The translations under genes were made by a program, and so were the position numbers. Positions 1 through 64,000 of a stretch of 64,000 nt of DNA are shown here, piece after piece. Source of the stretch: Cyanophora paradoxa CCMP329. Its lineage: Eukaryota; Plantae; Glaucophyta. The notes under the pieces are model-generated. The model was not told the origin of the DNA. It made no database searches and was given only the letters and a program-made list of their open reading frames with translations. The stretch spans positions 434,001 through 498,000 of the forward strand of contig QPMI01000535.1 in NCBI GenBank assembly GCA_004431415.1, written 5' to 3'. Each line of letters opens with the position of its first letter. Position 1 is the first letter of the stretch.

Positions 1-147
1 TGTAAGACTGGGCCCAAGCTTTAAGTTTCTACCCCCTTCTTGAGCCGGCTCGAGCCGCGGCTAGCGGGCTTAGTCCGCCGGGCTACTAGTAGAGCCTGTT
101 GCTAGTAGCGGCTCGAGGCCCTGAGCAGCCTCAGAGCAGGCTAGCGC

Positions 148-899
148 TGCCGGCGCCGGCTGCCGTGCCACGGTGGGGCCGGGCCGGCGCCGTGGCCAGA
201 GTTCCAAAATTTTTTGTGGGCCCAGGAGACCCCCAAAAAATTTTAAAACTTTTTAAACATTTTTGAAAAATTTCTCAAAAATTTTTGCCATACAAACGAG
301 AAGGCACGTTCCAGAGGCGCGCAAACGCGCTCTAAACGTGCTCTTAAGGTCCTCTTAACATTCTTGTAGCATGGGAAGTGGTCAGAAGTTTTATTTCGAG
401 CCCATTTGGGCGAAGGCACACTCATGAATTTCCTAGGGCTCGCCAGGGGTACAGTGAGGTCTGACCCTTATCGACGTGCAGAGTGCCCCTATCGCATTGC
501 TTATCGCTTAAACTTCATTATACATGCAAGAGATACGTATAGGAAGCTTATTACGACGTGTTCTGCACGAGAAAAGGGCCCCCCGAATATTTTCTCGAGC
601 AAAATTTTTTGAGCGTCCAGCCGAGACCAAAAAATTTTGCAAAAATTTTACAAAAAATTTTGTTTTATTTTTCGAAAAATGTTTCGGCCGGAACCCTGGC
701 CGTGGCCATGTGCCATGTGGCACCTCAGCCGCACCTGTCACCTGTACATGTGCTGCTGAGGCTGTGCATGTGACAGCCTCTGACAGGCACTGACAGGCTG
801 TGCACGTGCCCACGCCGGCCCCACCGGCCCCCACGGTGGCAGGCTCTGCCAGCTGCAGGCTGCAGCTGGCCGGCCCAGCTGCCTCAGTTCCGGCGCCGG
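148..899. mobile_element. Putative non-autonomous foldback/MITE-like or structural element with A/T-tract dyads
   Basis: Degenerate inverted arms in mirrored order (GGCCAGAGTTCC 194-205 vs GGAACCCTGGCC 690-701; 168-190 vs ~813-839; 148-158 vs ~889-899). Two copies of the dyad CAAAATTTTTTG-N16/17-CAAAAAATTTT (205-244, 600-639). No credible ORF and no TSD identified. Confidence 0.4.
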
Positions 900-1212
900 C
901 GCAGTGCCATGTTGCACGCGTACAGCGGCGGCTGCGGCGCACTAGTACGTACTGAGTATACGTACGCGTACGGGGCCGGCGGCGGGTTAAGGTTTTAGCC
1001 TACCCTGCCAGAAAGCTCTCATTAGCGCCGGGAGCTCCAGATCTCCCGCGACATCGCATCCCGAGTCCCGACTCGGACGTGGACAGCTGACGCGGCGACA
1101 GCAGCAGCTGCACAGCAGCGAAAGCTCGCTGCGAGGCCGCGAGGAAGGTTAACGAAAGCGAAGGCCAGCACGCTCGGCTGGTTCGTGACCCGTGTCAGCC
1201 GGTCGTCGTGCG

Positions 1213-4200
1213 ATGAATGCGAGCGCCCCGACAGCCGACCGCGCTCAGTGCCGGTGCGTTCAGTGCGTCAGGCGCGGGTGGATCATTGCGTATGCCGCCT
1301 AATCGAGCGCGCTCAGGTATTTCGTGCTGGGAAGGTGTACATGGGGTGAGCCGCGGCCGGTCGCCGGATCCGATAGCAACGACACGCAACCGCACGCGCT
1401 CATTGTGCGATTGCAGGGACCACATGCAAGTTCTCGCACGACGGCAGCGCGGAAGTCGGCGCCGCGATGGTTGGCGCTTTCGGCAGACCACTTGGGCCGG
1501 GGCGGCCTATGTGCCGCTTGTTCCAGCGAGGGGCTTGCCATTACGCTCAGGTTCGCTTTCGACGTGCATCTGCTTCACGAATGGCACGTGGGAACCGCGC
1601 GTCTCACGCGTGCGTTCGTGCGCAGTGCAAGTTCAGCCACGGCGAGGACGAGGGAGCAGCTGGCGGCGGCATGCAGGCATATGCATTCCCCTATCCCGGC
1701 ATCGTGCAGCAGGGATACATTTACCCCCAGCTGGACGGGACAGCGGGCGTCGTCGTGACGAACGATCCCGCCGAGTACCACAGCCAGGGCTCGTGGCAGC
1801 AGGCGCAGCCGCAACAGCAGCAACAGCAGCAGCAGCAGCAGCAGCAGCAAGTGCAGCTGCAGGGGCATGCGATGGCGCCCGGGAGCTCGCCGGACCCGAG
1901 GCTCGTCTCTCAGATCCACATGCAGCACCCGCAGGCACTGCACACGCAAGGCCAGCCCCCGCAACTGCAGGGGCACGCCCAGCCGCAGCCGGGCCCTTCG
2001 GGCCTCGCTTTCCCCACCCAGTCCCACCTCCCTCCGGTGCAATCCGTGTCCCCTCCCCCCCGGCCTGGCCAGCAGCAGCAGCAGCAGCAGCAGCTCGCGC
2101 TCTCTCGAACGCCCCCGCAGCAGCTACAACAGGCACCTGCCCCGCCCCCACTGCGACAGTCGCCGCCTCCTCAGCAGGGATCAACTCCAGTGCCTCAGCA
2201 CGTTGCCGCTCAAGGGGCGAGCCTGTCGGGATCTGGTGGGAGCGCCTCCAATGGCGCGGAGCAGGAAGTGTGCAGGTCCGTGCGGGCTCGCCAAGGGGCA
2301 GTCTCTGCGTCTCGTCGATCGCCCCTCACAAACACCCGTACCGCAGGTATTACCAGCGCACAGGCCGCTGCAAGTATGGGCAGGCCTGTAACTTAGTAAG
2401 GTGAGCGCACGCGTGTTCTACCGTGTTCTCCGTGCCTATACGTACCAGTCACTTGGACGGAATCTCGATCTCGGGCTCTAGACGGTTATACATTCACGGC
2501 CGGCACTCCTTATTTTCATTCCCAATCGTACCGATCGCGATAAACACCCCCACTATATATATCCACGGCCGTAGAGCGTCGTGATGACGCGTTGCGGCAG
2601 TTTATCCACGACTACTCGCCAAGCGCTGCGGGCGGCGGCGGCGGCGGCGGCGGCGCGGGACCGGGACCGGGCCTCGTGCAGGCGGCCCCGATGAGCCACT
2701 TCGCGACGGCGATACCGATCGACCCGGAGTCCTACCGCATCCTGCAGGCGGGGGGGTCCATCCCCGTGGCCCTCCCCGCGATGGCGGCCGGCGTCCACCA
2801 CGCGGCCCTGGGCGGCGTGCACGCGCACCCGCACGGCCTGGTCGTCCAAGGCCATGGCCACGGACAGGGCGGCCCCGCGGACATGCCCGGCGTGGCACCG
2901 CTGCCCATGGCCGCCGCCTACACCGTGGCGTACAGGCAGCATCAGGCGATGCCGCCCGCCGCCGGCATGACGCAGCAGCAGGCCGCGCAGGTTCGTAGCT
3001 TCGTGGTCGTGCACACGAGATCTTTGCGCGGCGGATCGCCCACGAGAACGTTGCTGCAGCTGATCGAGCTGCCTCGCGCGCGCAGATGGCCGCACTGTAC
3101 CGGCAGCACCAGATGCAGCAACAGCACGCGCAGGTGCGAGTCGAAGCGGCTTAAGAGAAACGTTAAACATGACCGGCTGGAGTGCTAGCTCGCGTATATG
3201 TCCCACGCCAGCGACTTGCGCCGGCGTCTCCCGTTCGAGACATCGCGATCGATACTGAGCGCAAGCCTCGCGTCACCCGCGCGCGCAGATGGCCCAGCTG
3301 CAGCACCAGCAGTTGCAGATGATGCAGCAACGCAACTCGCAGCGCCAATCGCCCCACGGCCACGGCCCGCCCGCCTCCCAGGTGCGCCAGTATATATACC
3401 AGTGGCTCGAGAATCGCGATCGGGGCCCGTGCGCCGAAACCTTTTAATCCCCTTAAGGGGTGCACCCCGAGGGCTCTGCCAGTTATATATAGAGCGCTGC
3501 CCTCCGGAACCGCTGCCCCTGTGGACTAGCTATAGATTCAAAGCTGCCCTGTTGACTAGATTCCAAGTTGAGCTGTAGATCTGATATCTACACCTGCATA
3601 AAGAGTCCAATCGATGATGGCGTCGATTCGACTGTCGAGACGCTTTAGCGATAAACGGAATCCTCGCCTCAACGGGATATCGTAATTATTCAACGAGTTA
3701 AGCTTGATCGATCCGCCAAATGTTGGCGAGCTCATCGAAAACAAGCAATAGTGGGCATGATCCTAGGTTCCCCCTGCTGCAGTTGGTAGGGTCTTGCGCG
3801 GCTGTTCACATAACATGGAGATCTAGACCTAGATCTAGATCTAGATCTAGATCTAGAGGGCCGAAAGGTGGAGCAGCCTAGGCCTGGCGATCCTCGCGAT
3901 CGTCCCGCACTGACGGGCGAGGTCGATGCGCGCGCAGCACCTGCCTAGCAACACCAACGCGACGGCTGCGAAGGAGGCGACCAACTCTTCCGGCTACGGC
4001 CAGGTTCGCCCGATCGCGGTCCGCGGCCCGCGACCGCTAACGGCTCCTGGGCTGCGCTTGCGCGTGAAGTGCTGGGCCGGGGCCCGGGCGTCGGGGAGGT
4101 TCCCCACCCGCTTCCGGCGCCGGCGCCGTTGACGCCAATAAAGTTAGAAGGAAGACACGACGATATATCCATGCATATATATATGCGCTGCCTGTCGGGT

Positions 4201-4345
4201 TCGGTTCGCATTCACGCGTTCCGTTGACGCCGGCGCCATGCAGGCGGTGGGGGCGGACATGGGCCACGCGAACGGCAACGGCGACGCCGGATCCGATGGG
4301 TCCGTCGAGGCGCTGGCGTACGGGATGCAGCAGCTCCAGACCTGA
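1213..4345 (+). CDS. CCCH zinc-finger protein (3 fingers, Gln-rich), multi-exon
   Basis: Spliced translation gives MNASAPTADRAQCR|YFVLGRCTWG|TTCKFSH, CRLFQRGACHYAQ|CKFSH and EVCR|YYQRTGRCKYGQACN(L)|FIH, plus polyQ tracts. Last exon ends EALAYGMQQLQT* at 4345. Confidence 0.85.
3819..3857. repeat. Self-complementary (CTAGAT)n microsatellite in an intron
   Basis: AGATCTAGACCTAGATCTAGATCTAGATCTAGATCTAGA read directly. Confidence 0.9.
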
Positions 4346-5085
4346 CCGCGACGGACGCGGCGGCTCGTTATCGGCCCGGACCGCGACGAGAGGTGCCGCC
4401 TTCTTTCCTCCTTTCGTCCTTTCTTTTCTTTTTTCTGAGCCCACATGCCCGACCATGAAATACCAGCACCTGACCGAAGTTTTTCTTTCGCGCAGGCGAA
4501 ACGTCGATGCTCCTTGCCAAGTTGAAGGACCGGAGACCTTATTTCTTCCTTTTTTCAGCTAATCCATATCCGGACTTCCCTATTGTTCCAGTCTTCATTA
4601 TTCTTCACTCTTTTGCACTCTCTCTTCCACACCTTTCCTCGAAATCTCTCATACCCCTTTCGAAATCTCCTTCCGTGCACGCTCCGAGGCTCGCCCGTGA
4701 TGATTTTGACCACGGGCTTTTTCTATTTCTATATCTGCGAGTTCGATTCGGCGCGCCGTTTGGAGGGATCGGAGAGCTGGCAGCCCACTGAGCCTTTTAG
4801 CTTATATTATGCACATCAACGTGTACTTTCAGCAGGCGTGCATCGATGTCGATCATCGGTGTTTCAGATCTACACTGACCCAATACTTGCTAATGATCTT
4901 AGCTTTGCTCGTTTCCAGCTAGAACGCAGGCAGACGTATGATCGGGACCCATGAAAAGGCATCATCAGCGCTAGCAGCTCCCTTAGCTTGCTCCTTTGTC
5001 TCGCTGATCGTAATATTAAGGCTCGGACTTATATAGCTAGCATATATATATTTCTGGACAGTAGTACAAATCATAATCATTGATC

Positions 5086-5292
5086 ATGAATATGCGCATA
5101 CCCGCGCTTTAGCGCAGTGGTATAAGGTCGTGCTACGACCTCCCGGATTCCCGGGTTCGGTTCCTGCTGTTTCCGCTACGTTGTACTTCGAATCCCTGTG
5201 ATTCCCGATACCGTGACTTGTATCCTCGTTGTGTACTACGAGTGGGCACGCCCACCGTAGATCTTTAAAAAAAAAAAAAATGAATATGCGCA
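5086..5292 (+). mobile_element. tRNA-derived SINE (~180 bp) with poly(A) tail and 13-bp target-site duplication
   Basis: TSD ATGAATATGCGCA at 5086-5098 and 5280-5292. A-box TAGCGCAGTGG 5110-5120; B-box-like GGTTCGGTTCC 5154-5164; 3' stem-loop 5236-5260; A14 at 5267-5280. Confidence 0.85.
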
Positions 5293-5685
5293 CCGTAATA
5301 TATTAATACCTTGGCAGTGCAGTATATACGATGGAGTGCACTACCGTAGTACGGTACATATTATTGCGAGTACGCGGTACTTCGAAAAATTCATCATAAT
5401 TATAAAACTAAAGCTACGTATATACATGTACATGGCCAGTGGCCACGCGCGGGCCGGGGCGGGAGGTGAATATTAATTATAATCTGCTCCGGGCGGATCC
5501 GAATTAAAGGTGCAGCTGCCCCGCGGCCGGTACCCGGTGACTCAGTGAGGGCGGGCGGGAGGTGATATATACGTTTACGGATAGACGTCGGCGCTGCTTT
5601 ACAAGCTATTCAAAGTAACTGTATCATATATATAGTGGGGTACAGCAAGCTGGAACGGCCGTCGGACTCGACACGTGCACGAGGG

Positions 5686-8600
5686 TCACTTCCACTTGCG
5701 GACGAGGCCGACCGAGACCTCCATCATGATCTCGGACTCGGCGGTCCGCCCGTGCCGCAGCCGCGCCGCCGCCGCGCTCCGCGGCGGCCGCCCCGTCGGC
5801 GAGCCCGCCCGCGGGGGCGAGCCCGGCGGGCTCGAGCTCCCCGGCTCCGAGGGGAGGGATCTGGAGAGGTCCGGCAGCGGCCGCGGCTGCGAGAGGCGCT
5901 CGAACCACCTGCGCGGCGCGGCGCGGGCTCGAACCCGCGCGGGGCCGGAGCAGCGAACAGAGAGGCGGGGGGGGGAGGGGGGGGGGGGGGGGGTGCTCCG
6001 CGCACCGCTTCGTGCGGCGCCCGTCGCCCTGCACGTACCCGGCCGCTATGAGGAGGTCGAGCGGGGCGAATCTGCGGTCCGCCCGATGAGCGGGCTGGAG
6101 CCGAGCAGGCTGCGGGCTGCGAGGAGGAGGCGGGAGAGAGGGCACCGCGGGGAGTCGAAGGTGAGGACGCCGGCGCCGGAGGGGTGCCTCAGGATGGGGG
6201 CCGACTGGGCGCGCGCGAGGGCGGCGGCGGAGGCGCCGGCGGAGGCGATGGAGCCGGAGGGCGACGGGAGGGGCGGCAGGCCCCCGGGCGAGGCCGGCGC
6301 GTTGAGGGCCGGGAGGCCGGCCGCCTGCTGGGGCGCCGGCGTCGGCGCCGGGCCGCCGCCGCCCCGCTCCAGGCCCAGGCCCGCCACCGACGTCCGCCGG
6401 CCCTTCCTCGTTCGCGCCATCTGGTGGATCGTGATCTGCCGCGCCCCCGGTGAGTGAGGGCGGCGCCCCGGCGGCCCCGGCCCCTCCCCTGCCCCCGGAT
6501 CCGGACCTGGGCGTCCGTAAACTGGAGGAGGGTACGCGCGCGCTCCTCGAACGTCGTCCGCGAACTCTCGTCGTGCACCACTGCGCCGAAAGTGAGGGGG
6601 GCGCGGGGAGGCGGCGCCGGCCCTTCGGGGGGCGCGCACTCCGCTCGAAGTCGAGCTTGGCGAGCTCGTAGACGTGCGTGCCCCGCATCGCGACGACCGT
6701 GGCCACGCGGCGCCCGCCGTACGCGAGGTACCTTCGAGCGCGCCCCGCGCGTCAGGGCGGCCGGCCCCGCCCGAGGGGGGTGGAGGGGGGGGGGGGGGAG
6801 GGGGATACGCGCACAGGGGGTCCCCGATGAGCTCCCCCGGCTCGACGGTCGTCACGAAGACGATGGACGGGTCCTGCGGGGGTCCGCGGTTTCTTGCAAG
6901 CCCCGAGGCGCCGGGGGAGGGGGGGGGAGGGTACGGCAGCAGACCTGGGCGAGCGCGGGGGGACCGCCGCCGGGTTCGGGGGCGGCGAGGGCCGTCTGCC
7001 GGCTGTCCGACGGCTTCCGCTGGCCCGTCTTCGGGTTCAACACCACCTGCCAGCGCCGGGCCCGCCCGGGATCGAACCCGCGCCACTAGGGGGGCGGGGA
7101 AGGGGGCGGGGCCGGACCTGGATGGCGCACTGGCCCGTCTTGACGATGAAAACGGGCCCGCAGTGATCCCCTTGCCTCATCAGCACTGCGCGGCGCGGGG
7201 TAGCGGAATCAAGGTGGAGCTGCGCAGCGGGGAAGGGGTACGCGGGCGCGCCTTGCCCGGGGAGGAACGAGCGCTGCTTAAGGAGGGGTAGCAGGCGCTC
7301 GAGCCTCCGGTCCGTCCAGTGCGACAGGAGCGGCACCTGTACCCCCCTCAAAGCTCAGCGGGATGGACGGGGACGGGGGAGGACAGGAGGGGTACGCGCG
7401 CCTTCTTCAGGAAGCCAAGGGCGCCCTTCAACTGGTACCTTGCGTCCGTCTGGGGGTTCGGCATGAGTTGGGGATCCTGGGAGGCGGTGGGTTCGGGGTA
7501 CGCGCCTGCGCGATGTCCTCGTACGCCCGCTTCTCGAGGAAGAGTACGTCGACGTTCTCGTTCGCGATGATTGCCGTCGGACGCGGCCGCGGGTTCATGA
7601 GGCACACTGTTGGGGGGGTAGGAGGTCAAGAAGCGGGGGAGGGGACGGGAGAGCTGCGGGGTACAGGGCCGCACCGAACCCGAAGGCGTCCCCCACCGAG
7701 AGCAGGGCGAGGAAGCGGAAGTCGCCCCCGGGTACGGCGTCTGCCGCCTGGGCCGCCCCCGCCATGTCCCCCAGCATCTGCCCGACTATAAGAAAAGGAA
7801 AGGAAAGAAAAGGAAGGGCGGGGGGCAGGGGGGGAGGGGGAGGGGGTACGCGCCTCGAGCCCCTTCTCGGCCGCCAGGTCCGTGACGACGTCGCGCGCGT
7901 ACGCCGAGAGCGACCCGTGCAGGACGATGTACACCCCGTCCTGCGCTCGCGGGCCGCGGGCTCGAATCCGGGCGGCGCGGGTTCCGGGGGTTTCTGATCG
8001 GGCATGGTGCGCACGGGTTCGTCGCCTGTGGAGTAGACGCGCTGTCCGCGGCGGTAGCGGCGCGCGCGGGCGACCTGCCGGCGGACGCTCTGCGGCGGCG
8101 GCGGGCGCTAGGGGAAGAGGGGGGGAGGGTGGGCGCGCCTGGCACATGCGGAGCATCATCTTCTCGCCGCGGCTGTGGAAGAGGCGGTAGGGGAGGAGCC
8201 AGCGGAGCACGCTCCGCAGCTCCTCCTCTTTGCGCTGGGGCGGCCTGCCCCGCCGGCGTCGGCGTCGGCGCCGGCCTCGGGCTGGTGGGGGGCGGGGGGC
8301 GGCGCGCACGGCTTGAGGAGTACGCGGCGCGTGGCCTCCCGCAGGTCGGCCGGCAGGCCCGTGATCGGCGTCGGCGTGAACCCCAGGTCCAGCTTCGCGA
8401 ACCCGTTCAGCTGCCTGCATGCGCCGAGTTTCCCTCTCCGCTCGCACGGGGCGGCGCCAGCGGCGGCGGGGCGGAGGGGGGAGGCCTGGGAGTGATTACC
8501 TCATGCGCTGCATCTTCCATAGCGCCGCGATGAAGACGCCCGAAATGATCCCGACGCTGCGCACAGACGCGCGGCATCAGACCGAGCGGTGTGGCGCGGC

Positions 8601-8868
8601 CGGGGCAGGCGGACCGAAAACGCTTGCGCGCCAGCGCCCTGCGCTCTTCCCACGCGCCGAAGAGAAAGGTGCTCCCCAAGCTGTAGGTACTAACTGGCCT
8701 CTGCGCACATGCCATCAGAAAAGGAAGCAAGGAAGGAAGGAAAGAAGCAAGTGGCACCGGCAGCACATCGTCGGCGTCTAGCTCGAGCACGTTTCTGCTT
8801 CTTATTGCCATAGATGTGTGCGAGGCGCTCCTGAGGAACGACGTGCTAGCTGGCGGGCCCGGCATCAT
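5686..8868 (-). CDS. Cyclic-nucleotide-binding domain protein (two cNMP-binding-like domains), multi-exon
   Basis: Exons translate to DGVYIVLHGSLSAY...LSVGDAFG...PRPTAIIANENVDVLFLEKRAY and VPLLSHW...VLMRQGDHCGPVFIVKTGQC...VEPGELIGD...RVATVVA...VYELAKLDF, typical CAP/cNMP beta-barrel motifs. Start and end codons inferred. Confidence 0.75.
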
Positions 8869-9029
8869 GGTGCTGCACGAGCTGCCTGACTATGGACACT
8901 TCTCCAGCCGCATGCAGACCCTCTAGATCTGCTGCACGCGCCGCTCGGTGCTTACGCAAAGCTAAAGACGGCCGTGCCGAGCCGCTTCTCGAGCCGCATG
9001 CTGGGCTCCTCTCAGCTATCTACGCGCGT

Positions 9030-9111
9030 GCGGCAAGACCGCCAGTGACTTGCAGGAAAGTGGCCGCAGCGGCAAGTGACCCGCAAGTCGCGGCAAGTCA
9101 CCGCCGCAAGT
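9030..9111. promoter_or_regulatory. Cluster of GCAAGT motifs in a divergent promoter
   Basis: GCAAGT at 9072, 9083, 9093 and 9106, an inverted copy at 9048-9053 and GCAAGA at 9033, all between divergent ATGs 8868 and 9309. Confidence 0.4.
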
Positions 9112-9308
9112 GTCAGGGTAGGGTACAATCTCAAAGGAGCGGACGGTAAAAAAAGAGCAGCCAAAAGTCGACAGCGCTGTCGGTCTTTAGTCTGCGCACC
9201 GGATTCAGCACAGCACGGACCTGCAGTAGCGTACCGCCCGCAGCCAGGAAGGTTCCAGCAGCGTCCTGATCTGGCCGGGAACTTGTGGGGCGGACGGCCT
9301 GAGGCAGG

Positions 9309-11938
9309 ATGAGCCGCCACGGTGGGCTGGATGGGAGCCCTTCCGTTGACGTGGAGAGTCCCGGGAACCCTCAGCTGCGGCTTTCTCTCTCCGCCCTTGG
9401 CCCGACCACCCACCCCGATACCGTTCGAAATGGAAGCAGCAGCAGACTCAGCAGCAACAGATTGCGCCAACGGGAGGGCGTCACGCTCCCCTTGTCTAAG
9501 CCCCAGAAGCCACCGTCCGTAGAGGAGCTTCAGACTGAGCGCCCGCCCTCCTTCTCGCTGCACACGCCATCTCGGGATAGCGCGGACATTGCCCGCAATC
9601 AAGGAGCAGCCGCAGTGAAGCCCCCCCGCGCGCACGACGGCCCTGTAGAGCTGGCAGCCGGGGATGTGCCCTCGATCCCGGACTCCGGCTCGGGCCACAA
9701 AGGCCGCAGCTTCCTGGGCAAGCTCTTCGGGCGGAAGAAGGAAGATTCCTCTGCGCCCACGACGCCGGAGAAGCAGGCGCCGCACCGCTCCGCCGCGGAG
9801 CTGCTGTGCACGCCATCGTCACTGCGCTCGGAGGAGCTATCCGACGGCACGCATGAGCTCTCGCCGCCGGAGTCTCTACCGCGGCCTTCCCTGCCGCGCT
9901 CGGCGACCGGCAGCGGCGACACGCCGACGCCGAAGCGGTCGCTCTTCTCCGTTCGGCCGCGCAGCAGCAAGTCGTCCTCCGCCTCCGCCGCGCCCCCGCG
10001 CGACACATCCCCGGACAACTCCAGATGGGCGTCGCCGCCTCCGGCGAGCCGCTCACCTCCGCCCCCGCCGCCAGCCCCGGCGGCGCCGCGGCCGGGCGGC
10101 ATCCAGGCCCGCGCGATGGCCGCCCGCGCAGCCTTCTCCAAGTCACATTCCCACTCCGTCGCTCCGGTTCCTCCCAGCCCGCCGAGCCCGTCGGGTCCCG
10201 CCCCCGCCCCGCCCGCCGCCGCGCACCCGATGTTCATCCCGACGCCCTCGCGCCCCGTGGCCCTCGCCCAGCCCGCCCCGCCCGCCTCTCCCGCTACCAT
10301 CTCCCCGCCGCCTCCGCCGCCGCCCGTCTCCACATCCCGCCCCTCCTCCGCCTCCGGCAGCGAGGCGGGCGGCCCGCCGCCGCCGAGCGAGCCGCGCCCC
10401 GAGAACCAGCCGCGGCGCATCCAGGCCGGCGGCGCCTCCCCCGCGGCCTCGTGCGCGTCGGACACGCGACCGTCCTCCGCCTCCAGCTCCGCCGGCTCGT
10501 ACCTCGCCTCCTCCTCCTCCAATGGCTCCCTCCTCTCCGCCTTCGGCCGCCAGGTGCCCTCCGCCCCCGCGCACCCCCGCCCTCTCCTCCGCCCTTCCCC
10601 CGCGGCCACTCACGGGCGGCCCCGCCGGCGCAGCGCTCGTCGGACGCGCTGCGGGCGCAGGACCCGCCGGAGCCGGCGCCGGAGCTGCCGCCGCCCTCGC
10701 GCCCGTCGAGCTCGGGGCGGAAGAGCGCCGGGACCGCAGCGACCGGGGAGGGGCCCGGCGCCCGAGTTCGCGGCGGCGCTCGCGCCGGTGCTGGCCGAGC
10801 GGAAGGCGGCGGATCCCAGACCGCAGGCGGCGGCGGCGGCGCCGAGGGCGCGGAGCCGGCCGAGCCGCTCCAGCCGCAGGCGCGCCCGCAGCAGCAGCAG
10901 CCGCTCCAGCCGCCGCCGCAGCCGCAGCAGCGCCCGGCGAGCGCGGGGCGGGCCTCTGGCTCCCTCGTCGGCGCCGGCGTGGGCCTCGACCTCTACGACA
11001 TCGCCGAGGGCGAGAACGAGGGCGTCTGTACCCCGGAGAACGGCCACTCCACCCCCGTCGTGCACGCCCCGCCCGCGGCGGCGGCCCCGGCACCGCAGCG
11101 GCGGCTGCCGGCGGCGGCCGTCCGGTCGGCGTTCGCAGAGGAGGAGGAGGACATCGAGAACGCGGCGCCGCCGGCCCCTCCGCGGCAGCCCCAGCAGCAG
11201 CAGCAGCCGCCGCGGGGCTCCCAGCCAAGGGGCGGCCCGCGGAGCAGACTGCGCCCGCGCCCGCGTCGGCGGGGCGGGAGCCGCCGGCGTCGCGGCTCAA
11301 GGCAGGCGGCGTGGGCGCCCCCGACGTGGCGGCCTTCGTGGTGCCGCCGGCCGGCCGCATGGGCCGCGCCGCGGTGCAGCAGGCGGCGGCGCAGCAGTAT
11401 GCGGCGCAGCGGGCGCAGCAGCAGTACGGCGGGGGTGCGAAGGTCGGCGGGGGCGAGTGGATGGTGATCGACGAGGCGCAGCGCGGCGCCGACTACGACA
11501 CGGACGTGCGGCTCCTCGCCCTCCACCTCGGCATCGACGAGGAGGACATCTCGGAGGTCCCTTCCTCCTCTCTTTCTCTCTTTCCTTCCTTCTTGTTCCT
11601 TACCGTCGGGGCTCCCCGCAGTACGGGTGGATCGCCGAGCAGGCGGCGAACGCCCCGCTGCCCTCGGGCTGGACCGAGCACGACGACGGGGCCGGCAACA
11701 TCTACTTCTGTCCGCGCGGCCCCGCTCTATACTCCCCTCCTCCAAGGCTGACCGGGCGCCCCGCCTTCCCCCGCGCGTGCGCGCAGACTGCTGGGAGACG
11801 GACGAGAGCAGCTGGGCGCACCCGTCCGAGGACTACTACCGGCAGCTCTACGTCAACCTGCGCCGCCTCGGCAGCGGCTCTGCCGGCCGCCGCGCGCCCG
11901 CGCCCGCCGCCCCGCCCCGCGCCGGCGGCGGCTGGTAG
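9309..11938 (+). CDS. Pro/Ser-rich protein with C-terminal CEP164-like WW domain
   Basis: Long low-complexity N-terminus. Spliced C-terminus ALHLGIDEEDISE|YGWIAEQAANAPLPSGWTEHDDGAGNIYF|YCWETDESSWAHPSEDYYRQLY matches the CEP164-type WW region. Confidence 0.75.
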
Positions 11939-12394
11939 ACGGCCCCGCGCCTTAAGTTTCCTCGTCCCGCACATCACCCCCGCTGGCTTCTGCAGCGTCT
12001 ATGTTAGCATCTCTAGTTTGTACAATCGTGCTTCTTTACGAGTGGTATTCGAGCGCAGTGCTTTGTTTCAATCTATCCGTGTATTCGCTATCTCATTCTG
12101 CTTGTCTGAGATGTTGGTATTTCAGTGAGAAATCGAAACTTCTTAGTCGCGTAAGCATACGTTGCCTTTCGAGGCGCCGCGCGCCAAGCCAGGTCGACAT
12201 TATGACGAGAGACCGGTTTGGTATACGTACCGGTACCGCATCAGATTTGATCGGAGCTACGAGGGCAGCTCCAAGGCGAATTTGATCCGCAGAGTCAACG
12301 TACGCGTCGACGTCACAGAGCCCGTCTAGCTATAGATCTCATCTGCAGCAGCCGCAGGCCGGCTGGCCGCAGGTGAAGATCGGCCGCGATATCG

Positions 12395-13632
12395 ATGCTC
12401 GTGCTGCGGCCGGACTGCGCCACCTTGGGTCGGGCGCAAGTCGGCAGACCGGCGCAAGTCTGGCGTGCTGCATCGCGAGGCTTCTCCCACGTGTGGCGCG
12501 CTTTTGGATGGAGGCATTCGGCTGATTTCAGGGACGCGCATTGCGCGCCCGTGGAGGTCCGCGAGTGCAGCTGCCCGCAACTACGCGCTTGACCGCCCGC
12601 CGCTGCAGGTCGCACGCGGGGCGCTGCGCGGGCCGCTGGCGCTCTCCTACGCATGCAAACTTCGGACGCTGGCGTCGCGGGCCGGCCAGGGCAAGCAGGT
12701 CTTGAGCGCGGAAGCGGTCATGACCGAGCGCCTGAAGGAGCTCGCGCGGGCGCGGCGGTGCGAGGAGGCCGAGTCGCTCTTCGAAAGTGCCCTCCGGCGC
12801 GAGCCGGGCCTCCCGCGCGTCAACGCGTATCACTGGTCGGCCCTCAGTGCGTTGATGCCCCGCTCTTCTGGCTGGCGCTGCCCGCGCACGGCTCACGCGA
12901 AGCGATCAGTCTCGGGCCTTCTGCGCGGAAACCTCGAGGAGCGTGCGGGGGCCTGGGTCCACCGCATGCTCGAGCTGCACAGGCGCGCCCCGCGCCCGTC
13001 CCCGGCAGTCCTTCGCCGACGGTCCGATGCGAGGCGGGGCGGGCAGGGAAGGCGGGGGCGTGACGCGCGACATGTACTCAGCCGCGCTGGCGACATACCG
13101 CGCCCTCGCCCTCGCAAAGTACCGGCGCGCCGCAAGCGCTTGCGCCCCCGCCCCGCCCCGCCCCTGCGAGCTGAGCCGCCCGCCCGCTCGCTCGCTGGCG
13201 CCTGCAGGGAGTTCGGGGCGGGGGAGCGGTGGGCGGCGGCGGCGGAGGCGCTGCTGGAGGAGGCGGCGGCGCGGGGGCGCGCCGACGGCCACTGCTTCCA
13301 GATCGCAGTGCGTGGTGGGGAGGGGTGGGGCGGGGCGGGGCGGGGAGGGCGGTCGGGCAGGTGTCGGGCCCCGCCTTTCCGGCGCCCAAAGCTGCTTCTC
13401 GCCCCCCTGCAGCTTGCCGTCCCTAGCGGCTCCCCTCTGCCCGCGCTCGGCCGCCGCTGACTCGGCGGCGTACCCGGCCCGCCCCCCGCAGTTCGACCTG
13501 CTGGTCCGGACGGGGCTCGTCGAGCGCGCCGAGGGGGTACTGGAGCGCGCCCGGGGTACCGGCCTCCGCCCCGGGGTCGAGTTCTTCACGGCTGCCGTCA
13601 GGTGCTCCCCCCCGACCCCCTCCCATCCCCCG

Positions 13633-13663
<31 letters not shown>

Positions 13664-16086
13664 TTCTGTCTGGAGGGGCGACGTGGCGTCCTTCTCCCTG
13701 CAGTGCCTGCGCGGAGGCTGCGGACTGGCGGGGCGGCGCCGCGGCGTGGGACATGATGGTGCGCCGGGCGGGGTGCCGGCCTCCCGTGGCGCCCGCCGGC
13801 GGCTGAAGAGGGCTGACGGACTCGACCCAGATTCGATCCCGCGTCCCGCCCGACGTCATCGCCTGGGGTACGCGCGCGCGTGTGCCCCGAAACCGCTCCG
13901 CGTCGATCGAGCGGCCGGCCGGCAGGCTCGTACCTCCGCCTCTGCCTGCGCTGCGTGCCGGAGGCCGGCGCCGCCCTCGCCCCCGAGCTCGCCGCCGCCG
14001 GGCAGCCTGCCGACGCCGCCGGCCTCGCCCGCCTCGTTCAGGTGAGGGGGGGGTACCCCGCGATTTGCGGGCGCGCGGGTGGCCCAACCGGCCCGCGGTT
14101 GCATGGACCGACCGCGCACCAGCGGCGCATGGAGGCGGCGGGCGTACCCTTCAGCACCGTCTGCCACTGCATCGTGGTGAGCGCCGCGCCCCTCCCCGCC
14201 GCGGTTCTCGTACCCCCCGACGGCGCCGACGGCCGCGGCAGCTGGAGCGCCTAGTGGAGTCGGGCGAACTGGCCGGGGCCGAGGCCTGGCTCCGCCAAGC
14301 TCGCCGCTCCGCCGTGCGCCTGTACTCCGCGACCCATGCAACCCCCTTCCCTCCGAATCGCGTACCCAGGCGGCGAAGGGATCGGCGCTCTACTCCCCGT
14401 TCCTGGAGCTCGCTGCGCGGGTGTGCGCGCCTTCGCCCCCGCCCTCCAGGCCGGGGTACCCCCTCTTCACTCGGCGGCCGCAAAACCGCGGGCAGAGCGG
14501 CGACGCGGCGCGGGGGCGCGAGCTCCTGGCGATGATGAGGGAGGACCGCCTCCGGGTCGACCCCCCGCAGCTCAGCCAGCTCGTCCGCGTGCGCGTACCC
14601 CCGCGCCCTTCCCCCCCCCCTCCCCGAGGTCCAAGCCCCGCCAGTGCTTCACCCGCGCACGAGCCTGGGACGAGGTTCTTCCCCCTGCGTCCCCCCCCCC
14701 CCTCTTCCCTTCTCAGCGTGTACCCAGGTGGGGCGCCTGGCTGTGGAGTGCGAGGAGCAGCTCACGCCCCCGCTCCTCAGCGTTCTTTTGGGTCCGGCAT
14801 TGCGTTCTACCCCTCCCCTCTTCGCCCCTCCCCCATTCCCCTCTCCTTTGTCTCTAATCCGGCGGCGCTCAGACGCGTACGGGTTTATGAAGGCGCGTTC
14901 TACCCCTCCTTTCCGCTTCCTCCCCCCTCCTTCCCCTCCTTCCCCTCCTTCCCCCCCTCCCTCCCTCTCCCCCACCGCCTCGATTTGGTACCCACGCCAG
15001 CCGCAGGGCGCGGGCCTGGAGCCCCTCCAGCGGCTCCTCGACCGCCTCCTCCGAGGCGGGCGCGTCCTGTACCCCTCCCTTCCATTCGCGCCCCCTCGCT
15101 AACGCTCACTCACGCACCCTAGGGATACGCTCAAGCTCTTCAACGTCAACGTCGTTTGCAGGTACCCCCCCCTCCCCCCCCCGCGTTGTGCAGCGCGGCC
15201 CGGCCCTCCTGACTCCTCCCTCTTTTTTTCTCCCCTCACCCCCCCTCCCCCTCCCGGACCGACCTAGCGCTGTCGAGGTCTCGAACGTTTCCCCCCCTCT
15301 TTCGCCGTACCCCTAACCCTTTCGCCGAAGGCGCTCGTCCGCTGCGGGACGCGGGGCCGCCGTGGCGTTCCTGTCGGAGCGGGTACCCTCCCTGGGCGTG
15401 CGCGCGTCGCCCAAGGTGGCTTCCCCCCCCCCCCTCCCCACCCCCCTCCATGCCTGACTCGGGCTTGGAATGATGCGGGCAGATGCTGGCGGTGGCTGCG
15501 CACGCGCACGCGGCGGCGCGGGGAGCGTGCTGGCCGGCGTGCGGGCGGCGGCGGCGCTGGCCGGGGGCCCCGGGGCGCCCCCGCCCTCCCGTCGAGCTCG
15601 ACGAGCGCTCCGCCGTGCGCGCCCTCCACCCCCCGCTCGAGCTCCCCCCCCTCCGCCCCTCCCTCCTCCATATCCAGGGCTCGCGCCGCCCCGCCCCGCT
15701 CCGCCCCGCCCCGCCCCTCCCTCTCCTTCCACTCCTCTTGTTCCTCTACCCCCGAGCGCCCGAGCTCAAGCCCCTCGCTGCGGCCGGGCAGGAGGCCGTG
15801 GCGCGTCTGGTCGTTCGGTGGGACGGCGACGAGCTCGAGCGCGCGGGTACCCCCCTTCCCACCCACCCACCCCCCTCCCCCCTTTCAAAATTCGAATTCC
15901 CCTCTATATGCGCGCCGTCGGACTCTAACAATTCGGATTGGATTCGCAGAGGCTGCGCGGGAACTGGCGCCCCTCCTCCCGCGCTCCGCGGCCGGCGCGA
16001 GCGCCGCGGCGGTGAGGGCGCTCGCGGTCGCCGCGGCGCCGGCGCGGTCGAGGCCAGACGGGTCTGCAGCTGGCCCCGCAGGCTAG
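12395..16086 (+). CDS. Pentatricopeptide-repeat (PPR)-like helical repeat protein, likely organelle-targeted
   Basis: Arg-rich presequence-like N-terminus. PPR-like segments include LVRTGLVERAEGVLERARGTGLRPGVEFFTAA, VPPDVIAWG, MEAAGVPFSTVCHCI and GRELLAMMREDRLRVDP. Many short introns. Confidence 0.65.
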
Positions 16087-17242
16087 GCCGAGGCCTAGGC
16101 CCATGTCCGGGGCGCGACCGGTGCCGAACTCGAGACCGTGGCTATAAATAGCTATGTAGAGGGCGCGGACCCGGACGCGGCCCACGGCCGGTCGTGACTC
16201 GTGAGAGGGCCGGGGCCGCGGCCGCCCCGACGTCGACGGTACCTCGGCCTCGATATATACCTATAAAGCTATCGCGAAACTCAGGCAGAATTCGAAGCAT
16301 TCGCAGAACAGAAGCTAGGAACCTAACGTAGCACGTGTACACGAGTCACACGACACGAATCCATTACACTCAATCGGAAATCCCGGGTCCTGTGATCTAG
16401 ATCTAGCGCTAGCTATAGCTAGCTGATATGAAATAAATGCATGAAAAACTGCAGGTCTTTTTGAGTGAAATACACGAAATACAATTGCAAGCAGGCCCTG
16501 AGGGGGCGCTTGAGCTTGCCGAATTTAATTCGCTGCTGGCTCGGTGATGCGAATTGAGAAAGATCTGAACGTTGAAATACTGATATAGCTGCACGCGATA
16601 CCCGCGGAGCACTGGCCTAAAACCTAGCAATAGAGCATGATATCTAGAGTGATCAATATCATGATCCATGGCGATATCGATATCTGGAGCATCGGAGATG
16701 ATCCTCTATAGCTACGTCTACGTATACAAATATTGATCATGCAGCTAGCGCTGATCATGATCGATCATGAGTAGCTAATTCTAAGTTGAGCGACCGATAA
16801 CACTGTGACAAGACGTCGACGGAAGCGATCGATATCGCGATCACATGAATGTCACTCTTGCCTGGGGGCTAAGTATAAGCTTGAGCTCGAGCTGAGCTTA
16901 AGAACAGCTGCAGAATAATGATCAATTCGCAGAGTCTAGTAGCAAGCCTACGGGATCGGAATCGAAAGCAAAAATTGCCTCGGGGGGGCTACAGGGCATC
17001 TCCTACAAGTCATGCTCAAAACATAATATAATACCAAGACGGTGGCACACATAAACAATGTCGACGGTGTCACGTCAATACATATGGCATGCGCACCGGA
17101 CCGCGCGCGGCACACAGAAACGATCGATATCATCGGATCGATCGCGAAAGCTAGATCTAGAAAACTGCAGACTATAGTTAGCTATCGAGAGGGAGTCCGA
17201 AAAGGATCATCGGACCAAAGGAAATTTAATTCAAGATCAAGA

Positions 17243-20200
17243 TCAACTGGAGTCTTCCTCGAGCTCGACGGGGCTCCCCCCAAAGCCGCCCGAGGAGCCC
17301 ATGGCCAGCTGCAGCTCGGGCCCCTCGTCGAAGTTCGGGTACTCGTCGCCGCCGTCCTGCCCTAGGCCCAGGTCTGTCGACGGCGCCGCCGGCGGCGGAT
17401 CGATATCCGGTCGCGGGCTGCGCATCCGGATCAGGGATATCGATATGGCGCCATCAGCGAGAACAGTTGACGGGCTTGAGCTTGGATCAAATTAAAAAGC
17501 TTTATAAATTGCAATGGTTGGATATATATTGGAGGCTTTGTTATTTTTGACTTCGGAGTCGCACCTCGGTCGCGACGCGTCGTGATCGTGATGGCTGGCG
17601 CTGAGCGAGGGCGGGGGTGCGGCCCGGCCCGGGATCGGCTGCCCGGCTGCGGCCGGCGCCGGGGCCTGGGTTGGCGGGGGCGCTCCCAGCTGGGCCTCGG
17701 GATCCGGATCCCCGCTCATGGGGACCCAGGGCCAGCCGGGGCCGCCCCCCAGGAGGGAGGGCACGGGGATCTCGGCGCCCGAGGCTGGCCAGAAGGCGGC
17801 GACGGCGGCGGCGGCGGCGACGGCGGCGGCGAGCGCCGGCTGCTGCTGCTGCTGCGCGACGCCGGCGTGCAGCTGCAGCTGCGCATGCAGCTGCGCGAGG
17901 TGCCACAGGTTGCCGGCCGCGGCCGCCGCCGGCGGGCGGCGCCGGCGTGCGAGGCCGCCCCGGGCGCCGGGGCTTGGGCCGGGCCGGGCGGGGGCCCTGG
18001 CCCTGGCTCTGGAGCCAGGCGGCCACAGGCGAACTCGAGCCGGCCCGCCCGTCCCCGCCGACGTCGACGCGGAGCCGCTCCCGCGCCGCCCGCGGCCGAG
18101 GCGCCCGGCCCGTGCGGCTCGCCGGCCTGCGGCTGCGGCTGCGGCTGCCCGCGCGGCTGCATCTGCCGCAGCCGCTGCGCCCCCGACGCGTCCCGCAGCA
18201 GCTCGGGGACCGTCCCGGGCGCGTACCCCCCCGCCGCCGCCGCCGCCGCCGCCGCCGCCTCCGCCTCCGCCGCCGCCTCTGCCATATGGGCCGAGGAGGC
18301 AGGAGGCGCGCCGGAATTGGAGGCCGAAGTCGGCGCCGAGGCGGCGTGGACGGGGCTCGAATTCGAAGCCGGGGCCGCGGCCGGCCACGTCCGCTGCCCG
18401 AGCCCGAGGGACCCCGCGGGGCCGGCCGCGGCGGGGGCCCCCTGGGCGCCGACGGGGACCTGCGAGCGGCAGTAAAATTAGCACATTATAGAGTCCGACG
18501 TCGAAGTCGAGGGGCCGGGGCGGGGATTTCGAATTCGCTGCAGCCGGCACCTGCTGGGAGCGCAAGTACTGGAGGGGTATGCCCAGGGGGAAAATGACCT
18601 CGTCCTGCATCTGCACCTGCATCTGCGCCGGCACCCCTGCGCCGCCGCCGCCGCCTCCGCCGCCGCCGCCTCCGCCGCGCCTGCCGCCGCCATCGACGGG
18701 GTCCCGCCAGAACGCGTACCCCTGCTGCGCCATGGGCCGGGAGAGAGCGCGAGTGAGCCGTGAGACCGATCGCGAGTGGCGATTGCGATCGATCGCGAAG
18801 CTCAGGCCCCGAGGGGGCGCTCATTCGCATGCGCACCGGTACCGCTAGCGCTGTCGGCGCCCCGCTTGGGCCCGGTACCGGTAAGACCAGGGCGCCGGGG
18901 TACGGCGCGAGTCTGGGGGGGCGCTGGGCGCTGGCGCTCGACCCGGGCTCCCCTTTGATGGCCAAGGGGGCGTACCCCTGGTCACGAGCGCGCGGGCGTG
19001 AGCTCAATATTAATTGCAAGGGGCCCCCGCTCCGAATGAAGGGCGCACCGGAACCTGGCCGCGGCCATGGGCGTGCCGCTCGCGATCGCGATCGGGGTCC
19101 CGCGATATCGGTGCCGATGGCTCCCGGGGGCCCTCCTGGCGGCGCCCGCGGGGCCGGTCGGAGGAGGAGGCGCAGGGGACAGCCTGGGCCTTGCTCGGGG
19201 CGGGGCCGGCGCCGGCCTCGGCCCCCTGCCCCGATCCCGAGGAGGCCGTGCTCGACCGCGCCGAGGCCGCCGGATCCGCCTCGCGACCGCCGCGATCTCG
19301 GGCGCCCTCCGCCGGGGCCGGGGCCGCCCCTCCACCGCGGCCGCCGGCGCCGTCGACGTCCGCGGACCCCTCCGGTCCGTGGCCCCCGCCGCCTCTGTGG
19401 GAGTGCGAGCCCGGAAGCTTGGGCCGATGCCGTCCCCGCCTCTTGCCCCGCCCCGACCGCTCCGATCCCGCCGCCGCCGCCGCCGCCGCCGCCGCTGCCG
19501 TTGTCCCCGGCGCGCCCTCAGCTGACGCTGCCGCCGGCGCCGCCGTCCGCGACGCCCCGTGCTTGTGTTTCCTGGAGCCTCCGTACGAGTGACCGAAGGA
19601 TCCGGATCCGGAGCCTCCGGCGCCGGGCGGAGAATTCGAAGCCGAAGCCGCAAATGCTTCGGCAGCCGCAGCCGCCGGGTGCGCGCCGGAGGCCGAGCCG
19701 GAAGCAGAGGCGGCGTCGGCGGCGATGGCGCGGACGGCGGCGATGAGCATGTCGTCGACCGCCTTGTCGGTGAGGTGCCGCCTGCAGAGCGTGCTGCGAG
19801 CGAGCACGCGGCGGCGCGAGACCGCGTCGGACCCGGAGACCCCGCGACGGGAGAGATGCGCGCGTCACGTGCACGCACTAGTAGTAGCGCTTGACGTCCG
19901 TGTTCGTGCTGCGCGCGGGCCGGGAGATGCATCAGCGACTTGAACGCGAACAGCGATCTGATATGCATATGGCCATGGATAGCTTTCGAAATTCTCCGAT
20001 ATATGAGATCTAATAGGAAGCTTAAGAGCCGTATACGTGCTCGCAATCCCAATATCAATCGCTCACCGTCCAGGAAAGTCCATCGCAATCGTTCTCCACT
20101 GCGCATGCGTCGCGTTCGGCGTCACGTGATCATGAGGAAATTGTACGTATACGTATACATGTGGAAAATCGGGCGGAATTCCAAATAATTCGAGATGGAA

Positions 20201-21144
20201 ATGTGCGAATAGACGAATTAATATATCGGAATTACGTTATCGGTATTTTCGCATGCGCATGCGCACCTCGTTTCCGTAGTGCCTGTGAAGCGTGAGCAGT
20301 CGGATCGTCTCTTCTTCGGTCCACGGCTCTGCGGTCGACGTGTGAGCAGCTGCAGACGGAACAGCAGCCGATCATGATATACACATCCATGGCCAATCTA
20401 TTGAGCATCTGTTGAGCATCTGTAAGCAGACCTTTACTCAATGACGGGTCAAGATAGTTGACCTGCGCGCGCATGCGAAGAAAAAAGTGATCATGAGCGA
20501 GCGAATTCCAAAATAATATTTCTTATAATATTAATACTGGCAGAAGCGGGTAAAGCGCACCCAACGATCGCGGCACTGCTTCGCGTTGCGAGAGGGCACG
20601 AACTGCGCGATCTGCTCCCAGCTCTTGGGGCCGAACTGCTGGATCGCGGCCAGCAGGAGCCTGATCGAAATCGAAATCGATCGCGATCGATATCGCGATT
20701 TTGATCAGGCGCGTTGGAATGAATGGAATTCAAACGAAAACGACGGTAACGGACCTATCCTCGTCCTACGAGAACGAAAGTGCGATTGCGAGCGCGAGAG
20801 TGAGCCCTGCACGGGACACGTCGAGGGGGGCGCGCGCGCACCGGGGTCCAGCTGAACTTGCGGACGGAGCGGGAGTCCTCGATGAGGGAAATGATGGCGG
20901 GGGGCGTCAGCGGCCGCTCGCTGCCGAGTCCTAGGCCCGGGAGGCCGGCGGAGACTGCGGCAGCTGCGGCAGGCGAGGCCCCGCTGGCGCCGGCGCCGCG
21001 GCCGGCGGCCGAGCCGTGGCCAGCGCCCAAGCTTTGGCCGCCCCATACGGACGCGTGGCTGGAGCTCGCGGCCGCGTCGGGAGAGCGGGAGGACGTCGAC
21101 TGGCTGCGCTCGCGCTCGTCGTCGCGCTCGGGATTCATAGCCAT
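17243..21144 (-). CDS. R2R3-MYB transcription factor with long low-complexity C-terminus
   Basis: Spliced: FSWTP|DEDR|LLLAAIQQFGPKSWEQIAQFVPSRNAKQCRDRW|VNYLDPSLSK|EPWTEEETIRLLTLHRHYGNE|WRTIAMDFPGR|TNTDVKRYY|YTLCRR. The 3' end is less certain. Confidence 0.9.
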
Positions 21145-23915
21145 CGCGCACGCGGCGCCGGCGCCGGCGCCGCAGCTCGCTCGAGAAACGGCGGGCAGCT
21201 GCAGTGACCAATCGCGACGGGCGCGAACGCGCAGCTGCAGCTGCAGCTGGTCGCGCGCTGAGTCGAATGTGGACGATCGTGACCTGCCGTGATCGGAGTG
21301 ACCGATTGGAGACGTACGCGTCGAGGCACACGTCGCGATCGGCCCGCGGACGTCAATTTCCATGCGCATACGTATGCGCACGCGTAAGAATATTTTGATG
21401 CGCACGAATTCGAATTCGAAGCGATGCCGGCACAGCAGTAGACCGTACGCGTCGGAGAGAGTGATGCTCGAGGAAGAGCTGGGCAACCTGATCATGATCG
21501 CCATGCGTATGTTCACAGTCAGATGTGGAACAATATTAATGTATATAATTATAAATCGGAGCAGGCAGACGCGCGCGCTATAGCTAGCGTCACTGAGTCG
21601 CGATCGGTCTCTCGGGGATGCGCACCGCAGTTATCCGGATCCAAAACGAGCCATGAACGCGGGCGCTAACGCCGGCGCCGTAGGTGTGCACGCGACAGCT
21701 GCAGCTGGCTGCAGCTGCCGCCGATGGCTCAACTGGCCGAATCCCAATCGCAAAGAGGATGCCATGTGCATGATGCTCGCCGGAAAGCAGAACCGGTTGT
21801 GCAGAATTGCAATTCTGGCCATGAATGCGGTTGCAGTTGCGGTCATATGCATGTTCATGTGCATGCGCAAGATCCCATGGCCAGCTGTGGCTGCTGCGGC
21901 GGCCGCTTGCGAGCGGCGTCTACGTCGCGGTCTGCCCTGGCCATGGGCCTCGCGCGCATGGGCGCCGTTGGCAGATGCAGCTGCAGGCGCCGTGAGGGGC
22001 TGAGTGCACGTGGGTGCTCGACGATTGCGACTCGACCAGAGGCTAAATCAGCCCCTGCAGCTGGCGGAGAGCTTCGGCGTGCACATACAAGTGGCTAATT
22101 CATCTGTGGCGTGAATGTGTCGGAAGGGGGCTTGGTTGTGCGCGGCGGCTGCGCGGGAGACCGTCGCCGCATGTGCTTCTAGATTTGGAACTGTCGCTGC
22201 TACGTATACGATCTGGATCCGCGCGACCGGGCGCAAGGTCCAGAGATGCGCGCGCAACGCCTCAGCTGCTCGAGCTCTTGCCGATCAACATTCCGGGCGG
22301 AATGTTGGCCGCGGCTGTCGGCCGCCGAGAAGTACGTATACAGCTGCAGGCCCAGCGCGTCGACGTCCACGCTCGCTCGCCGGCAGCCGTAGAGCGCGTC
22401 GCGAGGATCAGCGCCAACGACGCCGATGACACGCAGACCGCGCGGCTCGCAATGAGTGCTGCTCCGGTCCCCGCGCTCGGCGCCGGCGAAGCTAAGCTCT
22501 CCGCGCCGCGGCGGACGATGGCGCCTTGCAGACTACGAGCCAACTGTCGAGGCGAGTCGGCGATGCGGCGCATGGACGCGTACGCTCGCCGCGCAGCGGC
22601 CAACGCCGGCCATGCGCTCCGCCCAAAGCGGACATCCGTCTGTGTGCGTCTGCATCCAGTTGGGGTACGACGTTTTGAACGTGACCTCACTTTCGGCTAT
22701 ATCACTAGTACTAGTACTAGTACTGCCGAGTCAGTGCCGACTCGGCGTCGAGTCGGCGATCGAGATCACAGAGCTTTGAATTCGGCAGCGCTAGCTATCT
22801 TCTGTACATGTCCATGTTACTGTAGCTTCGAATTTAAATTTGAACTGGAAATATTCGGAATTTTGCAATTAATGTCAAATTAATAATCAAAAGCTATATA
22901 TGCGCTGTCATATATTGTAATATATTTCTTTTCATGAATGGAAGCCTTTTAGATTTCAGCAACCACATATGTATGGACAGCATGCATATGGCCATGCAGC
23001 TACACATTTTTTAATTCTTAGCGACTCGGCGATATCGATTCGGATCATTCGGCCCGCGGCTTTTCGCGTGAATTCGAACCTGAACGTTAACCGGGTCTGT
23101 TCGAATAAGCCGGGCTCCCCCAGCCTCCCGGGAGCCAAGTACTCAGCTGACTGGCCAGTTGAGCGCGTGAAAATGTCCCGTTACTTTGGGGAAAGCCTTG
23201 AAGGCCTGGGAAAGCGCGCTCCCCCGGTGCGCAGTCTATGCCAGCCATTGCCAGGTATCGATCCATGATATATATGCATGAGATATCGTACGTAGCTATG
23301 TATGCGCGCTATCGCTATAGCTATCATGGTATCACAGTACAGTCTAAAGGATCTCGGAGGCGAGCCTCATGCGACGTCCGACGGTCGCCGGCACCGGCCG
23401 CGCGCGCGACGCGTACGTCGGTGCGACGTCGGCTTCAATTGCAACCGCGCGCGCGCGCATGCGCGCAGCCCCGCGGATCCGAATTATATTCCGGAGCCGG
23501 CGCCGCGGCCGCGGCCGGCGCCGCGCGCGCGCGCCCGCGGCCGCATGCCGCCGGGCCGCCGGCGCAGTGCGCATGCGTAGGGTCATCGCAGGCTCGATTC
23601 CGGTTGCGCTAGCGCGCTCGCGATCGCTAGCGCTGCAGCTGATTCTTCTTTTTCGCTGGACTTCGAATTCTTTTCACAGTACGATCGCGAAGGTGACACG
23701 CCCCGAAATATCTAGCTATAGCTAAAGAAACGAATAAAGAATACTTGCTCTTATAAAATTTTAGTGTATCGCTTGCAATTGTATCTACAACTCGCCGTGC
23801 ACGTGCACGGAACCATTCTTAAAGAACGTTTACGTTGGCCATTCCACCTATTTATATATAGCTATACTGTCCGCTGCAGAGAAAATATACGTATGTATAC
23901 GCACGCAAAGTAGAA

Positions 23916-23992
23916 CTAGACGGCGTCGGATAGGGGGGCGGGGAAGCTTAAGGCGGTGGCGGCGCCCTCGAGCTCTGCCATCCGCACGGGCG

Positions 23993-24023
<31 letters not shown>

Positions 24024-25978
24024 CTGCTGCTGCTTCGAATCGGGGCCGGGGGCGGGGGCGGCGCGGCCGAGGCGGCGCGGGAGCGGCAGGGCGGCCTCGG
24101 CGTCGCGCCAGCCGGCGTCCACGTCGGAGACGTCGAAGGCGGCCTTCGCGGCGTTGAGGCGCGGGACGCGGCGCACGAGCAGCGCCAGCAGCGCGGGGCC
24201 CAGCGCCCACGCCCCGACCACCAGCGCGTTCTCCCATTCCAGCCCCTCCAGCGCCCCGAACATGTGGTGCCGCGCCCCCCGCACCGCGTAGTAGAAGGGC
24301 CAGCCCCGCCCCGAGAGGTACCCCCCCGGCTGGTCCAGCTCTCTGCCCCCGACCCCGCCCCCACGTCGGGCCGGAAGGGGTACACGCGCGCGGGGAAGGG
24401 GCCGGAGGGGGGTACGCACGAGAAGATGCCCCCCGAGGAGGCGAACTGGTAGATGAGGAAAAAGGTGCCAACGATCTTCGGGGTACGCGCGTCGGGAAAC
24501 GGGCGGGGCAGCGGGGGGGTGCGGTGGGGCGAGGGGGGGTACCGTGAAGTTGTCCCAGCCCATGATCTGCGCTAAGAGCGCGTTGAACGAGAGGAAGGCC
24601 CAGGAGCAGTACCAGTTCCAGAAGGCGAGGCGGGCGAACGAGGTGTGGACGGTACCCCCCTGCTCGGCGTAGATCGCGACGAGAAGGGCGGAGGGTACGA
24701 GGAGGACGAGGAGGGAGATCGAGGCCCGCGCGGCCAGGTCCCGCCAGAAGCTTAGGCCCGACTCGGGCGCCGGCGGCGGCGGCGGCGGGCCCTGCTGCGG
24801 CTGCTGCTCGGCCATGTACCCGTCCCCGACCAGAACGAGGCGGGCGGCGGCGGCGGCGGAGGCGGAGGCGGAGGCAGCGCTCGGGGCGATGGCGCGGGCG
24901 GAGGCGGGGCGGGCGGGGGCGGAGGAGGGGGCGGGGAGGCGGCCGGTGTCGGGGAGGCGGTTCATGAGCATGACGACGCCCATGGAGCCGATCCAGAGGA
25001 CCATGTAGGTGACGTACGAGGCGAAGTTTTGCCCGAAGAAGCGCACCGGGTGCAGGTTCGTCCTCGCGTACGCCACCGGCGTCGCGAAGAGCTGCGCGCT
25101 CCGCACCAGCCCCGTCGCGTTCGCCGAGACGAGCTGCTGGATCAGGTTCGTCGCGAGCGCCGCCGCGCCCCGGTCTACAACCCGCGTCACCGAGTCCATC
25201 GTCCTGTGCGCGCGGCGGCGTCGGCTCGGGATCGGCGGGCGGGTCGGCGGGCGCGGGGCGCGGGGGCGGACGTCATGGAGCGGCCCTCGGCGTAGATGAG
25301 CTCGAGTGCGGGCGTGCGGTAGCCGGCGGGCGGGCCGAAGGCGGACAGGAAGTCCTCCGTGAAGGACGCCGGAACGACCAGGGCCGCGAAGAGCTCGCCC
25401 GAGCGCACCCGCCCCAGCGCCTCCTCGCGCCCGCCGCCGCCGGCGCCGCCCTCGCTCCAGCCGAGCCGCTGGCGCACGGCGCTGGCGTCGGAGCGGAAGA
25501 CGCCGGAGAGGACGGCCTGCGGGAGGCCGGCGAGGGCGGCGGCGGCGGCCGGCGGAGCGGGAGGGCGGCGGCGAGGGCGGCGCGGCCGGCGGGGGCGGCG
25601 GCGGCGTCGAGGTCGTAGAGGGCGACGGGGACGGAGTGGAGGTGGCCCTGCACGTCCCACACCGCCGCGAGGTACAGGTACCCGAAGAAGAACGGGAAGA
25701 GCGACACGAAGAAGACGGTCTGCGCATGCGCCGCGTCAGCTTGCGCTTCGGCGGCGCGGCGAGCGGGGACCGCGGGGCCGGGGCGCGCCGCGCACCCGGA
25801 AGAGCTTGCTACAGATGTAGCGCGCGAGGAGTGAGCGCCGCCGCGCCCGCTGGATGGCGAGGACCACGGCGTGCGGCTTGCTCTGCAGCTGATCGGGCGG
25901 CCCGAAGTTCATCGCCAGCCCATCGCCGGACTTGCTCAGGCTGCTTCTGTCGGCTGGAGCTTCGAAGTACGTTTCCAT
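23916..25978 (-). CDS. YhgE/Pip-like (ABC-2/DUF3533-type) multipass membrane protein
   Basis: N-terminal TM (FFFGYLYLAAVWD), then VPVALYDLD, REEALGRVRSGELFAALVVPASFTEDF, NLHPVRFFGQNFASYVTYMVLWIGSM and several C-terminal TMs with PFYYAVRGAR. Confidence 0.75.
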
Positions 25979-26689
25979 GCTAGCCCGCAGTTGAAGCTAG
26001 CTAGCTATGGCGCTGCAGCCTGCAGAATGGAGGCCGAAGTTGCCTGCTGGGTCGACGCTTACGCGGCGGACTAGACTAGGACTCTAGGAGGCTGTAGCGC
26101 GACTGAGCAATGAGCATGCCGCGTCAATCTTACGCGGCTGCCGACATGCCGATACGACATGCCGACATGCCCCATGTTCGACATGCTGGTTGACGACATG
26201 GACTTGACGCGACGAGCGCTGCAGAGAGGCCTCGAAGTAGACACTGTGACCTTGCTCCGCTCTTGCAGACTCTTGCTCCGAGCACGGGTCCGGCGCCCGC
26301 TTGCCGCTCCGAAGGTCGCGCTCGCTGTGGAGTCTAGTACCCCACGCCAGATCTCCCCCCCCCCGAAGCGTTTTTGCACCGCGCGCGAACATGGAATTCG
26401 AACGCCAGATCTATAGCTATCTAGATCTAGATGCATATATAAGCGCTGCGGCGCCGCCGCCTGCGCCGGGCGCGCGCGATCGCTCGGCTCGGCCATGGTC
26501 GAGCGCGCGGGTCGACGTCATGATCAGGCGCCGGCCTAGGAGCGCCGCGCCGCGCGCGCGCGCGTTAGCGCTCCCCTCGGCCCCATGCGCGCGGCGCCAG
26601 CGCTCGCTGTAGATGGCTCGAGCATGAGCATGTGCAAGTGCAGCCGGCGAGGGGCGCGCGGGGGCAGAGCTCGACGGCCGGGTTATCGA

Positions 26690-27997
26690 TTATCCCTCGG
26701 GGCTAGCTCGGCGGCAGACTTCGAGATGCAGAGGGGAGCTGGAGGCGGGGGAAGAGGGCGGCGGCGCTGCGGGCGGTGGCGGTCCTCGCCTCCTCCGCCG
26801 ACACGCCCTTCACGGCCGCCACCATCTCCAGGGCCTGGAAAGATAGTTAGAAAAGTTAGGCAGATCAAATTGGATCCGGAAAGCAGATTCGATCGGATCG
26901 AATTGCGGGCCTTTGTGACGTTCGCGGGCTCGTTGCGGGCTCCCTTCTCGGGGGCCAGGGCCGGCGCGTCCGACTCCAGGAGCAGGCGGTCCAGGGGTAC
27001 GCGCTCGACCAGCTCTGCGCCCCGATTAGGGGGGAGAAAGAGCTCTCGAGAGGGAGGGAGGGAGGGGAGGGGAGGCCCAGGGGGGCCGGGGGTACGGACG
27101 CACTCTGGAAGGCGGGGATGCGCACGATGCAGGGTGGGATAGAGAAGTAGTACCCCGCGTCGAGGGCCGGCTGGACGGTCCGCGGCGCCCCGTCGTACGC
27201 GTGCAGGACAGCGCTGGGCGAGAGGGGCGCGATTGGATGGGGCGCTCAGCAGGGGCGGCTCCAGCCGCAGCTCCCACCTGGGCGCCTTGTGCTGGATCAG
27301 GAAGGAGATTGCGTGGTGCCCCGCGTTCCGGCTGTGGACGTTGAGGGGCAGACCCAGCTGCGCCGCCAGCGCGATTTGCTGCAGAGCCGTGTGAGCTTGA
27401 GCTCTAGCCGAAGCCGAAGCTTCGGCGGTCTGAATGTGCGGCATCGAGCAGGGCCGGGCGTCCGCGCCTCTGCGAAAGCTTTCTGCTGGAGGCCCTTGAC
27501 GCGGTCCGGGTCCTCCTTGAGGAGCCACGGGGAGTAGTCGAGCCCGACCTACGCGCGGAAGGAAGCCTGTCAAGCCGAGCGGTCATAGTTGGGGGGCCAG
27601 AACAAGGTTAGAGATAAAACGCGACCTCGCCGATGCAGACGAGGCGTTGGCTGTGCTCCCGCGCGAAGCGGAGGACGCGCTCAAGCTCGTCCGGCCCCGC
27701 GCCGCCGCCGCCGCCAGCCTGCACTGGATGCAGCCCTGCCGGGGCGCCGCTTTAGCGCAGATCTTGGGCTGTGTCTCAAACGTTAACAACCGGGCGGCCA
27801 GCCCGCGCACCTGCGCTGGGGCGAAGAATCGCGTGTCGTTCGCTGAGGCGCAGGATCTGCTCCGCTTCGGAGACGACCTCGCTGACGGCGACGATCGCAG
27901 CCACGCCGGCGTCCGCGGCGCGCTGCAGCACGCCGTCGAGGTCGCCCGCGAATGCCGAATCGGCAAGGTGGGCGTGCACGTCGACGAGCGCCTCCAT
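26690..27997 (-). CDS. TATDN3: TatD-family deoxyribonuclease (TATDN3-like)
   Basis: Motifs LVDVHAHL, GLHP, IGE|VGLDY, LPLNVHSRNA, VLHAYDG, GYYFSIPP and LLLESDAPAL...RNEPANV. Confidence 0.9.
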
Positions 27998-28108
27998 TCT
28001 CCTCGCTTAGTTACAGCATTAGCTACCGCATCGACCCATCGTACGAAGGTCACAGCTGGTGGCTGGCTGAAATTGCCGGTACCCTGCCTTTCAGTGGCAG
28101 CTCGAGCT

Positions 28109-30555
28109 ATGCGCGCTGAGCGACGCACGTTGCATGGCGCACTCTCGCAGCGCGAGCTCGGCCGCCGCGGCGGGAGTGGCATTATCATCGACAAGAGGCG
28201 TGCGATGCTTCAAAACGAACTCAGCGACATGCGGGTGCTCGCAAGCGCTCGGCTCTTCGACAGGAGAACGACCTGCGTACAATGGTGCGCGCGCTGCGCA
28301 GGTGCCGGAGCGCACGCGCCTGAGCAAGTGCTGTCCTCGTGCAGGCACCCTGACCCTGCGCGGGCGAGCGACGTAGCAGTCGTCGCTAGCCATGGTTCGC
28401 GGCGCCGCTCAAGCGCGAGCGATCGAGCTGCGGTCCCTCCGTTCCCGCGCCTCATTCCTCCCTCACCTGCCGCCGATCCGAAGGCGGCGACATCAAGTTC
28501 TGGCGATGGCGGGTGCCTGGAGAGGAGCCAGAGATCGTCGTCTCAGGTCAGGGCAAGGGAGGCTCGATATCTGAGGCGCGCTCTTGAGCTCGCCGGCCGC
28601 ACGCGCCGTCCGCTTCGTTCCGCCGACAACGGCCGCAGATGCGCTTCCACGCGCACGACCACAACGTTCTCTTCACCACGTCCATCGATCAGGCGCGCCA
28701 TTTCGGAGCCTCGCAGCAGCCGCGCTCGAGATCCCTCTCACTCGCTCCCCCCGCCCGCCCGGCCCGCAGACGGTCAAGCGCCACGACATAGAGCGCAGGT
28801 CCTCGACGTTCTTTCTCGACACGATGAACCTTGATCACTGGTTCGATCGCATCTCGAGCTTGCGCATGCGCCGCTCGAATTCGATCCGCCTCCAGGTTCG
28901 TCTGCCTGGACGTCAACCTCGAGCGGGGCCTCCTCCTCGCTGGCGACAACCTCGGCTGGGGGTACGCGCGCGCATCGCGAGGGGTACGGTGAGCGTTTGA
29001 GGCGGCCCAGGCACCTCGTCGCGCTGGACGGGGCGCCGCAGGGGAAGGTTCGCCTGCACAAGAAGAAGGCGCGCACCCCCGCTCCCCCCGGCCCGCTTCG
29101 CGCGCCCTCCAACTGGCCCCTCGCAGGTTCAGACCGTCGGATTCAACCCGCGCGACGCCAATGTCCTCGTCACCTCCAGTAACGGTCCGCCTGCGCCGCC
29201 CCGCGGACCCCTTCCGCCGCCCGCCAACGCGCCTGTACCCCCAGACTACACCTGCTGTCTGTGGGACGTCCGGAAGACGGACCGACCGACGCGCGTGCTC
29301 CCTCACGAAGCCTGCATCAACTCCGGTGCGGCCCACACTCGTCCGCACCGGTACCCCTGCCGACGTCGACCCCCGCCGGCAGCCTTCTTCTCCCCCCTCT
29401 CCGGCACCAAGCTCCTAACGACTCCCCAAAACGACGAGGTGCCCCTCACCCTCGCTTCGGGTACCCCCCTCGTCGAGCTCCGCGTACCCCCCCCCAGCTG
29501 CGAATCTATGACCTGTCGGGGGACCTGGACGCTCCGCTCGTTGTACCCCACCCGCACCGCCACTTCCAGCACCTAACGAAGATCCGGGCCATCTGGTACC
29601 CCGTCCCAACCATCCTTCTCCGTACCCCCCGCGACTTCTCCCCGTGCACCAGGCACCCCCTGGACGAGGGGACGGCGCTCGTGGGCCGCTACGACGACAC
29701 CCGATCCATCGACGTGCTCGAGGCGCGCCGTACCCCCCGCCCCGCCGCCTTCCGTCGCGCTCGAGTTCCGAGTATACTCTGTACCCCCCAGGCACGCACC
29801 GGCGAGATCCGCTGCTCCCTTCGCGTGCGTCTGCTCCTCTCTCGATCCCCTGCCGGCCCCCCCTCCCTCTGAGCTTCCCCGGGGTACAGGACGCCGCCTG
29901 CCCGACGATCACGACGTGCCTCTCGGTATCCCCCGACGGCTCCCTCCTCCTCGCCGGCTCCGGCCAGTCCGGTCCGCCCTGTACCCCCTCCGCCCTTGCA
30001 GATTCCGCCTGCCCCCTCGCGACCTCCCCCGCAGCCTTTGCCTGGAGCCGCCTGCCTGGGGCCGAGGGCCCTGCCGGCTCCGGAATTCCCGCAGCAGCAG
30101 CGGAATTCCCGGCCGCCCCCGCGCGGGGCCGGCCCGCCCCGACCTCTTCCAAGGCGAAGGCCTCCGGCTCGAATCCGAAGGGGAAGACTTCCAAGGCGCC
30201 CGCCCCCGCCTCCACCTCGAAGAAGCGGCCCCGGCCGGAGCCGAGCGCGGGGCCCGCCGCCCCTCCCCCCGCTGCCATCGCCTCCTCCTCCTCCTCTTCC
30301 TCCTCCTCCGCCCGTGCCGCCCCGCCCCCTCCCTCCGCCTCCTCCTCCGCGCCCCCGCGCCGCCGGCCCGCCGCCTCCGACGCCCCGGCCCGCGCCCGGC
30401 CCCCTCCCGGCGGGCGCCGCGGTGGGGAGAGGGAGGAAGAGGGGGCCGGCGGGGACGGCGAGGAGGAGGGGGCTCCCCCCCGGCCCAGCATCCCTTTCGA
30501 GCAGTTCCGCTTCACGCGGCGCGGCGGCGGCAGCGGCGGCGGCGGCCGGCGATAG
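28109..30555 (+). CDS. DDB2: DNA damage-binding protein 2 (WD40)
   Basis: TLHGALSQRELG (DDB1-binding helix-like), FDRRTTCVQW|HP, GKGGSI, RLHKKK|V, INSAFFSP..GTKLLTT and HPHRHFQHLTKIRAIW|HP...VGRY, all characteristic of DDB2. Confidence 0.92.
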
Positions 30556-31186
30556 CTGTTTATGTCGAGTCGCATGCGCAGGATTTGGCCCGCTGTTTGC
30601 ACAGCGAGTGTATATACGTACTTGTATATGTACATTTATATTATAATTAGCATTATCATGACATGCATGCGCCTGTGCATGCTGCTCACCGTGTATATGT
30701 ACATGTGTATGCGCGGTGAAGCACTGTGGTACATGTGTGTGGCTCGCGCGCGATCGCCGGCGCCGAGAATCGATATCAGCGACTTTAACAGGTACGTATA
30801 CATGTGTTCAAAATTTTCCCGGGCCCACACGCAAGCTGCTGCAGGCTGCAGCTGAGCTTCAGACAAACGCCCGAGCCCCCATCATCTCGGCTGCAAGCTT
30901 TAAGTCTCAGTTGCTAGCCAAAATGCGAGCTCCGAGCTCAAGCTTGCAATTGAAACTCAAGCGACAGATGATCTCGCATTCAGATCCTAGTATCCTGCTC
31001 GAGCTAACCTGAATAAACTGCTAGTAGGGACGGATAGATGCATGGAGAAGGCGCGTAGCTTGAAATCGCAAGGTGGTGCTGAAGGTTCGCGGTGCGGAGA
31101 ACGGGAGAAGGGGCGGAGATATCAAGGGCGTGGGAGAGGAGGAGGGGGAGGCGGCGAGGGTGGGAAAGGCTAGCTAGCTCTGCTCG

Positions 31187-31622
31187 CTACCTGGGGGGCG
31201 CGTTGACGTTCTGGAGGGCGGCGAGGGAGGGGAGGGCGGGGCCCTGGGGGCCCGGGCCCATGACCTGGGGCATGCCGAGCATGCCGGGCGGGGCGGGCAT
31301 AACCATCATCTGGCCGTTCATGGCCGCCGGCACCATGACCATCTGGCCGTTGTGCATCTGGGCGGCCATCATGATGCCCCCCGCCGGCATCCCCTGCATC
31401 ACCATCCCCGGCGGGGCCGCCATCATCATCGGCGCCCCGCCCGGCATCTGCCACTGCCCGAAGGGCCCCGCCCCGAAGGGGAAGGCATGCTGCGGGAAGC
31501 CCTGCGGGGGCGGGCCCCCGGGCATCTGCTGCGGCGGGGGCCCCGGCTGCATGCCCTGCTGCTGCATGCCCTGTTGATGTTGTTGATGTTGTTGATGTTG
31601 TTGATGATGTTGTTGTTGCTGC

Positions 31623-31673
<51 letters not shown>

Positions 31674-32914
31674 ATCGCCAAGGGTGGAGGCTGCGGCATC
31701 CCGCCTGGCGGCGGGGGCATTCCAAGGGGCCCCCCCGCCGGTGCCAGCATCAGCCCGGGGGGCGGCATGCCTACGCCAGGCCCCATAGGCATGCCGGGCG
31801 GCATGCCCGCTCCGCCGCCGCCGCCGCCGCTGCTGCTGCCGGCCCCGCCGTGCACGGGCCCTCTGGATGACGCGCCGGCCTCCGGGCCCGCCGCGTCGTT
31901 GCCCGGACCTTTGCCCTTAGCCAGCCTTGGTGCCCGCTTCTTCTTCTGCTTCTCCCCGTCGCCCTGCCCGTTCCCGCGCCCCCGCTTGCCTGATGCGGCG
32001 ACGCCCGAAGTCAAAAACAAACGAGAAGGAGAAAAAGGAGGGAACGGCACGCCTGCTTGATCGCCACCATTCTCGAACCCCTGGCCGTCGTGGTTGCCTG
32101 CGTCGCCGCTGGCGCCCGCCCCGTCGCTGCCCTCGTCGACCTCGCCGTTCGCCGCCTTCATCGCCGCTATCTCCTCGGCGCGCAGAAAGCGCCCGCCCGG
32201 TCCACGGGCGCGCCGCATGGCGTGCTTATGCCTGCTTTCGTGGAGGTAGGGCTGCGAGCCGCGCCCGGCGTCAGAGGCGCAGAGGCGCTGGCCCCTGGGA
32301 GACGACGCACCCTGCGCATCCTTTGGACCTTGTTCTCTGCTTCTAGCTTTGCCCTTGCCTCTCTCCTCTTCAGTATCCTGTGGTACCTGCGGAACCGTCG
32401 GGTCTCGGAAAAGTCCGTGTTCGAAGTTCGAAGCTGGCTCACTGTTTCGCGTTCACGTAGATCGGTTCCTCCTCAAGCGGCTGAGGCATCGACATCCGTT
32501 GGCTTAGAGCAATCAGCGCCGTTGGAGAAGCAGCGACCTGCGATCGGTCAGCCTACGACTAACGCCTCGAATGCGAGCCGAGGGAATAGCACCATCTGCG
32601 CCGGTATGCCGGTGCCAACCATCATCTTCTGATAGTAAGCCTGATCGTATACGGGCTGCGAAAGGCCGGAGCAGTGCCGGATCAGCCGGATTGCGCCTCG
32701 AGCACCGACCTCGCGGTTCACGGGGCGCACCACCATTGCCCCTCCTGACACCTGATGTGCTTCTTGTGGCGGCTGTGGCGGCATCCCCATGAGGGCTTCC
32801 TGCGACGGCCCGGCTCGCGGCCCCGGGTCTGCGGCGGAAAAACGTTCGGACTTTCGCCGCGGATCTCGGATATCGGGACTGCGACGCACCGCCAGTTCTC
32901 CTGTCCTCCGCCAT
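31187..32914 (-). CDS. NFYA: Nuclear factor Y subunit A (HAP2/CBF-B)
   Basis: EEEPIYVNAKQ|YHRILKRREARAKLE...PYLHESRHKHAMRRARGPGGRF is the NF-YA core. Gln/Met/Pro-rich C-terminal tail. Confidence 0.93.
31574..31673 (-). repeat. PolyQ/QQH-coding trinucleotide tract in NF-YA
   Basis: (CTG)n and (TGTTGA)-type repeats on the + strand. Confidence 0.9.
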
Positions 32915-32965
32915 CTTGCTGGGAAGAAGTGGCCGGGGTAAAGAACGTCCGCTAGCTCTCTCTTG

Positions 32966-32988
32966 GATTGGTTGCTCAATACGATTGG
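32966..32988 (-). promoter_or_regulatory. Two CCAATC boxes in the NF-YA/PDI bidirectional promoter
   Basis: GATTGG at 32966-32971 and 32983-32988, inside the 119-bp gap between the two start codons. Confidence 0.5.
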
Positions 32989-33033
32989 CTTCTGGGCTGG
33001 CAGGGATCGTGTACCCCCAGTCTTGTGGGGAAA

Positions 33034-35808
33034 ATGAAGCGCGCGTGTGTTGTCGCCCTCGTGGCGCTGCTCGCGGTCGGGTTCGTGCTCGCGGAGGAGC
33101 CGACGCTGGAGGACGGCGTCGTCGGTGCGTACGCCTTCATTGCAACTGCCATGGTGACGTAGCATTCTCGCCGCGTACGATTGCCTGAGCCCGCGCCCGC
33201 AGTCCTCGGGGATGACACGTACGATGACTACATCGCGAAGCAGCCCCTCGCCCTGGTGCGACGGCTTCCCCCCGCTTTTCCGCCGCCCGCATTGCAGGTC
33301 GATGCTCACGCGTGCGTCCGCTACCTTTCGACGTCGTAGGTTGAGTTCTACGCCCCGTGGTGTGGGCACTGGTCCGCGCCTCCCGCCCTCCGCGACCAGT
33401 CATTTCATTCTCCTCCATGCGCTGACGCCGGACCGTCCCCTCCCCGCCCGTTCACCCCTCGCAGCAAGAAGCTTGCGCCAGAGTACGCCGGCGCGGCCCA
33501 GAAGCTTGCCGGTCCGCCCTCGCGAACCTCCGATGTTGACCACGTCTGACCGCTTCCCTCGCAGGCAAGGTCCCGCTTGTGAAAGTCGACGCGACCATTC
33601 ACAAGAAGCTCGGCGAGCGCTACCAAGTCCGCGGTCCGTGAGCCGCTGTCCCGAACACGCGCCCAGCCGAATTCTCCCGCAGGCTACCCGACCGTCCTCG
33701 TCGTCAGCGACGGCGGCAAGACCCACGAGGAGTACGAAGGAGGCCGTACCGAGGACGAGATTGTCAAGTACATGGAGAAGTGCGCGGCCCGCATCCGGAT
33801 GACAGATCGCCCTTAGAATTAGATGCCGGCGCCAAGCGGCGGCGGCGATTAAGGTCCAAAACGCAGGCAGCTCCTGCCCGTCGTGACCGCCGCGACCACC
33901 AAGAAGGAGGTCGACGAGGTCGTCAAGGAGGAGAAGGTCCACGCCGCCGCCCACGCTTGAAGGCCTGCCGCCGCGGCCCGCGTCTCTGACCGCCGCCGCG
34001 CCTCTACGCGTGCTCGCAGGTCGCTGCCGTCGCGTTCATGCTCGGCAAGGACGGTCCGCGCCGCGGCGCCCCGGAAGCGCCGACGCCGCCAGCGAGCCGC
34101 GTGCCGCAGAGTCCGCTTCTTTCTCCGCGGTCGCCAACTCGATGCGCAACGACCTCCGCTTCATCTCCGTCGACGACGCCGCGGTCGCGAAGTCGTGCGC
34201 CCTGGTCCCGCCCTGTTTCCTTCTTCTTCCTCACGCCCGCTTGCGCGCGCTCGCAGCTTCGACGTGAAGGAGCCCACCATCGTCATCTTCAAGCAGTTCG
34301 ATGAGAAGAAGGCGCGCCGCCCCCCGCCGAACGCTGTGCAAAACTTGAATTTGATCCCGGGCCGCGTCGGCGCCGCCGCGCAGGTGACGAAGGCGGCGAA
34401 GGGCCTGAGCAAGGAGGCGATCGCGGACTTCATCCGCGCGAATGACCTGCCGCTCCTCGACGACATCGGCCCGGAGAACTACAAGAAGTACGTCTCCCGC
34501 CGCCTCCCCATGGCCTTCGGTGCGCCCTTTTTCGCCGGGTGCGGCTCCTGCGGCTCGAGACGAGCGCCCGGCAGTCTTCGTGGACCCGTCGCAGAAGGAG
34601 CAGCACAAGACGTACACGACCGTCGGCACCGCCGTCGCGGGCAAGTTCCGCGGCAAGGTCCTCTTCTCCCGCGCCGACGGGTGCGCGCCCGCCCGCCCCG
34701 TGCCCTCGCCCCTCCCGCAGCGCGCCGGCCGACCCGCTCGCAGCGTGAAGTACAACGGCCACCTCAAGAACGTCGGCCTCTCGGGCAAGTCCCCCTTCGG
34801 CTTTGGGGTCGAGGACCAGGACGGCAAGCACTGGTCCGCCCAGATCAAATCTCCTGCCCGGATCAAATTCGAGACTCGAATTCAAATTTGATCGCATCGC
34901 AGGGTGTTCCCGGAGGACCAGGAGTTCACCGAGGCGGCGCTGACCAAGTTCGTGGAGGGGATGGTCGCCGGCGAGCTCCAGCCCACCCTGAAGTCCGAGC
35001 CCGTCCCCACCAAGCAGGAGGGTCCCGTCAAGGTCCTTCCCCTCTCTCTTCCTTCTCCTCTTTTCTTCCGTTCGTTCGCCCGACTGCTCGCCTGGCAGGT
35101 GCTGGTCGGCCAGACCTTCGAGAAGGAGATCAAGGAGTCGCCCAACGACATCTTCGTCGAGTTCTACGCCCCGTGGTGCGCTGTCCTTTCTTCCGCTGAG
35201 CTCGAGGGGGCGGGCCGGCCGAGTGAGCGAGGGCATCTGCAGGTGCGGCCACTGCAAGTCGCTGGCGCCCATCTACGACCAGCTCGCCGAGCGCCTCGCG
35301 CCCGTCAAGACCATCACCATCGTGCGCCGCCGTCGCCGCCTTCGCCGTACCCCCCGGGGCCCCTCCCCTCCCCTCACGCCCGCGCAGGCCAAGATCGACG
35401 CGACGGCGAACGACACCCCCGGGTTCCGCGTCCAGGTCCGTCCGAGACACGGGGCGGTCGCCAGGGCGCTTCCGTAGCGCGCGGGAGTCCTGCGGCGGGC
35501 CTAGCGCTGCCGAGGCCGCGGCCCACGTCTAAGATCTAGTATCTCGAGCTGCTGCTCGGTTTCCTCGCCCCGCCCGTGGCCGACGCGCTCGCGTGCGCAG
35601 GGCTTCCCGACGCTGAAGCTGATCAAGGCGGCGGACAAGGCGAACCCGGTGCCCTACGAGGGCGAGCGCACCCTCGAGGCCATGATGGCCTTCCTCCAGG
35701 CCAACGCCAGGCGCGATTTGATCCGCATTCGATCCGGATCGAATCTGATTCGATCCGCGGGCGCGCAGCCACAAGTTCGACGCCCCGGAGCCCAAGGACG
35801 AGCTGTAA
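33034..35808 (+). CDS. PDI: Protein disulfide isomerase (a-b-b'-a', ER lumen)
   Basis: Signal peptide MKRACVVALVALLAVGFVLA, two VEFYAPWCGHCK active sites after splicing, GYPT/GFPT motifs and C-terminal KDEL*. Confidence 0.96.
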
Positions 35809-36238
35809 GTTAACTGTGGGGAAACGGAGCGGATGGGGCGCCCCCCGCCGGGCGCGCAGAGCGCTAGCTAGTCGTAGGCATGCATCTCCAGCTCTCCGCG
35901 GCGCGCTTTTTCGACCCCGCGCCGTGTTTCAACGGATGAGATTCGAAAGTCCCGCGGCGCTGCATTGGTGGGGGCCCTGCGCCGGCTGTGCGTGCGAGGT
36001 CAGCTAGCGCTCTAGATCATCGTCGATCTCGATCCTCTAGGTCCGTTCTAGATCTGGCTCTCATCGCAATCCCATTAGCTAGCGCTATTGGGCGCGCAGC
36101 AGCGGCAGCATGCGAAGCGGGCCTCGTAAAAAACATGCAAATTAGATTGTAAATGCAAAAAGGTATACGACGTGAAGAAAAGTTCCTGCATAGGTATCGA
36201 TCCTCGGGCGCTACCCGGCCCGGATGGCTGCGGGCGCC

Positions 36239-36828
36239 CTAACTTGGCCTGGGTTTGGCGCCGCCAGCGCCGGCGCCGCCCCGCAGCTTGGAGCCCGAGC
36301 TGGGGCCGGTCTGCGGCCGCGCCGGCGGCCGCCCCCCGCGCCCGCCGTCCTCCGCAGGCTCGCCGCCGGCCCGCGGGGCCCGCGGGCCTTCGCGGGGGCC
36401 CGCCCCGCGCCCCCTCCTCCAACTCGGCCCCCCCCTCCTCTTGCGCGGCGTCCGCCGCAGGGCCGCCCCGCGCCCTCGCCGGCTGCGCCCGCGCGCCGGC
36501 CTGCGCCTCCGCGCCGTAGGCCATGGCCTGCCAGTGGGAGACGAAGGCCGCCGTCTTGCGCATGTAGAAGAAGGGGTCGTTCGGCAGGTAGTTCTGCGCG
36601 CGCCGCCGTCAGCGACTCCGATTCGATCTGCTTTGGCCCGTCTCTTTCTGTGGGAGGGGCGGGGCTGACCAGGTAGGGGAGCCCCTGCGGCGCGCGCATC
36701 TTCGGGACGCAGGGCTGCGCGGCGGCCCCGGGGCGTAAGCGCCGGGCGGAACGGGTATGCGTCCGGCGCGCTCTCTCGGGGGTACCTCGATCTGGGTGCC
36801 CTCGTGGACCTCGTTGAACGATGTCACG
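36239..36828 (-). pseudogene. Orphan 3' fragment of the GH99 endomannosidase gene
   Basis: Begins at VTSFNEVHEGTQIE and lacks all upstream exons. Confidence 0.85.
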
Positions 36829-38018
36829 ACCGTCGGCACCGCCGTCGCGGGCAAGTTCCGCGGCAAGGTCCTCTTCTCCCGCGCCGACGGGTGCGCGCCC
36901 GCCCGCCCCGTGCCCTCGCCCCTCCCGCAGCGCGCCGGCCGACCCGCTCGCAGCGTGAAGTACAACGGCCACCTCAAGAACGTCGGCCTCTCGGGCAAGT
37001 CCCCCTTCGGCTTTGGGGTCGAGGACCAGGACGGCAAGCACTGGTCCGCCCAGATCAAATCTCCTGCCCGGATCAAATTCGAGACTCGAATTCAAATTTG
37101 ATCGCATCGCAGGGTGTTCCCGGAGGACCAGGAGTTCACCGAGGCGGCGCTGACCAAGTTCGTGGAGGGGATGGTCGCCGGCGAGCTCCAGCCCACCCTG
37201 AAGTCCGAGCCCGTCCCCACCAAGCAGGAGGGTCCCGTCAAGGTCCTTCCCCTCTCTCTTCCTTCTCCTCTTTTCTTCCGTTCGTTCGCCCGACTGCTCG
37301 CCTGGCAGGTGCTGGTCGGCCAGACCTTCGAGAAGGAGATCAAGGAGTCGCCCAACGACATCTTCGTCGAGTTCTACGCCCCGTGGTGCGCTGTCCTTTC
37401 TTCCGCTGAGCTCGAGGGGGCGGGCCGGCCGAGTGAGCGAGGGCATCTGCAGGTGCGGCCACTGCAAGTCGCTGGCGCCCATCTACGACCAGCTCGCCGA
37501 GCGCCTCGCGCCCGTCAAGACCATCACCATCGTGCGCCGCCGTCGCCGCCTTCGCCGTACCCCCCGGGGCCCCTCCCCTCCCCTCACGCCCGCGCAGGCC
37601 AAGATCGACGCGACGGCGAACGACACCCCCGGGTTCCGCGTCCAGGTCCGTCCGAGACACGGGGCGGTCGCCAGGGCGCTTCCGTAGCGCGCGGGAGTCC
37701 TGCGGCGGGCCTAGCGCTGCCGAGGCCGCGGCCCACGTCTAAGATCTAGTATCTCGAGCTGCTGCTCGGTTTCCTCGCCCCGCCCGTGGCCGACGCGCTC
37801 GCGTGCGCAGGGCTTCCCGACGCTGAAGCTGATCAAGGCGGCGGACAAGGCGAACCCGGTGCCCTACGAGGGCGAGCGCACCCTCGAGGCCATGATGGCC
37901 TTCCTCCAGGCCAACGCCAGGCGCGATTTGATCCGCATTCGATCCGGATCGAATCTGATTCGATCCGCGGGCGCGCAGCCACAAGTTCGACGCCCCGGAG
38001 CCCAAGGACGAGCTGTAA
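36825..38018 (+). pseudogene. Orphan 3' half of PDI (b'-a'-KDEL)
   Basis: Copy of 34615-35808 without promoter, signal peptide or first thioredoxin domain. Confidence 0.85.
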
Positions 38019-38448
38019 GTTAACTGTGGGGAAACGGAGCGGATGGGGCGCCCCCCGCCGGGCGCGCAGAGCGCTAGCTAGTCGTAGGCATGCATCTCCA
38101 GCTCTCCGCGGCGCGCTTTTTCGACCCCGCGCCGTGTTTCAACGGATGAGATTCGAAAGTCCCGCGGCGCTGCATTGGTGGGGGCCCTGCGCCGGCTGTG
38201 CGTGCGAGGTCAGCTAGCGCTCTAGATCATCGTCGATCTCGATCCTCTAGGTCCGTTCTAGATCTGGCTCTCATCGCAATCCCATTAGCTAGCGCTATTG
38301 GGCGCGCAGCAGCGGCAGCATGCGAAGCGGGCCTCGTAAAAAACATGCAAATTAGATTGTAAATGCAAAAAGGTATACGACGTGAAGAAAAGTTCCTGCA
38401 TAGGTATCGATCCTCGGGCGCTACCCGGCCCGGATGGCTGCGGGCGCC

Positions 38449-41400
38449 CTAACTTGGCCTGGGTTTGGCGCCGCCAGCGCCGGCGCCGCCCCGCAGCTTG
38501 GAGCCCGAGCTGGGGCCGGTCTGCGGCCGCGCCGGCGGCCGCCCCCCGCGCCCGCCGTCCTCCGCAGGCTCGCCGCCGGCCCGCGGGGCCCGCGGGCCTT
38601 CGCGGGGGCCCGCCCCGCGCCCCCTCCTCCAACTCGGCCCCCCCTCCTCTTGCGCGGCGTCCGCCGCAGGGCCGCCCCGCGCCCTCGCCGGCTGCGCCCG
38701 CGCGCCGGCCTGCGCCTCCGCGCCGTAGGCCATGGCCTGCCAGTGGGAGACGAAGGCCGCCGTCTTGCGCATGTAGAAGAAGGGGTCGTTCGGCAGGTAG
38801 TTCTGCGCGCGCCGCCGTCAGCGACTCCGATTCGATCTGCTTTGGCCCGTCTCTTTCTGTGGGAGGGGCGGGGCTGACCAGGTAGGGGAGCCCCTGCGGC
38901 GCGCGCATCTTCGGGACGCAGGGCTGCGCGGCGGCCCCGGGGCGTAAGCGCCGGGCGGAACGGGTATGCGTCCGGCGCGCTCTCTCGGGGGTACCTCGAT
39001 CTGGGTGCCCTCGTGGACCTCGTTGAACGATGTCACGGACCAGACGCGCGGCCGCACGCCCATCGCCGCCGCGAACATCGCGTCGTAGTACTGGAGGGGG
39101 GGGGGGGAACATCGCGGGGGTACGAGGCACGCGGGCGGGGGTACGCGGCACGCGCGCGCGCACCTCGCCGTTGCGGCGGTCGCGGACGTTGACGCGGTTC
39201 CAGGGGCGCACGTTCAGGTCCTCGTACCCCGGCCCCACGGAGGGGATGAAGAGGAGCCGGTTCCGCTCGGCCCAGGCGGCGATCGAGGGCCAGTTCGCCT
39301 GCGGGCAGGCGGGCAGGTAAGAAGGGAGGGCGCACGCAGACCCGCGCCGGGGGCTCCAGGCGCGCCGTCGTGGAGCCGTCTGCGGGGGCCGTGAGGCGGG
39401 GAGGCGGGCGCGGCGGCGAGCGATTATTCAAATCGAGCTCACAAGTGAATCCGTCGGTGGCGAAGTCTGCCGCGGGCGCGCCCGAACGTCGGCGGGGGGG
39501 CGGGGGTGGAGGAAGGGGCGCGGGGAGGGTACGCACACGTGTAGAACCCGTCGAACCCGCCCGAGAGGATGGCGTCCTGATCCGCCGCCTGGAGAGGGGT
39601 ACGGGAAGTAAGCCAGGTAGGGGGGGCGGAGCCTGGGCGGCTCCGAGGAGGGGCGCGCCTGGACCAGAAGGCCGATCATGATGCCGTCGATGTCGGTACC
39701 CCGGATCGAGTGGGCGCCCCTGCAGAGGGGGATGAGAAGAAGGGAGAAGGGGTACGAGGGAGGAGAGCGCACTTGGGCGAGAGAACGGACGCCCACTCGC
39801 TGGCCGGAGTGATGTAGCCTGCGGGGGGTACGCGCGGAGGGCTCGACCCACCGGCCGGGGGTACAGAGTTCTCCCAGTGGGGGCGCAAGGGGTGTACGCG
39901 CACTGTCGTACAGGAAGAACATGCCCCGGCCGTCCCCGGGGTGCCGGTAGAATGCCTTGTGGCGCCCGTACCTGGGGCCGGCTCAGGCCAGAGGGGGGGA
40001 GACGGTTGGAGGGGGTACGCGCTTCTCGTAGATGTAGGCGAGGTCCTCCTTGACAGAGGCGGCGGAGCGCCCGGGGTACGGCTGCGCGGGGGAGGGAAGT
40101 GTCGAGCCGGGGGAAGGGGGAGGGGGTGGCTGGGGTGGGTGGGGGGGGAAGGGGGGGGGGGGTACCTCGACGTGGAAGGAGACGAGGAGGCCTACCTCGG
40201 CGGCCACGTCGAGCGTCAGCTTCGTCAGCTCGTCCGTCCGGCCTGCCGCCCCGCCCCGCCCCGTCGGGGGGCGAACTAATGCGGGAGCCCGGGGCGGGGG
40301 CGGCGGGCCCGCACCGCCCTGCGTGTCCGCCTTGCCGCGACCCCACCAGGAGCTGGCGGCCCAGTGAGAAATGAAAGGAGGGACGGCGAGAAGGGAAGCC
40401 GGGGGCGGCGGCGGGGGGGCGCTCACAAGGAGATCGTCCCGACGCCGGCCTCCCGGAGCCAGCTGCGCGGCGGCCGGGCGTGAGGCGGCGACGCGTACGG
40501 GTCGGGCCGCGCGCGGCGCCTCCTCACGTGAGCTGCGCGCGCGGAGCTCAGGCGCGAGACATGCGGCCGCGGGTTCGAGTCCGGCCGGGGCGGACCTGCT
40601 GGTGGACCGTGGTGCGGTTCCGGCTGCTGTACGGGCCGAGGAGGGGGTAGAAGGACGCGCCGATGTCGTCGGGGGGTACATGGAACTTGCCGCCTGGCAC
40701 GGGGAGGGCGTGGGCGAACGGGCAGGGCGGAGGCGGCGGGGGGGCCTCGCACCGCCCGTGCCGCCGGGGCCGTCCAGAACCTCGTGGTTCCAGTGGGACT
40801 GGGGCGAGGGAAGGCGCGTCACGTCGGCTTCGCGCACGCGCGCGCAGAGGTCGCCCGGGGCCGGCAAGCGGGCGGCGCGCACCCACTTCTTGTCCGTCTC
40901 CACGTTGCCGTACCAGCCGTAGTAGAACGCGTGCTGTGCCGCCCCGGCCCCGCTTAGCGCGCCGGCGCCGTTGGGGCGGCGGGGGCGGCGGGGGCGGGGC
41001 GCACGACGTCGATGGAGGGGCGGACGCCGCGGGGGCGGGAGGGCAGCTCGGGGTTCGGCGCCTGCATCCGCGGCGGGGCCAGCGCCCGCCCGTCCCCGTC
41101 CTCCCCGTCGTCCCCGCATAGCCAGCCTCGGCGCTCGCACCCGGCCGGTCGCGCTGCTGCTGCTGCTGCTGTGGCGGCGGCGGCGGCGGGCGGTGCGCCG
41201 CCTGCTGCTGGGCCTGCGGCGGCTGGTGCGCCGCCTGCTTGCCGCGCGGAGGCGTCACGGCATCCTGGCGCGTCGCATCGCGGCGCGCGCGCTCTCCAGG
41301 TCCCGTTCCCGCGCTTGCCGCTGGGGCCACATCGCCTTCGGCGGCCGGGTGCTGTTCCCGCGCTGGTCGCTGCGGGGGTCCCGGCTGCTGCTTCTCCTGA

Positions 41401-41757
41401 CCGCGCAGCGCCGGGCCTCGCTCGTCCCGCGAACCTCCCGGAGGCTGCCGACGCTCGACAAGACGCTGCGGACCTGTAGCCGCTGCAATGAGTTCAAGCG
41501 GCGAATTTGATCGCCGAGCACTCACCTCCGGCGCGCGCGGGCGGGCTCCCCGGCTTCCTGAAGAGCTCCTCGCCGTGCAGAAGCTGCGCTCCGGCCGCCT
41601 CGTCGCCGTCGCCGTCGGCGAAGGACTTGTCGCGGGCCTGCGTCCTCGCCCGGCGCTGGCCAGCGAAGAGCACCAGCACCAGCACGGCCGCCGCGAAGAG
41701 CGCAACGCGCTTCAAGTCCGGGCGCGGCCCTGCTATGCGTGGCTGGGCGGGCGGCAT
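38449..41757 (-). CDS. MANEA: Glycoprotein endo-alpha-1,2-mannosidase (GH99), type II membrane protein
   Basis: N-terminal signal anchor. Motifs HAFYYGWYGN, HWNH, PPDDIGASFYPLLGPYSS, FHVEPYPGR, GFDGFYTYFATDGFTYGS, FIPSVGPGY...RPWN and TSFNEVHEGTQIE. Exact stop uncertain because of a C-run indel. Confidence 0.93.
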
Positions 41758-42048
41758 GGTTTTATGCGTGCATGTACCCCCTCGCGTCAACCAACTTGAA
41801 CCAAGTTCGGACCAGCTGCGCATGCAGCTGCAGGCCAACAACCGTCGACGGCGCCCGGCTCGCTACGAACTTCTCTACTTGAGCTCGTCGCGATCACGCT
41901 ATCGAGCCGATCAATTCGATGATCACATGGACTGAATTCAGATTCGAGCTCGAGGCTCGAAGACAAGAGAGGGTTAAGCAAAGCTTGAAGCGCCGAAGCC
42001 CGGCCTCCCTAAGGACTAACCAGGATCTAGAGGAGGGAGAGGCGCGCT

Positions 42049-45000
42049 TCACGGTGCGCTCTCGGGTTCGGGTGTCTTGTCCCGCCCCCGGGGCGCCTCG
42101 CTGGGCCCGGGGCCGCCGGCGGGGGAGGCGGGGCGCCGGGGCGGCGAGGGCCGCTCGTCCCGATACGACGGCGACCGCGAGCGGGACCGGCGGCGAGGCG
42201 ACCGGGATCGGGAGCGGGAGCGGCGCCGGGGCCGCGGCGGGCTCCCGCCCGCCGATCGCGATCGGGCCCCCTGCTGCCGGGGCCGGGCGGCCCGCCGTCC
42301 CTGCCGCCGCCCGGCTGCACCGGGCCGCGCCCGCGGGGCTGCCCGACCCGCCGTGGCCCCCGGGACCTCCGGGCCGCCGGGCCCCGGGCCGGGGCCCGAA
42401 GCCGTCGGGGCCCGGCCGAAGCCGCCCGGGCCGGGCCCGAAGCCGCCGGGCCCGGGCCCAAAGCCGCCAGGCCCGGGCCCGAAGCCGCCTTGGCCCGGGC
42501 CAAAGCCTCCCGGACCAGGACCGAAGCCCCGGGTCCAGGGCCGAAGCCGCCGGGGCCTCTAGGCCCGCCCGGCCGGGCCCGTACCCCCGGGCGGGGGACC
42601 GTAGCCCGGGGGCCGCTGGAGGCCCGAACCCACCGGGGGCCCGCCGGGCGGCCGTACCCCCGGGCGGACCGAACCCGCCGGGGCCGCCGGGGGGGCGCCG
42701 GGGCCGAACCCGGGCGGGCCGAAGCCGCCCTGGCCGCGCCCCGGGGCCCGCCCCCCGGAGCGCCGTGCGGGGGCCGTAGGGGGTCCGGGGGGCCCCACCC
42801 GCCCTGGGGCCCCGGGGGACCGCCCGGGGTCCGCCCTGGCCCTGGGGGCCTCCCTGGGGGCCGCCCTGGGGCCCCGCCGGCGGCCCCGCCGGGGGCCCGC
42901 CGGGCCGCTGCTGCTGCTGCTGCTCAGAGCCGTCCTCCTCCCACCGCCGCCGCCGCTTCGGGTCGGGCCCCTCGCCCTCGTACCCCCCGCGTCCCTCCCC
43001 GCCCTGCGCCTGCTGCGGCGGCTGCTGCTGCTGCCCGGGGCCCTCCGGCGGCCCGCCCGGCCCGCCCGGCCCCGCCATCCAGGGCGGAGGCGACCCGCCG
43101 CGCCCCGCCCCGCCCGCCGGCGGGCCGGCCCGGCGCCTCCGGGCCTGGGGCCCCGGGGACCAGCGGGGCGCCCCGCCCCGGCGGGCCGGGCGGCGGGCCC
43201 CAGCCCGGGGCGGCCCCCGCGGCCGCCGGGGGGCGGGCCCGGGGCGGCCCCGAAGCCCGGCCCCCCCATGCCCTGTGGAGGCCCGCCAGGGCCCCCGGGG
43301 CCGCGCATGGCGCGCGGGCCGGGGGGCTGCGGCCCGACGAGCTGGCGCGACACACAAGTCGGCCCGGGAGCCAAGCAGGGGGAGCGGGGGGAAAGGGCCG
43401 CGCACCGCCTCGGGCGTCAGGCCGAAGCGGGCGACGTACTCGCGTGAGGCCTCCGCGGCGTCCTCGGGCGGCGGGAAGCGCGCCCCGTCCGTCTGCGCCG
43501 AGGCGGGTGAGGGGAGAGGGCGGAGGGGGATGGGGGGTGGGAGGGGTACCGCCTGGGGCGAGAAGAAGGGCTCCTTGGAGGACCACTTCACCTGTGGGGG
43601 GTACAAGTTCAGGCGGAGTCGGGCTCGGCTGCGGAAGGCGGGGCGGGACTCGCCTGGAGGCGGGCCCTCTTGAGCTCCATCGGGTTCTGCTGGAGGACGT
43701 GCGCCGCCCGCATCGCGCAGATCTGCCGTCGGGGTACCACGAATAAGGGAGGTGGCACGACGGAAAGGGGGGGTATGGGCCACGGCGCACGGGATCCTGG
43801 AACCGCACGAAGCCGAACCCCTTCCCGGGCATGACCTGCGCGGCCGTCAGGAGAGGCGCGGCGGGGAGAAGTCGTCGGGGGGTACGGCGAGCCTGCACGG
43901 CGTCGAGGGCGCCGAAGCGGGCGAACACGGTACCCAGGTCCTGGTCGCCGATCTCGGGGGAGAGGTTGCCGATCCAGAGGGCCGCGTGGCTGCGCCGAAA
44001 AGAGTCAGGCGGGGGTACGGGCGCGGGCGCGGGTCGCGTGGCGGAGGGCCGGGCCGCGCCTGATGCCGCCCTGCTGCTGCTGGGGGCCGCCCCGGCCGCG
44101 CCCCGCCGGCCCGCCCGGCCCGCCGGGCCCGCCGGGCCCGCCGCGGCCCATGCCGGGCCCGCCGGGCCGCCCCCGCGCCCGCCGGGGCCCGGGCCGCCCC
44201 AGTCCGAGCCGTCTGGGCCGCCCCAGGGCCCGCCGGGCGCCCCTGCGGGCCAGGGCCTGCGCTCGCGCCCCGTGAGCGGCGGTCGGTCAAAGGAGAGGGA
44301 CGGAGAGGGGAGGGTCGGCGCGCCTCGCTCGTCGCGGCGCTGGTCCTCGCCCGGGGGCGCCGAGAGGCCCGGGATCCCCCCCGACATCTGCCCGCCCGCC
44401 GCCGGGCTCTCGTCAGGCGCGGCGGAGTGGAGGGGCGGGGCGGAAAGGGGCGGGGCGGCACCCTCGAGTCGCCCGAGGGGCCCTCCCCGAAGCGGCCGCC
44501 GCGGGGCGGGCCGCCCTCGCCGAAGCCGCCGCGGGGCCGGGTCCCTCCTGCGGCCCGCCCCTCGGCCCGGGCCCTCCGAGAAGCCCCCGCGGGGCGGGCC
44601 GTCGGAGAAGCCGCCGCGGAGCGGTCCGTCGCTGAAGCCGCCCCGCAGGGGCCCCGCATCGCCGAAGCCGCCCCGCCACCGCCGCCGCGGGAGGCCCCTC
44701 CGAGAAGCCGCCGCCGCCGCCGCCGCCGCCGCCGCGGGGCCCGGCCCCTCCCGGAAGCCCCCGCGGGGCCCCGGGCCCTCCTGGAACCCGCCCGAGCCGC
44801 CCGGACCGCCCGGCCCATCGAAGCCGCCATCGAAGCCGCGGGGCCGCTGGCCGCTTCCGCCGTCCCCGCCGGGACCGTAGCCGCCGCCTGCCGGGCCGCC
44901 TCAGGACGCTGCGCGGAAGGGAGAGGGGCGGGGCGGGAGGCGCGCGCACGGTGGTCGAAGGGGGGAGGGCCGGCGCCCTGCGGCCCCGGGCCGGGGCCCC

Positions 45001-45965
45001 ACGGGGGCGGCGAGCCGTGCATGCCTGCAGCCGCGCGTGAGGGCGCGCCGCGCGGGGAGGGAAAGGGTACTCTCACCGGGAGGCGGCCCGCCAGGCCCCC
45101 CGGGGTACTGGCCGTAGGGCGGCGGCCTGCCGGGGCCCCCGTTGGGCGCGCCCTCCTGCGGCCCCGCGTCGGAGGCCGGGGCCGGGGGCCTTCCTGCCCC
45201 CGCCTCGCCCCTCTCTCCCCCCGCGTGCTTCCCGCGGCGTCAGAGATCGCAGGGGGGGTACCGGAAAGGAAGGCGATGGGGGTACCTCGGCGTTGGCGCG
45301 GGCCTCCTCCTCGAGCCGCCGCTGCCGCTGCCGCTCGATGCGCTTCTCGTCGTCCTCCTGTACCCGGGCGCGTCGGGGGAGGCGAGGGGAATGGGGGTAC
45401 GCGTCCGAGGGAAAGGAAAGCGGACCTCCTCGTCACCGTAGTCGAAGGTGAAGTTGGCTCCCGGGGGGGGGAGGAGGGGCAGGGGGTCCAGGTGCGCCTC
45501 GGGGCCCGAGGGGCCGAGGCCGAGCGGGTGCGAGGCCGGCTGCGAGGCCGCCTGCTGGGCGCGCCTCCGCGGGTCCACGGGGGCCGAGGGCGCCGCCGGC
45601 GCCGCCTGGAACGGGGCGGGCGGCGGGGCCTGCGGGGCGAGCTGCGCGGGGAGCTGGAACTGCTGCTGCAGCTGCTGGAACTGCATCTGCTGCTGCATCT
45701 GCTGTTGCTGTTGCTGCTGCTGTTGGAGCGCCAGCGCTGCGGGCCCTGGCATCAGCAGAGGCGCGGGAAGGGAAGGGGCGGGGCGCGGGGAGCCGGCGGG
45801 CGGGAGGGAGCGGACCCTGGCCGAGGAGGTCGGCGGGGGAGGGCCCCCCTCTGGCGCTCGGGGGTACGCCCATCACCTTGGCCAGCATGTCCATGACCGT
45901 GACGGGCTGTTGCTGCTGCGGCACGGCGGCGCCCTGCAGGGACGAGAGGAGCGACGCCAGCGGGT

Positions 45966-46002
<37 letters not shown>

Positions 46003-46784
46003 TGCGGGTGCAGCCGCGGGCGGGACTGCCGCCGCTGCTGGCGCGGGGGCGAGCGGGGCGGCCTGGAAGGGCGGAGTGGCCGGCGGGGGCGGGGTCGCGG
46101 AGGGAGCCTCGGGGGTCGGCGACGGCTCGGCGGACCGCTCCTTCGAGCGGTGCTGCCGCGGGGGCGGGTCGGGCAGCTCGGCGGCCTGGTCGATGATGGG
46201 CGCCAGAACCAGCACGTCGAACATGTCGTTCTTGTTCCACAGGTCGATCACGCGCTTCACCTGCGGCTGCGCCCCCGCCCACGCATCGGAGGCGGCGGCC
46301 GACGCGGCGACGCGGGGCGGGCGGCGACGGGCGGGACGCGACGGGTGCCCACCACATCGCCGGGCGAGCATTTGAAGATGCACTCGAAGGTCTGCTTGAG
46401 GTTCCGCGCGAACCGCTCCCTGTAGGGCTCCTTGTCGCCGAACTTGGACTTGGCCGTCCGAACGATCGAGTCGATCACGTAGAGCGCCGCGAGCTTGTAC
46501 TCCGGTCGCGACTTGCGGCAGAAGCGCTCGACGAGGTGCACGACGCCCTTGTAGTTCTGGCGGCGCGAACGAGGCGGTCGGCGCGGTGGGCACGGCGCGC
46601 GATGACAGGGAGCTGCGATCACCTTCACGAAACGAAGCGCGAGCTTCGAAATGCCGCTGATCTTCGACGCCGCGACGGGGAGCTTTTCCTTGTGAAGGGC
46701 GTTGAGCTCGTCCTCGAACTCCTCCTCGCCATCCCAGCGGGGGGCTCCCGGCGCAGGTGCCGGTCCTGTGCCCGGCGCAGACAT
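42049..46784 (-). CDS. SCAF4/SCAF8 (Nrd1/Seb1)-like CTD-interacting domain + RRM protein with Gly/Pro repeats and RS tail
   Basis: CID: SKISGISKLAL...YKGVVHLVERFCRKSRPEYKLAALYVIDSIVR...VKRVIDLW. RRM: LWIGNLS...GFGFVRF. GGFGPGP repeats and RSRSRSP near the C-terminus. Confidence 0.88.
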
Positions 46785-47028
46785 TTGCGCCGATTGCCGG
46801 GGCGCCGCGGCGACTTGGACAAGTTGGACGCCTCTCGAGGCTGAGCTGCTCCCGATGCGCTGAGCGACTTCTGCTACTCCCGATGCCGGTGGAGCACCGC
46901 GGGAGCGTCGCAGGCTCGCAGGCGACGGACGAGCGACCCCGAGAACGAGGGTTCGAAGCCGGCGAGGTCCTATCTTGGAGTGCTTGAAAAAACACAAGCT
47001 CGCACATCTCCCGACGTCCCTGCTCGCT

Positions 47029-48445
47029 ATGGCGACGCTCTTCGTGGTCCCGGTCCTGGCGGAGCTCGCAAAAACGTCGCAGCTTGCCTCGCGGTCTGTG
47101 CCTCGTTCCGTCCCTTCGACCCGCCCGCCCGGCGCGCTGATCGACCCGACGTACCTGGCCGCAGGCGGTCTAACTTCTCGACCTGCGCGATGGATGGGCC
47201 GATCGCTGCCCGGGCGGTCGCGGGCGGCAGCTGGCGTACGAGCCGGGCCCGCCCCGGCTGCAGCTTCCTGGCGGGTGCCCGGCGTTTCCGCGGCATCGCT
47301 GCGCCTCCACACAACTTTTCAGTGAGGAGGACGTCCGTACGGGCGGAGGCGGAGGGGCAGCAGGCCGCGGCCGCGGTCCGCTCTGCACACTCCGGAATCC
47401 GCGCGCGCGGGCGCCGCCGACGCGTACGCGTTCGTCCGCGCAGCCGGCAGACTCGGGCGCGGACGTCATCGTCGACTTGGAGGAGCAGGTCCGTCCCGGC
47501 GGGCTCGCGCCGCCGCCTCGCCGCGCGCTCGAACCGCCCGCTCACGTGCACGCGTACGTCCGCGCGCGTCCTCCGCCAGATCGCTGCGGCCGTCCAAGAG
47601 GAGGACTACAAGCTCGCCGCGCAGGTGCGCCGGGTCCCCTCCGCCACCCGGCGATCTGACCCGACCCCGCGCCGCGCCGGCAGCTCCAGAAACAACTCGA
47701 GTGCTTCGCCCCCTGCCTCTCGCGGGACCCGTCCGCCGGCCGCGTCTCGCCGGCCGACGCGGCCCCGCAGGCAGGCCTCGCTCGACGCGAACGCGCTCGT
47801 CGTCAACGCCAACGGCCGCTTCTACAGGCGCGCCGGCTCGACTCCCCGCGAGCGCCCTTCCTCTCCTAGGCCTCCCTCCGAGGCCGCGCCGCAGGGCGTT
47901 CGCCTCTCTGGACGTGGACGAGATGGCGGGGGTCTGGCTGGACAAAGACTTCGTCAAGTGCTGCCACCCGGGCTCCGAGGCGCTCCGGATCCGAGACCCC
48001 GCCCCCTGCCCCCCGCATCGCTCCTGAGACCGCGTACGTATACCCCCCCGCAGCTGATCGAGGGGTACGAGGCGATCGTGGAGAGCTGGCGGGCGATCTT
48101 CCGGAACGCGCGCGAGATGACCGTCGAGCCCTCCGACGTCCGCGTCCGCGTCGGCGGCAAGATGGTACCCCCCTCCCTCCTATACGACCCTCCGGCGCCG
48201 ACGATCAGCGTACCCCCCTTCCCGCAGGCGTGGCTGACGTGCACGGAGACGCTCTCGACGAAGACGGCGACGGGCGTCATGGCCAGCGGCTCGTGCGTCC
48301 CCGCGCACGTACCCCTCGCGATCGGATTCGTCCGGTATGCGTACCCCGGCGACGCCCCCGGCCGGCGCCGCGCAGGGTGACGGCGCTGAACGTGTTCGAG
48401 AAGAGCGGCGACCGGTGGTACATGGTGGCACACTTCGCCGGCTAG
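47029..48445 (+). CDS. Plastid-targeted UVR-domain + SnoaL/NTF2-like protein
   Basis: Transit-peptide-like MATLFVVP...SFLAG...SVRA. UVR: LEEQ|IAAAVQEEDYKLAAQ|L. SnoaL: NANGRFYR|AF..LDVDEMAGVW...CCHPG...GYEAIVESW...NVFEK..RWYMVAH. Confidence 0.88.
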
Positions 48446-49664
48446 TGCTGGGCCCGCCCCGGGCCCGCACCGCCCGCGAGCGCCGGCGCTCGGCATTGTG
48501 CAAGCGCAATCGAATTCTTTCATGATCACGTGAAACTTGGGCCGCGGGATATCATAGAATGGCCATGCGTACGCATGTGGCAAGCTTAAGCTTAAAACTT
48601 AAAGCTGACTCGGCATAGCGGGGCGCCCCCCCTGACAGGACCGACGGTCAGGAGCAGCCATGCATATGATCCGATGATCATGATGCGCATGCCATGATGG
48701 ACAGCCGGCGCCTGCACTGCGGCAGCTGGCACTGCAGCTGCAGCAGGCCGCACTAGTACTGGCCCCGGGCCCCGGGCCCGCGGCATCGATATCAATCCGC
48801 GAACTTTGCCGATCGCGAGTCGGAATGCACTGTGCCACGGTGCATATGCCATGATGCCGCAACTATGAGAGCAATTGCAAGCTTTAGTTTAGCAATGTCG
48901 ACGTCATGATCAATTGCAAGCCTTGAAGCTCAAATAGTAGTCACACTGAGTGGCCACTGGGCCACGGCATGATCATGAATCAGTGAAATCGAAGCGAATA
49001 TATTTGATTTACACGAGCCTCGGAGCTTCACTAAGTCCAAGGCTTTGCAGACTGTGGAACACTCAACACCTTGTGATCTCACTGTGGCACGGTCAGGCAG
49101 CACATCGAGAGCGACCTCGGACGCTGACAATAAATACGGGTCCAATAGAACAGCCGCCGCGGGCTCGCGGTGTGCGCCAGACACTGCCAGGCTGGCTGCG
49201 GCGAAATGAAAGCGCCGATTCGAAATCCAAATGCATGTCGGCTCCCTATAGCTATGGGAGAGGGAAGCTAATTATACAAATTTCGCTAGCAACCTGGTCT
49301 ACGTGAGCAACTCAAGGAACGCTAGCTGGTTATAGCCTGGGATACGTAAACATCTACTATGCACTAACTCTTCAAAAGCAGATGCGATAGAGACACCGCA
49401 GAAGGGATCAACTCAGCGCTAGCCGCCAATTGCGCTACTGATAACTCAGGAAGACGGATATATATATCTGACAACTCAGAGAGACCGGGGAACGTACACT
49501 GAGGCGGAAGCTTCAGGAAAATCGATGCAATTGCAACTGCTACTGCGGCCCGGTGCCGCGCTGCTCAAAACTACAGCCACGAGGGACGCGGGAAAAGGGT
49601 TTGCGAAATCCTGCAAGGTAAATCTAGCATCTTAAATGGAAATCCAAGCGTTTGTATAGTACTG

Positions 49665-52037
49665 CTACAAGTCCTCGACTTCGACGGAGTCGGCGGGGGC
49701 GCCGCGGCGGAGGACGGGCGGGAGCGCGGCGGCGGCTGCGAGCGAGGCGGCGAGGGTGCGGAGGTCCAGAGGGGCCGCGGGCCCCCGCCGGGCGGGGAGG
49801 CCCCGCGCTCGGGCGACGTCGGGCCACGGGGCCCGTCCGGCTCGCCTCCCTGCTCCGGGCCGGGCCCAGGAGGAGCTGCCCGGGGCCCGGCGGCATCGAG
49901 ATCGACCGCCGCCGCCGCGAGCCGGCCCCGGGCCCGCCCGCCGCCGCCTCCTCGGCGTCTCCTTCGCCGCCGGCGCGGCCGCGCGCGCGGATCGCGGCCG
50001 CCTCGGCGCGCGACTGGAGGACCGTCTCGCGGAGCGCGCGGGCGCGGCCGCGGGCGCGGGGCCCGTGGCTGCGGGAGCGGGGCTGGGCGCGGCGGGGCGG
50101 TGGCGGCTCCGAGGCCGCCCCGCTGCTGCCGTCCTCCTCGTCCTCGCCCCCTCGTCGTCGCCGTCGACGGCGGCCTCGTGCACGGCCCGCAGCGCCCCCG
50201 CCGGCGCCCCCGCCGCCGGCGCCGCCCAGTCCGCCCCGCGTCGCCCGCCGCCGGCACGGCCGCCAGGGCCGGGGCCGGGAGGGCGATGGGCCGCACGGCG
50301 CCGTCGGGCTCGGGCCGGGGCGAGATCGGCCTCCGCCGCCGCTGCGCCGCCCGCGCGCGGCGCACGCCGCCGGGGCGAGGGCCGCGACGCCGGCGGTGGG
50401 GCCCGGGGCCCCCCGGTCCGAGTCGTACCCCGCGTCCTCCTCGTCGGCGGGGGCGGCCGCGCCGGCCTCGCGGCGATCGCGATCATGCCCTGCGGCGCCT
50501 CGACCCGCGCCGAGGTCGACTTGGCGAGCGTCCGGATGCGCTCCAGCGCGCCCGAGACGGCCGCTGCCGCCTTCGCGCCGGGGGCCGCCGGGCACGAGTT
50601 GGCGCCCCGCAACCGCGCCGATGACGGGGAAGAGGCCTCGCCGTCGTCCGCGGAGGGCGCCCGCCCCCGCAGGCTCGAGCTCCCGCCCTCCCCGAACCGC
50701 ACTGCGGCCGCCGGCGTCGGGCGCGCCCACGCGAGGGGAGAGGCCTCGCCCTCGAGCTGGGCGGGCGCACCGGAGAGGAGCCTGGCGAGCCCGTCGAGGC
50801 CGCGGGAGGGCGCCTCGCTGGGGCCCCCGCCCGGCGAGCCGCAGACGGGCGACCCGCCGGCGTTCAGCTCCACTGCGCCCGCACCGCACCGCTCAGCGGG
50901 CGCCCTCGCCGCGGGCTGCGCAGGGCGGGAGGCAGGCGGGGAGGCAGGCGGGCACCGTCAGAAGGCAGCTCCGAGGCGGGAGTGGAAGAGCGGGAGCGTT
51001 CGGCCGCGGAGCCGCGGCCGGCCCGCAGCGCGTGGATGGCCGCCGCGCCGCCCCCGAGATCGAGCCCGCGCGGCTCCCGCCCTCGGACCGCGCCGGCGAC
51101 ACCCGCGCGAGCTCCAGCGCGGCGGCGGCTGCGCGGCGGCGGCGGCGGCGGTCAATCGGGCATCTGCATTCGTTCGTGCCGGCGGGGGCGGCGGGGGCGG
51201 GGCGGACCGAGGGAAAGGGAGAGGGAGGAGGCGACGCCGGGCTTGGCGAGGGACTCGGAGGCGAGGGCCTCGACGCCGAGGACGGCCGCCGTGCCGGCCC
51301 GCGAGCGCGGGCTCGGCGTCGAGACGTGCGACACGAAGGGCGGCGACGTCTCCGGGGAGGCCTCGCCGTACTCGGGCGGCGAGCAGGAGAGGAGCCCCGC
51401 GGGGGCCGGCCACTCGGCGCCCGGGCACGAGGCCTCCGGGCCGGCCTGCGGGGCGGAGAGGGAGCGCCTCCGGGACGCGCTCGAGGGGCGGCGGGGGCGG
51501 CCGGGGAGGCCCCCCGGGGCCGCCGCCTCGCCGCAGGCCCAGATCTGCGAGGAGAGGGCCCCCAGCCCCCGCGGCGCCATCTCGGGCGGGGACTCGCGCC
51601 GCTGCGGCGGCGGCGGCTCCAGTGGCCGCGACTCCGTCTGCTCCCTCAGCCCCGGCGTCTGCGGCCGCAGCAGCGGCATCCGGACCGTCGGACGCCGGCG
51701 ACGGGCTCCGCTGATGACTGTGCGGCTCAGCGATCGGGCTGCTCGCCCGGCTGCCGCGAACCCCCGCCACGGAAAAAGGGGGCTGGGGTGGGCGCGCCGC
51801 AGCTGCGGGGGGCTCGCTCGGCACGGCGCCGCGCCCGCTGCGGGCGAACCGATGATCGCTGACGCAGCTGTTCGGCCTGCGGCTGGTGGAGATGCGAGCC
51901 TGTAACTTCCCCAACAAGCCTGGCAAGCTAAATGGCTGCGATCGTATGCTGCCGCCGCTGCCGCCGCCGCTGCTGCTGCTGCCCACGATGCTGCAGCCTG
52001 CAGCTACCCGGTGACCAGCTGCAGCCTGCAGCTGCAA
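49665..52037 (-). CDS. Hypothetical low-complexity Ser/Pro/Ala-rich protein
   Basis: Long GC-rich coding-like segments ending ADSVEVEDL*. No recognisable domain; start and exon structure unresolved. Confidence 0.45.
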
Positions 52038-52623
52038 CAGCTGCAGGTACTACGGTACGGTACAGTTGCGCTGCTGCTGCCGCGCCTGCCGGCCCCACTC
52101 AGCGATATGCGCGCGCGTCCGGCGTCCGACGGTCGATCGATGGGACCGACGCGCCTTCGCGTCGACGTCTTCGATGTCTGCTTAGACTCTGCTAGCGTCT
52201 AGCTATAGGCTGTCTAGCGCGTTTCGCTCTCCGTTTCTGTACGTCGAGTCTCCGACGGAGTCCGACGGGGTACGGCTGCACATTTCGGGCTCCGATATAC
52301 CCAGCGGCATGCAATTGACGTCCAAGTGAAATTTAAATTCGAATTCAATCTTGCAACCGCCACAAATGGGGCCAGCTTGTGATTGGTTCGATTTGCACCG
52401 ACCAATCCGATTATTGCGGCAGCAATATTCAAATGTTTAATAATTTGTTTTGAGAGAAAGGTTAAGATATATATATGTGTCCGATTGATTTCTTGTTGGT
52501 TGGAAAAGTTCACTCGAACATGCATGCGCACATGCAAGTCGTCCGGGTACGGGTGTGAATGCTTTGCTAGCGTACCCCGAGTCTTGTACCGCGGGGCGCG
52601 CTAGGTGCCAGCTGCAGGCTGGG

Positions 52624-55600
52624 ATGGCGGAGAAGGAGATCAAGCGCGAGTGGTGCGGTCGCGCCGTGTCCTCGACCCCTCGCGAATAGTTAACGGACTA
52701 GCGCGCCGAGCGCTCCGCTAGCACAGACACCCGAATTGGCTCTCTTTCAGCGGCGAATGACTATCTTTGCAGGTCCTTTGGCCACCGCTTGAAGCTCAGC
52801 AGGCAGAAGACGAGCGAGCGCCGTGCGGTCGAGGATCAGGAGCGGGGGCGCGAATATAATGAAAAAGAGACGCGCTTCGTCTCGCATGTGCGTTTTCCCG
52901 GCTGCGTGCGCGGGCCGCGTGGCTGCGGCGCGAGCTAGCCCCTTCGCATGGGTTGCCGCTTTCGCAGGCTACAGCTAGAGCTATCCAGCCCTCGCAGCTA
53001 AGAGCGGGTTCGCGTATGCTAGGGCGCGCAAGCGGCTCACGTCTACGGGGCCCCGCGCAGTACAAGTTGGTCAAGGATCTCTGGCAGAACCTCGTGACCT
53101 GGATGGAGAACACGAAGGTCGTGTACAGCTCGGGCATCAAAGTCTCTGAGGGCTTCGCGGACGCCGTCGGCAGCGGTGCGCGCTACGCGCTCGCAATATT
53201 AATCTTCTTTCCTGCCTCGCCGCTGGACGCCGGCTGCGCAGGGGAGGGGAAGGAGAAGAAGGACGCAGTCTCGCAGTCGGCGTCGCGGTGGTTCAAGGCG
53301 AACCAGGCGATGAACCAGGAGCGGGAGGCGCACGAGGAGACGCTCCGCAAGCGCGTGCTGGAGCCTCTCTCTGAGTACCTGAAGAGCCTGAAGCTGGTGA
53401 AGGACCGCCGCGCCGAGCGCGACGCCCTCCTCCGCAACTACGCGTACTACGCGAACAAGGCCCGCCCGCCCTCCCTCCCCCCCTCGTTCTCTTTCTTCCT
53501 CTTTCTCTTTCTGAAGTCTCTTCGGCAGGTGCGGAAGTTGAAGGAAAAGCCCGACAAGGACCCCAGCGTCCTCCCCCGGGTACGCCGTTCCTCCCCTTCG
53601 CTCCAACCTTCCCCGCCCCCCCCCTCCCCCCTTCCCCGGCCAAACCGGCCTGGGCTCCGCAGAACGAGAGCAAGATGGGCGTCGCGAAGGAGCTGTGCGC
53701 TGTGCTTGTACCCCCCCTCACGTCCCTCGCCAAACCCCGTACCCCCGACAGGTACGAGCGGCTGAACGGGGAGCTCATCGCCTTCTACGACCAGGTCCAC
53801 GCCCAGCGCGTCGCCTTCCTCTCCCCCCTCCTCTACGAGGTACCCCCCGCCTCCTCCTTCCCCCCTCCTCCCGCCTGCTCACCCCCGGAGGACAGGCGAT
53901 CAAGGTGCAGAACGACGTGGGGAAGGCGTACACGACGAAGATGAACGACGTCGCCAAGATCCTCGAGAAGCCCGCCGTGCGCCCAGCCCCGCCCCGCCCC
54001 CGAAATCCTTCCCGAGAGATAGATAGCCGGGTAGCCTAGAGCTAGGCCGGCCGCCGACTCGGCCGCTGCGCCCCGCCCCGGCGCCCCGCCGTGACTTTCC
54101 TGGAGGAGACGAGAGGAGGCGGGGCTTGAGTCGCGCGCAGGAGAACGGCTTCGACCTGAAGGCCAAGGTCAAGCCCCTGAAAGTGCCGGTGCGCCGCGCG
54201 TGGCCGGGCCGGCTCGGGGGTACGGGCCGACGGGGCCGGGGTACGGTGCCGGGGGCAGGAGGAGTACGCGGTGCTGAAGCGGGGCCTGCGGGACGCGAAA
54301 TCGCCCAAGTCGCCGGGCAGCTGGGGCGAAGGCTCCGACGCCGACCTCGACCCCGAGGCCAGCGGCGTGCGCCCCCTCTTCCTTTCCTTTCCTTTTCCTT
54401 TCCTTTTCTCTTCGTTCTGACGGGGCGCGCGCAGTCCGGGCTGGAGTCCCCCGGCTCGGGCGACGGCAAGGGGAAGAAGGGGAAGAAGACACCAAAGAAG
54501 AAGAAGGAGAAGGGGGAGAAGGGCGCGGGGGCGGCCTCCGGCTCGGAGGGCGAGGAGGCCGCCGCGGCGAGCGGCAGCGGGGCGGAGGAGGGGGAGGAGG
54601 AGGACGGCTCGGACGGCGGCGGCGCCAAGGCGGACAAGGCGAAGAAGAAGGGGAAGGGGAAGGGGCGCGCCGGGAGCGCGCCGGCCGTGCTGCCCCTCCA
54701 GCCGCTCCAGCCGCTCCCGCTCCAGCCGCTGCAGGCCCTCCAGCCGATGCAGCCGTTGCAGGCGATGCAGGCGGGGCCGGCGGCCCCGCCCTCCTCTGCC
54801 TTCGCCAACTGGGGCGCCTTCGACGCGGCCCTGGCGATGGGCGCGCCCCACGGCGCCCCGGGGGCGCCCCACGCCGCGCACCCCGCCGCCCCTTGGTCCG
54901 CCGGCTACCCCCAGCAGCAGCAGCAGCAGCAGCAGCCGCAGCAGCCGCAGCAGCAGCAGGCGCCGGCCGCCTCGCCATGGGGCGGCGCCTCGGACGGGAA
55001 CCCGTTCGCGGCGGGGCCGGAGCAGAATCACCACCAGCAGCAGCAGCAGGCGCCGGCGTCGGCGCCGGCGCACCACCAGGCCTTCCCGCACCACGCGCCC
55101 CTCCAGCCGACCACCTCTGGACCCGCCTTCTTCGGTCAGCAGCCGCCGCAGCAGCCGCAGCAGCAGCAGCAGCAGTCAGCCGCCCCGCAGTGGCCCCACG
55201 GGCCCCCGCACGCCCCGTACCCCGCCCCGGCCCCCGCACCCGCCCCTGCCCACGCAGCCGCCCCTGGTTCCGCCTACCCCTCTGCGCCCCTCTCGCCGTC
55301 CGGGGCCGGCGCCGGTGGCCCGCACTGGCCAGCGTCCCCGTCCGCTGCCGCCCCGCCCGCCGCCCCTCCGGCCCCGCCGGCCCCGCCCCGCCTCCCGCCG
55401 CCCCGCCGCCCCGCCGAGCGCGCCCAGGTCAACTTCGCCTTTGTCGGTACGCACTTTTCCACCCGCCGCTGCGTCGTCGCCTCATCTGAGTCTGGGCCTC
55501 AGCTGAGCACGACAACGAGCTCTCCATCGCCGTGGGGGAGGTCATTTCGGTCCTCAAGAAGGACGGCGGCTGGTGGGAGGGTGCGCACGAAGGCTCCCCC

Positions 55601-55720
55601 CCCCCCCCCCCCCCCCCTTCCCCTCAGTTTTCGTCGCCGCTCACTGGAATCCCGGGCGCAGGCGAGTTGAACGGCCGCAGGGGCCTCTTCCCCTCGAACT
55701 ACGTCTCCCTTCTTGCCTGA
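52624..55720 (+). CDS. BAR + SH3 protein (amphiphysin/Rvs167-like)
   Basis: BAR helices ([26 protein letters not shown]|V.KLKEK...YERLNGEL), an NPF motif and SH3 [27 protein letters not shown]|[14 protein letters not shown]. Confidence 0.9.
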
Positions 55721-55952
55721 CCCGTTGCCCCTTCGTTCCCTGCCCCCCTTCCCCGCTCCTTGCGCCTGCCTCCGGTATCTTCCGGTTCCTACGCGTTCAG
55801 TGCAGCTCGGCCATTCCCCAGCGTATTCCAGTTATCTTCTTTTCGCGAATCAGTTGATCTTTAGTGCATTTCGCGCGCGTATTCCTTTCATTGATTGTTT
55901 TGAACCACGTCTACGACACAACCGATCCGAACCCATCGTACCACAGTCACAG

Positions 55953-57408
55953 TCACGCGCGGGCGAGAGAGGAAGCGGAGACAGAGGAGAGGGCGCCCCC
56001 CGGGGAGTAGGAGAGGAGGGCAAGCTGGAGGAGGGTACGTGATTCGAGCCAAAGGAAGGCTATGCGGAAGCCGGCGGGGCCGGGGGCGCGGGCGGCGAGG
56101 GGGTACAGCGCCGCGCAGCTCCACGGCAGAAGGGCGAGGGCGTGGGGGGGTAGGGGGAAGGCGGAGCAGGAGGGCTCGGGAAGGGATGCGAGCGTGGGAC
56201 GGGTACCGGAGCCGCCGACGCCGCCGGCAGCCTCAAAGAGAGCAGAGCCGTCCGCAGCGACGAGCCGGACCTGGGGGGGTACATGACCTCGGGGGTCAGG
56301 GGCTGCGAGGCCTGCAAAGCAGCGATCGCGGGGACCTTCAGATGCGAGTCGGAAGCTTCGAAGGATGCGCGCGCAACCTCGCCGGCTGCAGCGCGGGCGA
56401 CGGCCCGGCGGGGTCGGAGGGGCAAGCAAAGCGCGCTGCAGGGCGGGGTACGGGGCCGCACGGGAGCCTGGCGCAGCACTCCACTCGCCCGCCAGCGCGG
56501 CCGGGGCGAGCGGTGCAGACTCGGCGCTGGAGGGGGGGAGAAGGCGGGTAAGGTGGCAGCGCAAGCCAAAGCGAGGGCGGCGGGGCTCGAAGCCTCGAAC
56601 CTGTGGTAGAAGTCCTCGTCGCGGTCGACGGCGTTGGCGGCGGCGGCGAGGTTCGCGTCGGCGCGGCGCTGCTCGATGAAGAGGTCCACGCCACTCACGC
56701 GGTCCTCGTAGTCGCTCCGCACCACCGCTCGCATCTGCCAGCGCCGCGCGGCTCTCGCTGAGTCAGCCGGGCGCACGCGGAACGCCGCGCGGAGCGGGGC
56801 GGGCCGGGGTGGGCCGGCGGCCCTCACTGACCCGGCGCTGGCGGCAGGAGGACATGAGGGAGCACTCGGCGCGGAACGGCGCGTCTCCGTTGCCCACCGC
56901 CGAGTCCGGGCACCAGACGTACGGCCCGCCGGGCAGCGGCCGCAGGCCCGGCGGCGGGGCGCCCCACGGGTACGACACGGCATCCCGATCCAGCGACTGC
57001 ATAGAACGTCCGACGGTCAGCGCCGCGACCGCGAGCATCAGCCACGCTGGGCCGCCGGGCTCGAAAGCGCACGGCGAGCGCGCGCATCCTATCATTCATT
57101 CGGCGGCCGCGCCGTTCTCCGCCCAGCCCGCTTAGCTAAAGAGCTCTAAGCGGCCTTTCGAGTGCGCGCACCTCGTCCAGGTTGCAGCCAACGCTCGGCT
57201 GGAAGCGCTGCAGAGCGATTTCGAGCGCGGGCTCGCCCACGCGGACCTCGCGAACGTCGCAGAAGGTCGGCAGCGTCGTGAGCCGCTTGCCCCACTGCGC
57301 GAAGGCCTCGGGCGCGTTGGGGAAATCCTGCACGTCGCCGCGCGAGTCGACGCGGCCGAGGAAACCCTCCCAGCGCCCGAGATTCGGAAGGAAGTCCTCC
57401 CACGCCAT
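55953..57408 (-). CDS. DUF3598-like protein (cyanobacterial/plastid family)
   Basis: MAWEDFLPNLGRWEGFL resembles the W.....NLG.W.G start of the family. Also FRAECSL...RR|MRAVVRSDY...VDLFIE and C-terminal FRIAFLWL...SYSPGG. Recognised from memory. Confidence 0.65.
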
Positions 57409-57639
57409 CGCGGCTCTGCTGCAGCCGCTCCTTCGCAGCGGAAGTGACTGCCGATCACGAGTTCGAATCCCTCCGAGTCCCCCTCCCAGCAGATACAGGA
57501 CTCGAGCGCGGGGCCTCTGGCCCGTCGGTCGGCCGTAGCCGGCAATCCACGGTGCGCCCGCTATGTGACGACGAGAAAACTCCCAGCAGCCGGCGCCGGA
57601 ATCGCAGGACGATTCACTCCGAGCCTGGCGACGGGCGCA

Positions 57640-60600
57640 ATGCCGCCCCGGGCCCGGCTCGGAGGCTCCAGAGTCGGAGACGGTCCCGTTTCACACAAGG
57701 GACCGTCTTTGCTCGCTGGCGTCGTCGTCCTCCTTGTGTTCGCGACGATCCCTCTGGCGACCCCTGCGGCCGCGGCGCCCGTCAGCGGGAACGCCATTCG
57801 TATCGCCCGCTCCGAGGGCATGACCGTGAGGATCAACATCACATGGTTCGGAGCCCGCGGCGTTCGATGCTAGAACCACATCCGGGCGGAGCCGCCCTCG
57901 GCCGGCCCGGAGCCTAACGGTGGCGCAGGATGTCACCTCCGAGCCTCGTGCGGGTGGCGCTTCGCGTGTGTTTCACCGAACGGTGGAACGACGAGCGGGC
58001 GCAGGAGATCGTCGTCGCGGAGAGCGCGCAGCTCTGCTACCCGGTGCTCTTGCAGCGCGCCTGCATCGAGCGCGTCGGCTTTTGTCGCTCTTAACGCCGG
58101 GGCTTGCGCAGTGGATCGTCAACGTCCTCGCGAGGCAGCGGTACCTGCAGCTGCAGCTCGTGAACGTGCGCCCCGGAGGCTCCACGCCGCCCCGCACCCC
58201 CGGCCGCGCAGCTGACGCGCGGCTGGCCGGCCGGGCGCTCGCGCGCGCGCAGCTGCCCATCGGGATGTACGGCGTGCGGGCGAATGACACGCGGCTTGTG
58301 TTCATCGATCAGTTCTTCTCGGTGACGCCTGCGGCGCTCTGCAACGGTCTGGGCGGCAGCTTCGACTGCACCGCGGGCGTCAGCTACATCGGCGAGCGGC
58401 CCTCGGGGCTTCTCCCGCCGAGCACCGTTGAGCTCCGTGCGCCCGCCCGCCCCGCCCCGCCCCGCCCGCCCCGCCCCGCCCGTCCCGACGCGGGCCCCCC
58501 GCGGCGCCGCGCAGTGCCGGACCGTCTGGCGAGGGTGGATGAGGGCGCGGCGGCGGCCGGGCCGGACTCGCCGGGCCTGCTGCCCGAACCGGGCCCGCCG
58601 CAGACCGTGGTGGTCACGCAGGGCGTCCCCACGGCGGCCGTCATCGGCGCGGCGGCCGGCGGCGCGGCCGTCGCGGCGGTGGCGGTCGGCTGCTGCGCCT
58701 TCTGCTACATACAGCGGCGCCGCAAGCAGCGGCGGAGCACGACCGTGCGGGTCGTCTTCGACGACTCGGGCCGCGAGAGTGCGCCCCGCCCCGGCAGGGG
58801 GGCGCGGGGCGGGGCCGGGCCTGCAGGGGCTCAGCTGTAGCCCGCCTCCGTCGCCCCCGCCCCGCTCTGCTCTGCGTTGCTCCGCTGCGCGGCCGCTGAT
58901 GCGATCGGGGCCGGCAGTGATCCGCATCGAGGGCGGGCCGCAGACCGTCGACGGCGCCTCGCCCATCTCCGTCACGCCTGTGCGCCCCCGCCCCCCCGCC
59001 CCCGCCGCCGGCCCGTAGCCTCACCGAGCGCGCCGCCGCCGCGCCGCCGCGCAGGACGGCCAGCTCGTCATCCGCACGAACGCGCGGGCCCAGGTCCCGG
59101 CCCCGGCCCCACCCGCCGGCGGGGCGCCCGCGGCCGGCCCCTCCCGTCGGGGCACCAACCCCACGGAGCCGGCGCCGCGCAGCCCCGCGCCCTCCTTCCC
59201 CCGCTCCGCCTCCGCCCCCGGCCTCCAGCAGCTGCAGCAGCTGCAGGGGCAGGGCCAGGGGGGGTACATGGAGCTCCCGTCGGCCTCGTCGGTCGACTCG
59301 ACCGCACAGGCGCCGTCCCCGGCCGCCGGCGGCGGGCGGACGAGCCGGCCCCGCGCGCCGGCGGCCCCAAGCGCTCGCCGAGCGTCGCCGGCCCCGCCGC
59401 CGCCGTCGGCCGCTTCTCCGCGAGCTTCCTCCCCTCCCCCGACTCCTCCGCCTTCCAGCGGTGCGCCGTACCCCCCTCGTCTGCCTCCCCACCCCCCTCC
59501 GCCTCGGTGCGACGGGGCGGGGGCGGGACAGGGCGATCTGCACGAAGTGCGCGCGGGCGTGCGCGGGGGTACCGGACGAGGAGGAGGCCCTCGAGGCAGA
59601 GTGCCCCTCCTGCCGCCTACCCCTCGTCCGTTCCCCCCCCCCCCCCCACTTCCTCGGCTCCCGTCGCCGCCCCTGTGACCGCGCACCCCGCCGCCGCAGG
59701 TCATCAAGAAGCGCTTCTGGCCGGTGTCGCGCGTCGGCGGCGGCGAGTTCGGCACCGCTTTCGTGCGCCCCGCCGTCCCGCGCCGCGCGTCCGCCGCGCC
59801 CCGCCCCTTGGGCCCGAGACCTCATACCCCCTGCAGCTCGCCGTCGATCTGCACTACCCGTCCAGGCGCCAGTGCGTCGTGAAGAAGGTGCTCCGATGCT
59901 GTACCCCTGCGCCGCCCCAGACCCCTCCCCTCATTCCTGTACCCCCGCAGTTCACGTTCTTCGAGAAGAGCGGCAACGAGGAGCACATCGAGAAGGCCGC
60001 GGAGCTCTTCCTCGAGGAGGTGTACCCCTCTCGGGTGCTCGTACCCCCGGAAGGCTGACGCGGTACCCCCTCCCAGGGCCGCGTCCTGGAGAACCTCGAC
60101 CACCCCTGCGTGCCGAAGCTCCTCGGCTCGTTCCTCTGGCAGGCAAGGCCGTACCCCCTCTCGTCTCCGTACCCCTCTTGATTCGAATCCTCAGGGGGAC
60201 CTGTACAACGTGATGAACTTTGTACCCGGGCGCGACCTGCAGCGGATCATGAAGGACCGATCGGGGACGTACCCCGAGAGCGAGGCGAGGCGTACCCCGG
60301 GCCGGAGGGCCGTGCGGCCGCGCTCTGAATCCGCGCTCAGGTCTACCGCCTGCTGGACGACATGACCGACGCGCTCTCGTACGTGCACGCGCGGCGGATC
60401 CTGCACAGGTGCCGGGCCCCGCGTCGCGCTCGCCCTGGCGTGGCGCGGGGCGGCGCTGAGGGCGCCGCAGGGACGTCAAACCATCGAACATCATCGCCGG
60501 CGACGACGGTGCCCCGCCCGCCCCCCCACAGCCGCAGCCGCCGCCGCCGGCGCTCCTGACGGCGGCCGCAGGGGACTACTACCTCGTGGACTTCGGCCTC

Positions 60601-62832
60601 TCGACGACCTCGCGGCCCGACTGGGAGCAGGCCACCATGGCGCGGCCCGCCCCGCCCCGCCCCATCCCCCGCCCCTCACCCGCCGCCCGCAGATCGGCAC
60701 CTACGCCTACAGCGACCCCGAGCAGCGGCGGGGGTACCCCACGCCCTCCTCGGACCTCTACAGGTGCCCCTAGCCCCCCCCCTCTCCCGTCCACGCGGGG
60801 CGCCGCCGACCTGGGGGCAGCCTGGCGGCGACGTGCGTGGAGCTGCTGACGCGGGCGCGCCCGACGTACGAGTACTTCTGCGACTGGACGCCCCGTCCGC
60901 CCCGCCCGCCGCGCCCCCGCACCCCGCCCCGCCCCTCCTCACGGGCGCCCCCGCAGCCGCGCGCCTCCCGATCTCCTCCCACCTCGCCTCAGTCCTCTCT
61001 CGCATGCTGCGGAGGGACCCCGCGCAGCGGTGCGGCGCGCCGGCCCCGCCTCTCAACTTCTTTCCGCCCCTCTCACCCGCGCCGGCGCAGGTTCGAATCC
61101 GCCGCGGCCGCCCGAGAAGCTCTCTTCGGGCGCGACTGCAGGCGGAGGAGGAGCGTACCCCCCCAGCACCTCGCGGCCCCCGACTCGCCGGCGAACGCGC
61201 CCCTCCGCCCCGCCTCCTCCGCCCCGCCTGCCGCCCTGCTGCCGCCCAAGGGGGACGACGGGGGGTACCCGAACGGCGACGAGGCGTTCTACGTGATGCC
61301 CCCCGGCACGGGCCCCCGCCAGGCCTCCTCCGCCCCCTCCCACGTACCCCCCCGTGCCTACGTCCTCCGCACCGTCAGCACGCCCCGCTCCGGTACCCCT
61401 CGGGGCGCCCCCGCCCCCTCCGAACCGGGCGCTCCCACCGGGGGCCCGGGACCGCCCGCCTCCGCCACGCCGCGGGGCGCTGGCCCCGCCCCCGCCCCCG
61501 CCGCCCCTCCCCCCGCCCTGCCCCCCAGGCCGCCCTCCCCCCGCCCCCTCCGCCGGCGCCACCCGCGGCTCCCCCGCCCCCCTCCTCTGCAACCCCACGC
61601 GTGGCGGCCCTCCCCCGCCCCGCCCTCCTCCACCCCGCGGGTCCCCGCCGCCGCCCAGCCCGCCCCCGCGCCCCCGCCCCGCCGCCGCCGCCGCCGGCCG
61701 CCCCACCGCCTCCCCCGCTCCCCCGCCTCCGCCCGCCGGGCCCTCGCCGCCGACCTCGGGGCCGCTGCCGCAGCCGGCGACGCCGCGGCCGGGCTCGGGC
61801 CCGCTGCGGGAGGCCTCGCCCGGGGCCTCCTCCTCGGCGCTCTCCTCGTCGCTGCGCTCCTCGGAGCGCCGCGAGGAGCGCTCGGTGATCTGGGACCTCC
61901 TCTCCACCGCCTCGCGCCTCGCCGCCGGCTTCGACGGCGAGGCGCCCACGTCCCCCGAGGGCACCCTCCAGACCGCCTCCTCCGCCCCCTCCTCCCGCCC
62001 CCTCGCCCCCCTCCTCCGCCGCACCCGTGCGCGCTGCGGAGCGCGCAGCCGCCCGCTGCCTTCGTTTGTCTGACGGGGGCGGGCGGGGCGGGGCGGCAGA
62101 GACGATGAAGGGCGGGCCGCGCGGGAAGGGCCGGCGGCCGCGCCCGGGGCCCGCGAGCGCCTCGGCGCCCAGCAGCCCAACGCGGCGCCGCGGCGGAGAT
62201 CGGGCGGCGGCCGGCGGCGAGCAGGCGCGGGGGCGGGAGCGGGGCCGGGAGAGGCAGGGGGCGCGGGAGGGGCAGGGGCCAGGGGCGGGGCGCAGGCGGG
62301 GGCGCCGAGCGGGGAGGGCCGGAGCAGCGCGAGCCGCAGCTCCGCGAGCGACCGGACGGCCCACGGCGGCAGCGACAGCGGCGAGGTGCCCCGCCCCTCC
62401 TCTCTCTGCCCCGCGCCCCGCCCCGCCACTGACGCCGCGCCAGCCGCAGCGGGGCCTGCGGCTGCCGCGGAGCGGGCGGCTGCCGAGCAGCGAGGGAGCA
62501 GCAGCGGCGAGGGCGTCGCGGCGGCGCTGCACCGGTGGGCGACCCGGCGCCGCAACCACGCCGCCCGGAAGCGCAAGGAGGGCCCCGCTGCCGCCCCCCA
62601 GGGGCCGCCCGCCCCCTCGGCGCCCGCCGCCTCCTCCGCCCCGCCCGCCGGTGCCCCCGAGGCACCTCAAGCGGGGGGCACGGACGCCGCCGCGGGGGCG
62701 GCGCCCTCCTCCGCGCGATCGGAGGGCCTCGGCGGCTCGTCGCGATCAGTCCCCGGAGCCTCCGAGGCGGGCGGAAACCCGGCCGCCGGCCCCTCCCGCA
62801 AGCCCTCGAGCGCTTCCCTGCACTCCCACTAG
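57640..62832 (+). CDS. Single-pass receptor-like Ser/Thr kinase with a cyanobacterial-type 4-Cys prefix kinase domain
   Basis: Signal peptide (LLAGVVVLLVFATIPLATPAAAA), ectodomain, TM followed by RRRKQRR, CTKC...CPSC, then GGGEFG, VVKK, HRDVKPSN, DFG, GTYAYSDPE and SDLYSL. Low-complexity tail. Confidence 0.85.
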
Positions 62833-63300
62833 TCGACGTCTCCTATAGCTAGGCCCAGCCGTCCTGCTCTAAAACCTCCCCGGGCCCGCTCTGTGCTGGT
62901 TTATCGGATTCATGGTCAGACCTAGGTTCATGAAATTGATAGCGAACTCTCGAAGCGCGCTTGACGTACGTACACGCGTAAGCATCGAACTTCGGAACTC
63001 GGAATTCGAAGACACTGCAGCTGGAATCACAGCGCTGCAGTCCATCTGCATACGATACGGCCATGCAACTGGCAACTGGAAGCAGCTAGCCTCTGAGCTG
63101 CGCTCCGCGAGTCCGAACAACTTCAGAACTTCTCAACAGGGGGGTACCGTTGCTGCTGGGTGTCCCGCACCGAACACGCACGTTCCCGGGGCTGGCTAGG
63201 TCTGCTAGGCGTCCGAAACGCATCTTCTAGGCAGGCGGCCGGCCATCTAAGCAGGAGAAACCCGGGAAGAGGACGGCGGAGTCGCCGGCAGCTTGGCGGC

Positions 63301-64000
63301 ATGGGCTGCGGAGCGGGGAAGCCTGTAACTACCGACAGCCCGCCAGGGCTTGGTCCCCAGCTCAACGCGGTGCGCGCTGAACTCCTTTCGTCTTTTCCAT
63401 TCTGTGACTTCGGACCAGCCGCCCCCGCAAGCTTCAGAGCCGGTCGTTATTGTGAGCACTAATCCTTCTGGGGTGTATGAAGCATCCCCGTTGACGCCCG
63501 CGCAGGAGCCCGTCAAGGCTCCGCCAGTCCTGCTAGATCGCCCGCCAAGGCACCCGAGCCTGGCGGTGAGCGCCAATGTGAGCGTGAATGGCGTCAAGAA
63601 GGGCGCAGACCTTGAGGATGACCGCAACACCATCATCAAATCCCCGCTGGGTGCGTGCACGTTCCGAGCCCTTGGCCAGTTCGGCGCTTGCCGCCGTCCC
63701 CCGCCTCTGCCTCGAACCGCGGGGGTCCAACGCTTCCCTTAGCTCTAATATGACGTTAAGACGCACGCCAGCCCACGCTTCCTCTGCGAAGGCCTGACTT
63801 TCCAATGCCGCGCCGCAGCATCCGCCGTCCTGAACTATGCCTTCGACGACAACTACAAGAAGGAGGTGGAGAAGGCGCTGCAGACGAGCGCAGTGGACTC
63901 GAATCCGGCGTGGCAGCGCAGCAAGTCCCGCTCGCTGCTGCAGCCGCAGAACCAGGCCAACGGCGTCTCCACTGGGGAAGGGAACCACCTCAGCACGCGG
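63301..64000 (+). CDS. 5' part of an unknown gene with N-myristoylation/palmitoylation motif
   Basis: Starts MGCGAGK, followed by GT-AG introns; runs off the window end. Confidence 0.55.

Follow-up and report, generated by a model that had tools for sequence, protein, structure and literature searches.

The region analysed here (the window) is a 64,000-nucleotide stretch of the Cyanophora paradoxa CCMP329 genome (Glaucophyta; assembly GCA_004431415.1, contig QPMI01000535.1, positions 434,001 to 498,000 of the forward strand). Near its end lies the gene g17581, which, when spliced by hand, gives one open frame for a predicted single-pass membrane protein with a Ser/Thr kinase domain on its cytoplasmic side. 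Here, we describe the layout of this gene, the RNA evidence for it, its paralogues and the origin of its kinase. Positions below are those of the window.

Layout of the gene

57640..57774 (+): predicted signal peptide (aa 1-45), with a basic n-region, a hydrophobic h-region and an AAA cleavage context
57775..58624 (+): ectodomain and stalk (aa 46-223; exons 1-5, introns 1-4); core aa 46-190 modelled, at low confidence, as a beta sandwich; four Cys (83, 105, 155, 164) and sequons at N66 and N136
58628..58711 (+): predicted transmembrane (TM) helix (aa 225-252), with a GxxxG motif and a Cys at its cytosolic end
58715..58735 (+): basic stop-transfer motif RRRKQRR (aa 254-260)
58736..59532 (+): juxtamembrane segment and Pro/Ala/Gln-rich linker (exons 5-7, introns 5-7)
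59333..59334 (+): site of one G missing from the reference relative to RNA contigs of three runs (probable assembly slip); no intron here
59539..59613 (+): Cys-rich prefix CxxC-x17-CxxC (aa 434-458), a putative zinc ribbon and divergent homologue of the cyanobacterial 4-Cys kinase prefix
59715..61130 (+): Hanks-type Ser/Thr kinase domain (aa 468-719; exons 9-20), RD type
60143..60194 (+): GC-AG intron 12 (RNA joint 60139-60192)
60285..60340 (+): GC-AG intron 13 (RNA joint 60282-60339)
60640..60692 (+): GC-AG intron 16 (RNA joint 60638-60692)
61131..62050 (+): low-complexity Pro-rich C-terminal tail; RNA covers 61091-61330 and 61747-61971, and the model is resolved to about 61330

The kinase domain carries all of the catalytic motifs, namely GGGEFG, VVKK, the helix-C Glu, HRDVKPSN, DFG, GTYAYSDPE, SDLYSL and RFES, and it matches the Pkinase profile at 116.5 bits, above the cutoff and above its score against PK_Tyr_Ser-Thr. 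A plastid transit peptide was considered for the leader and rejected, because the leader has a hydrophobic h-region and lacks the N-terminal Phe motif of glaucophyte transit peptides. A hydrophobic stretch in the tail (aa 944-971 of a direct read) is probably out of frame and was disregarded. Profile scans with Pfam, exon by exon, were uninformative because the exons are short, and a two-exon piece found nothing in plasmids or in a word-indexed protein search.

RNA evidence for the spliced frame

RNA-type contigs from three runs of two studies support the spliced model. They show introns 1-4, 7-9 and 11-17 directly, as joints or pieces, and their lengths fit the model across introns 5, 6, 10, 18 and 19. 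The TM part and the kinase lie on overlapping spliced contigs in one frame, running from the signal peptide to the kinase, although this continuity rests on overlaps and not on a single long read. A sequence-only reading of the locus had listed the same elements, and its observation is confirmed: every one of them is present in the spliced frame.

Three points of that reading can now be corrected or extended. First, it required either a GC-AG intron at about 59310-59371 or a small indel to carry the frame through the linker. The intron does not exist; contigs run straight through 59088-59459 with one extra G behind 59333, and so the indel is the right alternative. The genome as given hits a stop at codon 498, while with the G the frame reads through. 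Second, the prefix plus kinase carries 12 introns, where about 11 had been proposed, and three of them are of the GC-AG type, all three shown in RNA. Third, the gene belongs to a family of at least four members, which could not be seen from the one locus.

The paralogues and the ectodomain

Three paralogues, g17554, g14986 and g4585 (the last with a probably truncated 5' model), share the ectodomain-TM-prefix-kinase layout. Using handles for the sequences compared, leaders similar to that of g17581 occur in paralogues P0008 and P0009, and the juxtamembrane motif is shared with P0009 and P0010. Cys83 and Cys105 have counterparts in the paralogues, and small-xxx-small TM motifs are kept. The ectodomains have diverged to 15-23% identity between subgroups while retaining their Trp, Cys and GxY scaffold, whereas the kinases remain 62-96% identical.

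The ectodomain (about 145 aa) could not be placed in any recognisable ligand-binding family. A search of 1.84 billion representative proteins found only the gene's own record; the other six hits are repeat-rich proteins that match low-complexity read-through intron sequence, and were rejected. A model built from the single sequence reached a pLDDT of only 35. A model from four sequences (pLDDT 55) gave a generic beta sandwich, with no significant match by Foldseek, VIA-align or the Atlas comparison (Z 7.1 at best, and none of 8 or more). The only lead is to the Kre9/KNH-like Ig domains of wall-associated proteins (PF10342), a feature score of 0.79 that is below the trusted score and was seen for paralogue P0009 only, with no Pfam hit.

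Perhaps, then, the protein is not a ligand-regulated receptor but a membrane-tethered kinase, constitutive or stress-regulated, whose small outer domain serves for sorting, adhesion or anchoring in the cell cover. The lack of a recognisable ligand-binding family, the Kre9/KNH-like lead and the disordered linker of about 180 aa that separates TM and kinase would be consistent with this view, which accepts the same cyanobacterial origin and topology. However, rapid divergence of ectodomains on a retained scaffold, beside well-conserved kinases, is the pattern of receptor families with different ligands, and the conserved TM motifs also argue against the alternative, which we consider unlikely.

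Relationship of the kinase to cyanobacterial Pkn2-type kinases

The sequence-only reading proposed an endosymbiont- or HGT-derived kinase of the cyanobacterial Pkn2 family, placed behind a host signal peptide, ectodomain and TM in an order the reverse of the bacterial one; it would have been contradicted by separate transcripts or by a kinase grouping with NEK, CAMK or TKL. This interpretation is supported, with the qualifications given below. The best non-self hits are 4-Cys-prefix kinases, cyanobacterial wherever an organism is named, at 150-166 bits and only 35-39% identity, compared to 85 bits for the best eukaryotic kinase in PDB. Maximum likelihood trees built without the prefix place the family inside a cyanobacterial clade with bootstrap support of 98/98, 100/97 and 98/98, and with a long-loop (YCTRP-type) group of Pkn2 kinases (L171; putatively Synechocystis SpkF-like) at 94/94, 99/91 and 96/89. 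The kinase is not NEK-, CAMK- or TKL-like, and it lies far from the TKL-like proxies in the trees, so that it does not fall in the IRAK/Pelle group.

Other comparisons point in the same direction. Equal-size profiles score the kinase at 204 bits for cyanobacteria, 181 for other bacteria and 134 for eukaryote-type kinases, although the bacterial sequences had been collected by similarity to the query, which favours them in this test. Of the diagnostic columns, the kinase matches 10 of 33 cyanobacterial ones, 1 of 8 for other bacteria and 1 of 14 for eukaryote-type kinases. The signatures LAVD-x-PS-x-C-V-x-K and SDLYSLAATCVxLLT are shared with the prefix kinases of cyanobacteria, and the LAATCV motif is shared almost only with the long-loop group. 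The long-loop sister proteins come from metagenomes, and their cyanobacterial origin is inferred from tree position and from a DUF1824 neighbour.

The Cys prefix lies directly before subdomain I, as in the bacterial kinases, but is divergent and has an extra Cys. It is not hit by NCBIfam NF045510 (4Cys_prefix_kin, cutoff 24) in any of the four paralogues, and two long-loop relatives (P0132 and P0037) also miss that profile. A profile that we built from 49 bacterial prefixes scores the four Cyanophora prefixes at 9-17 bits, above 499-500 of 500 shuffles each, and the form NPGC-x10-CxxC is found in P0009 and P0010.

Could the kinase instead be a fast-evolving eukaryotic or non-cyanobacterial kinase, drawn to cyanobacteria by sampling or long-branch effects, with a Cys prefix that is a chance resemblance? 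AU tests did not reject a clade of Cyanophora plus eukaryote-type kinases (p 0.09 and 0.13). The eukaryote-type proxies in these tests were giant-virus kinases, and the Cyanophora stem is long (1.2-1.4 changes per site). The modest identity to bacterial hits, the missed NF045510 profile and the gap of only about 23 bits to other bacteria would also fit this view. On the other hand, it is difficult to reconcile with the gap of about 80 bits to all PDB eukaryotic kinases, the several nested and well-supported branches in three trees, and the prefix similarity, which is independent of the tree columns and in the same position. We regard this explanation as improbable.

Domain order and related systems

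In the cyanobacterial 4-Cys-prefix kinases the prefix and kinase form the N-terminus, with any TM and sensor behind them. In g17581 they lie behind a signal peptide, ectodomain, TM and long linker, with the TM at aa 225-252 preceding the kinase at aa 468, and are split by the 12 introns. Of 117 relatives at 100 bits or more, only 2 have a TM before the kinase, while 47 have it after.

These two exceptions are CHASE2-TM-kinases (L035 and L037), with an outer sensor before the TM and a C-terminal Pkn2-type kinase, showing that the sensor-first order is not foreign to cyanobacteria. One might therefore suppose that the whole sensor-TM-kinase layout was imported ready-made and gained only a signal peptide. 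Several observations argue against this. The CHASE2 kinases fall in a different clade (with L035 in one of the trees), lack the Cys prefix and introns, and carry a CHASE2 sensor followed by several TMs (PMC2176072); g17581 has no CHASE2 domain and does not belong to their clade. In addition, the long-loop sister group has the prefix at the N-terminus and TM or Peripla_BP_6 sensors behind the kinase, and the ectodomain has no bacterial relative among the 1.84 billion representatives searched. We consider ready-made import very unlikely.

The plant RLK/Pelle receptor-like kinases, of which seven are reported in C. paradoxa (PMC10868138), and the independently evolved receptor kinases of oomycetes and other lineages (PMC3268121) share with g17581 a signal peptide, an ectodomain, a single TM, a basic stop-transfer motif and a cytoplasmic Ser/Thr kinase, in a small family with fast-diverging ectodomains. 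They differ in that the kinase of g17581 is bacterial-type, not of the IRAK/Pelle or other TKL groups, has a Cys prefix, and is not accompanied by LRR, lectin or malectin domains. A bacterial kinase module was also put to use in eukaryotic signalling in the plant ethylene and cytokinin receptors and phytochromes, His-kinase receptors of bacterial, probably cyanobacterial, origin. Those largely kept the bacterial layout, while here a Ser/Thr kinase appears to have been rebuilt into a type I eukaryotic layout.

No other eukaryote appeared among the top hits of two protein searches, although sensitivity near 40% identity is patchy and absence elsewhere is therefore weak evidence. A metagenome scan with Cyanophora-specific motifs found no relative. 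Literature searches found no description of the family, and the supplements of the genome paper, in the incomplete form examined, do not list the four genes.

Origin and possible working of the family

The best explanation, in which we have fairly good confidence, is that g17581 encodes a type I single-pass receptor-type Ser/Thr kinase, one of at least four paralogues. What the data demonstrate is one spliced, expressed frame with signal peptide, ectodomain, TM, linker, Cys prefix and a kinase with intact motifs. They strongly indicate, in addition, that the prefix plus kinase came as one module from a cyanobacterial long-loop Pkn2 kinase, whether from the endosymbiont or by a later transfer. 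The subsequent history is inferred: the bacterial TM and sensor would have been lost, and the module fused behind a secretory-pathway ectodomain and TM of probably host origin. It would then have gained introns and duplicated, with the ectodomains diverging quickly while the kinase core of g17581 and g17554 was homogenised.

The working of the protein, including its location, ligand binding, zinc binding and kinase activity, is likewise inferred, from sequence alone. In this view, the protein enters the ER, is N-glycosylated and reaches the plasma membrane or an endomembrane. The predicted beta-sandwich ectodomain would bind an outside ligand, perhaps a glycan or a protein, the GxxxG helices would bring two chains together, and the kinases would trans-phosphorylate the activation-loop Thr. 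The cytosolic Cys prefix would bind zinc, as its CxxC pairs suggest, and pack on the N-lobe as a structural or redox-sensitive element.

A more far-reaching reading remains possible, but is tentative: that this is a functional, ligand-activated family of eukaryotic cell-surface receptor kinases built on a Ser/Thr kinase from the cyanobacterial ancestor of the plastid. It would represent an independent origin of receptor kinases from an endosymbiont gene, diversifying by ectodomain divergence with gene conversion of the kinase core.

Receptor kinases arose several times in eukaryotes (PMC3268121). The cases known to us were all built from eukaryotic kinase groups. The public model of g17581, which skips 18 linker residues to get round a one-base slip, is corrected by the present analysis. 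The Cyanophora family appears to use a bacterial Hanks-type kinase, with its bacterial Cys prefix kept, as the output of a type I receptor, a route separate from those of plants and animals. With four paralogues, two of which have nearly identical kinases but very different ectodomains, it offers a small, testable system for asking how a new receptor is put together. It would show that an endosymbiont or transferred gene was rebuilt for sensing the outside of the host cell rather than sent back to the plastid.

Identity and structure of the gene

The region is GC-rich with many short introns, in keeping with the published description of the genome as a GC-rich, intron-dense, PacBio-based and probably haploid assembly whose gene models need curation (PMC6704402). 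A protein search with exons 3-4 returned one real match, record P0001, which is EukProt Cyanophora paradoxa P018208, gene tig00021038_g17581. Database searches were made with individual exons or with the P0001 record, while a joined spliced model was built from coordinates only to check the reading frame and the lengths of the RNA contigs.

Twenty exons with canonical GT-AG or GC-AG ends give one frame, with the following elements in order:

aa 1-45, predicted signal peptide
ectodomain with Cys at aa 83, 105, 155 and 164 and sequons at aa 66 and 136
aa 225-252, TM
basic motif RRRKQRR
linker
aa 434-458, prefix CxxC-x17-CxxC
kinase domain with every catalytic motif

Pfam Pkinase scores 116.5 bits on P0001. 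The arrangement described in the sequence-only reading is therefore confirmed, apart from the intron that it had offered as one way through the linker (see below).

Transcript evidence

Contigs from three RNA-type runs belonging to two studies (their RNA status is a database guess, but they lack the introns) show introns 1-4, 7-9 and 11-17 directly. Their lengths fit the model across the remaining introns; for example, a 742-nt contig ends exactly where its last joint says it should. The ectodomain-TM contig of RNA-type run X1 reaches 59135, a contig of run X3 spans 59088-59441, and another X1 contig runs from 59263 into the kinase, such that the pieces overlap in one frame, even though no single contig or long read spans the whole mRNA. 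One contig of run X4, in the region 58918-59099, ends with a 15-nt rather than about 30-nt overlap with the next; this may reflect an assembly break or an alternative splice near intron 6.

All three RNA runs carry one extra G behind 59333 and show no intron in the linker. The small indel, which the sequence-only reading had given as the alternative to a GC-AG intron, thus accounts for the continuity of the frame: without the G the frame stops at codon 498, while with it the frame reads through the kinase. The likeliest cause, we infer, is an assembly slip in a G-rich stretch; the DNA run lists no contig across the site. The public gene model skips 18 residues here. The two models also part in the tail, where a GC-rich repeat stretch at 61330-61750 has no listed RNA contig. 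The public model uses an intron in this stretch and extends to 1188 aa, whereas a direct read stays in another frame, and either C-terminus must be regarded as provisional.

Two features were seen on the upstream side of the gene:

57136-57408 (minus strand), a head-to-head gene that starts about 230 bp upstream and is covered by RNA-type contigs; its N-terminus weakly resembles DUF3598 (E 0.27), a cyanobacterial and plant family
54126-55720, a Pro/Gln-rich gene that ends in what looks like an SH3 domain (motifs DGGWWEG and GLFPSNYV)

A family of four genes

Three paralogues, P0008 (g17554, on the same contig), P0009 (g14986) and P0010 (g4585), have the same ectodomain-TM-basic-linker-prefix-kinase order. 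P0008 and P0009 also have a signal-peptide-like leader, while the P0010 model seems to start inside the ectodomain. The ectodomains of P0001 and P0008 are homologous but only 21-26% identical. In contrast, their kinase lobes are 91% and 96% identical, while the prefix is 39% identical, lower than the 53% identity of the P0001 prefix to those of P0009 and P0010. DNA contigs of the second copy differ by only 8 in 196 and 5 in 122 letters, even across introns, and their coding changes match P0008, which is also transcribed. The kinase core (59837-61029) is thus nearly identical to that of g17554 at the DNA level, introns included, while the prefix and ectodomain are far apart. This points, by inference, to a probable gene-conversion tract, with recent conversion of the kinase core between two receptors that have different outer domains.

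Origin of the kinase

After the paralogues, the best single-domain hits of the kinase are 4-Cys-prefix kinases, cyanobacterial wherever an organism is named, at 150-166 bits. The best solved eukaryotic kinase, Aurora B, scores 85, and Stk1/StkP scores 81. Trees were built on the kinase domain alone, with the prefix cut off, and eukaryote-type kinases from giant-virus contigs served as outgroup only, in place of eukaryotic kinases. Three IQ-TREE runs put the four proteins inside a cyanobacterial clade (98/98, 100/97, 98/98) and with the long-loop YCTRP subgroup (94/94, 99/91, 96/89). Forcing the Cyanophora proteins together with the eukaryote-type kinases costs about 20.5 log-likelihood units, but this placement was not rejected (p-AU 0.09 and 0.13).

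Independent lines of evidence agree with the trees. Equal-size profiles score the kinase at 204 bits for cyanobacteria, 181 for other bacteria and 134 for eukaryote-type kinases, and the diagnostic columns matched are 10/33, 1/8 and 1/14, respectively. In addition, the LAATCV motif is shared almost only with the long-loop group. The long-loop proteins are metagenomic, and their cyanobacterial origin is inferred from the tree and from a DUF1824 neighbour, a cyanobacterial family. One metagenome locus (L089:391-6873) has three adjacent Ser/Thr kinase genes, two of them long-loop kinases with C-terminal Peripla_BP_6/ANF sensors, next to a VWA and solute-binding protein gene. A contig labelled Sulfitobacter (L002) carries a typical cyanobacterial 4-Cys-prefix kinase, probably through bin contamination or transfer.

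The Cys prefix and the order of domains

The family profile NF045510 hits five of six tested bacterial relatives but none of the four algal prefixes; it also misses two long-loop bacterial members. A profile made from 49 bacterial prefixes scores the algal prefixes at 9-17 bits, matched by 0-1 of 500 shuffles each. P0009 and P0010 keep NPGC-x10-CxxC, matching the bacterial NPxC-x10-12-CxxC. The prefix is therefore a diverged homologue, not a formal family member.

Of 117 relatives at 100 bits or more, 47 have a TM after the kinase and two have one before it. Those two are CHASE2-TM-kinases of another clade, without the prefix. Sensor-first order therefore exists in cyanobacteria, but not in the prefix-bearing relatives sampled here, and no bacterial relative of the algal ectodomain was found in the protein search. 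The fusion most likely happened in the eukaryote. The interpretation in the sequence-only reading, that a cyanobacterial-type kinase was placed behind a host signal peptide, ectodomain and TM, is supported, although the AU tests leave a grouping with eukaryote-type kinases possible.

The ectodomain of P0001 gave no Pfam or Atlas hit. A model built from four sequences (pLDDT 55) predicts a beta sandwich over about aa 50-145, with only generic structural matches (best Z 7.1). The paralogue P0009 gives a weak Atlas lead to Kre9/KNH Ig-like domains (0.79, below the trusted range).

Relation to other receptor kinases and a possible mechanism

Receptor kinases as such are familiar, and LRR receptor kinases alone arose at least four times (PMC3268121). 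C. paradoxa is also reported to have seven RLK/Pelle members (PMC10868138), to which this family does not belong. Within the limits of the literature searched, we found no paper describing a eukaryotic type I receptor built on a cyanobacterial Pkn2-type kinase. How did the kinase reach the alga? No ortholog turned up outside Cyanophora in our searches, and so endosymbiotic transfer with loss elsewhere and later horizontal transfer are both compatible with the data.

Expression, splicing, the elements of the topology and intact catalytic residues are shown by the analysis. The working of the protein, however, is inferred from established receptor-kinase and Hanks-kinase biology. In this view, the protein would enter the ER, be glycosylated and be displayed at the surface, where a putative ligand would drive pairing through GxxxG helices, followed by trans-phosphorylation of the activation-loop Thr of an RD kinase. 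The cytosolic prefix would bind zinc, and the Cys at the TM end may be S-acylated. The near-identical kinases of g17581 and g17554 would then link different inputs to one output.
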